NCBI GenBank assembly: GCA_951406725.2 | Contig: OX597821.1 | Span: 39,184,001 to 39,248,000, forward strand | From: Octopus vulgaris | Taxonomy: Eukaryota | DNA length: 64,000 nt | Direction: 5' to 3' | In this document: piece by piece, positions 1-64,000 of the stretch | Layout of the letters: every line of letters begins with the position of its first letter | Position numbering within the stretch: position 1 is the first letter of the stretch | The notes under the pieces: generated by a model | Seen by the model: the letters and a program-made list of their open reading frames with translations, nothing else | Databases searched by the model: none | Told to the model about the DNA's origin: nothing | Translations under genes and position numbers: made by a program

Positions 1-1854
1 TCTGTATCATTCCTGTTTTTTTTGTTGTTGTTATTTTAAGGAGCCTTCCATTGTTTCATAAATAATAATCAAAATTATTCCTTAATTAATATATCTTTTT
101 GTCACAGGAGTCTTTCTTTGAGATTGTGAAGTATGATTTGAGGGAGATTTAGTTGCTGTTTAGTTGAAAACCCTGAAATTGGTATTAAGTGAGGAGTAAA
201 GAGATATGAATCCTGAATATAAACAAAATGGTAAATGGCTGGTCAGTAAAACAGGGTTTGTCATCAATAAATTAAGATGGTGGATTATTGATAGTAACTC
301 CTCGCTTATCCTCTATATTCTGTTTAATCTCTTATATCATCTTAATAAAATATTCTTAGTATTTAACCAACCTTAATCTTTGATCTCTTTTTTTTTCTGT
401 GTTTGCAAGTGTATATGACTGCTTGAATTTAAGAATCTAAATTATGCTAATTAAATTCTCATTTCATATTTTTCTCACCAAAAACAAAAAAAAACAAAAT
501 GCATGTCCTGCAGAAGATAGCCCATAGTAGTGAAAATTGGGTTCATAATTATATCATTATCATCTTCAACAAGAATTATTTTACCATTCCAATAAATTTA
601 AATGATAAAATTTGCTCTGTAAAATAAGGGATTAATTTAAGTCAGCAAAGATAAGCAAGCCTCCTGACCACAGATGGCTTCTTGATGAGAAATCACTTCT
701 TAGCATGCTTAATATTATCGTATAGTAGTTTACTTATAAATCTTACAATCCTTGTTCAATAACATTGACTGACATTTAGAAATTTCTGGTCAAGGGAAAA
801 GTACTGGAGCTACTTCCTGGACCTGTCTACTCTTTTAGTTTTTATATTCCCAAGGTACTTACATTTACAGTTAAGTGAACTGAACCAGCAAGAGTAAAGT
901 GTCTTGACTGTTAAGTCAATGAAATGCCAATGATCCACTCAGTTTATGCATGTCTACCTCTGACATTAAAATATATTTCGATTCCGTGTAATGTCAGAGA
1001 CAAATTTAGAATATAAACATTTCAAGTCTACCTTCTGGCTTCATTTTCATACATCAGTTATACTTTTTGCATTCCACACTTATTTTTTTACTTCTAAATC
1101 ATTAATTTTCTTTTAAAGTTTTATTCCTTTCAGAAATATCAAAATAAAAAATAGTTTGAAAATATTTTAGCATGTCTCTTTTTAATATATTTTCCTTGTA
1201 CTGCCTGAAGTCATCAGGAGAAAAATCGAAAAATTGTACTTCCCTTGCTTTCTAGATAGAAACTAACATTTTGTATTAACGTTTAAATGTTTTTCTAAGT
1301 TTATATAGTTTCTCAAGGAAAAATAATTTCCATTCTAAATATCTCTATACAAGCCTCTCATTGAAAGGATTCCATCTTCAGTAGAGTCAATGTAAACTTC
1401 AGTTTCCCTCGATAATGATCAACAGAACAGAAAGTATCCTACAACTGTAATGCATTGTGGCATTGTTAACAATTGTTGACTATCCAAACCAAAGAGATAG
1501 AAATATTAGATTCTTATGGAGGACACTAGTTTGATGTTGTTAAGAAAGGAGGAGAGGTAATATCAGTAGAATTTAGAATATCAGGAAAATGTTCAACTAA
1601 TATACATCTATGTATGTTCTCAAATGTGATGCACCAACAGAATCATGTGAGCAGAGTTCCTGGGGTCCTGGTGTTCTGCAAGAAATTGCTAGGGGTTCAT
1701 GAGAAATATTAATAAATTATCTAATTATATGCAAATGCAATTTTGAGTTATTCAATTATACACGCACAATAAATTTCTCAAGTTAGGAAAATCCTTTGAT
1801 ATGTAAAGTAGTAAAGGGACCCTATGGGAATTGTAAGGGAATTCGGTCTAAACA

Positions 1855-2262
1855 TGTATTTATTTATTGCCCATAGGGGGCTAAACATAGAGGAGACAAA
1901 CAAAGGGATTAAGTCAATTACATCGACCCCAGTGCATAACTGGTACTTATTTAATTGACCCTGAAAGGATGAAAGGCAAAGTCGACCTCAATGGAATTTG
2001 AACTCAGAATGTAACAGCAGATGAAATACCTATTTCTTTACTACCCACAATGGGCTAAACACAGAGGGGACAAACAAGGACAGAGACACAGATTAAGTTG
2101 AATATATCGACCCCAGTGCGTAACTGGTACTTATTTAATTGACCCCAAAAGGATGAAAGGCAAAGTCGATCTCGGCAGAATTTGAACTCAAAACGTAGCG
2201 GCAGACGAAATACTGCTAAGCATTTGGCCTGGCTTGCTAATTATTCTCTCAGCTTGCCGTCT
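1855..2262 (-). mobile_element. tRNA-derived SINE, family A (CORE-type), with tandemly duplicated 3' part
   Basis: Reverse complement matches the copy at 48379-48614 (GAGTTCAAATTC B-box-like head, GTCGACTTTGCCTTTCATCCTTT core). The 3' portion is present twice. Flanked by the direct repeat GGTCTAA (1845-1851, 2266-2272), a probable TSD. Confidence 0.85.
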
Positions 2263-5200
2263 TTTGGTCTAAGTGGTGAAGACAAAATTTCTTAAATGTT
2301 TTCTGTGTCATTTGATGGAGTTTGTTTATAAAGACAGTTTCATGATTTGCTTAATCTGTTATGAAATTTAACTTTATGAGAAAGAGCCAAAGAGATTAAT
2401 TAAAAGATGTAATGATTTTATATAACACTACTCAGCGACATAAAATGTATTGTAAGAGTTGTCCAAAAATACAGAGGCTGGGAAATGTTTCATTAAAGTC
2501 AATATCTCCTCATGAAACATTTTTTTTTAATCCTTGCTTGCCTTGGACAGGTCTTCTCCAACACAGCATCGCACCATTTGTTGCTGTTCCTGTATCTCCT
2601 TCGTGAGGTTCAGCCCCTGAAGATCAGGCCTTACCACTTTGTCTCATGAGCTCGTGGGTTTCCTCCTTCACAGATTCCTTCCACTTGGATTTCATACTGG
2701 ATTAAATACCATGGTATTGTAGTCCTTTTCATTTTAAATACTACAACAAATTTGTTTTCTAATCCTTCCAGCACTGATTATAGAAAGTACTGGTGATATA
2801 CTGCTGTCAGTTTAATTAACCAGATGAAAGTCTGCTTTAATGGAGATGGTGTAGTTAATTAAACTGTGGGGCTTTGGGCTGAAGTTAACAAAAGATATTA
2901 TTAGGTGTTCAAAAAATGAGAAAATGACAGTTTTAGTTGACCTTCACCTTCTTGTGACTCATACGGTTCTGCCATTATGATAAGGGGGAAAACTAATTTC
3001 ATGAGTAGCATCTGTTTTGATAATAAAAGACAAAATTTTCTTTTTAGTAGAAACCAGACAAATTATGGCACCATCAGCTAGAGAAAATCTTGCACCAAAT
3101 CATTTTCAAAAAGAATGAACTGATCCATTTGGCATTGTGCAAGAAGAACGCAAACAAATGTTGTGATTGCTTATTATTTCGATGTAGCGAAAGCTGTTCA
3201 AGAAGCTGAAGTTGTTCCAGAGTCGGGTGTAATTCTCCATGTGAAATCACAGAGACTCACAACTTCATAAAATTTAGACTATATCTACATGTGTTTTTAT
3301 GTAAGTTTGGATTTCTTCATCCATCAGATTTAAATAGCTTCAAAAGATTGCTATCATCATCATCGTTAGTTTTGGCCTGCAAAATTTGGCTTGTATGCTG
3401 TGGTAAGCAACGCTTATCATTACACCTCTATCTTATTAGCTTCATATTGTTGGTCCATTTTAAAATATTTGTTTGCTGTTTGGTTGTGAGTTTATAAACT
3501 CACAAATCTCAACTCTTCATCATCATCATCATTTAGCATCCGCTTTCCATGCTAGCATGGAAATTAATTAGTTTCATCCATGACACGAACACCTGACTGA
3601 CGTACAAACACCCCAAACACCCTTCATCTCTTCCCAATTTCAACATCTATTCATCTATTACCAACTCTGCACTTGTTGGGTCGAATGACTTCGGCCTTAA
3701 GACTACTCCCTACATACCTACAACCTCTTCACTTTCTGGACCCTGTAACACTTCTATCCATCTGATTAGCCAAGGCTCCCCCATCTCTATCAATGCATGA
3801 CAGAGTTAACTCCTGTACTTGTTAAACACTTTATTCTCTCCTTCTCTCAAATGAATATTTCTTGATGTCTGGAAGTTCACAGCAGTGAGTACCATTCCAA
3901 TTAAATGGTCACTTCTCATACTCCTTTGACTATCACAACTATTTCCAGCATCTCAAATATGAACAGACAGTCGTTACTGATAACCTTCTTCTCTCACCTT
4001 AATCTACTTTCCTCCATCAATCATTTTGAATAGAGTCTTATGAAGTTACTTTTAGTGGAAACAGACTCAACAAATATAGTGAAAATAGGGTTTGTTGGTA
4101 CCATCATCAACAAACCATTCAAGCATGTCTGGCCCATAAATCTCTTGGTGAAACCACATATCTACACGGTCCATTTATTTCCTGTCTTTTGTATTAGTGG
4201 CTTCTTGTTAGACTGTATCATTATGGAGGTTCTCTGGCCCCGTACACTACCACCTTGGGTATGCTTCAAGACTCAGCCTTTTCTTTTTATATTCTTGTTT
4301 ATCAACAACATGTTGCCATCACTCTAGCAATGACTACTTCTGTGCAGATGATACAATCTTTTGTTCTCTCTGACCATTCCAACCAAAGCATCATCCACAC
4401 TCAAACTGCGTACATCACACTGAATCCACATTTGAAAAGATACCTTAGGAACATCCTCGAATAGGGTCATATGAATTATGCCCCCTTCTACATCACAAAG
4501 ATAGTATGACTACACACATTTAGAAAAAAATATTATTACACCTCATCCCAACCTCTTACCATGAACAGTATGTTACTAGAACCCTCGCGGTTACTACAAC
4601 TTCTTGGTCTCCTTATTATTGAGGGTCTCTTGTGATGAACACACATGGAAATTGAAAACAAATCAAAACTTACCCAAACCCATCTTTCTTTTCAAGACCA
4701 GGAAATATTCAGCTGTTTACAGTGAATAAATTTCTACAAAACTCAAAGTGTGATCCACATTGGGAAACTGAATCCACACCCTGGATTGTGCTAATACAAA
4801 ATACAAACAGAAATCCAAAGAAGGGCAATCTTGACAGATAGGCCATAGATACACTGTCTCCCCCACCCCCTCTCTCTTCTATCACTGCATCAACATCCAT
4901 TGCTCTTCAAAACTAACTGATTTCATGCCCCATCCACTCTGACACTTTTTACTTATCCATCTTTCTCTTGTCACACATCGTTTTCTCCCTGGTCATGAGC
5001 TAACATTCTACCCATCCTTCCTCTCCCAGAATCTTGGCTCTCTTCCTTGCATATGGCTCCTTCCCTGCAAACCTCAGTTTGCCTCTTTTTGAGAGGAATG
5101 TTAACTTTCTCAATTTTAATGAGGGAAGGTCACAGCCTGATCCTCTTCCTGCAGAAGAATCTAAAATAAAACAAACAAACATTACAAACTGTTGAGTAGC

Positions 5201-6339
5201 ATTAATTGTAAATATTTGCTTCTATAAACTTACAAATGGTCCAGTTCTAATGCCAAGCAAAGAACCAGCTCACATATTTTATATCTCTGCATGATGGTTA
5301 TGTTGCTTGTTTACCAAAGCAGTTTCCTTCAATCTCACATGGAGGTCCATGAGGAATTATAGCTGCAAAATCATTCATTCAGTAATATATCTGTACTTGG
5401 TAACGGATGGAAGTGTTACTACTTAGAATAAAAAATATCAACGGGGATAGTGAACTGAGCCTATACACTGATGACATTTGTCAAACAGGCTTAAACAATT
5501 AGCAATTGCTTCAGAAGGTTCTCCAGATGAGGCATTAATCCTTATTGCCTAATGGCATTGATTAAGAAATAGTGAGATAGATCAGGATGATGACAATAGC
5601 AACAACAAAGGTGAGATGATGATGATGATGATGGTAATAATGGAACAATGATGAGAATGATGCTGCTTCTGCTGCTGCTGATTGTTGTTGTTGTTGTTAA
5701 GCAACAAGACGGGTAAGGGTGATTAGGTGATGGTCTAGGGCTTAGGGGTGGGAGACCCCAGACCTTGGAAAAAAAAAACTTTGGTCATCTTGTTGTAGTC
5801 GAGGTCTCTCTGTTGATGCCCGACACCACTGGGAGGTGGCCCTTGAAGTCGCTGGAAATGGAGATCTCCAGGTCCAAATTCTTGGATGGCTGCTGCTGCT
5901 GATGGTGGTGATGGTGATGATAACAACAATGATGATAATGATCTTCATCATCATGTCAAAGAAATACATTATCATTGAAGCTAATTCTTTTGGCCAGAAC
6001 TGCTGCGAGGTCAGTAAAGTGTTTGTTAAATCTGTGAAAGACTGGAAACTTTATGTAAACAACCTTAGAACAACGAAGAATAATTGCAACTAGATAAAAC
6101 TAAATCTCTCATTTGGTCACACATTACTTTCAGATCTGCAATGTCCTGATGTTTCATGCATTTATTTCGTTTCCACTCTAGTTACGGAGTTATTATCTTT
6201 TTTTGTCAGATTATTCTCAAATACTACGTGACAGTGACATGAAGAATTGTTCAAACTGAAAAGTTGTCAGTTTCTTAGAATTGGATTTTTCTCGAGTTAA
6301 AAGCAAATATGTATGTGTGCAAGTGTGTGACTCTGTGCT

Positions 6340-6374
<35 letters not shown>

Positions 6375-6960
6375 CTGTATGTCCATGTCCAGACCAATTA
6401 AAGAAGATATTACTGCATAGCTTCAGTAAGCTTCGAAACTGATTAAATATATGACAAGAGATATTAATTGTACGTAATTAGGCTAACATATAATGTATCC
6501 AGCCATTAAATCCCTCCCTAGCTGAGCGACAGCAAACAAAGAAGAACATAAAGGCAACAAAATGTAAAGAAAAGACACAATAAAAGAGGAAAACAATAAA
6601 ATATAACCATAGAGATAATGACTGATATTAAATGCTTTGGCTGCAAACGATTCTCAGAACATTTCGGCAATGGAACCAATTATACAGCTGCCAAAAAGAT
6701 TGTTTTGTCTATTACAAACAAAACCCAAATAATACAAACAAATGTCAATATTAAATCGCAATTATTATTCATATTCAAGAAATATTCTACAGACATAAAG
6801 TCTGTTGGTGCCATTTGCTATATTTCCAATACGATAAGTGCTTAAAGGCCTTTTAGTTATTTTCCTTCCATTATTTAAGAATTCTTGTAGTATATCATTG
6901 GAGTTACTTAACAACTGAGAGTGACAATTCAGACATGCATACACACTCATATGCAGTCAT

Positions 6961-7015
<55 letters not shown>

Positions 7016-7159
7016 TATAAATCTCTCTTTCTCTTGATATATACATATATTGTATATATATCTGCAGTATATGATATTATATATTACGTTTATTAAGTAA
7101 AAACAATTCACACACTCATGTAGTCAGTTGCATAGATGTGTATGTGATACATATATACC

Positions 7160-7242
<83 letters not shown>

Positions 7243-7422
7243 GTAAATGTTAGCTTCAACAGGTATATACTTTTGGTGTGTTTTTGATTAATCTTATTCT
7301 TGCAATATTAAAAAAAAATTCTTTATGGAATATTTTGTGGAAAACGTATGTTTGATTTCATAATTTTAACTTGATTTTTTAACTTAGCAAATATTTCCTC
7401 TGTATATATATGTGTGTGTATG

Positions 7423-7472
<50 letters not shown>

Positions 7473-8479
7473 CACACATATGCATGCACACATACACACA
7501 TGCACAGTGAAAGACAGACAGACTGGGAAGTATCTGTCCTCATTTTGATGGCATTTACCTTCTTCATTGTTAACATTTTTATGGTTCTACTCTGTGTGTT
7601 TAGTATAAAATCGTTGGCTACAATGTTGCTGTAATCATCATTATTGACAATATTGCTTTCACTGTCGTCTTGATGTTGTTGTTATTTTGTTTAAATTATG
7701 GGCATTCATTTATTGAAATTTAATGTGATTTCACTTGAATTGGGATATTGGCAGGTCATGCTGCATTAAATGGTTTCCCATAAAGAAGAGATTGAGAGGT
7801 TTCCTTCATATCCTGCTCAACACAAAACATTAGACATTAAATAGAATCAAAGAAACAGAGATAATTCAAATGCTTTCAAACCAATATGCTAGCAAAATTC
7901 TTTGAATCATATTTGCTCTCATGGAGTCTTGATTCTTGTTTCATATAGAAGTTACAAACACAGAATGAAGCTTCATTATTCTGTTATTCTGAGTTTAAAT
8001 TCCTCAAAACATTAAAAGATAGACTACTAAAAATGATGAAAGTTGTATCAGATATCATACTAACGGAAGTAATGATTGTAAAACTTAATAAAAATACACT
8101 GGTTCTCAGATGCCGAACAACACCACTATCCCTAAAACTAAATAATCTTTCGTTTTGGGATTTGGTTTGCAAGATTCTTTATATGAGTTCGCATGTTGAA
8201 GCATATTCTGTTGTGTCTGGGCAGAGTCATTTTCTTCTTGTACCTTATAATTCAACACACTCACTGGTAAAATTTCCACTTTTTTTCTTATTTTTATTGT
8301 TCTAAAATTTTCGTTGCGTCTTGCAACCTTTTCAATAGTTTTGACTATAATATTAATCTATAATATTAGATTAGCATTTTATTGTAGTATTTTCATATGC
8401 TTTTTTTCAATTGGAGGGAACTTTAGTGGTGGAGTGTCTCACCATTTTTTATGTTCTTTTGAAATAATCTTTCTGATAT

Positions 8480-8870
8480 TTCAGCCAATTGACATCAGTT
8501 CTCACCATTTCTGCCTATATCTTCCTAGGTTTCCCTTTTCCATAGTTTCTTTCTTCTTGGATCACCTGACATTTCTTAACTCAACTCTCACCTTTACACC
8601 AACACAGCCTTCCCTCTTCTTTGATACACAGTTATTTTTCTCAAGTCATTTGTGTCCCATCATTTATGCATTTTAATTCTACACATCCAGCTTTATCCCT
8701 ATCACACTGTCACACTTTTTGTATTCCCATCCCATGTTTCATTATCATCCAACACTGTACTTCATACACAAGTATCATACAATCTGCCATTTGCTTGGAG
8801 ATAATCCCATTATTGCCAACTGCTCCCTGAAATTTTCTTTCCTGTTCTTACTCCAGCAACTACACTTTTG
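8480..8870 (-). mobile_element. Degenerate RTE-clade LINE fragment (post-RT/thumb region)
   Basis: Minus-strand translation with stops gives SVVAGVRTG...NGRLYDTCV*STVLDDNETW, matching the RTE motif RVRTGW...KGRLYDACVRSAMLxGSETW. Confidence 0.6.
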
Positions 8871-10332
8871 AAACATTCATTTCCATTGCTAAATGGGAAA
8901 ATTTCAACAAATTCTAAGGAACTTTGGAAAGAATTTATTTGTATAAGAGCTTTTCTCTCATTGTTAATTACTCATGTACTTCTATAAGAAGCAAAGCCTT
9001 TTTGTCTGTCTGTGATATTTCTGCATTTTTGCACAGACTGGTAGTTTATATTTGGCTACATAATACAAAACAGCTTTCTCAGAGTTGTGAAATGTTAGGT
9101 ATAGAAGCTAATATTTTTTTTTTAAACCTTACCCTGCAGTTGGCTCACTAAGAAGAGAAAATTGTTGGTAATTCAACTCGACAGAAATCCAAACTCAATC
9201 TCATCCAAACTCTTTCAGTTCCTTTCACAAGCCCATCCATCAGTTTCATTGCCTGTGCAGAGGCATTCTTTTTGTTTACTTCCTTTGGATTTGTAGCTGT
9301 TGTTGATGATACTTCCTCACTAGTTATTGGCTGCCCAATCTGAGAGACGGTCCCTTTGTAGGTACTGTAGAGTTAATACCTATCGTCAATAAAATGGACA
9401 ATGTGCATGTGTAGGAGTTTGTGTCACTATTTTAACATCTGTGACAGTAGTAAATGAGAGTCACCATCTTACACATGTTGTTATTCATTTCTAATCTTTT
9501 GTGAAAACGTTTTGTCATGGAGAAATATTACCTGGCTGAGGCTGATGACAAGAATGCTGTCTGGCCACAGGACATTTTCAATTAACATTTCTCATTGACC
9601 CATGCAAGCATGAGAAAGGGATGATGATGATGATGATGATGATGATCTTAGAGACACAAAATCAAACATTTTCAGGTTTTTTCAATTATAATGTTATTTC
9701 TGAATGGTCAAATTCCATTTTTCCCGTGAATTTCAGAATGAAGTTTTTGCCAGTATAAACAAGTTTACCTGACATCTGGTTTTACATGGTACACCATACA
9801 GGCATACATCATATATGTTTTTGTCAACTAAATTCCACTCACAAGATAATGGCCACCCTGAGACTATAACAGAAGGCACATCCTCAAGTAACCATTTAGG
9901 GAAACTGACCATGGAATCCTGTGTTTGTGAAGTAAATTTCTTAACACCCAACAATTACAGGATATTCTAAACGTTTAAACATGCAAGGCACACTACATCA
10001 TGTACGATTTTGTTTGTCCATATTCCTGAGGAATGCAAAAGCAGACAGTAACATGCTCAATATGTTAGCAGAAACACAAAACCACATAGATGCCTACTTT
10101 CATATCTTCCAGGGATGAAACTGTACTCACTGAAGCATACCCTCAGGTTCCAAGGGTTAAGAATTTCCCTGAGTGTGACTACTATGTGATTGAGTGACAG
10201 TTTGATGTTTCTCAAGTACAATTGTCTCATGGTATCGGCAGTTTCACACAATGCAACTATCAAATTATTGTTGGTGTTCACTCATTTCTCTCACTGCTGC
10301 TATCAGACAATTGATTACTTGAGTATTTGAAA

Positions 10333-10556
10333 TTCTTTAGCATTTCAACCAACCACATCTAATCCAAATATTCAACCTGTTTTATATTTAAGCCATTCAG
10401 ATCTAGCTTTTTTTTTTTTACTCCCACCTTTCAATATCTAAAAATATGCAATCACATCATCAAAATCTTGAAGCAGCAAGATAATTCCTGATTAATTCAA
10501 AACAATGGGAATAAATAAGCATTACATGTGACAAAGTAATCTGACTGCAAAAAGTT
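10333..10556. mobile_element. Degenerate MITE, probably piggyBac-type
   Basis: Decayed termini (ctttagcattt ... gactgcaaaaagtt) resemble TTAA-CCCTTTAGCATT-type TIRs. TSDs are not clean. Confidence 0.4.
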
Positions 10557-11051
10557 CTCTACATAAATCATGTGTACGATATTTATTAATTGCTTGTGGG
10601 GACACTGTCTTTTATTATGCAACCGTGATATACTATAAAATTTATATTAAAAGCTAATATGTCAATACTCAGTTCTGTGTTAGCAATGCAATTCAATCAC
10701 TATCTAATGTTATCTTGATAGATTTTCTGTAGAAATTAGAGCCAGCCCTGTTTTGTATGTGAATATGTCTATGTAAATAATGCGACCAAAGATAGACAAA
10801 TAGGTAATGGGTGTCTATGCGTATTTCAGGAGTTCTTAAACATTCTTTAGTTCCACAAACCCAACCCATCTACAAACCACTGACCATCTACAAAGACATT
10901 GCTTAAATAGCTTTACGAAATTTAGTGGTGTGACACAACTGGATACAGCAATTTTACATATTAACACATTCCTCACAACTGGTACATACACACACACACA
11001 CACACATGCTCATACATACACTCATATATCCACTCAAAATTTTATTACCAT

Positions 11052-11690
11052 TCATCATCATCGTCATCGTTTAACGTCCACTTTTCATGCTGGCATGGGT
11101 TGGCCTGTTTGACTCAGGGCTGGCAAGCCAGAAGGCTGCACCAGGCTCCAATCCAATCGGGCAAAGTTTCTACAGCTGGATGCCCTTCCTAACGCCAACC
11201 ACTCTGAGAGTGTAGTGGGTGCTTTTACATGCCACTGGCATGAGGACCAGTCAAGCGGTTCTGGCAATGACCACACTCAAAAGGTGTTTTTTACATGCTA
11301 CTTGCATGGGAGCCAGTCCAGTGGTACTGGCAATGACCATGCTTGAATGTTGTTTTTCATGTGCCACTGGCACATGTGCCAGTAAGGCAATACTGGCAAC
11401 AATCACACTCAAATGGTGCTTTTCACATGCCATCAGCACAGGAGCCAATCTGTGGCCCTGGCAATGATCACGCTCGGATGTGCTCTTAACATTCCACTGG
11501 CACAAGTGCCAATCAGGTGGTACTGTCATCAGCCACGTCAGCGATTTTGATTTGTTTTCACTTGCCTCAATAGGTCTTCGCATGCAATGAGGAGTACCCA
11601 TAAGTGGGCCGGTTACACCCCATGCTCAGATATGCTTTTAACGTTCCACTGGCATAAATGCCAATCAGGTGGTACTGTCATCAGCCATGT
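11052..11690 (-). mobile_element. SINE family C with (GAT)n tail and internal ~55-bp minisatellite
   Basis: Starts (CAT)n CGTTTAACGTCC, carries GGATGCCCTTCCTAACGCC, then tandem GTGCTTTT..GTGCCACTGGCAC units. Other copies at 18790-19190, 20050-20205, 25888-26150, 28178-28600, 33951-34410, 37350-37535, 55432-55760 and 58290-58500. Confidence 0.85.
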
Positions 11691-12303
11691 ATTAATTTAT
11701 AATTCTCTAAAGTATGTCATATTTGGAACTATCTTTTACTGAGGTGTATCATGTTTATTGTGTGGCAACATGACTTACAGAAAAAAAAAACGATTGCAAT
11801 TTTTTGTGAATAATTAACGTCATTACAAGAATGACCATGAAATTTAATTATGCAGTTAAAGGGTTAAAGAAATTCAGAATTTAATATTTGCTGGAAGGGA
11901 AGAATTCACTGATAACATTCTGCCTTAGCAATACTTTCTTCTCTAATGAAGATACAGAGGTTTGAAGAATACACATGGAACTGATGAGAAAACGTAAGTT
12001 TTCTATTTGCTTGGTAAAGAAATAATTATATTTGATTTGCTTGTAGAGATTTTCTGAGAATATTTCCCTCTATAATTTTCATTTGATTTAGTTTGTGTGT
12101 TTGTGTGCATGCATACTTCTTGCTTCCCTGCGGAAATGATAAAGAAATAATAAGTTATCAGAAATAATCCCCTAGAAATAATTGCACCTTTCCATAAAAG
12201 TTATGAAAAATTGATAATAATGATATTTTTAATTATATGACCATAGTAGTGACAATAATCATTGTATTTTATAATATTTGATGGAAATAAATTCTATCGC
12301 CCA

Positions 12304-12364
<61 letters not shown>

Positions 12365-12589
12365 CTTTCTTTTATTAGCCACAAGGACTTGGAAGAGGTA
12401 CAAAAATATGAAACTTTCTGTAGGGGTTTCAAAGAAAATTGAAGTGGTATGAAGGACAAATATACAAGTTAGAAAGGCAAGGGTTGAGAGATGTTATACA
12501 TAATACGAATAGATGTATTACATGGATATACATAACAAAAAAAAATATGATAATAACCACAATAAATCATACAAGTTATAATTAGAAGC

Positions 12590-12775
12590 AATAATCGCAG
12601 CCTGCAATTTTGGGAAAGTGGATCTAGTTGGTTGCATCAAACCCAGTACTCATTGACCCCAAAAGGATGAAAGATAAAATCAACCTCAGTGGGATTTGAA
12701 CTCACAATGTAAAAGTAGACAAAATGCTAGTAAGCATCTTGTCCAACGGGTCAACAGTTCTACCAGCTCACCTTA
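12590..12775 (-). mobile_element. SINE family A, degenerate copy
   Basis: AAAAGGATGAAAG..AAATCAACCTC..GGATTTGAACTC aligns to the reverse complement of the family A core. Confidence 0.7.
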
Positions 12776-13481
12776 GTGAAGAAAAAAAGGTTGATAGAGG
12801 ACACTACATGACCCTTATTAACCACTTTTGAACTGACTATGGGTACAATCTAATGCACTAGAAAAACATTTCATGTTGAAAAACACCAACTGGATATGCT
12901 TATCTTTTGCATCTTGTTTATAATCTGAATCTAATTATTTTGTGTCATCCTGAAATTTTTAGAAAATTCATAGCACCATAGATACATAATTTTGTACATT
13001 AATTGCTTGCTCAAAGGACAAGGAATCTTAGTTCCTTTTTTGTCCCTTCCATTCTCATCATTATTTTATTGTTGTTCTGTTTCAATTCTTCAAACTGCCC
13101 CAATTTTTTTTTTTGTTTTACTTTGAGTCATCTCTTTTTGAGCTCATGTTTTCTCTAACCATTTATAGGTTTTCTATTAGTAAATATTATTTCTTCCCCA
13201 TCACACAAAGATGGTGTGGTATTACTGGTTGATGTTTGTTAAGGTATGTGGCAGTTTTCTCATCTATTTCTTATAACTGAGCATAAAGGGATTTCTCTTG
13301 CCATCACCAGATTTTTGACTGCTATTGCTCAGGAAATTTGGGTTTGTTATTCTTTTTAACTGCTCACCTATTCTGGGATACAAATAGGATACCTAGCCAT
13401 GAATCTACGCCATTCTGACTTATCTTCACTCTTGTATTTCTTTGACATGTGTAAAAATAATGATGATGATGATGATGATGG

Positions 13482-14065
13482 GCAATGCCATTATTGAGAT
13501 ACTCTGCCTGCTTTCTAAAATGGACAAAGATCAAGCTCCAGAACTTGGATAGAAGAACGAGAAAACTGCCAACAATGCACAACACACTCCATCCTAAAAG
13601 TAATGCTGATTAATTCTATCTGCCACGAAAGGAAGGTGGCAGAGGAATACAAATTCAAAACGTTGAAGACACGTTTTGTATTTGTGATACAGGGTCTGAA
13701 AGATGATGTTGAACAGAGAAAAGAAAGAATGCTTTTGGCAGCCAGAGACACTGAAAAAAGGGACTGAAACAATGGAAGAATACAAAGAGAAAAGGAAGAA
13801 CAACAGAATGAACAAATGGAAAGAAATGAAACTGCATGGACAAGTCATGCAACTAACTGCACTTTTGTTAGTTGCATGCCTGAAGCCTGTTGATAGAGAA
13901 AGAACTTGAACGAAGAATTAGAAACGTTGATTATTATAACCACTCAAGAACAAACCCTTAGAATTATAAGTCTGATAAAAGCAAAGATTAACAAAACTCA
14001 GTCAGGCAGCAAATGAAGAATCTTCAGGAAAGGAGATGGGAGTATCAATCACATTTAGTGTAATG
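13482..14065 (+). mobile_element. R4/Dong-clade LINE fragment (thumb to zinc knuckle), pseudogenised
   Basis: Translation across stops and frameshifts: RYSACFLKWTKIKLQNLDRRTRKLPTMHNTLHPKSNAD*FYLPRKEGGRG ... KWKEMKLHGQ ... ETLIIITTQEQTLR..IKAKINKTQSGSK*RIFRKGDGSINHI. These are characteristic R4/Dong motifs (LHPKSDVDRLYLPRKEGGRG; AAQDQ..IKAKIDK..CRLC..E.I.HI). Confidence 0.9.
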
Positions 14066-14114
14066 TTAATGATGATGATGATGACGATGATGCTGATGAT
14101 GAGGAGGTGCAGGA

Positions 14115-14313
14115 TGAGCTATTCAACCCTAAAGAAATTTTAACTGGGCCCCACCTACAAAGCCATGTACCATTTATCCTGATATGAGATCATCATGTCG
14201 TGCACATATGGTTGTGATGCATGTGCATGGTGTTTCATTATTAGATGGGTATATTGGACTTTGCATATTTGAACCCCAGTGCCACTTTCATGACACGCAC
14301 TGCTCTCTCACTC

Positions 14314-14314
<1 letters not shown>
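14115..14314 (+). mobile_element. Family D (AAT-flanked non-coding element), 5'-truncated copy
   Basis: Aligns with the 3' third of the copy at 14361-14900 and ends CTCTCTCACTCA(ATA)n. Confidence 0.8.
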
Positions 14315-14356
<42 letters not shown>

Positions 14357-14360
14357 GCTA

Positions 14361-14900
14361 CCCTGATGCAGTACCAGGCAGTGGCTTTCATGGCTTCTGG
14401 TCTTAACTGATTGGAAGTGTTACCATGTACATTGTTTCGTCTTAGTACAGCAAATATTCTACTCAATACCACAGATTTGCTTGTAAGAAGATTGACCTTA
14501 ACCAGTTGAGCATGTCGCTTGGTGGCTGACGATATGTGCATCTCTGATCCTGAGCAGAAGTAGTGGGGGAGCATCATAGCCATGTGTTGAAAGAAATTCT
14601 TTGGAGTTTGGATAATTCACATTTGGAAACATGGGTGTTTTGTTCAACATTCTTAAACAAACCTTATTCAGGGGTCTTTTGAGTAGGATGGGCTACTCAA
14701 CCTGAAGAAAATTCTAACTAGGCCCCACCTGCAAGGTCATGCACTGTTTATCTTGATATGGGATCACCATGTCATGCACATATGGTTGTGATGCATGCAT
14801 CTAGTGTACCCTTATCAGACAAGTAGCCATGGTGGGTATACTGGGCTTCGTATATTTTACCCCAGTGTCACTTTGCTGGCATGCACTGCTCTCTCACTCA
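14361..14900 (+). mobile_element. Family D: ~550-bp non-coding element embedded in (AAT)n
   Basis: Runs CCCTGATGCAGTACCAGGCAGTGG to GCACTGCTCTCTCACTCA with (AAT)n on both sides. Highly similar copies at 19190-19740, 59072-59540 and 59562-60116 (opposite strand), partials at 47065-47235 and 57790-57925. Confidence 0.85.
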
Positions 14901-14924
14901 ATAATAATAATAATAATTATGTTA

Positions 14925-15122
14925 TTTCGAATTTTGGCCCAGGGCCAACAAGTTGGTGGACATTGATCAAGTAAATCATTTCCAGTGCTCAACTGGTATT
15001 TATTTTATTGGCTCCCAAAAGGATAAAAGGCAAAATCAACCTTGGCAGAATTTGAACTTGGAATGTAAAAAGCTAGAAGGAATGTCACATTTTGTCTGGA
15101 GCACAAGTGACTCTGCCAGCTT
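14925..15122 (-). mobile_element. SINE family A, degenerate copy
   Basis: CCAGTGCTCAACTGGTATT..AAAAGGATAAAAGGCAAAATCAACCTTGGCAGAATTTGAAC matches the family A reverse complement. Confidence 0.7.
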
Positions 15123-15902
15123 TGCTTCTTAGTAACAACTGTAATGATGATGATGATGATGATGATGACCACACTATAAATCATATCTGAAATGCATAAA
15201 GAAAATATCTCTAATTATTCACTTGAAAGCTTTTTAACTGTGAAAGTAGCAAAGAAGTGTAAGTAATCTAGTGTTTAACTCTGAACAAAATAAATTAGCA
15301 AGGAATCTTATTACAATTCTGTTTCAGTACATATTGTCATCTCTTCAGAGAAAATACACTCTTTATTTCTCAGTTATCCAGAGAAATGATAATTCATATC
15401 ACTCTGTCTGTTTGTCAACCTACGTGAGAATCTTAAAAGAAGTATCATAAATTTTCATGTAATACGTTAATAGTATATGTAATTAAGCAACATAGTTTTT
15501 GTTGAACACAGCTTAAAATTCATATCTGAAATGTGCAATATATTAATATCGAACTGAAAAATAAAGGATGCAGTTTCTCTGAAAAGGAAGTGACAACCTC
15601 CAGAACAAGTCTATTAGAAAATACCCTGTTCTTTCTCTGTTTACTAAAGAGAAACATTAGGATGTTTACATCTCAATCGGAACTTCATAGCTAAAGGGCT
15701 TCGATGCAAATAGATATTTCTACATTATATAAGTTTGCAGTAAAACAGTGATGATGGCAACAACAACAACAACGACGATGATGATGAGATGATGATGGTG
15801 GTAGTGGTGATGGTTATGATGATGATGATTATGATCATTCCCAAGTATACACCTGGTACCTACTTTATCACCTCAGAGGGATAGAAGGCAAAGTTGACAT
15901 TC

Positions 15903-16112
15903 TTTTACTCTTTTACTTGTTTCAGTCATTTCGACTGTGGCCATGCTGGAGCACCGCCTTTAGTCGAACAAATTGACCCCTGGACTTATTCTTTGTAAGC
16001 CTAGTACTTTATTCTATCAGTCATTTTTGCTGAACCGCTAAGTTATGGGGACATAAACACACCACCATCAATTGTCAAGTGATGTTGGTGGGACAAACAC
16101 AAACACAAATAC

Positions 16113-16143
<31 letters not shown>

Positions 16144-16310
16144 CATATATATGATGGGCTTCTTTTAGTTTTTCCGTCTACCAAGTCCACTCACAAGGCT
16201 TTGGTTGGCCCAAGGCTATAGCAGAAGACACTTGCCCAAAGTGCCATGCAGTGGGAATGAACCCGGAACATGTGGTTGGTAAGCAAGCTACTTACCACAC
16301 AGCCACTCCT
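15903..16310 (-). mobile_element. tRNA-derived SINE family B with internal (TA)/(CA) microsatellite
   Basis: Minus-strand head AGGAGTGGCTGTGTGGTAAG (A box) ... GGTTCATTCC (B box), AAAAGAGT tail. Near-identical to 21003-21391, 24046-24476 and 27081-27480. Confidence 0.9.
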
Positions 16311-17715
16311 TGGTGAAATTTTAATACAGAAAAATCTGAGATTCTATGAAATATATTTAGCTTGTATGTACTGTTGTATATAAGGACAGTACTCCAGCAT
16401 GGCCTTAGCCCCTGACAGAAACCAGTAAAGTTAAAGTAGAGTCTACCACACATGTTAGATTAGTTGTTATTGTTGCAGCCACCATAATTGCAGTTGTTGT
16501 TATTTCTCTTCGTTCTGATTTCTCTTGTTTTTGTTTTTGCACCACAACTGCCGCTGCCACCACCACCATCACCACCACCACTACCACCACAGTTGATATT
16601 CTTGTACTTGCTAAAGGGACTGCTACTGCTGCTGCTGTTGTTGCTATAACAATGTTTGGTTACATCACTTTATTGAAATAGCAGAGTTTTCCTGAGTGTT
16701 GCTTGTGGCATCAATAAGTTGTAGAAAACAGGAATTACCTTCCAATACAAAGATCAGTATTTGAGTTTAATAAGCTATCTCTTGTAATCAGCAACAAACA
16801 AACTAGCTGTGTTAGTAGCATACCAGTAACTAGTGGTAGTTCTTGAAAACAAGATGTTTTCTTTGCTTGGAATATTTTGTTATTCTTTTGTAACAAGACT
16901 TGAGAAATACCTTCAAACGATGCTCAAATAATCGTGACTGCCTTATCAAAACCAACATATCTCTTAGCAGAATTAAAATATTTTTGGGACAATACTGTAT
17001 TCCTTTCACATCTTTAAATCACCTCATTCTTGGCTTCAATGGTAGAATCTCTTTTACTAGATGTCACCAGAATCCATGGTGTTCTAGTAATATTTAAAAC
17101 AGAGTCTTTGGATGCCACTAGAAGCAGTGAAGTTCTCTGCACTGCTAAATTCCAATTGTCAGTTTAGACTAGAAATGCAATGCAATAATGATTCAATTTT
17201 ACAAATAGATTTTTGCTTTATCATTCTTTCTTTGTGCAAGGAAGGTAATAATTTTTTTATTAGTTCATTGTTTTTGGTCTTCTTGTTGCTTTACTTTCAT
17301 CTGAATTCTTATTGTTGTCTCTTTACTTGTTATTCTTTGTTATGCTTCTTGATGTTGTTGTTGTTTCTGTCTTTTTATTTGTTCTCATTTTCCTTTTTTT
17401 TTTTTGTGTATGTGATTCTTAGCTCTCTTCCGCTTTTATCTTGGATCCAAGTCAGATGAAATCCGTAAAAGGCATACATCAACCATGAACACTGAAATAT
17501 TTTTTTTTTGATGCAGTTTGTTTAGCTCTGTAGTTATTTATTTGTTACTTGAATATTTATTATTTTATTTGTTTATTCTGCTATCCTTTCTGAGCAGTAA
17601 TTATTAGTTAAAGATTGACTGTGATGTTCAACATTTCTTTGGTTATTCTCTCTTACAGGAAGACAATGGAAATAGATGAGCAGTGGTGCAGTTAGGTGCA
17701 ACAGCAGAACTACTA

Positions 17716-17793
17716 CTAGTAGTAGTAGTAGTAGTAATTATTGTAGCACTAGTGCTGGCAACTGTGGCTATGTTAGCAATGAAATGGTGGTAT

Positions 17794-17846
<53 letters not shown>

Positions 17847-17873
17847 ATGGTAGTAGTAGTAGTAATGGTGGTG

Positions 17874-17942
<69 letters not shown>

Positions 17943-17960
17943 ATGGTGGTAGTAGTAGGT
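17716..17960. repeat. (TAG)n/(TGG)n trinucleotide microsatellite
   Basis: Directly visible. Accounts for the poly-V/T/L/Y ORFs in the track. Confidence 0.95.
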
Positions 17961-18703
17961 GGGGGATAAGAAAGAAAGAAAGAAAGATTTTCCTGTAGGC
18001 ATTGCATGGCAGCATTTATTGAGACGTATTTATGTTGTGTATATGAACTGGTATTTGTGTGTGTATATGTTATATAAACTGATAAACTACTCACATATTT
18101 AACACACAGGTGAAGTAAATTCAGTCCTGAAATTCCGCCATTTTTGCTGATCTATTTAAAATCTTTGCTACTCTTCACTGGTGTTATAGTGCAATTGGTT
18201 TCATGTGAAAGCAGGAGGAGATGTGACATTCAAAATTCTTTCCCCCAAGCCATATCAAGTGAAATAGATTCAAAGATGTATCTTTTGTACATATCTCTGT
18301 TTAATCACATATGTCAGATATAATTACATAGACATTTATAGATGGTTGCATGTGTATTGATGTGTGTGTGTGTATGTGTATGTGTGAGTAAGTATGTATT
18401 TATGTATGTACCTAGATATAATTCCTAGATGCATGGACTCCATTCAGTTGATAGACACAAACAAATGCTCACATCCATGTATAGGTTAAGAGTTGAACAA
18501 GTTAGAAAATTCAACATTTGTAGAAGAAATACTAAACATGAATTTTTCTGGCTGTTTCTATTCTGGACACAAGTCCTGCTAAGATCGACTTAGCCTTTCA
18601 TCCATTTGGGATTGATAAAATAAGTGTCAGTCAATTACTGAAGGTGATGTAATCAACTTCCCCTCCCTCAAAATTTCAAGCCTTGTGCCAACTGTAGAAA
18701 GAA

Positions 18704-18753
<50 letters not shown>

Positions 18754-18789
18754 TATTTAGCATCTGTCTTCTATGCTGGGTTGGACAGA

Positions 18790-19190
18790 TTGGCACCCAT
18801 GAAAGTGGCATGTTAAAAGCACCATTTGAGCATGATCATTGCCAGTGCTGCCTGACTGGTTCCTGTGCTGGGGGCATGTAAAAAGCACTGTTTGAATGTG
18901 ATCCTTGCCAGTGCCACTTGACTGGCTCCTGTGCTGGTGGCACGGAAAAAATACTAGTCAAGCATGGTTGTTGCCAGTGCTGCCTGACTGGCTCTCATGC
19001 TGGTAGCACATAAAAATCACTGACTAAACTCTGCTGAGTGGTTGGCGTTAGGAAGGGTATCCAGCTGTAGAAACTTTGCCAGATGAGATAGGAGCCTGAT
19101 GCAGCCTTCTGGCTTGCCAGCCCTCAGTCAAACCGTCCAACCCATGCTAGCATGGAAAGCGGACGTTAAACGATGATGATGATGATTATT
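18790..19190 (+). mobile_element. SINE family C
   Basis: Minisatellite units, then GGCGTTAGGAAGGGTATCCAGCTGTAGAAAC ... GGACGTTAAACGATGATGAT. Confidence 0.85.
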
Positions 19191-19740
19191 GAGTGAGAGA
19201 GCAGTGCATGCCAGCAAAGTGACACTGGGGTAAAATATACAATGCCCAGTATACCCATCATGACTACCCATTTAATAAGGGTACACCTGGCACATGCATC
19301 AGAACCACATGTGCACGACATGGTGATCCCATATCAAGATAAGCAGTGCATGACCTTGCAGATGGGGCCCAATTAGAAATTTCTTCAGGTTGAATAACCC
19401 ATCCTGCTCAAAAGATCTCTGAATAAGGGTTGTTTAAGAATGTTGAACAAAACACCCGTGTTTCCAAAGGTAGATTATCCAAACTCCAAAGAATTCCTCT
19501 CAACACATGGTTATGATGCTCCCCCACCACTTCTGCTCATAATCAGAGATGTACATATTGTCTACTACTGAGGGAAATGCTCAACTGGTTAAGGTCAAAT
19601 AACTGTCATGCAAATCTGTGGTATTGAGCAGAATATTTGCTGTAGCCCATCTTTTATACCCAGACAAAACATGTACATGATAACACTTCCAATCAGTTAC
19701 GGTCAGAGGTAATGAAAGCCAATGCTTGGTACTACATCCA
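19190..19740 (-). mobile_element. Family D element
   Basis: Reverse complement of 14361-14900. Confidence 0.85.
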
Positions 19741-20444
19741 CTATTGCTAACATCATTTTCATCATCATATTCCTTATTATTGCTATTAATCAGCTCCATG
19801 TGCTTTGGGTATGTACAGTGTTTTATTCTGGTTTTGATACGTTTTACAACAGTCAAAGTCCATTTTCTGTATTGTGCCTATTTATATGTCCTGTAAGTTA
19901 GGTTATATATTTATATGCAAAGAAAGGAAGCAATTCACAGCAACAATGCTCTTCTCAATGCATTAGACATATACCATTTGAAACAATCTTTTGCACTTCT
20001 TGCATGGATGGCAGACTGTGGACCCATCCTCCACAACAGTTCTGGTGTCACAAAAAAAAGCACTCTGTAAAGTGATTGGCATTAGGAAGGGCATCCAGGT
20101 GTTGAAACCGAGCCAAAGCACATTGGAACCTGGTTCAGCCCCTGGCCTTGCATCTCCTTACAAACCAACCAGGAAAAATGGATGTTAAAATGATGATGAT
20201 GATTATTGTTTGTTAGACTGATACTGTGCTTAGGAGGTACTTCCTTTTCTAATGGTTCTTGATGACTTTGTCTAGTCAATTATCTTTGATTTAACTGTCT
20301 GCATGGATTGGCATAACTCTGAGACTAGCCACTGTCTTATACCGCCTCTCTCCTGCTGCTATTTCATAATGCTGACATAACCTCTGCTACATTATTTACA
20401 TTATTTACAATTGACAGATATTTACCCTCACCTTGTTTGTTGTC

Positions 20445-20490
20445 AACACAATGTTTCAGCTGATATACGCTCCAGCCTTCATCAGGTGCC
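20445..20490 (-). ncRNA. Minimal type I hammerhead ribozyme motif (this copy probably impaired)
   Basis: Minus strand reads GGCAC-CTGATGA-A-GGCTG-gagcgtatat-CAGCT-GAAAC-ATT-GTGTT. Core CUGAUGA/GAAA, stem II GGCUG/CAGCU, stem I GCAC/GUGU. The stem III palindrome reads AACATT instead of AACGTT, a CpG-type change. Confidence 0.75.
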
Positions 20491-20606
20491 TTGGGGAAAT
20501 TTCCAACCTGGGTTATCATTCCTAATGTGTTTTTCGATGTTGTTGTTGTGGTTGTTATTATTATTATTTTTTCCTTCTTTCTTCAAATTTTCTTCCGTTT
20601 CTTGCC

Positions 20607-20667
<61 letters not shown>

Positions 20668-20680
20668 CATTATTATTATT

Positions 20681-20831
20681 CAGGTCACTGCCTAGAATTG
20701 AACTCAGAATCTTGGGGGTTAGTAGCCCGCACTCTTAACCACTACGCCATATGCCTATGGGCATATGGCATAGTGGTTAAGAGTGCAGGCTGCTAACCCC
20801 AAGATTCTAAGTTCGATTCCAGGCAGTGACT

Positions 20832-20833
<2 letters not shown>
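20681..20833. repeat. Head-to-head inverted pair of tRNA-like (Pol III) heads
   Basis: Palindrome centred at 20757/20758. The right arm GGCATATGGCATAGTGGTTAAGAGTGCAGGCTGCTAACCCCAAGATTCTAAGTTCGATTCC has A box TGGCATAGTGG, B box GTTCGATTCC and an anticodon-loop-like CT-GCT-AA. The left arm is its reverse complement with a few substitutions and one indel. Flanked by (TAT)n and (AAT)n. Confidence 0.85.
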
Positions 20834-20879
<46 letters not shown>

Positions 20880-21002
20880 TCAAACAAGATGAGGACAAAT
20901 ATCCGTCAAATGTAAATAATGTAAATAATTCCTCATCTCTTAAATATCGAACTGTATAACCTCTAGTGTTTGCTAGCTCCACATCTCATATGCCTATACT
21001 CT

Positions 21003-21391
21003 CTTTTACTCTTTTCAGTCATTTGACTGCGGCCATGCTAGAGCACCACCTTTAGTCGAGCAAATCGACCCCGGGACTTATTCTTTGTAAGCCCAGTACT
21101 TATTCTATCGGTCTCTTTTGCTGAACCGCTAAGTGACGGGTACGTAAACACACCAGCATGCTAGAGGGACAAACACAGACACACAAACATATACACACAC
21201 ATACATATATATATATATACATATATACGTCAGGCTTCTTTCAGTTTCCGTCTACCAAATCCACTCACAAGGCTTTGGTCGACTTGAAACTATAGCAGAA
21301 GACACTTGCCCAAGATGCCACGCAGTGGGACTGAACCCAGAACCATGTGGTTGGTTAGCAAGCTACTTACCACACAGCCACTCCTGCGCCT
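21003..21391 (-). mobile_element. SINE family B
   Basis: Near-identical to 15903-16310. Confidence 0.9.
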
Positions 21392-22029
21392 ATAGATGCA
21401 TTCTTCGATGGCTAAATCTGGATAACCAGAGGAAATGTGGTTAATGAATCCTTGTTTCTTGACTTATTATATTTTGCTTCATTACATACTTTTAAGGGTT
21501 TCTAATGGGAAAACTATGTTCGTATGCTACAATCTAGAATCTTTCAGACTCAGCTTGAAGTTCTATGTTAATGCTTATTTTATTATGATTGGTGTCATTG
21601 TTGTTGTTGTTAGTTGTAGTAGAAGTAGTAGTGGTTATAGTAGTAGTAGTAGTAGTATCGTTAGTGATTCTCAATTTGCTGCAATATTTAATGCATTAGA
21701 TGATCCATAAAAACGCCAAGATATATTTGATGCTTCTAGTAAGCATTCGAATCACTGGAAACATTATGAAAAGAGTGTCACAAATTCAAATGTTAGATCT
21801 GTTAAATGAATCAGGAAATGATCCAATTTATTACATTTATCCTCTGATAAAATAAACACTTCTTCCTATTGCATTACATTTATTCTCATTCATTTTCAAC
21901 ATCATGTTTTCTCTCTCTCCCTCTCCGTCTCTTTCTCTTTCCCTCTTCTCACTCTCTCTTATATATTATGAAATAAATATAAATAGTCTAATATTGAGGC
22001 AAGTCCCCCAAACTGTTCAAAATACACAA

Positions 22030-22290
22030 TAGACACCATAAAATATTCAATTACTATCCTAACAGGAATATCAGAGAACTGGTTTTAACAAGATAATCCA
22101 CAGAAACAATTCAATATCCACCCATCAGCAAAATACTGCAAAACACGATACACTACCGAGGCAGAAGACCAGAAAAACCTCTTCTGAATCTCATCTTATC
22201 AAACATCAAGTAAACGATTGATAAACTAGTCTTGATTACATGATAGTTATAGGAGATGAATATTAATAAGACTATTTCCAAATGATTTCA
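22030..22290 (+). mobile_element. Very degenerate LINE APE-endonuclease remnant
   Basis: Translation ILTGISENWF*QDNPQKQFNI ... LDYMIVIGD resembles the APE motifs I.ISETWL and I.I.GDFN. Confidence 0.4.
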
Positions 22291-22430
22291 AGCTCTCATT
22301 TATTTAACATCCCATTTCATGAACAGAATCGTCAACAGATTCAGGTTTTCATTCGACCAATTTTTGATCTGTTATCTTTCTTTCTGGTGATGAGAGTGAC
22401 TCAGAGTTTGCTTATTCTTTTGCTTTCTCA

Positions 22431-23193
22431 TTGATGTTTTTTTTTTTTTTTACCACTAAAAGCTTAAAGCTCCTTCTCATGCCATAGAGATTCATAAAGC
22501 TGGTTTCCTGGTTTCTGTGGGGTATATTTTCTATTCTGGTTGATGTTTGTATTTTTTTTACCACTAAAAGCTTAAAGCTCCTTCTCATGCCATAGAGATT
22601 CATAAAGCTGGTTTCCTGGTTTCTGTGGGGTATATTTTCTATTCTGGTTGATGTTTGTATTTTTTTTACCACTAAAAGCTTAAAGCTCCTTCTCATGCCA
22701 TAGAGATTCATAAAGCTGGTTTCCTGGTTTCTGTGGGGTATATTTTCTATTCTGGTTGATGTTTGTATTTTTTTTACCACTAAAAGCTTAAAGCTCCTTC
22801 TCATGCCATAGAGATTCATAAAGCTGGTTTCCTGGTTTCTGTGGGGTATATTTTCTATTCTGGTTGATGTTTGTATTTTTTTTTACCACTAAAAGCTTAA
22901 AGCTCCTTTTCATGCCATAGAGATTCATAAAGCTGGTTTCCTGGTTTCTGTGGGGTATATTTTCTATTCTGGTTGATGCTTGTATTTTTTTTTACCACTA
23001 AAAGCTTAAAGCTCCTTCTCATGCCATAGAGATTCATAAAGCTGGTTTCCTGGTTTCTGTGGGGTATATTTTCTATTCTGGTTGATGCTTGTATTTTTTT
23101 TTACCACTAAAAGCTTAAAGCTCCTTCTCATGCCATAGAGATTCATAAAGCTGGTTTCCTGGTTTCTGTGGGGTATATTTTCTATTCTGGTTG
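22431..23193. repeat. Tandem array, 7 copies of a 108-109-bp unit
   Basis: ACCACTAAAAGC recurs at 22452, 22560, 22668, 22776, 22885, 22994 and 23103. Units differ only in T-run length and a few substitutions. Confidence 0.97.
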
Positions 23194-24045
23194 GGACGCT
23201 GCTCTGTCAAAGGAACACTCATTTCTGTCTGCTGAGTGAACTGGAGTAATATGAAATGACTTGTTTTGCTCAAGAACACAATGCAATGCCTGGTCCAGGA
23301 ATCGAAACCACAAACTTATGTTTATGAGTACAACACCATAACTAAGCCACATGCCCCACTCTTAGCAATGTATGCTTGCAGAATCTCTACATACATGCAG
23401 GCAAGTCTACACACACACACAATGAAATCTCCCACTGATTTTAACATATGAACATCCAGCTGTTCAAGCTAATGCTCTACTAACTGAGTGCAGTGTGGTT
23501 GGGTATTCCATAGATGTTTGAGCTGTTAACACACACAAATATTTTCACATAGCATCTGTCTAGTAAATTCCTCTCACATGATCTAGAAGAACTGATTTGG
23601 TTGTTTGAGAAGGTTGGCACCTCACATATATGCAAAGCATTTTTGTTTGCAAGAATCTTTTATTGTTTTCTTTTTTCTTCACTTTACCATCTTTGAAACT
23701 ACTGAAGTAGTTTTAGGACAGAAATTCGGTTATTATTTAAATAATTTTAATTAATTGTAACTCTGATGTAAGCACTAATTAAAGAAGAAATTCCGGTTGT
23801 CACTCTTGCTTTTGTTTGTTCTTATTAAGTATTGATCAACAATATTTATCTCCCCTTGAAATAGCAATTGCCTTGTTTAATTAAAATTTTTGTATTTCAT
23901 CAGATTAATTACTGCAAATGTATAATGAACCCTAATTTACCACAAAAACTCATGTTGAAAATTATTATAAATTTGGGTGACAATTGCTCTGAGTTTTCGT
24001 TTCACAAAACTCTCAAGTTTACATTCCCTGGCCATTATTCACATA

Positions 24046-24205
24046 GAGAGGAGTGGCTGTGTGGTAAGTAGCTTGCTTACCAACCACATGGTTCCGGGTT
24101 TAGTCTCACTGCATGGCACCTTGGGCAAGTGTTTTCTACTATAGCCTCGGGCAACCAAAGCCTTGTGAGTTGATTTGGTAGACAGAAATTGAAAGAAGCC
24201 TGTCG

Positions 24206-24248
<43 letters not shown>

Positions 24249-24476
24249 ATGTGTGTGTGAGTGTGTATATGTTTGTGTGTCTGTGTTTGTCCCCTCTCCA
24301 TTGCTTTATAACCGATGTTATGTGTTTGCATCCCTGTAAATTAGTGGGTTGGCAAAAGAAACCGATAGAATAAGTATTAGGCTTACAAAGAATAGGTCCT
24401 GGGTTCGATTTGTTCAACTAAAGTCGGTGCTCCAGCATGGCCACAGTCAAATGACTGAAACAATTAAAAGAATTCA
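24046..24476 (+). mobile_element. SINE family B
   Basis: GGAGTGGCTGTGTGGTAAGTAGCTTGCTTACCAACCACATGGTTCCGGGTTTAGTC head, internal (TA)(TG) tract and shared 3' end. Confidence 0.9.
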
Positions 24477-24562
24477 TTTAAGAAAAGGTGTGGAACATCT
24501 AAGGCTGACTGAAGTAGAGTTTGGTTCAAGCCAATAGAGTGGTCGATTTTTGAGATTAGAAT

Positions 24563-24741
24563 ATACTAGGGGCACCGAAAAGTTCCTGGCCTCAAGGGTG
24601 TCATGAAAGGCCTGATTGGAGGCTCAACCTTCCAAATTCTTTTACAAGGCGTAAAAAAACTGAAGGACTACTGTGATTAGTGTATGAATTTTAGAGGGGA
24701 ATATGTTGAATAAAATCATAATTAATTGATGCTCCTGTATT
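24563..24741 (+). mobile_element. mariner-derived non-autonomous element (internally deleted)
   Basis: TA followed by mariner-type TIR ctaggggcaccgaaaagttcctggc. Transposase C-terminal remnant FFYKA*KKLKDYCD*CMNFRGEYVE*. Confidence 0.65.
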
Positions 24742-24947
24742 CCATGCAGAATGGAATTTTGTTAGTGACCAGGTCACAGTTTCAAAGTGATGAAAAAATT
24801 TTGACAAATTGAATTTAAATGTTGAAGTGAATCTAATGGTTTTTGTGTGTTTTCAAATGGCTTATATAAACACCTTCTATGCTGCAATTGTTTTTGTTTC
24901 AGCACACTGTCTCAGATCAAGTCACTTGCTATGCAAGTACATATCTG

Positions 24948-24980
<33 letters not shown>

Positions 24981-24991
24981 GTGTGTGTGTG

Positions 24992-25161
24992 TGGCTCTCC
25001 ATCGGTTATGACAATGAGTGTTCCATTTGATCAAACGAACAATCAGTTTGTGAAATTGATGTGCAAGTAGCCAAGCACTCCACAGACATACCTTTAATGC
25101 TGCTCTCAAGGAAATTCAACATGATACAGAAAATGTCAAGGCTGGCATTTGGATAACAGGT
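24992..25161. mobile_element. SINE central-domain fragment (Nin/Deu-like)
   Basis: GGCTCTCCATCGGTTATGAC...GTGAAATTGATGTGCAAGTAGCCAAGCACTCCACAGACA resembles, from recall, the conserved Nin/Deu SINE core. Not verified by alignment. Confidence 0.45.
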
Positions 25162-25199
25162 TATTTGAATTGTTAATTGGGATTTTAGTAGAGAACTGT

Positions 25200-25600
25200 T
25201 TATATTTAGTCTAAGAGGAGGAGCAGTGATTCTATCTTTCTGCTCTTTATGAGAGCAAGATAGGTATAATTCTGTCGATGTGTTTGCAGTTACTGTACAT
25301 GGAATCAGAGCAAGTCTGGCCTGCTTTGGCCAAGGTTGCATGTAGCAATGTTTGGAAGGATATAGTTAGAAAAGAATAGAGTGGTTTTCTGTGTAGGAGT
25401 GGGCATTGTTGGAGGTAACTAAAGGTATGTTGTTCATGTATAAAAAGAAGTGTGCGGGAATGAAAACCAAACTCTGAGGCTGGCAAAGGTCAATAAGAGC
25501 TTCCTTAACATATATTAAGTTTGTGTGATCTGACAAGAAGCCACCAATTTGAGAGATGAAGTCCATAGGAAGTTAATTTAACAGGAGACTCCCGTGTGAG
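25200..25600 (-). mobile_element. Degenerate CR1/Jockey-group LINE RT fragment
   Basis: ORF 25366-25566 contains PQSLVFIPAHFFLYMNNIPLVTSNNAHSYTEN, aligning with RT motifs PQGSVLSPTLFLLYINDL...IHSYADD. The catalytic DD is lost. Confidence 0.6.
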
Positions 25601-25887
25601 ACACTTACAAAAGATTTGCTAATGTTGATAGCAGCAACACTGCTTTAAGTAAATTTCTTAAAACAAAAAGAAATAAAAGGAAGTAAATCTTGAGTAAACC
25701 TGTTTTTATTTTACAGGTTGTTGTTAAAGAGGAGGAAAACTTTCAAAGCTTTGGAGAAGGTTATTGTTGATGGTGATCTCCGTTGGATATGCTTTTAATT
25801 CTTTTTTTCTGAACTGTACAACTAACAGTACCTGGGAAACAATGAGTAAATTGTGTGACTTCTTGAGTACTGCTAGGCTGGCAAAAG

Positions 25888-26150
25888 ATCATCATCATCG
25901 TCATCATCATCATCATCATCATCGTTTAACATCCGTTTTCCGTGCTAGCACGGGTTGGACGGTTCGACCAGGGTCTGGGAAACCAGGAGGCTGCACCAGA
26001 CTCCAGTATGATCTGGCAGTGTTTTTACAGCTGGATGCCCTTCCTAATGCCAACCATTCCATGAGTGTAGTGGGTGCTTTTTATGTGCCAGGGGAGGCTG
26101 GCAGCGGCCACGATCGGTTGGTGCTTTTCACGTGCCACCGGCACAGAAGC
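25888..26150 (-). mobile_element. SINE family C
   Basis: (CAT)n CGTTTAACATCC ... GGATGCCCTTCCTAATGCC. Confidence 0.85.
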
Positions 26151-26235
26151 ATCAGAAAGCAATAAATAGTTTCAGTATTAACATACCTGGATCAGGTAAT
26201 GAACCTAGATCAGTGTAAACCAGATAGTCTGGTTG

Positions 26236-26455
26236 TTAACCGTTTTGATACCAACCTGCCTGACACAGTTCCTAGTTCTTTGACAGAAATTTTCTCTTTT
26301 AAAGTGATCTAACTTTAAATCTTCCATGAAAATTTCATGTTAATGAACACCAGCTAAATAACAACAAAGTTATTTTATTAAATTCCCCATTATCTTTGAA
26401 AACTAATTGAAACAAGGAATTTTTTTCAGCAGAAAGATGGTCACTAAAGAGTTAA
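26236..26455. mobile_element. piggyBac-type MITE (TTAA-flanked)
   Basis: TTAA-CCGTTTTGATACC ... GGTCACTAAAGAG-TTAA. Internally similar to 60858-61048, 48861-49290 and 35515-35729. Confidence 0.75.
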
Positions 26456-27080
26456 GGCAAAAGGGAGGAAGATTAATACTGACCAATGCCTGTACACCTT
26501 TACGTTTCCATTCTGTAGCTGATTTGTCAATAATATCTTCAACTACATCTGACATTGTTGGCTTGAATGTAAATCAAGAATGAATAAAATTGCAACGATG
26601 AAAGGAAGAACATTTTTGTTCCTGTGGCACAAAGACATTTTTATAGTCTGTCGTAATTCCTGGAACATCAATGTTTTTTCATGAGGCTATCAGATCAGAA
26701 ATGATTTTCTTTAGTTGAGATCACCATTTGTATGAATTATTCTTCTCCCATTCATCCTGCAAGAACTCACTCCAAATTAGGTGTAGTTACAATATATTTT
26801 TATTTGTGTGTTTTTTTACATTTTACATGAAAAAGAATTTCTACAAGGCTACTAAAGAGTACCTTGTCGATTCCAGAGGAATTCTGATGAAATAGTTAAA
26901 GCTGATATTATCAAGTAATGGTCATTTGGTTAAAAAATTCTAAAGTAATTTCTTGCTGTATAATATCAATAAACAAGAGAAGTCTGTTAAGCATTTGTAG
27001 TCATGCCAAACTAGGAAACCTTGTAGTATAACAGGTAAGTGTGGAAATACGTGACGAAAAGACCTCACCAATTGTAACAT

Positions 27081-27480
27081 TTACTCTTTTACTTGTTTCA
27101 GTCATTTGACTGTGGCCGTGCTGGAGCACTGCCTTTAGTTGAGCAAATCGACCCCAGGACTTATTCTTTGTAAGCCTAGTACTTATTCTATCGGTATCTT
27201 TTGCCGAACCGCTAAGTTACGGGGACACAAACACACCAGTATCAGTTGTCAAGCGATGTTGCGGAGACAAACACAGACACACAAACACACACACACACAC
27301 ATATATATATATACATATACATATATACAACGGACTTCTTTCAGTTTCCGTCTACCAAATCCACTCACAAGGCTTTGGTCGGCCCGAGGCTACAGTAGAA
27401 GACACTTGCCGAAGGTGCCACGCAGTGGGACTGAACCTGAAACCATGTGGTTGGTAAGCAAGCTACTTACCACTCCTGCA
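27081..27480 (-). mobile_element. SINE family B
   Basis: Near-identical to 15903-16310. Confidence 0.9.
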
Positions 27481-28177
27481 CTCAAAAATGAAATGTTCAA
27501 AAGTTCAGTTTGAACTGTTTCTATGAAATTTCATTATAAGGCAGCATTGTAGTGACAGAAAATTTAAGAAAAATAGTCTTTATTAAGTAAGAAGAATATG
27601 TTTTTGTATGCAAAAATATATTTCTTTCAGAGCATTATGTTATCTGGTAAGGATTCATTGACAATGGAAACAAACTCTGCAAATCTGTAAACAATATTGG
27701 TTTTAATAGCATCAAGTAGGTTCATATGAGAACCACTATTGCTAGTTCGAAGAGCAGTGACAAAATTATGCATTTTAACGGATTAATCACAAATGCTTGA
27801 ACTTGATGTATGTACACATTTTCTTTTATTTGTATATATTTACATGTGTGTATGTGTGTGTAAATATATACATCCATTTATATATCAGTGTGTGGGCATG
27901 TACACACACACGCACACATACATCATCATCATTATCATCGTTTAATGTTCAACTTCCATGCTGGCATGGGTTGGACAGTTTGACGGGAGCTAGCCACACT
28001 AATGAACTGTAATGATGTTAGAGGAACCATCTTCAAGATTGCAAAAGATTTCCAATTAACAATTAATATTTATTACACAAAATTTAAACCAAAATTAGGG
28101 TGGTCTGTGGTAGAAGTTCTCTCAAATCTGAAATACTGGCATATGTTGGTAAAGAGAAATAAAATTGAGTTGGCGAT

Positions 28178-28600
28178 CATCATCATCATCGTTTAACATC
28201 CACATTCCATGCTAGCATGAGTTGGACGATTTTGACTGAGGGCTGGCGAACCAGATGGTGGCACCAGGCTCCAATCTTGATCTGGCAGAGTTTCTACAGC
28301 TGGATGCTTTTCCTAACACTAACCACTCCGAGAGTGTAGTGGGTGCTTTTTATATGCCACCAGCACGGGGCCAGTCAGGCGGTACTGGCAATGACCTTGC
28401 TCAAATCTTTTTACACATGCCACTGGCACAGGTGCCAGTAAGGCGACGTTGGTAACGATCACGCTCGAATGGTGCCCTTTTACATTCCACTGGCAGAGAG
28501 CCAGTTGGCTGCTCTGGCAACGATCACGCTCAGATGGTGCTCTTGGCACCCTACTAGCATGGGCACAAGTGCCAGTAAGGCGACACTGGTAACGATCATC
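28178..28600 (-). mobile_element. SINE family C
   Basis: (CAT)n tail, family C core and minisatellite units. Confidence 0.85.
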
Positions 28601-30159
28601 ATAGATATATTTAGGCAGAAAAAATTGGACTACGCACCTATTTTTAGCTGAGAATCACCGAAATTGTGTCCCATGTTTGTTCTTTGGCCATTATTTAACA
28701 GTTACATCAATGGAGATCAATATAACAGAGATCAATAAAATAATTACCAAACTGAAATAAATGCTGGGTTGGGATGAATGACAAAATATTTGAAGTTGGG
28801 TTCTTGACATGGCTGCTGTCCAGGGAAAGAAACTGGTAAATAAATAAAAATGTATAACTACATGAGTGTGCTATACACCCATGTGTGTGTGTGTGTGTGC
28901 AATCTCACATATATCAAAATAATATTTCTTCTGTTATAGTTCTAATTTTATGTTTGAATATTGTTTACAAGAAACTGTTTATGTCAACTGTAAAAGATAA
29001 ATGGTTCTTATGCTTAAGGATATTATTAAAAATCACACTGCACACGTATAATAATAAGAATATCAGTAATAGAAAGATTAACAAGATAAAAATGTAAATA
29101 TATACTGAAAATCCTTTGAAGAATTAACTGAGTAGAAAAATTTAAGTTAAGTTGAAATGTAGAATATTCAAGAATATTCAGAAAGAAAATAATTCAACAA
29201 GAAGAATTGAATCAGAAATAGTAACTTAATAAAATAAAAAGAAAAGTTATCAGCGACAACAAAAAAATGTAAGGGAAAAAAATTAAGCAAATCTTGTACA
29301 TATTCTCCCATTCACTTGTTTTTTTATATTAAAATAATTTTATTCCTTTCTCATTTGTGTTTATTATAAATAGAAATGAAAAAAAGAATTAATAATTTCA
29401 ATATAGAAACTGGTTCTATATATATATGTGTGTGTGTGTGTGTAAGTATATATAGTGAAAGAGAGAGAGGGAGACACACATACACACACAGAGTTGACTC
29501 TGCTCTCAATGTAGAATCATACCATCAGTAAATGCTCAGTTATAAAAGTGATTCCAAATAATAGCATTATTTTAACACATGCTCATATAAAGGCACATAC
29601 ACATATAGATGTATGTATTGGAGCAGTTGATTATGAACTCCATTGCTATTCAGAGTAGTTCTACATCTGTGATTGTTCAGGCAATGTTGTGTGAATGAAA
29701 CAGTGTATTCACTGAACAAAGACTAGGGTTAATGCTTATTTGTCATGGAAGGTTTGCTAGCTGAGCATATAACATTAATATGTATATAGTGGGGGGTGTA
29801 TTTGAACATATATATAAACAGAAAATACAGACATATGCACACATGCACAAACACACATTATATGCACACACAACAGCTTCCCACACACATGTATGCAACC
29901 ATAGACATGCATTATAGACAGAATATACATTTGCTTCATACCTCCACATGTGCTTGATCACCGGTCACCATTTTCTCCCTTCCTACCCATGCCTCAACTC
30001 AATTCCAAAGTTGTTTCTCTTCCCAGTCATGCCTTTTCTCTCTTCTTCCTCATCTGGTCATTTCAACATGTAGTGTCTTTCTATCTGAGACACATTTGTT
30101 CTTTTCTCTCTCCATTTTTTTCTCCTCATCTATACCTTCTATAGAAGAGTATATACTTG

Positions 30160-31320
30160 AAATTTAAAAGCCTTTTTAAAATTTTTTCCTAACATACCCT
30201 GTCTGTTTGTATGTTACTCAACAAGATGTGTAGCTGGGAGATGAGAGAGCCTCTCCAAATTGAACCACTACTTCTTATGATCGAGAGATTACAGCTCCAG
30301 TTCTTATGATGTAATTAGAATGCCAAAAATAAGAATTGCAAAATGTATTCTTCAAGCCAAACCAGCTGGTAGGAATCCTAAGACTTGACCAAGAATAAGA
30401 TTTCAAGATAATATCTAGCTGATTCTTCTTGATATTTGCAATAATGCTATACATGTCAATTAAGGGAAAATATGTGGAATATTCAGACACATAAGAAGGG
30501 GGTACCCAAAATATACCAGAATTTTGCAATATTATTCTATTCCCTTAATTTACACTTTTATTCCCTTCAAAGAATTCTCCATTCAAAGCAATGCATTGGT
30601 CAAGGTGTGTTTTCCACAATTCAAACCAATACTGGAACTCTTGCAAAGTGACACCTTTTAATGCCTCCATCGTTATTTTTTTTCTTTATCTCTTTCCCAA
30701 ACAAACCAATTAATTATTGTTATAATATAGATCAAAGTACAGGTGAGGATATAAACCTCGGAGGGATAAAAATATCCATGATTAAACTGGTTGAATACTT
30801 AGCAATATAGGCACATACATATATTATTATCAATGTTATTAAAAGCCAAGAGAGAATATGGAGATAAGAAATTAATGAAAGTTTATTAATACACTGACAA
30901 AACCAGACCTACAAGGGGATAAAAGTGTAAATTAAGGGAATAGAATAATATTGCAAAATTCTGGTATATTTTGGGTACCCCCTTCTTATGTGTCTGAATA
31001 TTCCACATATTTTCCCTTAATTGACATGTATAGCATTATTGCAAATATCAAGAAGAATCAGCTAGATATTATCTTGAAATCTTATTCTTGGTCAAGTCTT
31101 AGGATTCCTACCAGCTGGTTTGGCTTGAAGAATACATTTTGCAATTCTTATTTTTGGCATTCTAATTACATCATAAGAACTGGAGCTGTAATCTCTCGAT
31201 CATAAGAAGTAGTGGTTCAATTTGGAGAGGCTCTCTCGTCTCCCAGCTACACATCTTGTTGAGTAACATACAAACAGACAGGGTATGTTAGGAAAAAATT
31301 TTAAAAAGGCTTTTAAATTT
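30160..31320. repeat. 408-bp near-perfect inverted duplication (30160-30567 vs 30913-31320), 345-bp spacer
   Basis: The arms are reverse complements, and I noticed only about 2 mismatches. The identical 84-aa ORFs at 30275-30529 (-) and 30951-31205 (+) confirm it. Confidence 0.97.
30492..30690 (-). pseudogene. mariner transposase 3' end plus TIR
   Basis: Minus strand TMEALKGVTLQEFQYWFELWKTHLDQCIALNGEFFEGNKSVN* is a mariner C-terminal F..W..(R)...CI...G.(Y/F)FEG. TIR-like TA-agaagggggtacccaaaa at 30492. Confidence 0.8.
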
Positions 31321-31373
31321 GGATAAATGGTAAAAAATAAATCATTATATTATTTGGATTATACTGGTAGAAG

Positions 31374-31538
31374 ATGGAGTATATTGAAGTTGATGTATCA
31401 CTCAAGGATGTATCTTTAGCATCTAAAAAGGAATTTATTAAAGACTTGATTTGTAAAACTAATAAATTCATCCAAAGGCTCAGAGGGAGTCGCTACCATT
31501 ATGTAACTTTAATGGTACATTGTATTCTTCCTTTTTAA
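31374..31538 (+). pseudogene. N-terminus of a Naiad-type Penelope-like element ORF
   Basis: ATG-initiated 54-aa ORF MEYIEVDVSLKDVSLASKKEFIKDLICKTNKFIQRLRGSRYHYV..., resembling the Naiad start S.KNIP.PS...Y...LI.K...FI.R.RW. Lies between inverted arms 30810-30914 and 31620-31720. Below the 60-aa cutoff of the ORF track. Confidence 0.65.
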
Positions 31539-31777
31539 TGTTTTCATTAAATATGTTAAATTTCTTTTTACGTCCTTCCCTCAAACTAAATCAATTTAGT
31601 TAAATTAAACGAAATTTGGTTGTAGGTCTGGTCTTGTCACTGTATTAACAAACTTTTATTAACCTTGTCTCCATCTTCTTTCTTGGTTTTAAATAATATT
31701 ACTAATATATGTGTATGCGTGTGTGTTTATGTGTGCATATATATATGTATGTGCATATATATGTGATTTGTGTGTGC

Positions 31778-31834
<57 letters not shown>

Positions 31835-31870
31835 AACAAGTCAATAAAAGTAGATGAAGAAAAATTTAAA

Positions 31871-32117
31871 AAGATGCTTGGTTTGTTTTATTTGTATTAC
31901 AATTGGAAATGTATTACAAATTAAAAGATGAAAAAATATACCAATAAGAGTATAAAAGGAACGACCTCAACCAACAAAATAACCCCAAAATATCCAAATC
32001 TAGGGTAATCTTGTTGGTTGAGCTGGTTCCTTTTATACTCTTATTGGTATATTTTTTCATCATTTAATTTGTATTACTTTTCCAATTGTAATACAAATAA
32101 AACAAACCGAAAATCTT
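31871..32117. repeat. Fold-back hairpin, ~115-bp arms (31871-31985 / 32003-32117)
   Basis: For example gatgaaaaaatataccaataagagtataaaaggaac pairs with gttccttttatactcttattggtatattttttcatc. Adjacent to (TA)n. Confidence 0.95.
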
Positions 32118-32282
32118 GCAATCATAGCTACCCAGGGTTTCCTGGTCAAGATAATAATTTATAAGAGACGCTTGTAAAGAAGAAGGCAATAATTTGATGT
32201 AAGCAGACATAAAGCAGATGTTAATGGTTTTCTACGTGTCCTATGGTCTAGATGTCTTCTAGGACAGGAGTGAGATATATTT

Positions 32283-32681
32283 TCCATTGTTTATTGAGCA
32301 CAGGTTTCAGTAAACAATGGCAATGGTTATACAAATATCAAACGTTATTATCAGGAGCGATGGAAAGAAAATTCAAATCTAGATGTAACAACCAATTTTA
32401 TGTACCATGATAATAGGCATTCAACAACCCTTTTGACTTTAATATGGAAATTTAAAGACGAAAGGCCCAATTACACTATCAAATGGAAAATCCTCTCTAA
32501 ATCCAGACCTTACATGTCTAAGAAATGTTCTGTGTGTCTGCTTGAAAAACTGTATTTATTAAAACACTTGAGAACCTCCGATGAATACATAAATTTGAGG
32601 AATGAGAGTTTTTCTTTATGTCCATATTTCAAAAAATACATCTTTACAAAATTTAAAAGTGGACTAGTGGACACTTGGTAA
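32283..32681 (+). pseudogene. GIY-YIG endonuclease domain of a Naiad-type Penelope-like element
   Basis: SIVY*AQVSVNNGNGYTNIKRYY (GIY), frameshift, (S)GAMERKFKSRCNN (YIG..FK.R..NH), then STTLLTLIWKFKDERPNYTIKWKILSKSRPYMSKKCSVCLLEKLYLL...NLRNESFSLCPY with the Naiad-type CxxC..EK..I..LN.R.E...C tail. Bracketed by inverted arms 32095-32241 and 32669-32871. Confidence 0.85.
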
Positions 32682-33011
32682 AGCATTAACATCTGCTTTA
32701 CCTCTACTTCCCATCGAATGTGATTTTCCATTTTGTCTTCTTTACAAGCATCTCTTGTTTAAACATTATCTGCTCAAAAGACACCTGGCAAACAGTTTTA
32801 CTTTCAGCCTGATAAGTGACAGAATAAATTATCATGGATAGCTATAGTAGCAAGATTTAGGTTTTTTATTTAAGATTATCTTTACTCTCTTAACCAATTG
32901 AGTGCTTTTCTGCTTGTTGAATCATTACCACATAATGTGTGTGTGTGTGTGTGTGTGTTAAACTCTTCTGAGAGATTCATCATGAAAGATATATTTACAG
33001 AAAATTTATAC

Positions 33012-33042
<31 letters not shown>

Positions 33043-33099
33043 GTAACTTAGTTGAAAAAATCTGGAGTTGGAGTGGGAGATGGCAACTTCCTCATTCTT

Positions 33100-33940
33100 A
33101 AGTGTAGCCATTGTCTGAAGCACTTCAGAATCGGTTTTGTTTGAGCAGCACAATTGTGACTTTCCAGGCTAGCAAGTGACCCACATACATGTTAGGGTTA
33201 CATACATGACTGCCCCCAACACCAGGAACCACCTGTTGGTCATCATGCACTTTCATGTGGACGTTTCTATTCCCCACCTGACAGACAAACATTACTACAT
33301 TCATGACATGTTGCTATGCTGTGCATGGTGCAATCCGAGTCAATTCTTTGTACATGGCCTCTTCTATGTCTCTTCAGTTCTGCTATGTTGAAGCAGATTC
33401 TCCCACATTCACCACTTCTCAGCTCATTCTTATTACCCACATTTCATGGTAATATCACATCCCCACCCTTTCTAGAATCTCTGTTCAACTTCTCTCGATT
33501 TCTTTGATCAGTTTCAAAGTTCTTGCTTTTGTCATATACTTCTTTCCTCCATTTTGCGCAGTCAGTTGCAATTACTTCGTATTCCTTTTCCAAGATGTTA
33601 GCTTTTTTCAGAGACGTTTTTAAGAAGTCTTTCAACCTCAGCTTATGTTTATGAGGTGCAGGTTTTCCATTCCTCAGCTCATCATACGGGAGTTGCTTCA
33701 TAGCCCTGAAATCCTACATTTTCACTAAATGACTCACCCAAGAAGAACTGTGAAAAATGATAGACTCGGTACTTCAAATGTAACTCCTTTGAAGGACTTC
33801 TACATCACTCATGCATTTTTCAACACAGGCCCAAGATCCAATGTAGACACTGCTGGTAGAAGTGCTCCAGACATTTAAGATGCTTTGGGTAGGTTATCCA
33901 AGTAACATGAACAAACAGCTGGGAGGATACCACACATGAT
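33100..33940 (-). mobile_element. RTE-clade LINE 3' fragment
   Basis: SWVSHLVKM*DFRAMKQLPYDELRNGKPAPHKHKLRLKDFLKTSLKK...IATDCAKWR matches RTE (W.GH..RM...R.PKQLLYGEL..G.R....P..RFKD..K..LK; A.DR..WR), followed by Cys/His-rich remnants. Confidence 0.85.
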
Positions 33941-33950
33941 AATATATATA

Positions 33951-34410
33951 TCATCATCATCATCATCATTTAACGTCCATTTTCCATGCTAGCATGGGTT
34001 GGACGGTTCAACCAGGGTCTGGGAAGCCAGGAGGCTGCACCAGGCCCAGTTTGATCTGGCAGTGTTTCTACAGCTTGATGCCCTTCCTAACACAAACCAA
34101 TCCGTAAGTGTAGTGGGTGCTTTGTACGTGCCAGGGGAGGCTGGCAATGGCCATGATCAGTTGGTGCTTTTTATGTGCCACCAGCACGGAAGCCAGTCAA
34201 GGCAGTGCTGGCATCGGCCACGTTCAAATGGTGCTTTTTACGTGCGACTGGCACAGGTATCACAATTACAATTTCCATTTGATTTTTTTATGTTGATGTA
34301 CTTCACTCAATAGGTCTCCTCAAGCACAGCAGGTTGCCCTACAATCCAAGGTAAGCACAGCAGGGTGTCCTGTGATCCAAGGCACTTTGGATGGCCTGGG
34401 GCTTCTATGT
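33951..34410 (-). mobile_element. SINE family C
   Basis: (CAT)n tail plus family C core. Confidence 0.85.
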
Positions 34411-34414
34411 GAAG

Positions 34415-34457
<43 letters not shown>

Positions 34458-34525
34458 TTAAAAAAATATATTTATGTAGCACATACAAACATACATGCAC
34501 ATACATATGTATATATGTATATGCA

Positions 34526-34527
<2 letters not shown>

Positions 34528-34595
<68 letters not shown>
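34528..34595. repeat. (TATC)n microsatellite
   Basis: Directly visible. Confidence 0.95.
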
Positions 34596-34596
<1 letters not shown>

Positions 34597-35514
34597 ATAT
34601 GTATGCACATGTACACATATATATGAAAGAAAGAGACAGTTAGTAAGGTTATCTTTTTACTGCCATTTAAAGAATTTCGTTTGAATTTCTATTTTTGATG
34701 TTGTCTAAGATATTTAATTTCATTCTTCTCTGTTATTAGATCTGAAATTGAGATGTTTCTCCTCTATTTAGTATATTTCATGTTATTTTCCACGTTGTTA
34801 GTTGAACCAATCAGTGTCCTATTGTTTCATTGATCTGCTTTTCTTTTTTAATATCACGCTTAAACAAATACAGCAAATTATTTTTAGCTTCTTATTTTCC
34901 AAATATGAAATATGTATATATTTCAGAACACTTTTACCTTTGGGATATTTCTCTATTTTCGTTGTCCACTTTTTATATTTTACATTATTTCTTGTTTCTT
35001 ATTATAGAAGGTTAATGATGATGTTATTATTATTGTTATTATTATTGTTATCATCATTATTATTATTAATATACAGTCTTCTTTTTAAATATTCTCTTAG
35101 ATAAAGGATATCAGCTGTCCAGTTTTAATTTTTTGTTATAACATTTCCAATCATATTTACTGATTTCCACCACTATATTCTGCTTCAACACAGTTAACAT
35201 TACATCTCAAAAACAGAATTATTTTCATTCAATTTATTTTAAAAATTACCAAGAATTCTTTTAGCCAGATGCTTTTTATAAATTTCAAAATTCTCATTTC
35301 CTAATTTTATCAATTTGTCAAATAAATGGATTGATCTGCTATTTGATTTTAAAAAAAAGAAAAGAAAAGAGAGAATTGAAGTATATTTAGTATATATATA
35401 TATCATTACACCTCCAAGAAAAAAGTCTACAATGTCAAATAAAGACCTCCAATCTCAGACAGATCAGCTACCATGAAATAAAATTCTTAAATATAAGAAG
35501 TCATTTGGTTTGTA

Positions 35515-35729
35515 TCAACCCTTTTCATAGCTGCTTGCCTGATAATGCCCTCGGTTCTATGGTACACACTTCCCCTCATAAAGTAAGTTAAATTAAACCT
35601 TCCATTAAAATTTCAGGTTGATTTATATTCCAAACGCAACCCTAATAATTACAAAATTATTCATTATTTTCAAAATTACTGGAACAAACGCAATGTATTT
35701 CAACAGAAATGTGGTAACGGAATGGTTAA
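35515..35729. mobile_element. piggyBac-type MITE, degenerate
   Basis: tcaa-cccttttcatag ... ggtaacggaatgg-ttaa. Internal similarity to 26236-26455. Confidence 0.6.
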
Positions 35730-35851
35730 TGGTGTAGAAGAGGAAATATCTCAAATGATTGGCTCTGAATGTAGTTAATATATATATATATATATAGCAA
35801 TATCGTTCTTTCTGACTACATGTCCATATGCATATATATATATATATATAT

Positions 35852-36155
35852 GGAGGCACAATGGCCCAGTGGTTCGGGCAATGGATTTGAGGTTGGAGAA
35901 TTGCAGTTTCGATTCTCAGACTGGGCGTTGTGTGTGTTTATTGAGCGAAAACACCTAAAAGCTCCACGAGGCTCTGGCAGAATATGGTGGCGACCCCTGT
36001 TGTACTCTTTTGCCACAACTTTCTCTCACTCTCTCTTCCTGTTTCTTGACTAACGCTGCGATGGACTGGCATCCCGTCCAGCTGGGGAGAACACATACGC
36101 TACAGAAACCGGGAAACCAGGCCCATGAGCCAGGCTAGGCTTGAAAAGGACAAAG
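35852..36155 (+). mobile_element. tRNA-derived SINE with V-domain-like core, inserted in (TA)n
   Basis: Head GGAGGCACAATGGCCCAGTGG (A box) ... GTTTCGATTCTC (B box). Core GCGATGGACTGGCATCCCGTCCAG and GCTACAGAAACCGGGA. (TA)n on both sides. Confidence 0.75.
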
Positions 36156-37590
36156 TATATATATATATATATATATATATACTTGCTGAATAGTCCATCA
36201 TCATTACCAGGCAATTTTTACAATAGAATGTCATATCTAAATTCCTATTTATCTCATGTCAGAGCAGGCCTTCCCTGACAATTTTTCACCAAAGACTCTG
36301 TTGAGGAATTTTTCCTTTTTAAATTATTTACATGTCTTTTAGACCATTTCACATAACTTTATTCCTTAAAACTTCAGAAGTTCTTACAACTTTGTTCATC
36401 GTACTACTTCTGTTTGTTTAAAAAAATTCCTTTTCCTAATGATTTTGCTTTCATTTCGTGATAGACAGCTATCATGCAGAAAATGTCAGCTTCTAAATCC
36501 TGTTTTCTGATGAGGTAAAATTGATTAAACTTTAAACTTCAGTAACATTTTTCCTGTAACTTTTCTGGAACAAATAAATAACAATATTACATTTAACATG
36601 GAAAATTATTTCTATATACCAAATTTGGAAATTTTGACATAATTTTAAAATCTCACAGTATGTGATAGCAACAGGGAAGACCCTATAAAAGTAGATAGAC
36701 AGACAGTTATAAGATGTGACATGCATACACACACATATTCAGGTGATCATGAGTTTAAAATGGTGTATAGTAGACACATCTATGTATGTATGTATGTATG
36801 TACATGTGTGTGTGTGTGTGTCTGTGTTTTTTTTTTTTGTGATGAACAGCAAAAAATCCACCTGCCCTCTCTCTCCTTAAAGCTACGAATTCCTCACCCC
36901 ATCCCACTGCCACTGCTGTTCTTGCTTTCACTGATATAAGTTACCCTTTCTCTGTTACTACCTTTCCCTCAGCCTAATACTTTTTGGACCCTTCTCATTT
37001 TATCATATAATTTGCCCAATGCCCCTGGAAGGTACATTGTAAATTTTTATTGAAATCCAATAAGCCTATTATTGAACTGGATATTAGAGTAACATGTATG
37101 CAAAGTTTCATGAATATTGGTTTGCTGGTTTAGGCACTAAGATGGTAACAGACAGAAATTGCAATTTATCTATATGTATATATATATATACACACACATA
37201 GATATTTATATACATGTGCATACATACACATATCTATATGCACATACATAAGCAGATTCGTCTGTCTGTCAGCCTACTTATCAATTTGCTGGTGTGTGTG
37301 TGTGTATACATATACACAACCATGCACAGACAGACTACATAAAAATCATATGTACTGGTGCCACCTAAAAAATACCCAATACACACTGTAAAGTGGTTGG
37401 CATTAGGAAGGTGATCCAGTCATAAAAACCTTACCAAAACAGTCAATTTGAGCCTGGTGCAGTTTCTGTCAGACAGTCCAACTCATGCCAGCATGCAAAA
37501 GGATTTCTTTTCAATGATGATGATGATGATGATATATGGCTTTGAACATATTATATATTACACAGACTTGAAATATATATATATATATAT

Positions 37591-37760
37591 ATATTTGAAT
37601 AAAAGAAGGGTAAAAAATACTGCTTGCCAAAGATGAAAGCAATAGCTTCAGAAACCATCAATCCTATGGTACACGCATTTATCTTAGGATTGGTGGTTCC
37701 TGAAGCTTTCCCTTTCTTCTTTGGCAAGCAGTATTTTTTACTCTTCTTTTATTAAAATAT
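37591..37760. repeat. (TA)n-anchored fold-back hairpin, ~75-bp arms
   Basis: 37591-37666 pairs with 37685-37760 (aataaaagaagggtaaaaaatactgcttgccaaaga / tctttggcaagcagtattttttactcttcttttatt). Confidence 0.92.
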
Positions 37761-37847
37761 TTAATATTATACCTATTAAGGTAGAAGTCTTGCTAACCAC
37801 CTCATTATTACTGTTTTTAACAGTAATAATGATTTCATATAGTTGCT

Positions 37848-37886
<39 letters not shown>

Positions 37887-39834
37887 GTATGTATATGTTG
37901 CCTCAGGTTAGCTCTGTTCTACCCTAATCATAACCCTAACTCTAACCCAAATGTTTTACAGTCATGACCATTCCATCTATTATCTCTCAGGTATAGTGTA
38001 CCTACAATATCCAATATATTCTTTAAAACAAAATAATGATGGTAACATGAAGGCGACTTTCCTTTTAAATCATGCGGGAGGGTTATGTTAGGATGGCAGG
38101 ATGGCCATGACTGGAACGCTCTTCAAAAGAACTGAGTGATGACAGTTGGAATATTAAAATAAAAAGAAAGATGGAATGGCCGTGGATGGAAGTGTTTACT
38201 ATGAAGAGTTAAAGATAAACATATGATGTTTTTGATCTCTGTATTTCCATGATTGATCTCGATTGAGTTTTGAATAAAGGACCAATAAAAGCATGGCTGT
38301 GTGTATAAGGACAAAGTGAAATGAAAAGAGAACAATAAGACAATGCAAAGTGTTTGCTGTGTGGGGTAACAGTGAGAAAATACCAAAATGCCCATCTGTG
38401 GAACCAGAAAAGACTTGAGAAGTCTCCTCATTTGTCAACATAAAACTGAATTGTCAGTTGAATTCATGAAACAAGTTGCTTATGTAACATGGCTTCTTGT
38501 TTCAGCAACTTGTTTCATGTAATTAAAAGTTTAATGAACTTTTAGGTTACTAAAATTAAATTGAAGACTGTATTTTCATGCAATAATATCCAGACATTCA
38601 GATCCTTGGCATTCCACATAAATATGTTCTTATGATTCTCTTGTTTTCTTCAACAGCACAGAAAATTTGACCCTGGATACAACAAACAGACTTAGCATTT
38701 GTCAGTTCTACAATGTTTTGTTGTTTACAATCCACGTTACCAATGCATTGCAAACAAGAAGAATTGGCCATTTGGATGGGAATCAGTATGTTCCTTGATG
38801 TAATTGTCTGTTGTGGTGGTTTGAAATGCCATCAACTCACACAGCTCTAATTCTCTATATTCAGGTAAGCTTTAATAGTTACAGAAAATCAAATTGCTTG
38901 TTATAGATTTCATTCTAAAAGGAGTTTCTATTCAATGATCTTAGAAAATATTTAATGAATATAATTACAGAGTCTTAAAATATTCATTATATGCATAAAG
39001 ACTTGAATGGTATTATGCGTAGCCAGTTAAAGGCAGATGTTAGTCAAAGCCAAAGTTTAAAATACAATATAAGAAACCGTGAAATAAAATACTTCAATTA
39101 ATTGATCTAAAAGAATTTAGATTAACTCACAGAATAATAAATGCCATGTGAGTTTAAGAAGATTGCAATCATCACACAAGTATTTCTTAGAATTCCTTTG
39201 TCCTATTTACTATCACTAAGTTAAGGAAGCAAGCACTAACTGCAACACAGAAGTCTGAACAGGAATTGGTAAGAAATACTTAAAGTAAAAAACATATTAG
39301 GAAAATTTAACTATGTTCTACAAGGATTCCTTCAGAAGTTTGTCCCTTTAAAAGATTCTAATTTTATAGTGTACTTTTGGATGAATATTTGGTGGTAAAT
39401 TTCCTTTAAAGGGACCATAATTTTCTAGTAAATTCTGATGAAAATACTTCTTTCAAATTCTTAACTAATAAAATTCGGGAATAAAAACAAAATAAAAATG
39501 GTAATCACTGCTTTTGATAATTCCCTCATAACTCGAATATTTCCCTAAACAATGATAAGGAGATGAGCTGATTAAAACGTCTAATCCCAAAGGAAAACTA
39601 AGGAAAAGTTGAAATTTTATAAGTAAAATTCCTTGAATAATTCTGAAACTGAAATTGAATCTTAACCGAATTAGATAAAAATGAATTTTATGTGATACGA
39701 GTTGATCCTTGAGGAAGAATCAGGCATGAATCATCATGAAGTGAATTAGTGTTAACGCATTTAATGTACAGAGCACTGAGAAAATAAGTAGAAAAAAAAA
39801 TGCTATTATTGGTTCTTTCATTAGTAAATAGCCT

Positions 39835-40022
39835 TATGGCAGAGGATTGGCAAAACTGAATGAGAGACAAAATGCCTTGTGGTTGTATTTAGTTACAACT
39901 CTTTAGATTCTGAGTTCAAATCTGTGAAGGTTGACTTGACCTTATCTCTTCCCAGCATTGATCAATTTAATCAACGTACACCTCCCATCAAATTTCTGGC
40001 CTTGTGCCTATGTTAGAAATTA
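39835..40022 (+). mobile_element. SINE family A, degenerate copy
   Basis: TTCTGAGTTCAAATC..GGTTGACTT..GGCCTTGTGCC. Confidence 0.6.
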
Positions 40023-42446
40023 TCACTAAGTAGCCTGGGCCATGTTTATTTAACAGCAGAAATATACTTTGAGCCATCTGTGGTAGTTTAGATAAATCCT
40101 ATCTGCTTGTTGCAGATTATTTACTTTCCCAACTTTTAAAGAATTAATGCACAACTATAGCCCACAAAGCTATTTGTGAATTAAGCATTTATATTTGGTT
40201 TTGAATGTTTCTGGCGTTATTCTATTGTTTATGGCAAAATTTTCAATGAAAGGCAATTTGGGCAAAGTTGTGTATGCGAGTGAAATGGGATGTAAGTGAA
40301 AACTGAAGTAGGAGCAGACTAGAAATCAAATTTATTTCTATAGAATTATTGAAGACAAATATTTTATTATAGTTTTCAAGCTATGAAGATATTTTAGATA
40401 AAAAAGAAATCTTCTGCATATATAAATGTATTTAAGGTTGAGGTTTACAATGGTCACTATCAAATGAATAGAACGAAAAAACATAAATAAAATCTTTTTA
40501 TTTATGACAATCGCTCAAATGTATTGACTTTTCCCTATTGTTGTCCTTTGCATTCTCACTTTCTCACTGTCTTTCATCACTTGTATATTTGTATGCAATC
40601 TCTCTTGTAAAGGGACATGACTAGAGTGGCTTTTGTCGTGCAGCAAAGATTGAAAGTGCATGGTTAGGATGAAGGCTATTGATTTATATTTAAAATGCTG
40701 CCAAGAGAGAGTTATGTGAAATTTATGTGATAGTAAACTCATCTTTTGTAGTGGCATCAAGATAGTGGGAATGAAGCTCTTCTGCAGAAATCACCCACTT
40801 TATCAGCACAAACATCGAGTTTGTTGTTTTTGATCATGGCAAGGTGGTGAGGTAAGATTCTGAGATTTTCTGCAAGAATTTATAGGAAGATCAAAGAAAA
40901 TATCTGAATGTCTAAGAGACAGAAAAAGTGAATTAACAAAAACAGCAAACCCTCTTAAGTGCTATACCATGTAATATGCTTTAAAAGTGATACCTTGTTA
41001 ATATGCTTTAACAATGAATAGCTTCGATTATTGTATCTGCAAAAGATCAAATCTTAAAAAAAAAAAAAAAAAAAATGTTTCTTTGTTTTTGTTTTTTTTC
41101 CCCCCTTCCTTTACTTTGAGCAGATGAGTATAGCTATCATGTCAGTTTATTATATGTCCTAGATTTCAGGAGACACACATCAAATAATAATCAATTGTAT
41201 CACTGAGAACATGAAATAATGCCTGGGTGCCTCCCTAGTAATGAAAAAATACTGTTTTGTTACAACAGGAAAAAATCTACTTTTCTAATATTGAATTTAT
41301 TTTCTCATGTTTTGCTGATTATTTTGTTTTTATTTTTATGTACAGACCTACTTATTATTTTTTTTTTAAGTTTGCTGTTTCATTTGATAAAGAATCATGA
41401 TATTCAAAGCTTTGTCAACTATAGAATAATCTTCATTCTTGTGCTGTTTTCTGAATTTCTTTGTTAAATTTTATACGCAACAAATATACCACAAGACTTT
41501 TGTAATGTTAATCTTTCTTCACAAAGTAGTTGCTTTATTATTACGAAGCAATATTTTATTCATTCTTTGTTGTTGCATCACAGCAGATATATATTGTCAA
41601 CATAAGATAGATATTTCTAAATGTGCATGACGACAAAAATTCAGTTGGAAAAGTGATATTTACAAAATACCTGTTCCTTTTTAGAGGATCTTCTGTGAGC
41701 TATCTTACCTGGATTTTAGTAGTTTTACAGCCTCCAATTATTTCATTAGTACTATAGTGTTTGTTAACTTCAATGTTCTATTTCTTCATATATATCTATC
41801 CATTCTCTTTGTTGGAGCTGCAATAAAATTCAAAGCATGTTACTCTGCAATCAATTACTATGTTGATGGAAAAAATGGTTTAAGTAGAAGTGCCAAGATG
41901 AGATTAAAAGAACACAAAGCACCAGAGCTATTTTGCTAATAATTCATTGATAAAATCATTTGGCAGGTTTACATCAATTATTTTATTTCCATGTTTGTAG
42001 GAATTACTGAAGCTTAGACAATTTTCTGCTTTATTGTAACGATTCCAATAACTCTGCATAATGCTCAGCTTCTCTGCTATAAACTAGGAGTCAGCTGTTT
42101 ATAGTAGAGGCACAAATGGGGTACAATTGAACACATTTTCAGTAGCTTGAGTACTGAGTTCAAATCTTTTAACTTGCAGTACTCAGCTCAAATGTTTGCA
42201 TAAAGGAATCCCACAATAAACAACATTCCCAAACTGTAAAATTTGTCTTTCAGTTAATTCATACTAAAAACAAAAATGGGGGTAAATTCAAACTTGGTGG
42301 AAAATTGAATGGATTACCACAAAAATGCAGGGAATTTCACCAACTGCACATCTTTTCTTGCAATAGCTGTTAGTGAATACCAGCAGACATTCTTCCTTGT
42401 TCTCATCCCATGGTGACCTGCCTCAACCAATTATCTAATATCTATA

Positions 42447-42677
42447 GGCGGCAAGATGGCAGAAACGTTAGCATGCCATGCAAAATGCTTAGCGATATTT
42501 CATCTGCCATTACGTTCTGTGTTCAAATTCCACCGAGGTCGACTTTGCTTTCATCCTTTTGGGGTCGAGTAAATAAGTACCAGTTATGCACTGGGGTCGA
42601 TGTTATCAACTTAATCCCTTTCTCTGTCCTTGTTTGTCCCCTCTATGTTTAGCAACCTGTGGGCAATAAAGAAATAA
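42447..42677 (+). mobile_element. SINE family A with TSD
   Basis: Full family A body. Direct repeat AATATCTATAG at 42437-42447 and 42677-42687. Confidence 0.9.
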
Positions 42678-42769
42678 ATATCTATAGTGCAAACTTATAA
42701 CTGTTTTGGGAGAAAAGTAGCATATATCACAGCCATTATGAACATTCCTCAAATGGATTCTCTTGTTGT

Positions 42770-43578
42770 GAATGACAAATGAGGGTTCAGTAAAACAAAG
42801 CACTGATCATGTTCTATGGACATGAATGTGTTTCTTGAGACCTGCTGGTGCCTTGCAAACCATTTGGCAAATGGAACAAGTTGAGGACTCAAGTTTGCTC
42901 GAGTGCTTGTGGATCATTTACTATGTGTTTTCTTGAGGGGACGGCTAGGCCTGCTTTGCTTCATGCCACAAGACCACAATGACAGGTAAGGTTTCCATTT
43001 AAGGGAGCAGTATTTTGCCAGTATGCCTTCATGCTTGCATGGAGTTGGTCCCAGTGTTGGAGTCGACTTTGCTCAAATCTTTGAAATGAGGAGAAACAGG
43101 ACTGATGCCAGGTCCTTCGTTCTAATGCTTTGTTTGCCCAGGAAGAAAAGGGAATGTTGCGTCGTTTCAGATTGTCTGCTAATTTGTCTTTGAAGCTTAA
43201 GAGTGGCCCCTTCCAACTGACCTTCCTGTTGCAAATTAGCCAAAGTGCAAATTGGCTTCAGAATCCTCATATCACTCATGCAAGAGAGAGATCACCTGAG
43301 ACTATCTTAGATGTATTTTGATGGCTTCAGTACCTGATATGTTGCTTTGTTGGTGCCTCACTGTTACATTGGAGATAGTATGCAAGCATCGCATATGAAA
43401 AGTATCAAGCTGATTGATGTGCTTTCAGTACAAAATCCAAGATCCAACACCATAAAGCAATGTTATTAAGACCATTGACTTAAATACATTGATATTCACC
43501 TTCAACGAAATGTTGTGGTGGTTCCAAATTCTGTGATAAAGCTTACCAAAAGTGGAACTAGCTTTCCCAATTCTGGAC
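42770..43578 (-). mobile_element. RTE (BovB-like) LINE 3' fragment
   Basis: SRIGKASSTFGKLYHRIWNHHNISLKVNINVFKSMVLITLLYGVGSWILY*KHINQLDTFHMRCL ... PLLSFKDKLADNLKRRNI ... two C2H2-like remnants (CHCG...SKAGL; CSICQMVCKAPAGLKKHIHVH). Confidence 0.9.
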
Positions 43579-45694
43579 TATATATATCATCATCAGTATC
43601 ATCCACTAACATCTGTTTTCCATGCTGGCATGGGTTGGACTACATATACATGTGCATATGTATATTTTTACTTGTGTATTTTTACTTTTATATATATATT
43701 ATTTCATATCTTTTAATCGCATATCTTTTACTTATCTTTATACAATATTATTTATAATTCTTAGTCACACATTGTTCCTTTTTTATTTTTTATATGTATA
43801 TACATATGCATATTTTTACTTTTATATACATATTTATATTTATTATGTATCTTTTACTGTTTTATATTCATATATAATTCTTATTTACATTTGCAAATCA
43901 CATTTCGTACCATTTAAAAAAATTTTTTATTTAATGAGCGTTGGTCACCTGAATGATACTTGATCACTTTATAGAGTGTCTGAGTGTCGGTAAGGTGTCT
44001 GGAATGGGATAGCTTACCTCATTGGCAAGTACGAGCTCCTTAACCTTGGTTGGTAATCTACCTAGGAGATGGAAATCTCCGAAATAGAACCTGAGGCCAC
44101 AGAAGTTCCTGGTTTTGTCAATTTCCATGTCACACCAGCGAAAGTCTTCTTGGGCCAATAGGTGGGAGTAGTGCAATGCAAGCTATACCAAATGAAAATT
44201 ATTCATCTGCACAGGTATTTCCTGTACTCCAAATCTTGCTAAAATCATTGAATTAGTTGGTTGGCAGAAACCTAAAAATGCACTTGTATCTTACTCTAAA
44301 ATACACACGCACATAGTTTTATACTGATATTTACACATTCATATATACAGATAAAGGATTTTATAACATTGGTTCCAAGGAGGAGGGTTACAATTAGTGA
44401 TTAAACTTTACCCCAATCCATTACTGGTACTAATTTCACTTGAACAGTCTCCTGCCATGAGTTGATCAAATCTTGTGAGAAGTGCTCTACTATAATGAAG
44501 ACCCTTCCACCTCATTGACAATATGAAAATGAAAGACAATGGTTGATGATGATCATTATTCTTGAGGTAAGTGAAATTTGAGTTTGGTGGATAGCAACAT
44601 TCTTATGTTTATGACTTGTAAATCCTGCATCTCAAAAGTTTGGTCAGACTGACATATTCCATGTGTTTATAACTTCACGAACTTTCAGAGTATCTGCCTT
44701 TCCTCTGCCAAGCTAGAATTTCCTGATTAATTGCAGACATATCTTTTCTTGTCTACATATTCAGCGAAAGTTTTCAATAAGGTTATGTTTTCCTGTAATA
44801 GCAGCAGAAATTCCCAGTGGCTATTGAATGATATCCAAAATAAAGGCATTTCATTGGAACAATCTGCCAAGTTATTCCAATTGCTTAGCTTTGTAGTGTC
44901 TCAGTGTGCTGTATGTCTTTTAATTAATGTTGTCAATACACATCGTTTGGCTAGTGAACCATCCTAACTTGTAAAACACTCATCAAACTAACAAGAATTA
45001 AAATCAGCCTCGAATATATCATATTTCTTTTCTCTTTAATCATTGCTCTGTAATTATAGAAGAAAATGTAATAGACATTCCTCTAAATTAATAAAGAACT
45101 AGATAGCTTGTGGAACCAATAAATGTGTATAAACTTCTACTTGCAGTGGAAATTGTTGTCTGTAAGGTGTTTCTGTCACTTCATCAAGTGTCAAGCAGTT
45201 TTATTAATTTTATGTCTTCCTATATAAATGAAATCTCTAAGTAGGTGAGTTCAAATGAATAGTAATTGCTACACTGTAAACATTTATACTCACAATATAT
45301 ATTCCGATTATACATGACTAAATTTGATGTTTCCAAATGTATGGGAATAAGTATAAAATTATTACAGAATGCTATTTATGACAGCCTAGCATTCTGTTCC
45401 GTGGATGGTTAATATGTTGAAAATGAAGATCAAAAATTGACTTGGAAAAAGCTTCATGTAAATATTACTGATAGTCTATTAAGAATTCATTAACCATTTC
45501 CTAATATCTTTAAGAAAAACTACTGAACTCTTGTGGACTTCAATTAAAAGTATTTACTATTAATTAGTAAATGTAAAGCCTGTATTTAATGTAAATAAAG
45601 CTTGTATTGGGTTTGAGTAGATATATATATATATATATATAATATTAATTAGAGACAAAACCACTATTATTTGGATTTATTCCCTAATATTTAT

Positions 45695-45733
<39 letters not shown>

Positions 45734-45989
45734 TAATAGTAGGTATACATTATAGTACAGAGGTAAAGATTTATACATTATTGTAGATTTTCTAGCTTGA
45801 CCAAATCTGTGAGACAACAAAAATTCTTGCAATGATTACTCTGTCTTTTTCTTTCTCAGCATAATGTACCCTAAAATACATAAACTATAGTGTCCTTCTT
45901 TGGTAAGATGGTAGAAAGTCATTTGAGAGTGATTTGCTTGCTGTTTCTAACGAGTCAGTATACATTTATTATTTATGATCAAACCTTGA

Positions 45990-46180
45990 AATGGACAAAA
46001 TGTTTAGCGGCATTTCTTCCATCTTTATGTTCTGAGTTCAAATTCTACTGAGGTCAGCTTTACTTTTCATCCTTTCGGGGTTGATGAAATAAGTACCAGT
46101 TGCGTACTGAGGTCAATGGAATTGACTCATCCCCTTCCCACAAATTTCAGGCCTTTTTACCTATCGTAGAAAGAATTCTT
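45990..46180 (+). mobile_element. SINE family A
   Basis: GTTCTGAGTTCAAATTCTACTGAGGTCAGCTTTACTTTTCATCCTTTCGGGG. Confidence 0.8.
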
Positions 46181-46374
46181 TATGTTTAACCTTCTTCAGA
46201 TGTTTAATGTTGCTGCTGTTTCTATCCGTTAATGTGTGGCTGGTTAGACAGAGTCTATAAAAAACTCAATGAAAGGGCTGTTCAGATTATATACACCTCT
46301 AATAAGGTTGCTGTATAACTATTATTTAGTTAATAATTTGAATTTTATATTGACTTGGTCATACTTCATCCTTG

Positions 46375-46770
46375 CATCATCATTCGTTTCACAGCCATTT
46401 TTTCGTGCTTGCATTGGTCAGATAGAATTTGTGGAAGCAGATTTTCTTTTGCAGGCTTCCCTTCCTATTGCACAGCCTGATTTGTTTCCAAGTAAAATAA
46501 TATTTGGCCATGGCAGGACAAGTTTTCACTGAAAACTCAAAAGAACGACACTGCTTCTATAACAGTGACACTCATTTACAACAATAACATGATATCAAGA
46601 TGAGGAGGCACACACAAATACAAATACATAAACTGGGTGTCTTTCAGTTGTTTCTGTTAAGCAAATCTACACCCAAGGCTTTGGTTTGCCCGGGGCTTTA
46701 GTAGAAAACACCAGCCCAAGGTGCCAAGGACTGAACTCAAAACCATTTGGATGGGGGTGAAACTTATCAA
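46375..46770 (-). mobile_element. Old SINE with family-B-like head and family-C-like tail
   Basis: CCCAAGGCTTTGGTT..GTAGAAAACAC..CCCAAGGTGCC (B-like) joined to (CAT) ..GCTTCCCTTCCTATTGC (C-like). A similar decayed copy lies at ~9460-9645. Confidence 0.55.
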
Positions 46771-47064
46771 AGATAGAATCAGAAAAAGTGTAGCTTGACG
46801 CTAAGTCTAATTCCTGAAATAACTGTAATGGGTGGAAGTTCTTTGAAGTTTATTGCAGAGGATGAATACAGATAAAGATATTGCACCAAAGACAGAGAGA
46901 AGTTAGTGCTAACATATCTAATGCAGAATAGTCCAAGAATACTTAATTCCACTGTTTAACACCATTTTTGTCCTTGGGCAGCAACTATTATTTCCCAATT
47001 GCTTACTCTTAGAAAGTATATAAAAATGGCTAATATTTCCTTTAAACTTTGCTTTTGCTACATT

Positions 47065-47235
47065 TATTCAAACCCCAAAGAATCCCTCTCAGCACATGGC
47101 TATGATGCTCCCCCACTACTCCTGCTCATGATCAGAGATGCACATATTGTCAACCGCTAAGGGACATGCTCAAGTGGTTATGGTCAAGCAACTGACAAGC
47201 AAATATCTTGTATTGAGCAGAATTTTTGCTATATC
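47065..47235 (-). mobile_element. Family D partial copy
   Basis: TTATTCAAACCCCAAAGAATCCCTCTC..GATGCTCCCCCACTACT..GGGACATGCTC. Confidence 0.8.
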
Positions 47236-48378
47236 GATATTTCTACTTCAGTAACTCAGTGCTGAATCTGTCTGAAATGTAATGGAAAATAGGTCAGTTT
47301 CAAAACGTTGATGTCCAGGTGACAAAAGCAAAGTGTGAAGGGAATAGTAATTTCCTTTGATTTTTAAATAGAAGCAAATAAGAAATAACTCTTATTGGCC
47401 AAAGACAAAAAAAAAAAAAATTGTTATCCAAGAATCCTCTTGCAGGGAAGAGATCTAAAAATTAGTACAATGCTTAAATCAGACAAAGATAGTAAAAGAC
47501 AATAACTCCAAAATTTTAATTTATTACAATTAGAATTATTCCCATATTGAAGGGAAGAAAACATTTGCAGAAGGAATGGTAATGATTTAATCTGACATTT
47601 GGCAAATACAGTGACAACTCCAAACATCCTTCAGCCTTATTAAACCTCTTCAGTAAATCATAACCTTTTCCATATTTGTTTGAAACAGCTGTAAGCAGGT
47701 TATTAATTAATCGCATCCAACCTCAGTGCAAGTGGGAGAGGGGGTGATTTATTATGTTTTTTAGCTCAACAGGTTTGCTTACGTCTCTCGCACCATCAGT
47801 ATGGTAAACAAATAGCTAAGTGAACTTATTGTTTAACTGACTTAACAATGCAGATGTCATTCCTGCATAAATTCCTTCGCTGATTATTGTTATTATGGAG
47901 GAAAGATAATCTTCAAATGTCAAAGAAATCATTGCAATCCAAATTCTTTCCACAAGAAGCATGTATGATTGTTATTGTTGTTGTTGGTAAGCTCCCAGTC
48001 AGACACACCAAAGATAAAAAGCATACCAACTGCAATCATGTCTGTTCTTCCGTAGGCATTATGTACTCATGGCTACATAATCCTAAGCATCCTTCCATTT
48101 CTAAGATGTTATGATGTGATCTGAGGAAGATTTTGCTGCTATTTCTCCCAGGTTCAGCAATCCTGTGGCAGTTCTAGACAAGCATTAAGTGTTAAGTATC
48201 CATTTCAGTTAAAATTTAATAAACAGTATTGTTTAATTATTTCTATAACACTAATGAGTTGTTGTTGTTGCTGTTAGCTTGACTAAGCAAACCTGTAATT
48301 AAAAGCACTCCAACCATGACCTATATAGCTTTGCATATCAAGGACTAAATTACCCACTATGTCTTTCTCTTCCCATCA

Positions 48379-48614
48379 AGGCGTCGAGCTGACAGAATCG
48401 TTAGCACGCCGGGCAAAATGCTTAGCGGTATTTCGTCTGCCATTACGTTCTGAGGTCAAATTCCGCCGAGGTCGACTTTGCCTTTCATCCTTTCGGGGTC
48501 GATAAATTAAGTAACAGTTATGCACTGGTGTCGATGTAATCGACTTAATCCGTTTGTCTGTCCTTGTTTGTCCCCTCTGTGTTTAGCCCCTTGTGAGTAA
48601 TAAAAAAATAGGTA
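48379..48614 (+). mobile_element. SINE family A, best-preserved copy
   Basis: AGGCGTCGAGCTGACAGAATCGTTAGCACGCC (A box region) ... GAGGTCAAATTCC (B box) GCCGAGGTCGACTTTGCCTTTCATCCTTTCGGGGTCGATAAA. CpGs intact. Confidence 0.9.
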
Positions 48615-48860
48615 TGGTGTAATTTGAGGGAAATTTGGCTGCTATTTCTTTTAGGCTGAGCAATCCCATAGTCATTCCCTTATTAGCTCAGACTAATAAG
48701 AAGAGTTCTTAGGTTGATGTTTTCAGAAAATTTTGAATAATGACTTCTTATACTGGCACGATTCCCCAATTATATGGTAAGATTATTGTGAAATACAATT
48801 TAAGTCCCGTGTATTTCGGGACATATTGCAACAATACCAGAGAGACTTATTTTAAAAGAA

Positions 48861-49290
48861 TTAACTCTTTCCTTGCCATATTTCTGTTGAAGAATGCTGT
48901 CTTTATTTCAGTTAATTTTTAAAAGTAATAAAGAATTTACTAAAGTAACTTTGTCATTATTCATCTAGTTTGTAAAGCTGAGCGCTGGCAGAATTGTTGG
49001 CATGCCAGGAAAACTGCTTAGTGGCATTTTATCCACCTTTATGTTCTGAGTTCAAATTCCGCTGAGCTTGACTTGCCTTTCATCCTTTTAGGGTCGATGA
49101 AATAATCAAATTATCCCTCTCCCAAAATTGCTGGCCTTGTGGCAAAATTTGGAACCATTATTAAGCTGGTATTTCGAATATGAATTAGTAAGAAATTTTG
49201 ATGGAAGATTTTATGTAAATCACTTTAAAATGAGAAGCTTGTACCATAGAACTAGGGTGGTTTCAGGAGGGTTGGCACCAAAAGGGTTAA
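48861..49290. mobile_element. piggyBac-type MITE with a nested family A SINE (~48978-49160)
   Basis: TTAA-CTCTTT ... GGCACCAAAAGGG-TTAA termini, opposite orientation to 60858-61048, interrupted by a SINE body. Confidence 0.75.
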
Positions 49291-50067
49291 ACTCAGTATA
49301 TGGAAATACATTGATCCCAAAATCCATTTCTTTGAATAATATAATGACTTCTTAAGTGGGTGAAAATATATAATTTCATTTGGTAGTCAAATGTATTATC
49401 TTCATTAAAATACCAACATCTATTTATTGGCCTTTAATGGATATAATATAAAATTGTGGCAGAGCAGATTTAAGACTAGTATTGAGAGGGACAAAATAAA
49501 TGCAGGTAGTCTGTTAATCATCCTATACTCTTACATTTCTATCAATCATCTCCTGAAATAATAAAGGCTCCTGATTTAGGCAAAAGCCTAGCAATTTTGA
49601 GAGAAGGGAAGTAGTTGGTATCATTGTTCTCCACCCCAACCCATACCTGACTAGTACTTTTCAACCCTGTAAGGCTATAAAAGTAAAGCTCACCTTAATA
49701 AGATTTGAACCCGGAACGTAAAAAGAAAAAAACAAATACTGTATTTTTTCCTATGCTCTGACAATTGAAATGGCAGTGACTTAACAGCAGGGGTCAGAGA
49801 TGCACAATTCTACTCCAGGAACTCACTGACCCAATAAAGCTAGCAAATCATTCAACCAAGCATCTTACCATTTACTGGCCACTTAGTTGTAGTCATGAGA
49901 CATATCTTGTAATTGCAAGAATTCTCAATTAGAAGGAATTATCTATTGAGAATTCTCATGTTCAAAGTCATAGATGGCTGCATAAAAGGCATAAAGTTTT
50001 CATCCAATTAACCTCAGCTTTATGGTTTACTTACTTGCAATTCTTCTGCAACATATCTATCTATTTC

Positions 50068-50151
<84 letters not shown>

Positions 50152-50186
50152 TATTTATATATGTGCGTGAGTATATATTTATATTT

Positions 50187-50224
<38 letters not shown>

Positions 50225-50633
50225 CACATATACATTTTAGATTCAAGCAACAAATTATGGGTAAAATGTGAAGTAATTATAACTATTAAATATTATTTTT
50301 ATGTACTCTATAATAATTCTGTAGTTGGTCAGTCAACTATAATGGGTTTATAAAAGCTATGTCTAATGAGGTAGTTGAAAACATATAAGATCCCAATCTA
50401 AATTTAGTAGTTGTGCATGTGTGTATATATATACATACATAAAGATTAGTAATGTTTCTGAATGTGAAATATGAGTGTTATATGGGCAAGATTAGAACTG
50501 AAACTTTGCTCTCTTTACAAGCAAGATGCAGTAGAAACTCTTTTAGACTTGAAATGAATTTTATATACATTAATTATTCATAGTTGGAGTAGCTAAGAAA
50601 GGGAGAAGAAGGAAGCCTGTGAATGGTTTAGAT

Positions 50634-50918
50634 CAGTTCTACTCAAAGTGGTGGTCTGCGGATCGGTGCCGGTCCATGAGCCATCAGCTGCTGGTACGCA
50701 GTGAGTTTCCAGAAAAGAAAGAAACATAATAAAATGCTTGCGTAATATTGTATTATTTGTTTACAAAATGAATATAAGATGAAACTTTTATTACATTCAT
50801 TACATATGTTGTTTCTGGTATAAATTAATATTTCTAAGAAATATTACCGGTCCTTGGCACATTGGAGGAAAAAAAAAAAACTGCTGATACACCATATCGG
50901 ATAGTTTGAGAATCACTG
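50634..50918. mobile_element. hAT-superfamily MITE
   Basis: TIRs CAGTTCTACTCAAA / TTTGAGAATCACTG. Exact 8-bp TSD GTTTAGAT at 50626-50633 and 50919-50926. Confidence 0.9.
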
Positions 50919-50939
50919 GTTTAGATGACTTACTGAAAT

Positions 50940-51270
50940 GTAATCGGTTGGTTTTGTATTCTTGTATTGAAGATGGCTGTTGTGAAAGGAGCTGAGGATT
51001 GGTGTTGGATAAAGTGTGCAGTAAAAGTATATGGATGAAAACATAGCATACACCTCCTGTATGAAACACTTTTAGCAGAGGCAGACCAAGAAAAACATGA
51101 GAAGAAGCAGTGAGGTTAGATCTCAAGATACTGGGATTTATATTTGAATCAGAAAAGTGGCAATATTGCATTGCACATATGTCCTACTCATGTCCATATG
51201 TAAAATTGAGCCTAAGAAAATGATGGTGGTGGTGGTGATGGTGGTGGTAGAAATGATGGTAATAGTGATG
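50940..51270 (+). mobile_element. RTE LINE 3' end with (GAT/GGT)n tail
   Basis: SRGRPRKT*EEAVRLDLKILG matches RTE GRGRPRKTW...V..D. Confidence 0.6.
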
Positions 51271-52179
51271 ATGATTTTAAAAATAATACAATAAATCCTG
51301 TGATTCCCAATCTGTTGACTTTCTGTTGCCATTTCTAGTTTGCTTTGTTTAATAATGAAACACTGTCTGATACAAATATCTTGTGAGTTGAGTGAATTTT
51401 GAAATTCTGTCAAGTTTGAATGTAACGATTTTCATCTGACTAATTTGTATCTGATGTTATGGGGGGGGATCTGTTACAATATATGAATGGCAAAATTCTT
51501 GTGACATAATCCTTGCCCTTTTAAGCGTATTAGCTACTTCCAAAGTCTTCTTTGCCGTGATCTTGGAATCAATATAGAACAGAGATTTTCTGGACAACTT
51601 TCAGTTCTATGATTCTTGTAAGGTGTTACATTTAAGAAGAAAATATTGGTAAACTTGTTCATCCAAACAAAATTTATGCAAGAATTGGCGGAAAATATTA
51701 CGAACACTGTTCGATACTAGATTCTCTGAGAATATTTATTAAGTAATATATATGAACAACCCACTGGCTTTCAGTTAATCCATGTTAAGGAAGAGTTCTG
51801 CACTTTATGGCACTTTAGAGAACTGAGAAGATACTTAGGCCTCAACGGTAAAGAGAAAGGATAAAGAAAGAGACATAGAATCGATGTGATATCTAGTCTT
51901 ACGCAAATCAGTCTATAATTTTCTTCTGAAGCAGAAATCATAGGATGCCACAATATGGCTGCAGGGAAGTGACTCACTAGAGTATAAATTTATTTTACAT
52001 CATCGCAGTCAGTGTAATTTATGTTGTAGCATTTTGATTTAAAAGCGGGGAGTGGGGTGGGGTGGGGTGGGGTGGGGTGTAAATTATGAAGCAACAAAAA
52101 AATATATTCGGTTAAGATTTGCATATTTCAACTGAATTCAGAAACTGAGAATGAAGAAATTTTTGGTGTCTGGGGAGAT

Positions 52180-52214
<35 letters not shown>

Positions 52215-52290
52215 ACTGTGCTCACACTCACACACACATATAGCCTTACATACATATATATGTGTGTGTGTGCATGCATAAGTGAATGTG

Positions 52291-52338
<48 letters not shown>

Positions 52339-52343
<5 letters not shown>

Positions 52344-53050
52344 GTATATATGTGTGTATATATACATGTATATATATATAAGTATAAGGTGTGTTGTGAG
52401 CATTTATAGAACATGTATCCTATATAAACTCAATAAACAATCAAAGATGGAGAAGAGAAGATGTTAAGAGTTTTATAAAATTTTCATCTATGCATACAAT
52501 CATTTCGAATGGTAACCACCAACATGTAAGAAACATAGAAAAAATGAAATTAATTATAAAATGTAATTAAATTAATTTAATTACATATTAGTGTTAAGTC
52601 TAGTTGTGTAAGAATTAAAACTGAGTATTAGTTCTTACACAACTAGACTCAACACTACCTAAGCATGTTATTTCATCCTTCATGATCATTTTATGAATAT
52701 CCGAATGAGTTATGCGACACGGACTCCATATAGTCTTCTGTACCAACATAATATTCTTCTGATACTTTCTTTCTGATGTATTCTTCTTTTTGCACTGAGG
52801 AGAATGGTAATATGTAATTACATTAATTTGATTATAATTAATTTAATTTTTTCTATGTTTCTTTACATGTTGGTGTTACCATTCAAGATGATTGTATGCA
52901 TGGATTAAAATTTTATAAAACTCTTAACATTTTCTCTTCTCCATCTTTAATTGTTTGTTGAGTTTATATAGGATACGTGTTCAATAAATGCTCATAAAAC
53001 ACCTTATACTTATATATATACATGTATATATACACACATATATGCATATA
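52339..53050. repeat. Large fold-back element, ~250-bp arms (52339-52590 / 52808-53050) with nested hairpin 52589-52657
   Basis: Arms align as reverse complements with scattered mismatches. Inner stem agtgttaagtctagttgtgtaagaa / ttcttacacaactagactcaacact. Confidence 0.95.
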
Positions 53051-53414
53051 TATTATTATCTCATATCTGATTAGCCATTATTACATAACATGCTTCACGA
53101 TTTTAGTAGACATACCTTATTAGTATTTTCTTCTATGTTCTACATATTCTGGGATGCATTAAAGCCCTTTTAGGGGCTAAGTTATTTGAATTCTTACAAC
53201 TGGGTAACTAATTTCACGTTATTACATTACTGACTTCACAATTTGGGTATTCAGAAATTATTGGGTATTCCTAAGACAAGATTCTCTGTAAGACAGTTTG
53301 GTATTCTCTGTAAATGTACAAAAACTGTTCTACGGGATACACACTTTATATTGTTATTGGATTAGCAAAACAATTATGAGAATGGAACCGAGGGATAAAC
53401 CCCACTATATATAT

Positions 53415-53716
53415 AAGTTTGAAAACGCTACTATATAAGATAAATTTTAATTTTAGTAGCAACTGCTACTGCTGCTGTTTTGACCACTGGTTATTTTCAC
53501 AACTACAGTCAACGCGCAAGACAGCCATTATGATCCCCCAACAAAACACCACCACGTGGACTCTGTTGAGACTAGTCAGAAACAATTATGAACTTTTTTA
53601 TTACACTTAACTTTTAAAAATATATTTATTAAGGTTGGTTTTTTTAAAAAGAACCGAAACATGTAAAATCTCAAAGAAGATTAAAATTTATCTTATACAG
53701 TAGCGTTTTCAAACTT
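53415..53716. repeat. Fold-back element with 37-bp arms and degenerate hammerhead-like cores inside
   Basis: 53415-53451 vs 53680-53716, one mismatch. Internal CTGTTGA-GACTAGTC-A-GAAAC (53563-53583) and GGTT...AACC-GAAAC-ATGTA (~53633-53665). Confidence 0.8.
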
Positions 53717-53759
53717 CTTTTTATAAATATACACCCACTCGTACGCCACCTACACTTAT

Positions 53760-53803
<44 letters not shown>

Positions 53804-53812
<9 letters not shown>

Positions 53813-54213
53813 CAAAATAGAGTGAAAAGCTACAGAAGGCTTGTGTTATATGGTTAAAGAATATTTTAAAATTGTTATGTTAGAAAAATGTTATAAAATT
53901 TTACGTATAGTAACATTGTTTTTGAAGAAATAACCAGTTTTGTATTTTCTTATCAAATTTCTTTACCGATATTGTGTCATCTCTTCACTATGTTGTTAAA
54001 TATGGAGTTCCAGACAGGAACGTAATCAGGAAATTTTTCATTATAAGGGAGGTAATAAAAAATGTTGGGAATGACTAGGCTTGATTAATTTAACATGATA
54101 TGGTTTAGAAAGAGTAGAATATTACATTTTTCTAACATAATGATTTAAATATATTCTTTAACCATATAACACAAGCCTTCTGTAGTTTTTTTCACTCAAT
54201 TTTGTCTTTTATA
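53804..54213. repeat. (TA)n-anchored fold-back element, ~100-bp arms
   Basis: 53804-53904 vs 54114-54213 (ctacagaaggcttgtgttatatggttaaagaatat / atattctttaaccatataacacaagccttctgtag). Confidence 0.93.
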
Positions 54214-54244
54214 ATCTAACCACCTGCTTTCACATAACAACCCG

Positions 54245-54455
54245 CTCACACACACATATATATATATACATGTATATATATATACATGTATATATATATA
54301 CATATATATACACACACACACATATACATGTACATATATATAATATGTATATATATATACACACACAAACACATATAATATATATATTATATATGTGTGT
54401 GTGTATATATACATGTACATATATATAATATATATATATATATACACACACACAT

Positions 54456-54504
<49 letters not shown>

Positions 54505-54580
54505 TATATAATATATATATATATACATATATATATGCATGTGTGTGTGTACATGCACATATGCATGTATGTATGTATAT
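54245..54580. repeat. Compound (TA)/(CA)/(TG) microsatellite
   Basis: Directly visible. Source of the Y/I-rich ORFs. Confidence 0.95.
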
Positions 54581-55033
54581 CATTGAGACAAAATATCTTC
54601 ATAAGTTTTATTTCTTTTTTTGTTACAAATGTCAGTTGCATGCTGAATGTACTGACTTCACCGATTCTCCTGGATCTCAAGGTAATACACTCATTATATT
54701 GGTTCTATGGCTGAGGGAAATAATAGAAGTAGTGTTTCTAAAGAGGCATCGTTATGATGAAAGGGACATTGAAGATGATGATTGTAACGATGATGATGAT
54801 GATAGTACAATAGCAATGTTTTTTTTTATTAGCCACAAGGGCTTGAAGAGATACAAATACACATGACTATTGCTAGGGGTTAGAAAGAGAGAAAAGATAA
54901 TGCAGAGTGTGCAAAAACATGGTGACATATTATGAAGGGATTCAAGTAAGAGATGTCATGCCATATATGGGAGGACATTTTAAAGGTACACACACCTGCA
55001 CACCCCTATATGTATGTGTTATATATATATATA

Positions 55034-55425
55034 TACGAGCAAAAAGCCCCCTGTCCAATGGACGGTACTGAGTTGTCAAATATTTAAACCAAATTTCCTC
55101 AAAACAACTTGTCTGACCGTCCCATTTTGTGGCATTATTTCAAGCCAGCCAGCATTTTTTGCGCAAACTGCATGTGCATTTTTATCACGTACGCGTAGTA
55201 TTGATTGCAACAGCTGATGTACTTGCACATACAAATACACATTTCCACGGCTTTATCAATCGCATTCTCACCTGGAATCGATTTTTGTAATTTTTTCAAG
55301 AATTATGCATGCCCTGATACCGTCGGTATCTACATATCAAATTTGAGTGCAATCAGATGGAGGATGGCCAAGATCCTAGAAGACACACACACACAGACAG
55401 ACAGAACGGATTTTGTATAATATAC
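55034..55425 (+). mobile_element. Helitron/Helentron-type non-autonomous element (HINE-like)
   Basis: Inserted in (TA)n, CpG-rich. 3' end CAAATTTGAGTGCAATC...(CA)n GACAGACAGA...TTTTGTATA is the typical HINE/DINE-1-like organisation. A weaker similar end lies at ~37090-37180. Confidence 0.55.
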
Positions 55426-55431
55426 ATATAT

Positions 55432-55760
55432 ATCATCATCATCATCATCGTTTAGCGTCTGCTTTCCATGCTAGCATGGGTTGGACGGTTCAATTGGGGT
55501 CTGGGAAGCCAGAAAGCTGCACCAGACCCAGTCTGATCTGGCAATGTTTCTACGGCTGGATGCCCGATATATATATATCATCATCATCATCATCATCGTT
55601 TAACGTCCGTTCTCCATGCTAGCATGGGTTGGACGGTTCGACCGGGGATCTGGGAAGCCAGAAGGCTGCACCAGGCTCCAGTCTTATCTGGCAATGTTTC
55701 TACAGCTTGATGCCCTTCCTAACGCCAACCACTCCGTGAGTGTAGTGGGTGCTTTTTACG
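55432..55760 (-). mobile_element. SINE family C 3' ends, two in tandem
   Basis: (CAT)n CGTTTA...CCATGCTAGCATGGGTTGGACGGTTC occurs twice (55432 and ~55577). Confidence 0.85.
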
Positions 55761-55766
55761 TAAAAA

Positions 55767-56570
55767 TACATGGTGTGATAGGTAAATTGTCACCATTGTA
55801 TATTTTTAGTTTCATGCATGTGCATTGTTTGTTTTTGATTTTGTCAACCACACAGTACGGTAGGGCAATTGGGCACTGTCTGTGAGAAAAGCAGCAGCAT
55901 CACGCAATTCACTCTGTCAGAAATTTGGAAATAACATGCTGTACTTGTTGGCATTCATGCTGAAATCTCCAGTACGAACATTTCAGAGTATTTGAGTGTC
56001 AATCTGAGGACATGTACCGAGAGTGATAAAAATCAAACATCCAGTGAACATCATGGTGTTTGGAGTGATGACTAGTGATAGTGACATGCCTCCATTCATT
56101 TTCCTACACAGTCTCAGACTCTGCACAGAGGCTTTCATCAAGTTCCTGGAGGAGGTAGTGCTGCCTTGAGTGAAGAGGGTGGCTGCTGGAAGACTCTATG
56201 TCTGGCGACAGGACTCTGCACCATGCCACACAAGCAGGAGAAACCAATTATGGCTGCCAAACAATTTCTGTGACCACATCACCCCTAACATCTGGCCACC
56301 TAACTCCTCCGACTGTAACCCCCTTGATTATTATGTGTGGGGTGCAGTTGAGTGAGAGACCAACAAAACTCCTTGTAACACAAAAAACAAACTGAAGGCA
56401 AGGATTATGGCAGCATTCACCGACTTAAACAAAGAAACCGTCCAGAAGATTTGCCGGAGATTCCAAAGTAGTCTGGAGGCTGTGGTTGGAGCCAATGATG
56501 ATTTTATTGAATAAATTTACTCTTTAGTATCTGAAGATATTTTTATGTAAATTTAGTAAATATATCTGTC
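55767..56570 (+). pseudogene. Tc1/mariner-superfamily DD37D (maT-type) transposase pseudogene, internally deleted
   Basis: KHPVNIMVFGV ... VWRQDSAPCHTS ... WPPNSSDCNPLDYYVWG ... LEAVVGANDDFIE*. There are 37 residues between the second and third catalytic D. In-frame stops at ~56167 and ~56353. TA-catggtgtgatagg TIR-like 5' end. Confidence 0.9.
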
Positions 56571-57549
56571 GATGATGATGCTCTGTGGAACCACTCTGTA
56601 AGATGTCATTTGGTGCAGCAATTCATCTAATTTCTTAAAAACAAAAAAAATTCTGTTTATCATCTTTTAAGACTTTACTCGAGTAAATTTCAAAGCAATT
56701 TCACTATTTTCTTTGGATGGGACATAGCTGGTGCTGTTCCTGTATTTGTTATTATCATTTGCTCCCCCATCCATGTAGAAACCCTATTTTACAGATTTTA
56801 AACATACAAATAATTTTTGGAAAAAATAAAGCGGCTGAAAGTCTGAACTTTTGTCCTGTGCAAGTAGAGAGATAACTGACCATAGTCCAGAGTTGTCCAC
56901 TTGCAAAATAATTCAGACATGGAAAATTTTTATCCAATAAAATTTGGTGGCGGTGCCCCAGCATGGCCACAGCTCATTAGCTGAAACTGGAAAAATAAAA
57001 AATCAAATCAAAAATCATTTAATTTTCTTGGAGCTATCTCCAGAAATGCCCATATTCTCCAAAATACACAAACTCAAAAAAAAAAAGAAACAAACAAACA
57101 AAAATGATATAATTTTTTTTATTTTGCTTCAAGATGGAGTGATAAGTGGAGAAATTTAATAGTGAGTGTTTTTAGAGAATCAATTATAAATTAATTGAAC
57201 AAGTAGATAAGGGTTAATAATAATATTAAACCAATATAGCATATGCTTAATATAGTCATCACAAATGGTACAGCTTATACGAAATACTTAATGATATAAC
57301 ACATTCTATATTGAACATATTTTATGTAAGTTAATAGAAAAAACAATATAACAATAAATAAATAACAAAACAAAACTGATGTTGCAGACAAACTTCGTTC
57401 TCTACCTTCAGTACACAATGTGACATTCACTTCAGAAATTTGGAGCGGCACCTGACTTTCATGAAACATCTGAAAATACGATGTTAATGATAATAATATT
57501 AATAATAATAATAATAATAACAATAATAATAAATTATAATAATAACAAT

Positions 57550-57745
57550 GGTTTCAAATTTTGGCACAAGGCCAGCAATTTTAGGGGGAGAGGTAAGTCG
57601 ATTACATTGGCCCCAGTTCTCAACTGGTACATATCTTATTGACCCGGAAGGATGAAAAGCGAGGTCAACCTAAATGAAATTTGAACTCAGAATATCACTG
57701 AGCATTTTGCCTAACATGCTAATGATTCTACCAGCTCACTGCCTT
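57550..57745 (-). mobile_element. SINE family A
   Basis: GGCACAAGGCCAGCAATTT...GGATGAAAAGCGAGGTCAACC..ATTTGAACTCAGAA. Confidence 0.75.
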
Positions 57746-57924
57746 GGTGGTGGTGGTAGTGGTGGTGGTGGTGGTGGAGCAACAGCAGCAGTACCAGGCT
57801 GTGGCTCTCATGGCTTCTCATCTTAACTGATTAGAAGTGTTATCAGGTACATGTTTTGTTTTGGTATAAAAGATGGGTTACAGCAACTATTCTGCTCAGT
57901 ACCACAGATTTGCATGTCAGTTGT

Positions 57925-58500
57925 TCCTTTTGAGTGTTGGGCCTCATTGAGGCGAGGTGGCTGAGATCATTTTGAGTAGGCTTCACAAAAGTGATGTGGT
58001 TGAATTCCTTTTGAGCATTGAACTACAATGGAGGCAAAGTGGCTGAGCTCCTTTCGAGTGTTGGGCCTCACAGGGGCAAGGTGGCTGAGTTCCTTTTGAA
58101 TGGGCCTCACAGAGGTTAGGTGGCTGAGTTCCTTTTGAGTGTTAGGCCTCATGGAGGCAAAGTGGCCAAATTCCTTTCGAGTGTTGGCCCTCATGGATGC
58201 AATGGCCAAGACCTTTAGCATTATGTCATGCTTGAGAAGAAGACCCATCAAGCTGAGCAAAATCGCAGTTGTGGTAGATACCAGTGTCACACAAATGGCA
58301 CCCAGCCATGTTGGTGACACGTAAAAGCACCCATTACACTCTCGGAGAAGTTGGCGTTAGGAAGGGCATCAAGCTGTAGAAAACCATGCTAAATCAGACT
58401 GGATCCTAGTGCAGCCTTCCAGTGTGCCAGCCCAGTCAAACCATCCAACCCATGCCAGCATGGACAACAGACGTTAAATGATGATGATGATGAGGATGAT
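57925..58500 (+). mobile_element. ~40-bp minisatellite followed by family C SINE 3' part
   Basis: About 7 units of GAGTTCCTTTTGAGTGTTGGGCCTCA..GAGGCAAAGTGGCT (57925-58210), then GGCGTTAGGAAGGGCATC ... GACGTTAAATGATGAT. Confidence 0.8.
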
Positions 58501-58511
58501 TTCTGTTGTTG

Positions 58512-58516
<5 letters not shown>

Positions 58517-58554
<38 letters not shown>

Positions 58555-59032
58555 CATTATTATTATTATCATCATCATCTTTCAATTCTGTTCCCATTTC
58601 TTGCCGAGTGTCTTCCTGACACCTAGATCAGAGAAACGTAACATATACAGTGGTAGGCCATTAAAACAAGTACACCAACTTGTTCATTTACAGAGTCATG
58701 TGATAGAGAAAAGGGGAAGACAGAGAGAAAAAGGAAAAAAATTTAAAAATAGAAAAGTAAACAAATAAAATAAAGGAGGAAAAAGGAAAGAAAATTCACT
58801 TCGACAATGCTCTTCTCAATACATGTGACCAGTTACCAGTTAAGACAATCTTTTGCACTTGCTTCATGGATGGTAAGCCAATGATCAATTCCATTTTTGA
58901 TCATTCCAAGTGCTCCCACAATCACTGGTATTGTAACTTTCTTGAGATGCCATATATTTTCGATTTCAATTAGCAAATCTTTATATTTTCTGAGCTTATC
59001 AAATTCTTTTGCTGTGATATTATGGTCACAGG

Positions 59033-59036
<4 letters not shown>
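58517..59036 (-). mobile_element. R4/Dong LINE 3' end (RLE endonuclease tail, 3' UTR, AAT tail)
   Basis: IPCDHNITAKEFDKLRKYKDLLIEIENIWHLKKVTIPVIVGALGMIK ... LRRALS is the R4/Dong restriction-like endonuclease C-terminus (K..KY.DL..E...W....V.PV.VGALG). (AAT)n on the sense strand at both ends. Confidence 0.9.
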
Positions 59037-59071
<35 letters not shown>

Positions 59072-59072
<1 letters not shown>

Positions 59073-59540
59073 TGAGCAAGAGAGCAGTGCATGCCAGCAA
59101 AGTGACACTGGGGTAAAATATATGAGGCTCAGTATACCCATCATGACTACCCATCTGATAAGGGTACACCAGGTACATGCATCACAACCATACGTGCATG
59201 ATATGGTGATCCCATATCAAAATAAACAGTGCATGACCTTGCAGGTGGAGCCCAGTTAGAATTTTCTTCTGGTCGAGTAACCCATCCAGCTCAAAAGATC
59301 CCTGGAATAAGAGTTGTTTAAGGATGTTGAACGAAGCGCCCATGTTCCCAGAGGTGAATTATTCAAACCCCAAAGAATCCCTCTCAACACATGGCTATGA
59401 TGCTCCCCCACTACTTCTGCTCGTGATCAGAGCTGTATATATATCATCAGCCATTAAGGTTAAGGTCAAACAACTGACAAGCAAATCTGTGGTATTGAGC
59501 AGAATATTTGCTGTATCCCATATTTTATATCAAAACAAAT
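59072..59540 (-). mobile_element. Family D element (truncated)
   Basis: Aligns with 59562-60116, with an internal deletion. Confidence 0.85.
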
Positions 59541-59561
59541 TATTATTATTATTATTATTAT

Positions 59562-60116
59562 TGAGTGAGCGAGCAGAGCATGCCATCAAAGTGACACTGG
59601 GGTAAAATATACGAAGCCCAATATACCCATCATGACTACCCGACTGATAAAGGTACACCGGGCACATGCATCACAACCATATGTATGCGACATGGTGATC
59701 TCATATCAAGATAAACAGCACATGACCTTGCAGGTGGGGCCCAGTTAGAATTTTCTTCAGGTTGAGTAGCCCATCCCGCTCAAACGGTCCCTGAATAAGG
59801 GTTGTTTAAGGATGTTGAAAGAACCACCCATGTTTCCAGAGGTGAACTATTCAAACTCCAAAGAATCCCTCTCAACACATGGCTATGATGCTCCCCCACT
59901 ACTTCTGCTCGTGATCGGAGATGCACATATCGTCAGCCACTAAGGGACATGCTCAACTGGTTAAGGTCAAACAACTGACAAGCAAATCTGTGGTATTGAG
60001 CAGAATATTTGCTGTAGCCCATCTTTTATATCAAAACAAAACAATGTACATGATAACACTTCCAATCAGTTAAGATCAGAAGCCATGAGAGCCACTGCCT
60101 GGTACTGCATCAGGGC
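59562..60116 (-). mobile_element. Family D element, full length
   Basis: Reverse complement of 14361-14900, with (TAT)n on both sides. Confidence 0.9.
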
Positions 60117-60147
60117 ATTTATTATTATTATTATTATTTTTATTATT

Positions 60148-60178
<31 letters not shown>

Positions 60179-60857
60179 GTAGTAGTAGTAGTAGTAGTAG
60201 TAATATCATTATTTATCGTATTGAATATAATTGGAAGCCAGTTCAGCATAAATATGTTTGAAATGAGTGTGTGAAGAGTGCCATATCACAGCCGTGACAT
60301 CATTTCATTATGGACTAGAAACGAAAATAAAGTTACGCTGCCTACCTTTTAGTGGTGTTAAAGACAGACTTAATATTCAGAAAATTAGTGGAATATTTAA
60401 AAGATAAGTTCTCTAAAACTAGGATCTGATAGCTTATATTTGATGATTGAACATTATCGAACTAATTAATAAAGTAAACACTTTGTTGTACATTATCAAA
60501 ATAAAATATTGACTGGAAAATGAAAGGAAAGCTGTGAAGATTACCGAAGCAGGAATAGTATTGATTAATGGGCATTTTTAACATTAAAAGACAACATTAG
60601 ATTGTGAAAATTGCGTGGACATGGCAAATGAGAAAGATGAGTGGAAAATGAGGTTTTAAATGTCATAGGAAGCTGTTGAGAAATAAATTCATAACCCTGG
60701 GTGTATCAGTGAGTAGGATTTCCTGTATCTCGTTGATAAGAAAGTCTGATATATTCAGTTTAATTTACAGAGTGAGATGGGGATTCTCACTGCTGAGTTC
60801 TTTGCTACTAAGTGTGATACAGGGGAAAACTTTCATTGCCATGAATGTTGGTAGGCT

Positions 60858-61048
60858 TTAACCCTTTTGATACCAACCCGGCCAAAATCACCTCTGGCTC
60901 TGTAGTACAAATGTCTTGTTTTCATAAGTTTTGAATTAAAATCTTCCACCAAACTTTAGTCACAATTTATGTTCCCAACACTAGCTTAATGATAACTAAG
61001 TTCTTTTACTAAATTCTTTCAAAATAAATACGGTAACAAAAGGGTTAA
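60858..61048. mobile_element. piggyBac-type MITE
   Basis: TTAA-CCCTTTTGATACC ... GGTAACAAAAGGG-TTAA: 13-bp TIRs with one mismatch, TTAA TSD. Confidence 0.9.
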
Positions 61049-61049
61049 A

Positions 61050-61930
61050 GGTACAAGGGAAGATGGTTTTGGAGGTTAAATTTGTTTTCTTTAAGAATGT
61101 CTGTAAAAGTGTGTTGGTTGGAAATTAAAAAAGAAAAATTCTATAATGAGTCGAAAGTTGTTGTTGTATAAGAAAACAATTATTTTGTTGGTTTATGTTA
61201 AAGAGGAAAATAGCCATTAGAAGCTGGATACAAATCATAATGGCTGTAGTCAAACCAGAAAGAGCATATAATTACCATAAGAAAGATGTTGATTGGGGAT
61301 TTTTGAATTGAAATCTGGAACAAAAAAGGAATGCTTGAACATGAGTGTTACATTCAATATACAAGAATAATCAACAGGGAAAGGAAAAAAAATTGCAGCT
61401 GATGGACAAAGTGTGTAAATGATGGGCTGTTTTAAATTTGTAGAAAATTGTATGAATTTGTTGCTTTTTATTGGAGAGGTGTGGAAGCTCAAGAAACATT
61501 GAAGTCATTAAGGGATCCATTTATAAAAAGAATTTGCTGAGGTAGCTGTGTGTATGTAGGAGGGGAGATAATAGTGTAGTTGTGTGAATAATGGGTTATG
61601 CTTGGCAGAGGGCAGCACCTATGATTGGGAGTAACTAGGTTGGGAGTAACTGGTTGAAAGGAAAAAAAAAAAGAGTGCTTTGACTTCAGATTTGACATCA
61701 GTGTCTGCTAGACTTCATAGAATGATGACAGATTCAGAGAAAATATGAGAAAGGAAGAGCAGAATTAGTTTTTGTAGGATGTGAATAAGAAAACTTGAGA
61801 CAGGAGTGGGAGTCTGTTAATTGGTTAAAAACAATGTTAGAGTTGTGGATGATGTTGTTAGAAACAAAAATGTCATGTAAAGTTGATGGGAATATTGAAA
61901 ATATTTCATAAAAGTGTTGAGTTGATGGCC
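61050..61930 (-). mobile_element. Very old LINE remnant (APE-endonuclease-like)
   Basis: Minus strand NYTIISPPTYTQLPQQILFINGSLNDFNVS resembles the APE motif IY.PP...QLP....I.GDFN. Heavily decayed. Confidence 0.35.
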
Positions 61931-62939
61931 ATGAGATGATCAGCTCCCTTCCATTGTGCCTCTTCTTCTATAAAAATTATTTGTCACTAATTACTCTAAT
62001 GATAACGTCTTGATAAATCAAGTTTACACTTGCATTCATTAGTAATTATTGGTGTCTCATTTTCATTACATTTCTAAGTTTGTTTCCATTTCTGATGTCT
62101 TCGCCTGAAGCCTAAGTATTTCACTGCCTCAGTTTCACTTCTTATATATATCTCACACCTTGAACATGTGTCAGAAATCAATATATAATAATATTTTCTA
62201 TTTGAAATATGAGTTTATATGTTAATGCTGTTTTATTTGTTTTAATGAAGTTTTCAGCAATAAGAGGAACACTCGTGTGTCTAATGTGAGATTTTTCTGA
62301 GACTATATTATTGTGTCTTAAAACACAGAGATACATCAAAAGAATTCTTCCCACAAAAAGTTTTCTGTTTCAGAGTAGATTTCCTTTGATTAAATTTGGC
62401 ATTAGTGTTAAGGGTCGGAGGTTAAAGATACACACAACCAATATAAAACTTATGATAGACTTGCAATTCTAAGCTTATCAACAGAAATGACTGATTTACC
62501 ATCCTCGGCGGGGGCAGGAAGTTTTACTGATAATGTACAAGTTATCATCAACTCATTTTATTAATACCAAGTAATAAAACTGATCAGACTTAGAAACTTT
62601 AAAGTATCAGCCATATATTTCTATAATAATAAAAAGAAGCACATATTACTGTGTTGTTAGGGGTAGTGAAAAACCAAAGAAATGATGAGCTGGTGAAAGA
62701 GGTTCACTACTGTATGTAGTTATGAGTTGGTGGACTTAGCCAGTGGTTTTGTTTAGTTTACTGTTCAAGTGTTTTGATGGGAAGGGCCAACAATATTTGG
62801 GCCACTTATTTCTGTGTCCAAGTAATATGGTGAATACTTCTTCAATGGTCTCTCACTACAAACTAATACCCCGTCTTTTTTTCCTCCAGTATCAGATTCT
62901 ACAATAATATTAAATAACAATATAAGGTTGGCCGAAGCC

Positions 62940-63110
62940 TGAGCAACATTTTGTCTGTCTTTACATTCTGAGTTCAAATTCTGTTGAGGTTGACTTTGCA
63001 TTTCATCCTTTTGGGATCGATAAAATAAGTACCAGTTGAATACTGGGGCCAATGTAACTGACCCCGTCCCCTGAAATTGCTGGCCTTGTGTCCAAATTTG
63101 AAACCAATAT
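62940..63110 (+). mobile_element. SINE family A
   Basis: ACATTCTGAGTTCAAATTCTGTTGAGGTTGACTTTGCATTTCATCCTTTTGGGATCGATAAAATAAGTACCAGTTG. Confidence 0.8.
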
Positions 63111-64000
63111 CATATAATATATTCTACACTACACATTCTGAATTAACAATTCTAGTGGCTATTACATTGTTATTGTTGTTGCTCTATCATGAAAGACATT
63201 CCAGCTGTGACCACTCTGCCCTGTATTCAGAAATAGTGCCTGTTCTTCTATTAACAATGTGTAATTCCAAGACATTTAGTTGTTATTATTGTTACAAAGT
63301 CTTTGCGCCCACTTCCTGACCAGTGAATCTTCCTTGAGTGAAGTTATGGCTCACAAGAAGTCAGATTTCATCTGTGATATATCTCAAGTTCAGTCTGAGG
63401 AGGAAGGGGTGGAGGAAGAGCAGGAAGAGGTTTGGGAAATAATAAATCATGAGAAAGAACAAGAAAATATGGACAATAAGAATTGTGTGAGGTGAAGATT
63501 TCAGTTATTACTGTCTAAATAGAGAGAGAGAGAAAGAAAGAGTGAGAAAGAGAGAGAGGGTGAATTTCAACCTAGTGGGATTATAGATATTCTTGACTGT
63601 CTTAAGTAATATCTGAGAAAATTTTAGTTGTGAATTATTCAAGTTGTTAGTTTGTAGGATAAAACACCTTGCGTTATTTGTTCCAACTTTCTGGATTCAG
63701 AATTCAAATCTTACCAATGCCAACTTTACCTTTCAATCCTTTTAGGGTCAATAAAATAACAAGTGAAAGGCAGCAGATTGGGAGAACCTTTACCATTTTT
63801 GGTCATGATTCCTTTGGAGTGATTCTCCCAATTGTTTCTGTTCTGTATTCTTGAATGGTAAACTTAATCTTATACTCATTTTAGCACCACACTCTGATCT
63901 TTGGGTGCCTTTAGCAGGACCCATTCTGTTGTAAGTATTGGAACCAGGGCTCTGGGTGAAGAATAACTCTTTTTCATACACCAGTCTTGAAGGACCCGAA

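Follow-up and report, generated by a model that had tools for sequence, protein, structure and literature searches.

We found that a palindromic repeat in the genome of Octopus vulgaris is best explained as a head-to-head insertion of the terminal repeat (pLTR) of an endonuclease-bearing Penelope-like element (PLE), probably copied from a short transcript that would be initiated by Pol III at a tRNA-like head built into the repeat; we put the probability of this reading at roughly 0.55. The repeat lies in a stretch of 64,000 nucleotides (hereafter the window; contig OX597821.1, positions 39,184,001 to 39,248,000). Its tRNA-like head, (AAT)n microsatellite, minimal hammerhead and arm are the pLTR, or 3' repeat, of an autonomous PLE, and in short copies of the family the sequence reverses at a single fixed position immediately 5' of the head.

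A sequence-only reading of the window had described inverted arms, a minus-strand hammerhead core and a head-to-head palindrome with outward-facing A and B boxes at 20391..20945, and all of these features are real (Table 1). The outer arms (20391-20443 and 20877-20929) are 53 nt long and 89% complementary; the hammerhead core reads CTGATGA (20485-20479) and GAAAC (20457-20453) on the minus strand; and the palindrome, which runs from (TAT)n on the left to (AAT)n on the right, is centred at 20757/8, with A and B box-like motifs in the sequence of both heads, pointing outward. The region was thus placed correctly, but its limits were not: one insertion spans 20388-20955, the right arm continuing to 20955 as a tail, and it sits within a 9-bp target duplication.

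Table 1. Parts of the palindromic insertion, in positions of the window
Feature	Position	Strand	Remark
Target-site duplication, left 9-bp copy	20377-20385	+	2 extra bases precede the element
pLTR arm without tail, left outer end	20388-20445	-	
Minimal type I hammerhead	20446-20489	-	4-bp stem I, bulged A, long stem II, no loop 3
pLTR middle part	20490-20567	-	ATG at 20519-20517, which in intact copies starts the PLE ORF that runs through the hammerhead
Nested 3' end of an unrelated microsatellite-inserting LINE	20568-20607	-	90% like a piece nested at the same place in locus L008
(AAT)n microsatellite, left arm	20608-20680	-	(TAT)n in the palindrome as described above
Left tRNA-like head	20681-20756	-	A box 20749-20739, B box 20703-20694
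Fold-back centre	20753-20762	.	Decayed form of the family's 10-nt self-complementary junction
Right tRNA-like head	20759-20833	+	A box 20766-20776, B box 20811-20820
(AAT)n, right arm	20834-20877	+	Abuts the arm after a deletion that removed the middle part and hammerhead
Right outer end, consisting of pLTR arm and one-sided tail	20878-20955	+	
Target-site duplication, right 9-bp copy	20956-20964	+	

The window copy is a decayed and likely inert remnant. Its hammerhead has decayed at two CpG sites: the C-A mismatch in stem III noted from the sequence is present, but another pair has decayed at the base of stem II, G-U standing in place of G-C, and had been overlooked. The B box of the left head carries two changes relative to the family majority, and a foreign 40-bp piece, which we take to belong under the R4/Dong label, is nested within the left-arm microsatellite; Pfam gave no match for this piece. 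Neither Rfam at its gathering score nor ARAGORN found a match in the window, Rfam in E-value mode returned only hairpin-driven miRNA matches there, and the hammerhead and heads of the window, folded as single strands, did not outperform shuffled sequences.

Other repeats accompany the element in the window and at related loci. A tandem array of seven copies of a 108-bp unit, with 98% matches, occupies window positions 22431-23193, and two related degenerate arrays with 64-66-bp units (11223-11514 and 18807-19022) probably belong to one SINE-like family. The (AAT)n tract of the element has been struck repeatedly by other retroelements (window 20568-20607; L008 900-1490; L015, L016, L012, L018, L022, L125 and L193), including the 3' ends of at least two LINEs that bear restriction-like endonuclease motifs, presumably also R4/Dong, and one non-coding repeat of ~500 bp. 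The flank of locus L024 (700-1120) encodes a fragment resembling a Helitron/Pif1 helicase.

Searching the 2.8-Gb genome with the hammerhead-arm part gave 3771 first-look candidates, of which 40 were scored and 30 fetched. Counted from the rows, the head was present at 28 of the 29 other loci and an inverted piece at 24 of 29. When the head alone was used as the query, 28 of 29 other loci showed linkage to the hammerhead/arm part, and the parts therefore form one unit, in the fixed order that had been proposed. This fixed linkage excludes a SINE pair nested by chance in a hammerhead repeat. The features themselves are no chance occurrence, given the number of candidates and reversed-pattern controls with a count of 0. 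Segments have a median identity of 94.9% to the family majority (n = 173), and the core CTGATGA is present in 133 of 187 segments. At stem III, C is the majority (136/192), as is G (97/191, with A in 58), so that AACGTT is the family state, restored by the majority as the earlier reading had envisaged, and the A of the window reflects CpG decay. A near-majority copy (L018) has a 4-bp stem I, a bulged A, a 6-bp stem II and no loop 3; the Rfam hammerhead models gave no match even for this copy.

The autonomous element came to light because the sequence ahead of the head was different at 3 of the first 29 loci, and a search with that sequence led to a Penelope-like ORF. One full-length locus (L079) consists of a partial head, microsatellite, hammerhead, arm, tail, an RT-endonuclease region of ~2.3 kb and then the repeat again, direct repeats thus flanking the ORF region. 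RVT_1 matched L080 (E 2.4e-9), RT motifs are present in both L079 and L080, and the RT piece has 681 longer homologues, some of which combine RT with a C-terminal GIY-YIG-type domain (PF01541 or that name). By eye, the end of the ORF has a GIY-YIG motif-like region, and it is 55-63% identical to the end of one homologue, P0058; the Pfam GIY-YIG model matched P0058 weakly (E 0.23) and did not match L059. The cysteine-rich RT-EN linker, which is of diagnostic value for placement in the Penelope/Poseidon clade, is absent by eye. Stops and frameshifts were present in the PLE ORF copies examined. We are nearly certain that the element is a PLE, and the earlier suggestion of a PLE as the source of enzyme is borne out.

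The head lies directly behind the ORF end at 27 of 29 loci selected by that end. In an independent sample chosen by the distant endonuclease of P0058, it lies behind the ORF stop at 26 of 30 loci; at the other four, the head was displaced by an insertion (one), the locus was internally deleted (one) or there was no head (two). This search reached no sister PLE families, only the same family appearing among the 30 loci fetched of 150 matches. The ORF-head junction is also bridged by contigs from four runs under four other organism labels. Together with L079, the two samples and the bridging contigs show that the head is part of the pLTR of the autonomous element. The separate non-coding SINE/PLE hybrid put forward from the sequence therefore gives way to a PLE with the same head directly behind its ORF.

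The start codon of the ORF is an ATG within the repeat, and the frame runs on through the hammerhead (L149), which falls within the first ~25 codons (L149, L155). Homologue P0058, with 63% RT identity, begins with the same hammerhead-coded peptide. Given this position, cleavage would sever the start codon from the ORF. An internally deleted form of the PLE recurs at six loci (L150, L151, L152, L159, L163 and L169; near locus position 1730), with ORF bases 1 to ~230-257 joined to either the head or the arm and, in some copies, short microhomology to the 5' hairpin of the head; it constitutes a second non-autonomous derivative. L080 contains a 930-bp inverted duplication (3738-4669 and 5349-6282; 99% identity) of PLE ORF and host DNA joined, which is younger than the PLE element.

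These data bear on whether the short copies could instead descend from an independent tRNA-headed SINE lineage, or from a palindromic master with a borrowed PLE end, mobilised in trans. Short copies outnumber long ones in head-selected samples, a deletion with 5-nt microhomology recurs in several copies (L087, L094, L095, L113 and L119), and short genomic copies may well act as secondary sources. However, an identical head occurs in the autonomous element, in both locus samples and in the junction contigs of all four other runs. Both alleles of both diagnostic sites are also found in ORF-linked copies (12 A/8 G and 11 A/5 T), and the tail side and the deletions differ between palindromes, unlike what is expected of copies of one palindromic master. 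We therefore consider a separate lineage improbable.

The inverted pairs have the anatomy of single insertions. Of 94 inverted pairs, 42 had a flank duplication of at least 8 nt, compared with a mean of 1.4 (maximum 6) in 200 shuffled pairings, with a few loci possibly counted twice. Both ends were complete in 66 of 81 pairs, and in 62 of these 66 the tail was on exactly one side. At two polymorphic sites outside CpGs, the alleles of the two arms matched in 27 of 32 pairs and in 19 of 21 pairs, respectively (Fisher p ~0.001 each); the window copy, whose own two arms differ at one of the diagnostic sites, is discordant and counts against our reading in this respect. The two arms are thus one insertion with a target duplication, with alleles usually common to both, and arm pairs come mostly from one template or were homogenised later. 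Published PLE insertions likewise have an inverted pLTR, an optional 31-bp tail, an 8-10-bp duplication and an 18-38-bp palindrome at the pLTR 5' end, and self-priming has been proposed for them (PMC3846280; PMC8557442). The palindrome is accordingly a known product of inverted-pLTR insertion and does not speak for a designed divergent promoter.

Two near-complete arms were kept at only 3 of 48 centre-selected loci. The side of the tail was not tied to the orientation of the loop (10 vs 6, p 0.45; 16 of 49 loci). Within a subset, deletions favoured the arm opposite the loop (11 vs 2), but across all 33 oriented loci the bias was weak (20 vs 10, p 0.10); the arm with the tail was more deleted (14 vs 5, p 0.06). 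A strict one-molecule fold-back predicts neither the untied tail side nor the weak deletion bias. In a check for annealing of two cDNAs (heteroduplex), the loop ratio CATG:CACA was 98:59 in palindromes and 97:83 in ORF-linked copies (Fisher p 0.12). An arm deletion running from immediately behind the A box to the arm through 5-nt microhomology recurs in L087, L092, L094, L095, L113 and L119.

The turn point is sharp. Exact-pattern counts gave 344 loci that fold back at a single position immediately 5' of the head, as well as 393 ORF-linked junctions, compared with none for either pattern when reversed. By eye, 25 of 29 head-selected copies end no more than ~10 nt from the start of the head, in a sample that favours palindromes because these have two heads each, a bias that weakens this count as support for our reading. 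The ends of ORF-linked copies are scattered over more than 1.5 kb. Most simply, the turn is accounted for by an RNA 5' end ~6 nt before the head. The A and B boxes lie where a Pol III promoter would set the 5' end, which fits a defined RNA 5' end at the head. Pol III transcription from the head is plausible, and we lean slightly towards a Pol III start there. A short RNA beginning ~6 nt before the head would be reverse transcribed by the PLE RT, and the self-complementary cDNA end, which is capable of a weak hairpin (-1.3 kcal/mol) as well as a 10-bp dimer (-11.8), would fold back and prime the inverted arm. The endonuclease would then resolve the intermediate, so that a tail remains on one side. 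In the left arm of the window copy, the minus strand, which would be the transcribed strand, has only two TTT runs and no T4; this favours our reading and settles an earlier caveat about T runs.

One possible alternative is that the same PLE forms these copies with no role for Pol III. The head would then be a passive, captured tRNA relic, and the hairpin between ORF and head would halt the RT on full-length RNA or else, in the manner proposed for rotifer PLEs, prime synthesis on antisense RNA. The tRNA resemblance is indeed weak: the near-majority head matched positions 8-63 of the Rfam tRNA model with 11.4 bits (E 6.5), and ARAGORN at its default score found no tRNA in any locus examined. 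Nor were the boxes more conserved among copies than the rest of the head, with mismatches at 3.8% (A box) and 2.9% (B box) against 3.6% at other head positions. An imperfect hairpin is already present at the turn site in the ORF-linked form, palindromes at inverted junctions and self-priming have been described for PLEs, and PLEs for which no tRNA head is reported also have the 18-38-bp palindromes at the pLTR 5' end (PMC3846280), so a hairpin alone can fix the turn. By contrast, none of the junctions was a hybrid retaining the outer, ORF-side half of the natural hairpin, compared with 344 exact fold-backs, although this absence could also stem from trimming of an unpaired cDNA end. In addition, five copies without an inverted part (L120, L124, L127, L141 and L147) start no more than 2 nt from the first base of the head, and the turn coincides with the expected start of a tRNA-type promoter. 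We give the account without Pol III a modest chance. Three RNA runs labelled as another organism had reads equally on both strands and no pile-ups of ends, and were uninformative on a Pol III start or cleavage.

Processing of the short form by the ribozyme, as first suggested from the sequence, is unlikely. The outer ends of copies lie at reference positions 135-155 or 179-183, whereas the predicted cleavage site is at 89; the head thus stays joined across that site to ends ~50-95 nt beyond it, from which we infer that the templates were uncut. A head-to-head copy has one dimer-type hammerhead per strand and can therefore form no dimer in cis, and the minimal PLE hammerhead is reported to lack activity as a monomer and to be only weakly active as a dimer (PMC4209133). 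The hammerhead likely rides along uncut in the short form and, by analogy with PMC4209133, probably serves the full-length tandem element. It is therefore highly improbable that the repeat is a retrozyme-like or host-functional RNA locus processed by the hammerhead, and the chance nesting considered above is equally so. The family majority does have an intact minimal core, and animal retrozymes have been proposed to be pLTR derivatives (bioRxiv 10.64898/2026.07.22.740005). Yet retrozymes are head-to-tail tandems, whereas the element here is arranged head-to-head, neither strand has more than one hammerhead, its ends lie away from the cleavage site, and the window copy is marred by two broken pairs and one nested insertion. 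No head-to-tail tandem array of hammerhead units was found in the window.

If Pol III does start at the head, the family may be an autonomous PLE with a working tRNA-type promoter in its own pLTR, in which every insertion could spawn SINE-like RNAs that become fold-back palindromes, in effect a self-generated SINE; we hold this view tentatively, at a little under even odds. A working promoter of this kind would show how SINE-like elements can arise with neither a separate SINE origin nor a LINE partner. The mechanism of tandem and inverted PLE insertion has been stated to be undefined (PMC8557442), and hundreds of insertions turning at one base beside a possible Pol III promoter offer an extensive natural data set, with a hot spot confined to a single base at which the formation of inverted PLE ends can be dissected.

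Much of this anatomy is already published for PLEs, namely the head-to-head copies, the one-sided tail, the junction palindromes and the pLTR hammerheads; what is unusual here is the A/B-box head inside the pLTR and the sharp turn at its start. Our family shares with endonuclease-bearing PLEs that carry a C-terminal GIY-YIG domain (Penelope/Poseidon type, including Pen2, Pen2a and Pen3a of Adineta vaga, PMC3846280; overview in PMC8557442) a single RT-EN ORF, direct and inverted pLTRs, head-to-head 5'-truncated copies, a 30-40-bp one-sided tail, a short target duplication, a palindrome at the pLTR 5' end and a pLTR that overlaps the ORF start. The octopus family differs in that its pLTR opens with a tRNA-like A/B-box segment and (AAT)n, whereas published pLTR promoters are of Pol II type; tRNA is not mentioned in PMC3846280 and has one unrelated mention in PMC8557442. 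A full-text literature search, in which most matches were at the level of title or abstract, returned no description of a tRNA head within a PLE pLTR. The annotation of octopus repeats lists 190 Penelope-like families, with hammerheads unmentioned in the text available (PMC13282606), and squid hammerheads have been counted only, as far as the available text goes (PMC6962438).

The minimal hammerheads described for metazoan PLEs (Cervera and de la Pena 2014, PMC4209133) share with ours a short helix I, a long helix II with an unpaired 5' base, palindromic positions 15.2-16.2 and the lack of loop 3, and opposite-strand pairs 100-700 bp apart were noted there; by contrast, no tRNA-like neighbour is described in the available text, and the window copy is decayed. 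MRC1 (PMC8557442) and the animal non-LTR retrozymes (bioRxiv 10.64898/2026.07.22.740005) are likewise short non-coding units with a PLE 3' end, but they are arranged head-to-tail and no tRNA head is reported for them, the accessible text of the preprint making no mention of tRNA. In Schistosoma, Sm-alpha and Sj-alpha (PMC6765202) similarly place a Pol III-type promoter before a hammerhead in a short mobile repeat, whereas the promoter here is a candidate. Those repeats form head-to-tail tandems that are cut to monomers, with no autonomous parent bearing the same promoter stated in the available text, whereas the window element has a head-to-head layout and forms the end of an autonomous PLE of its own.
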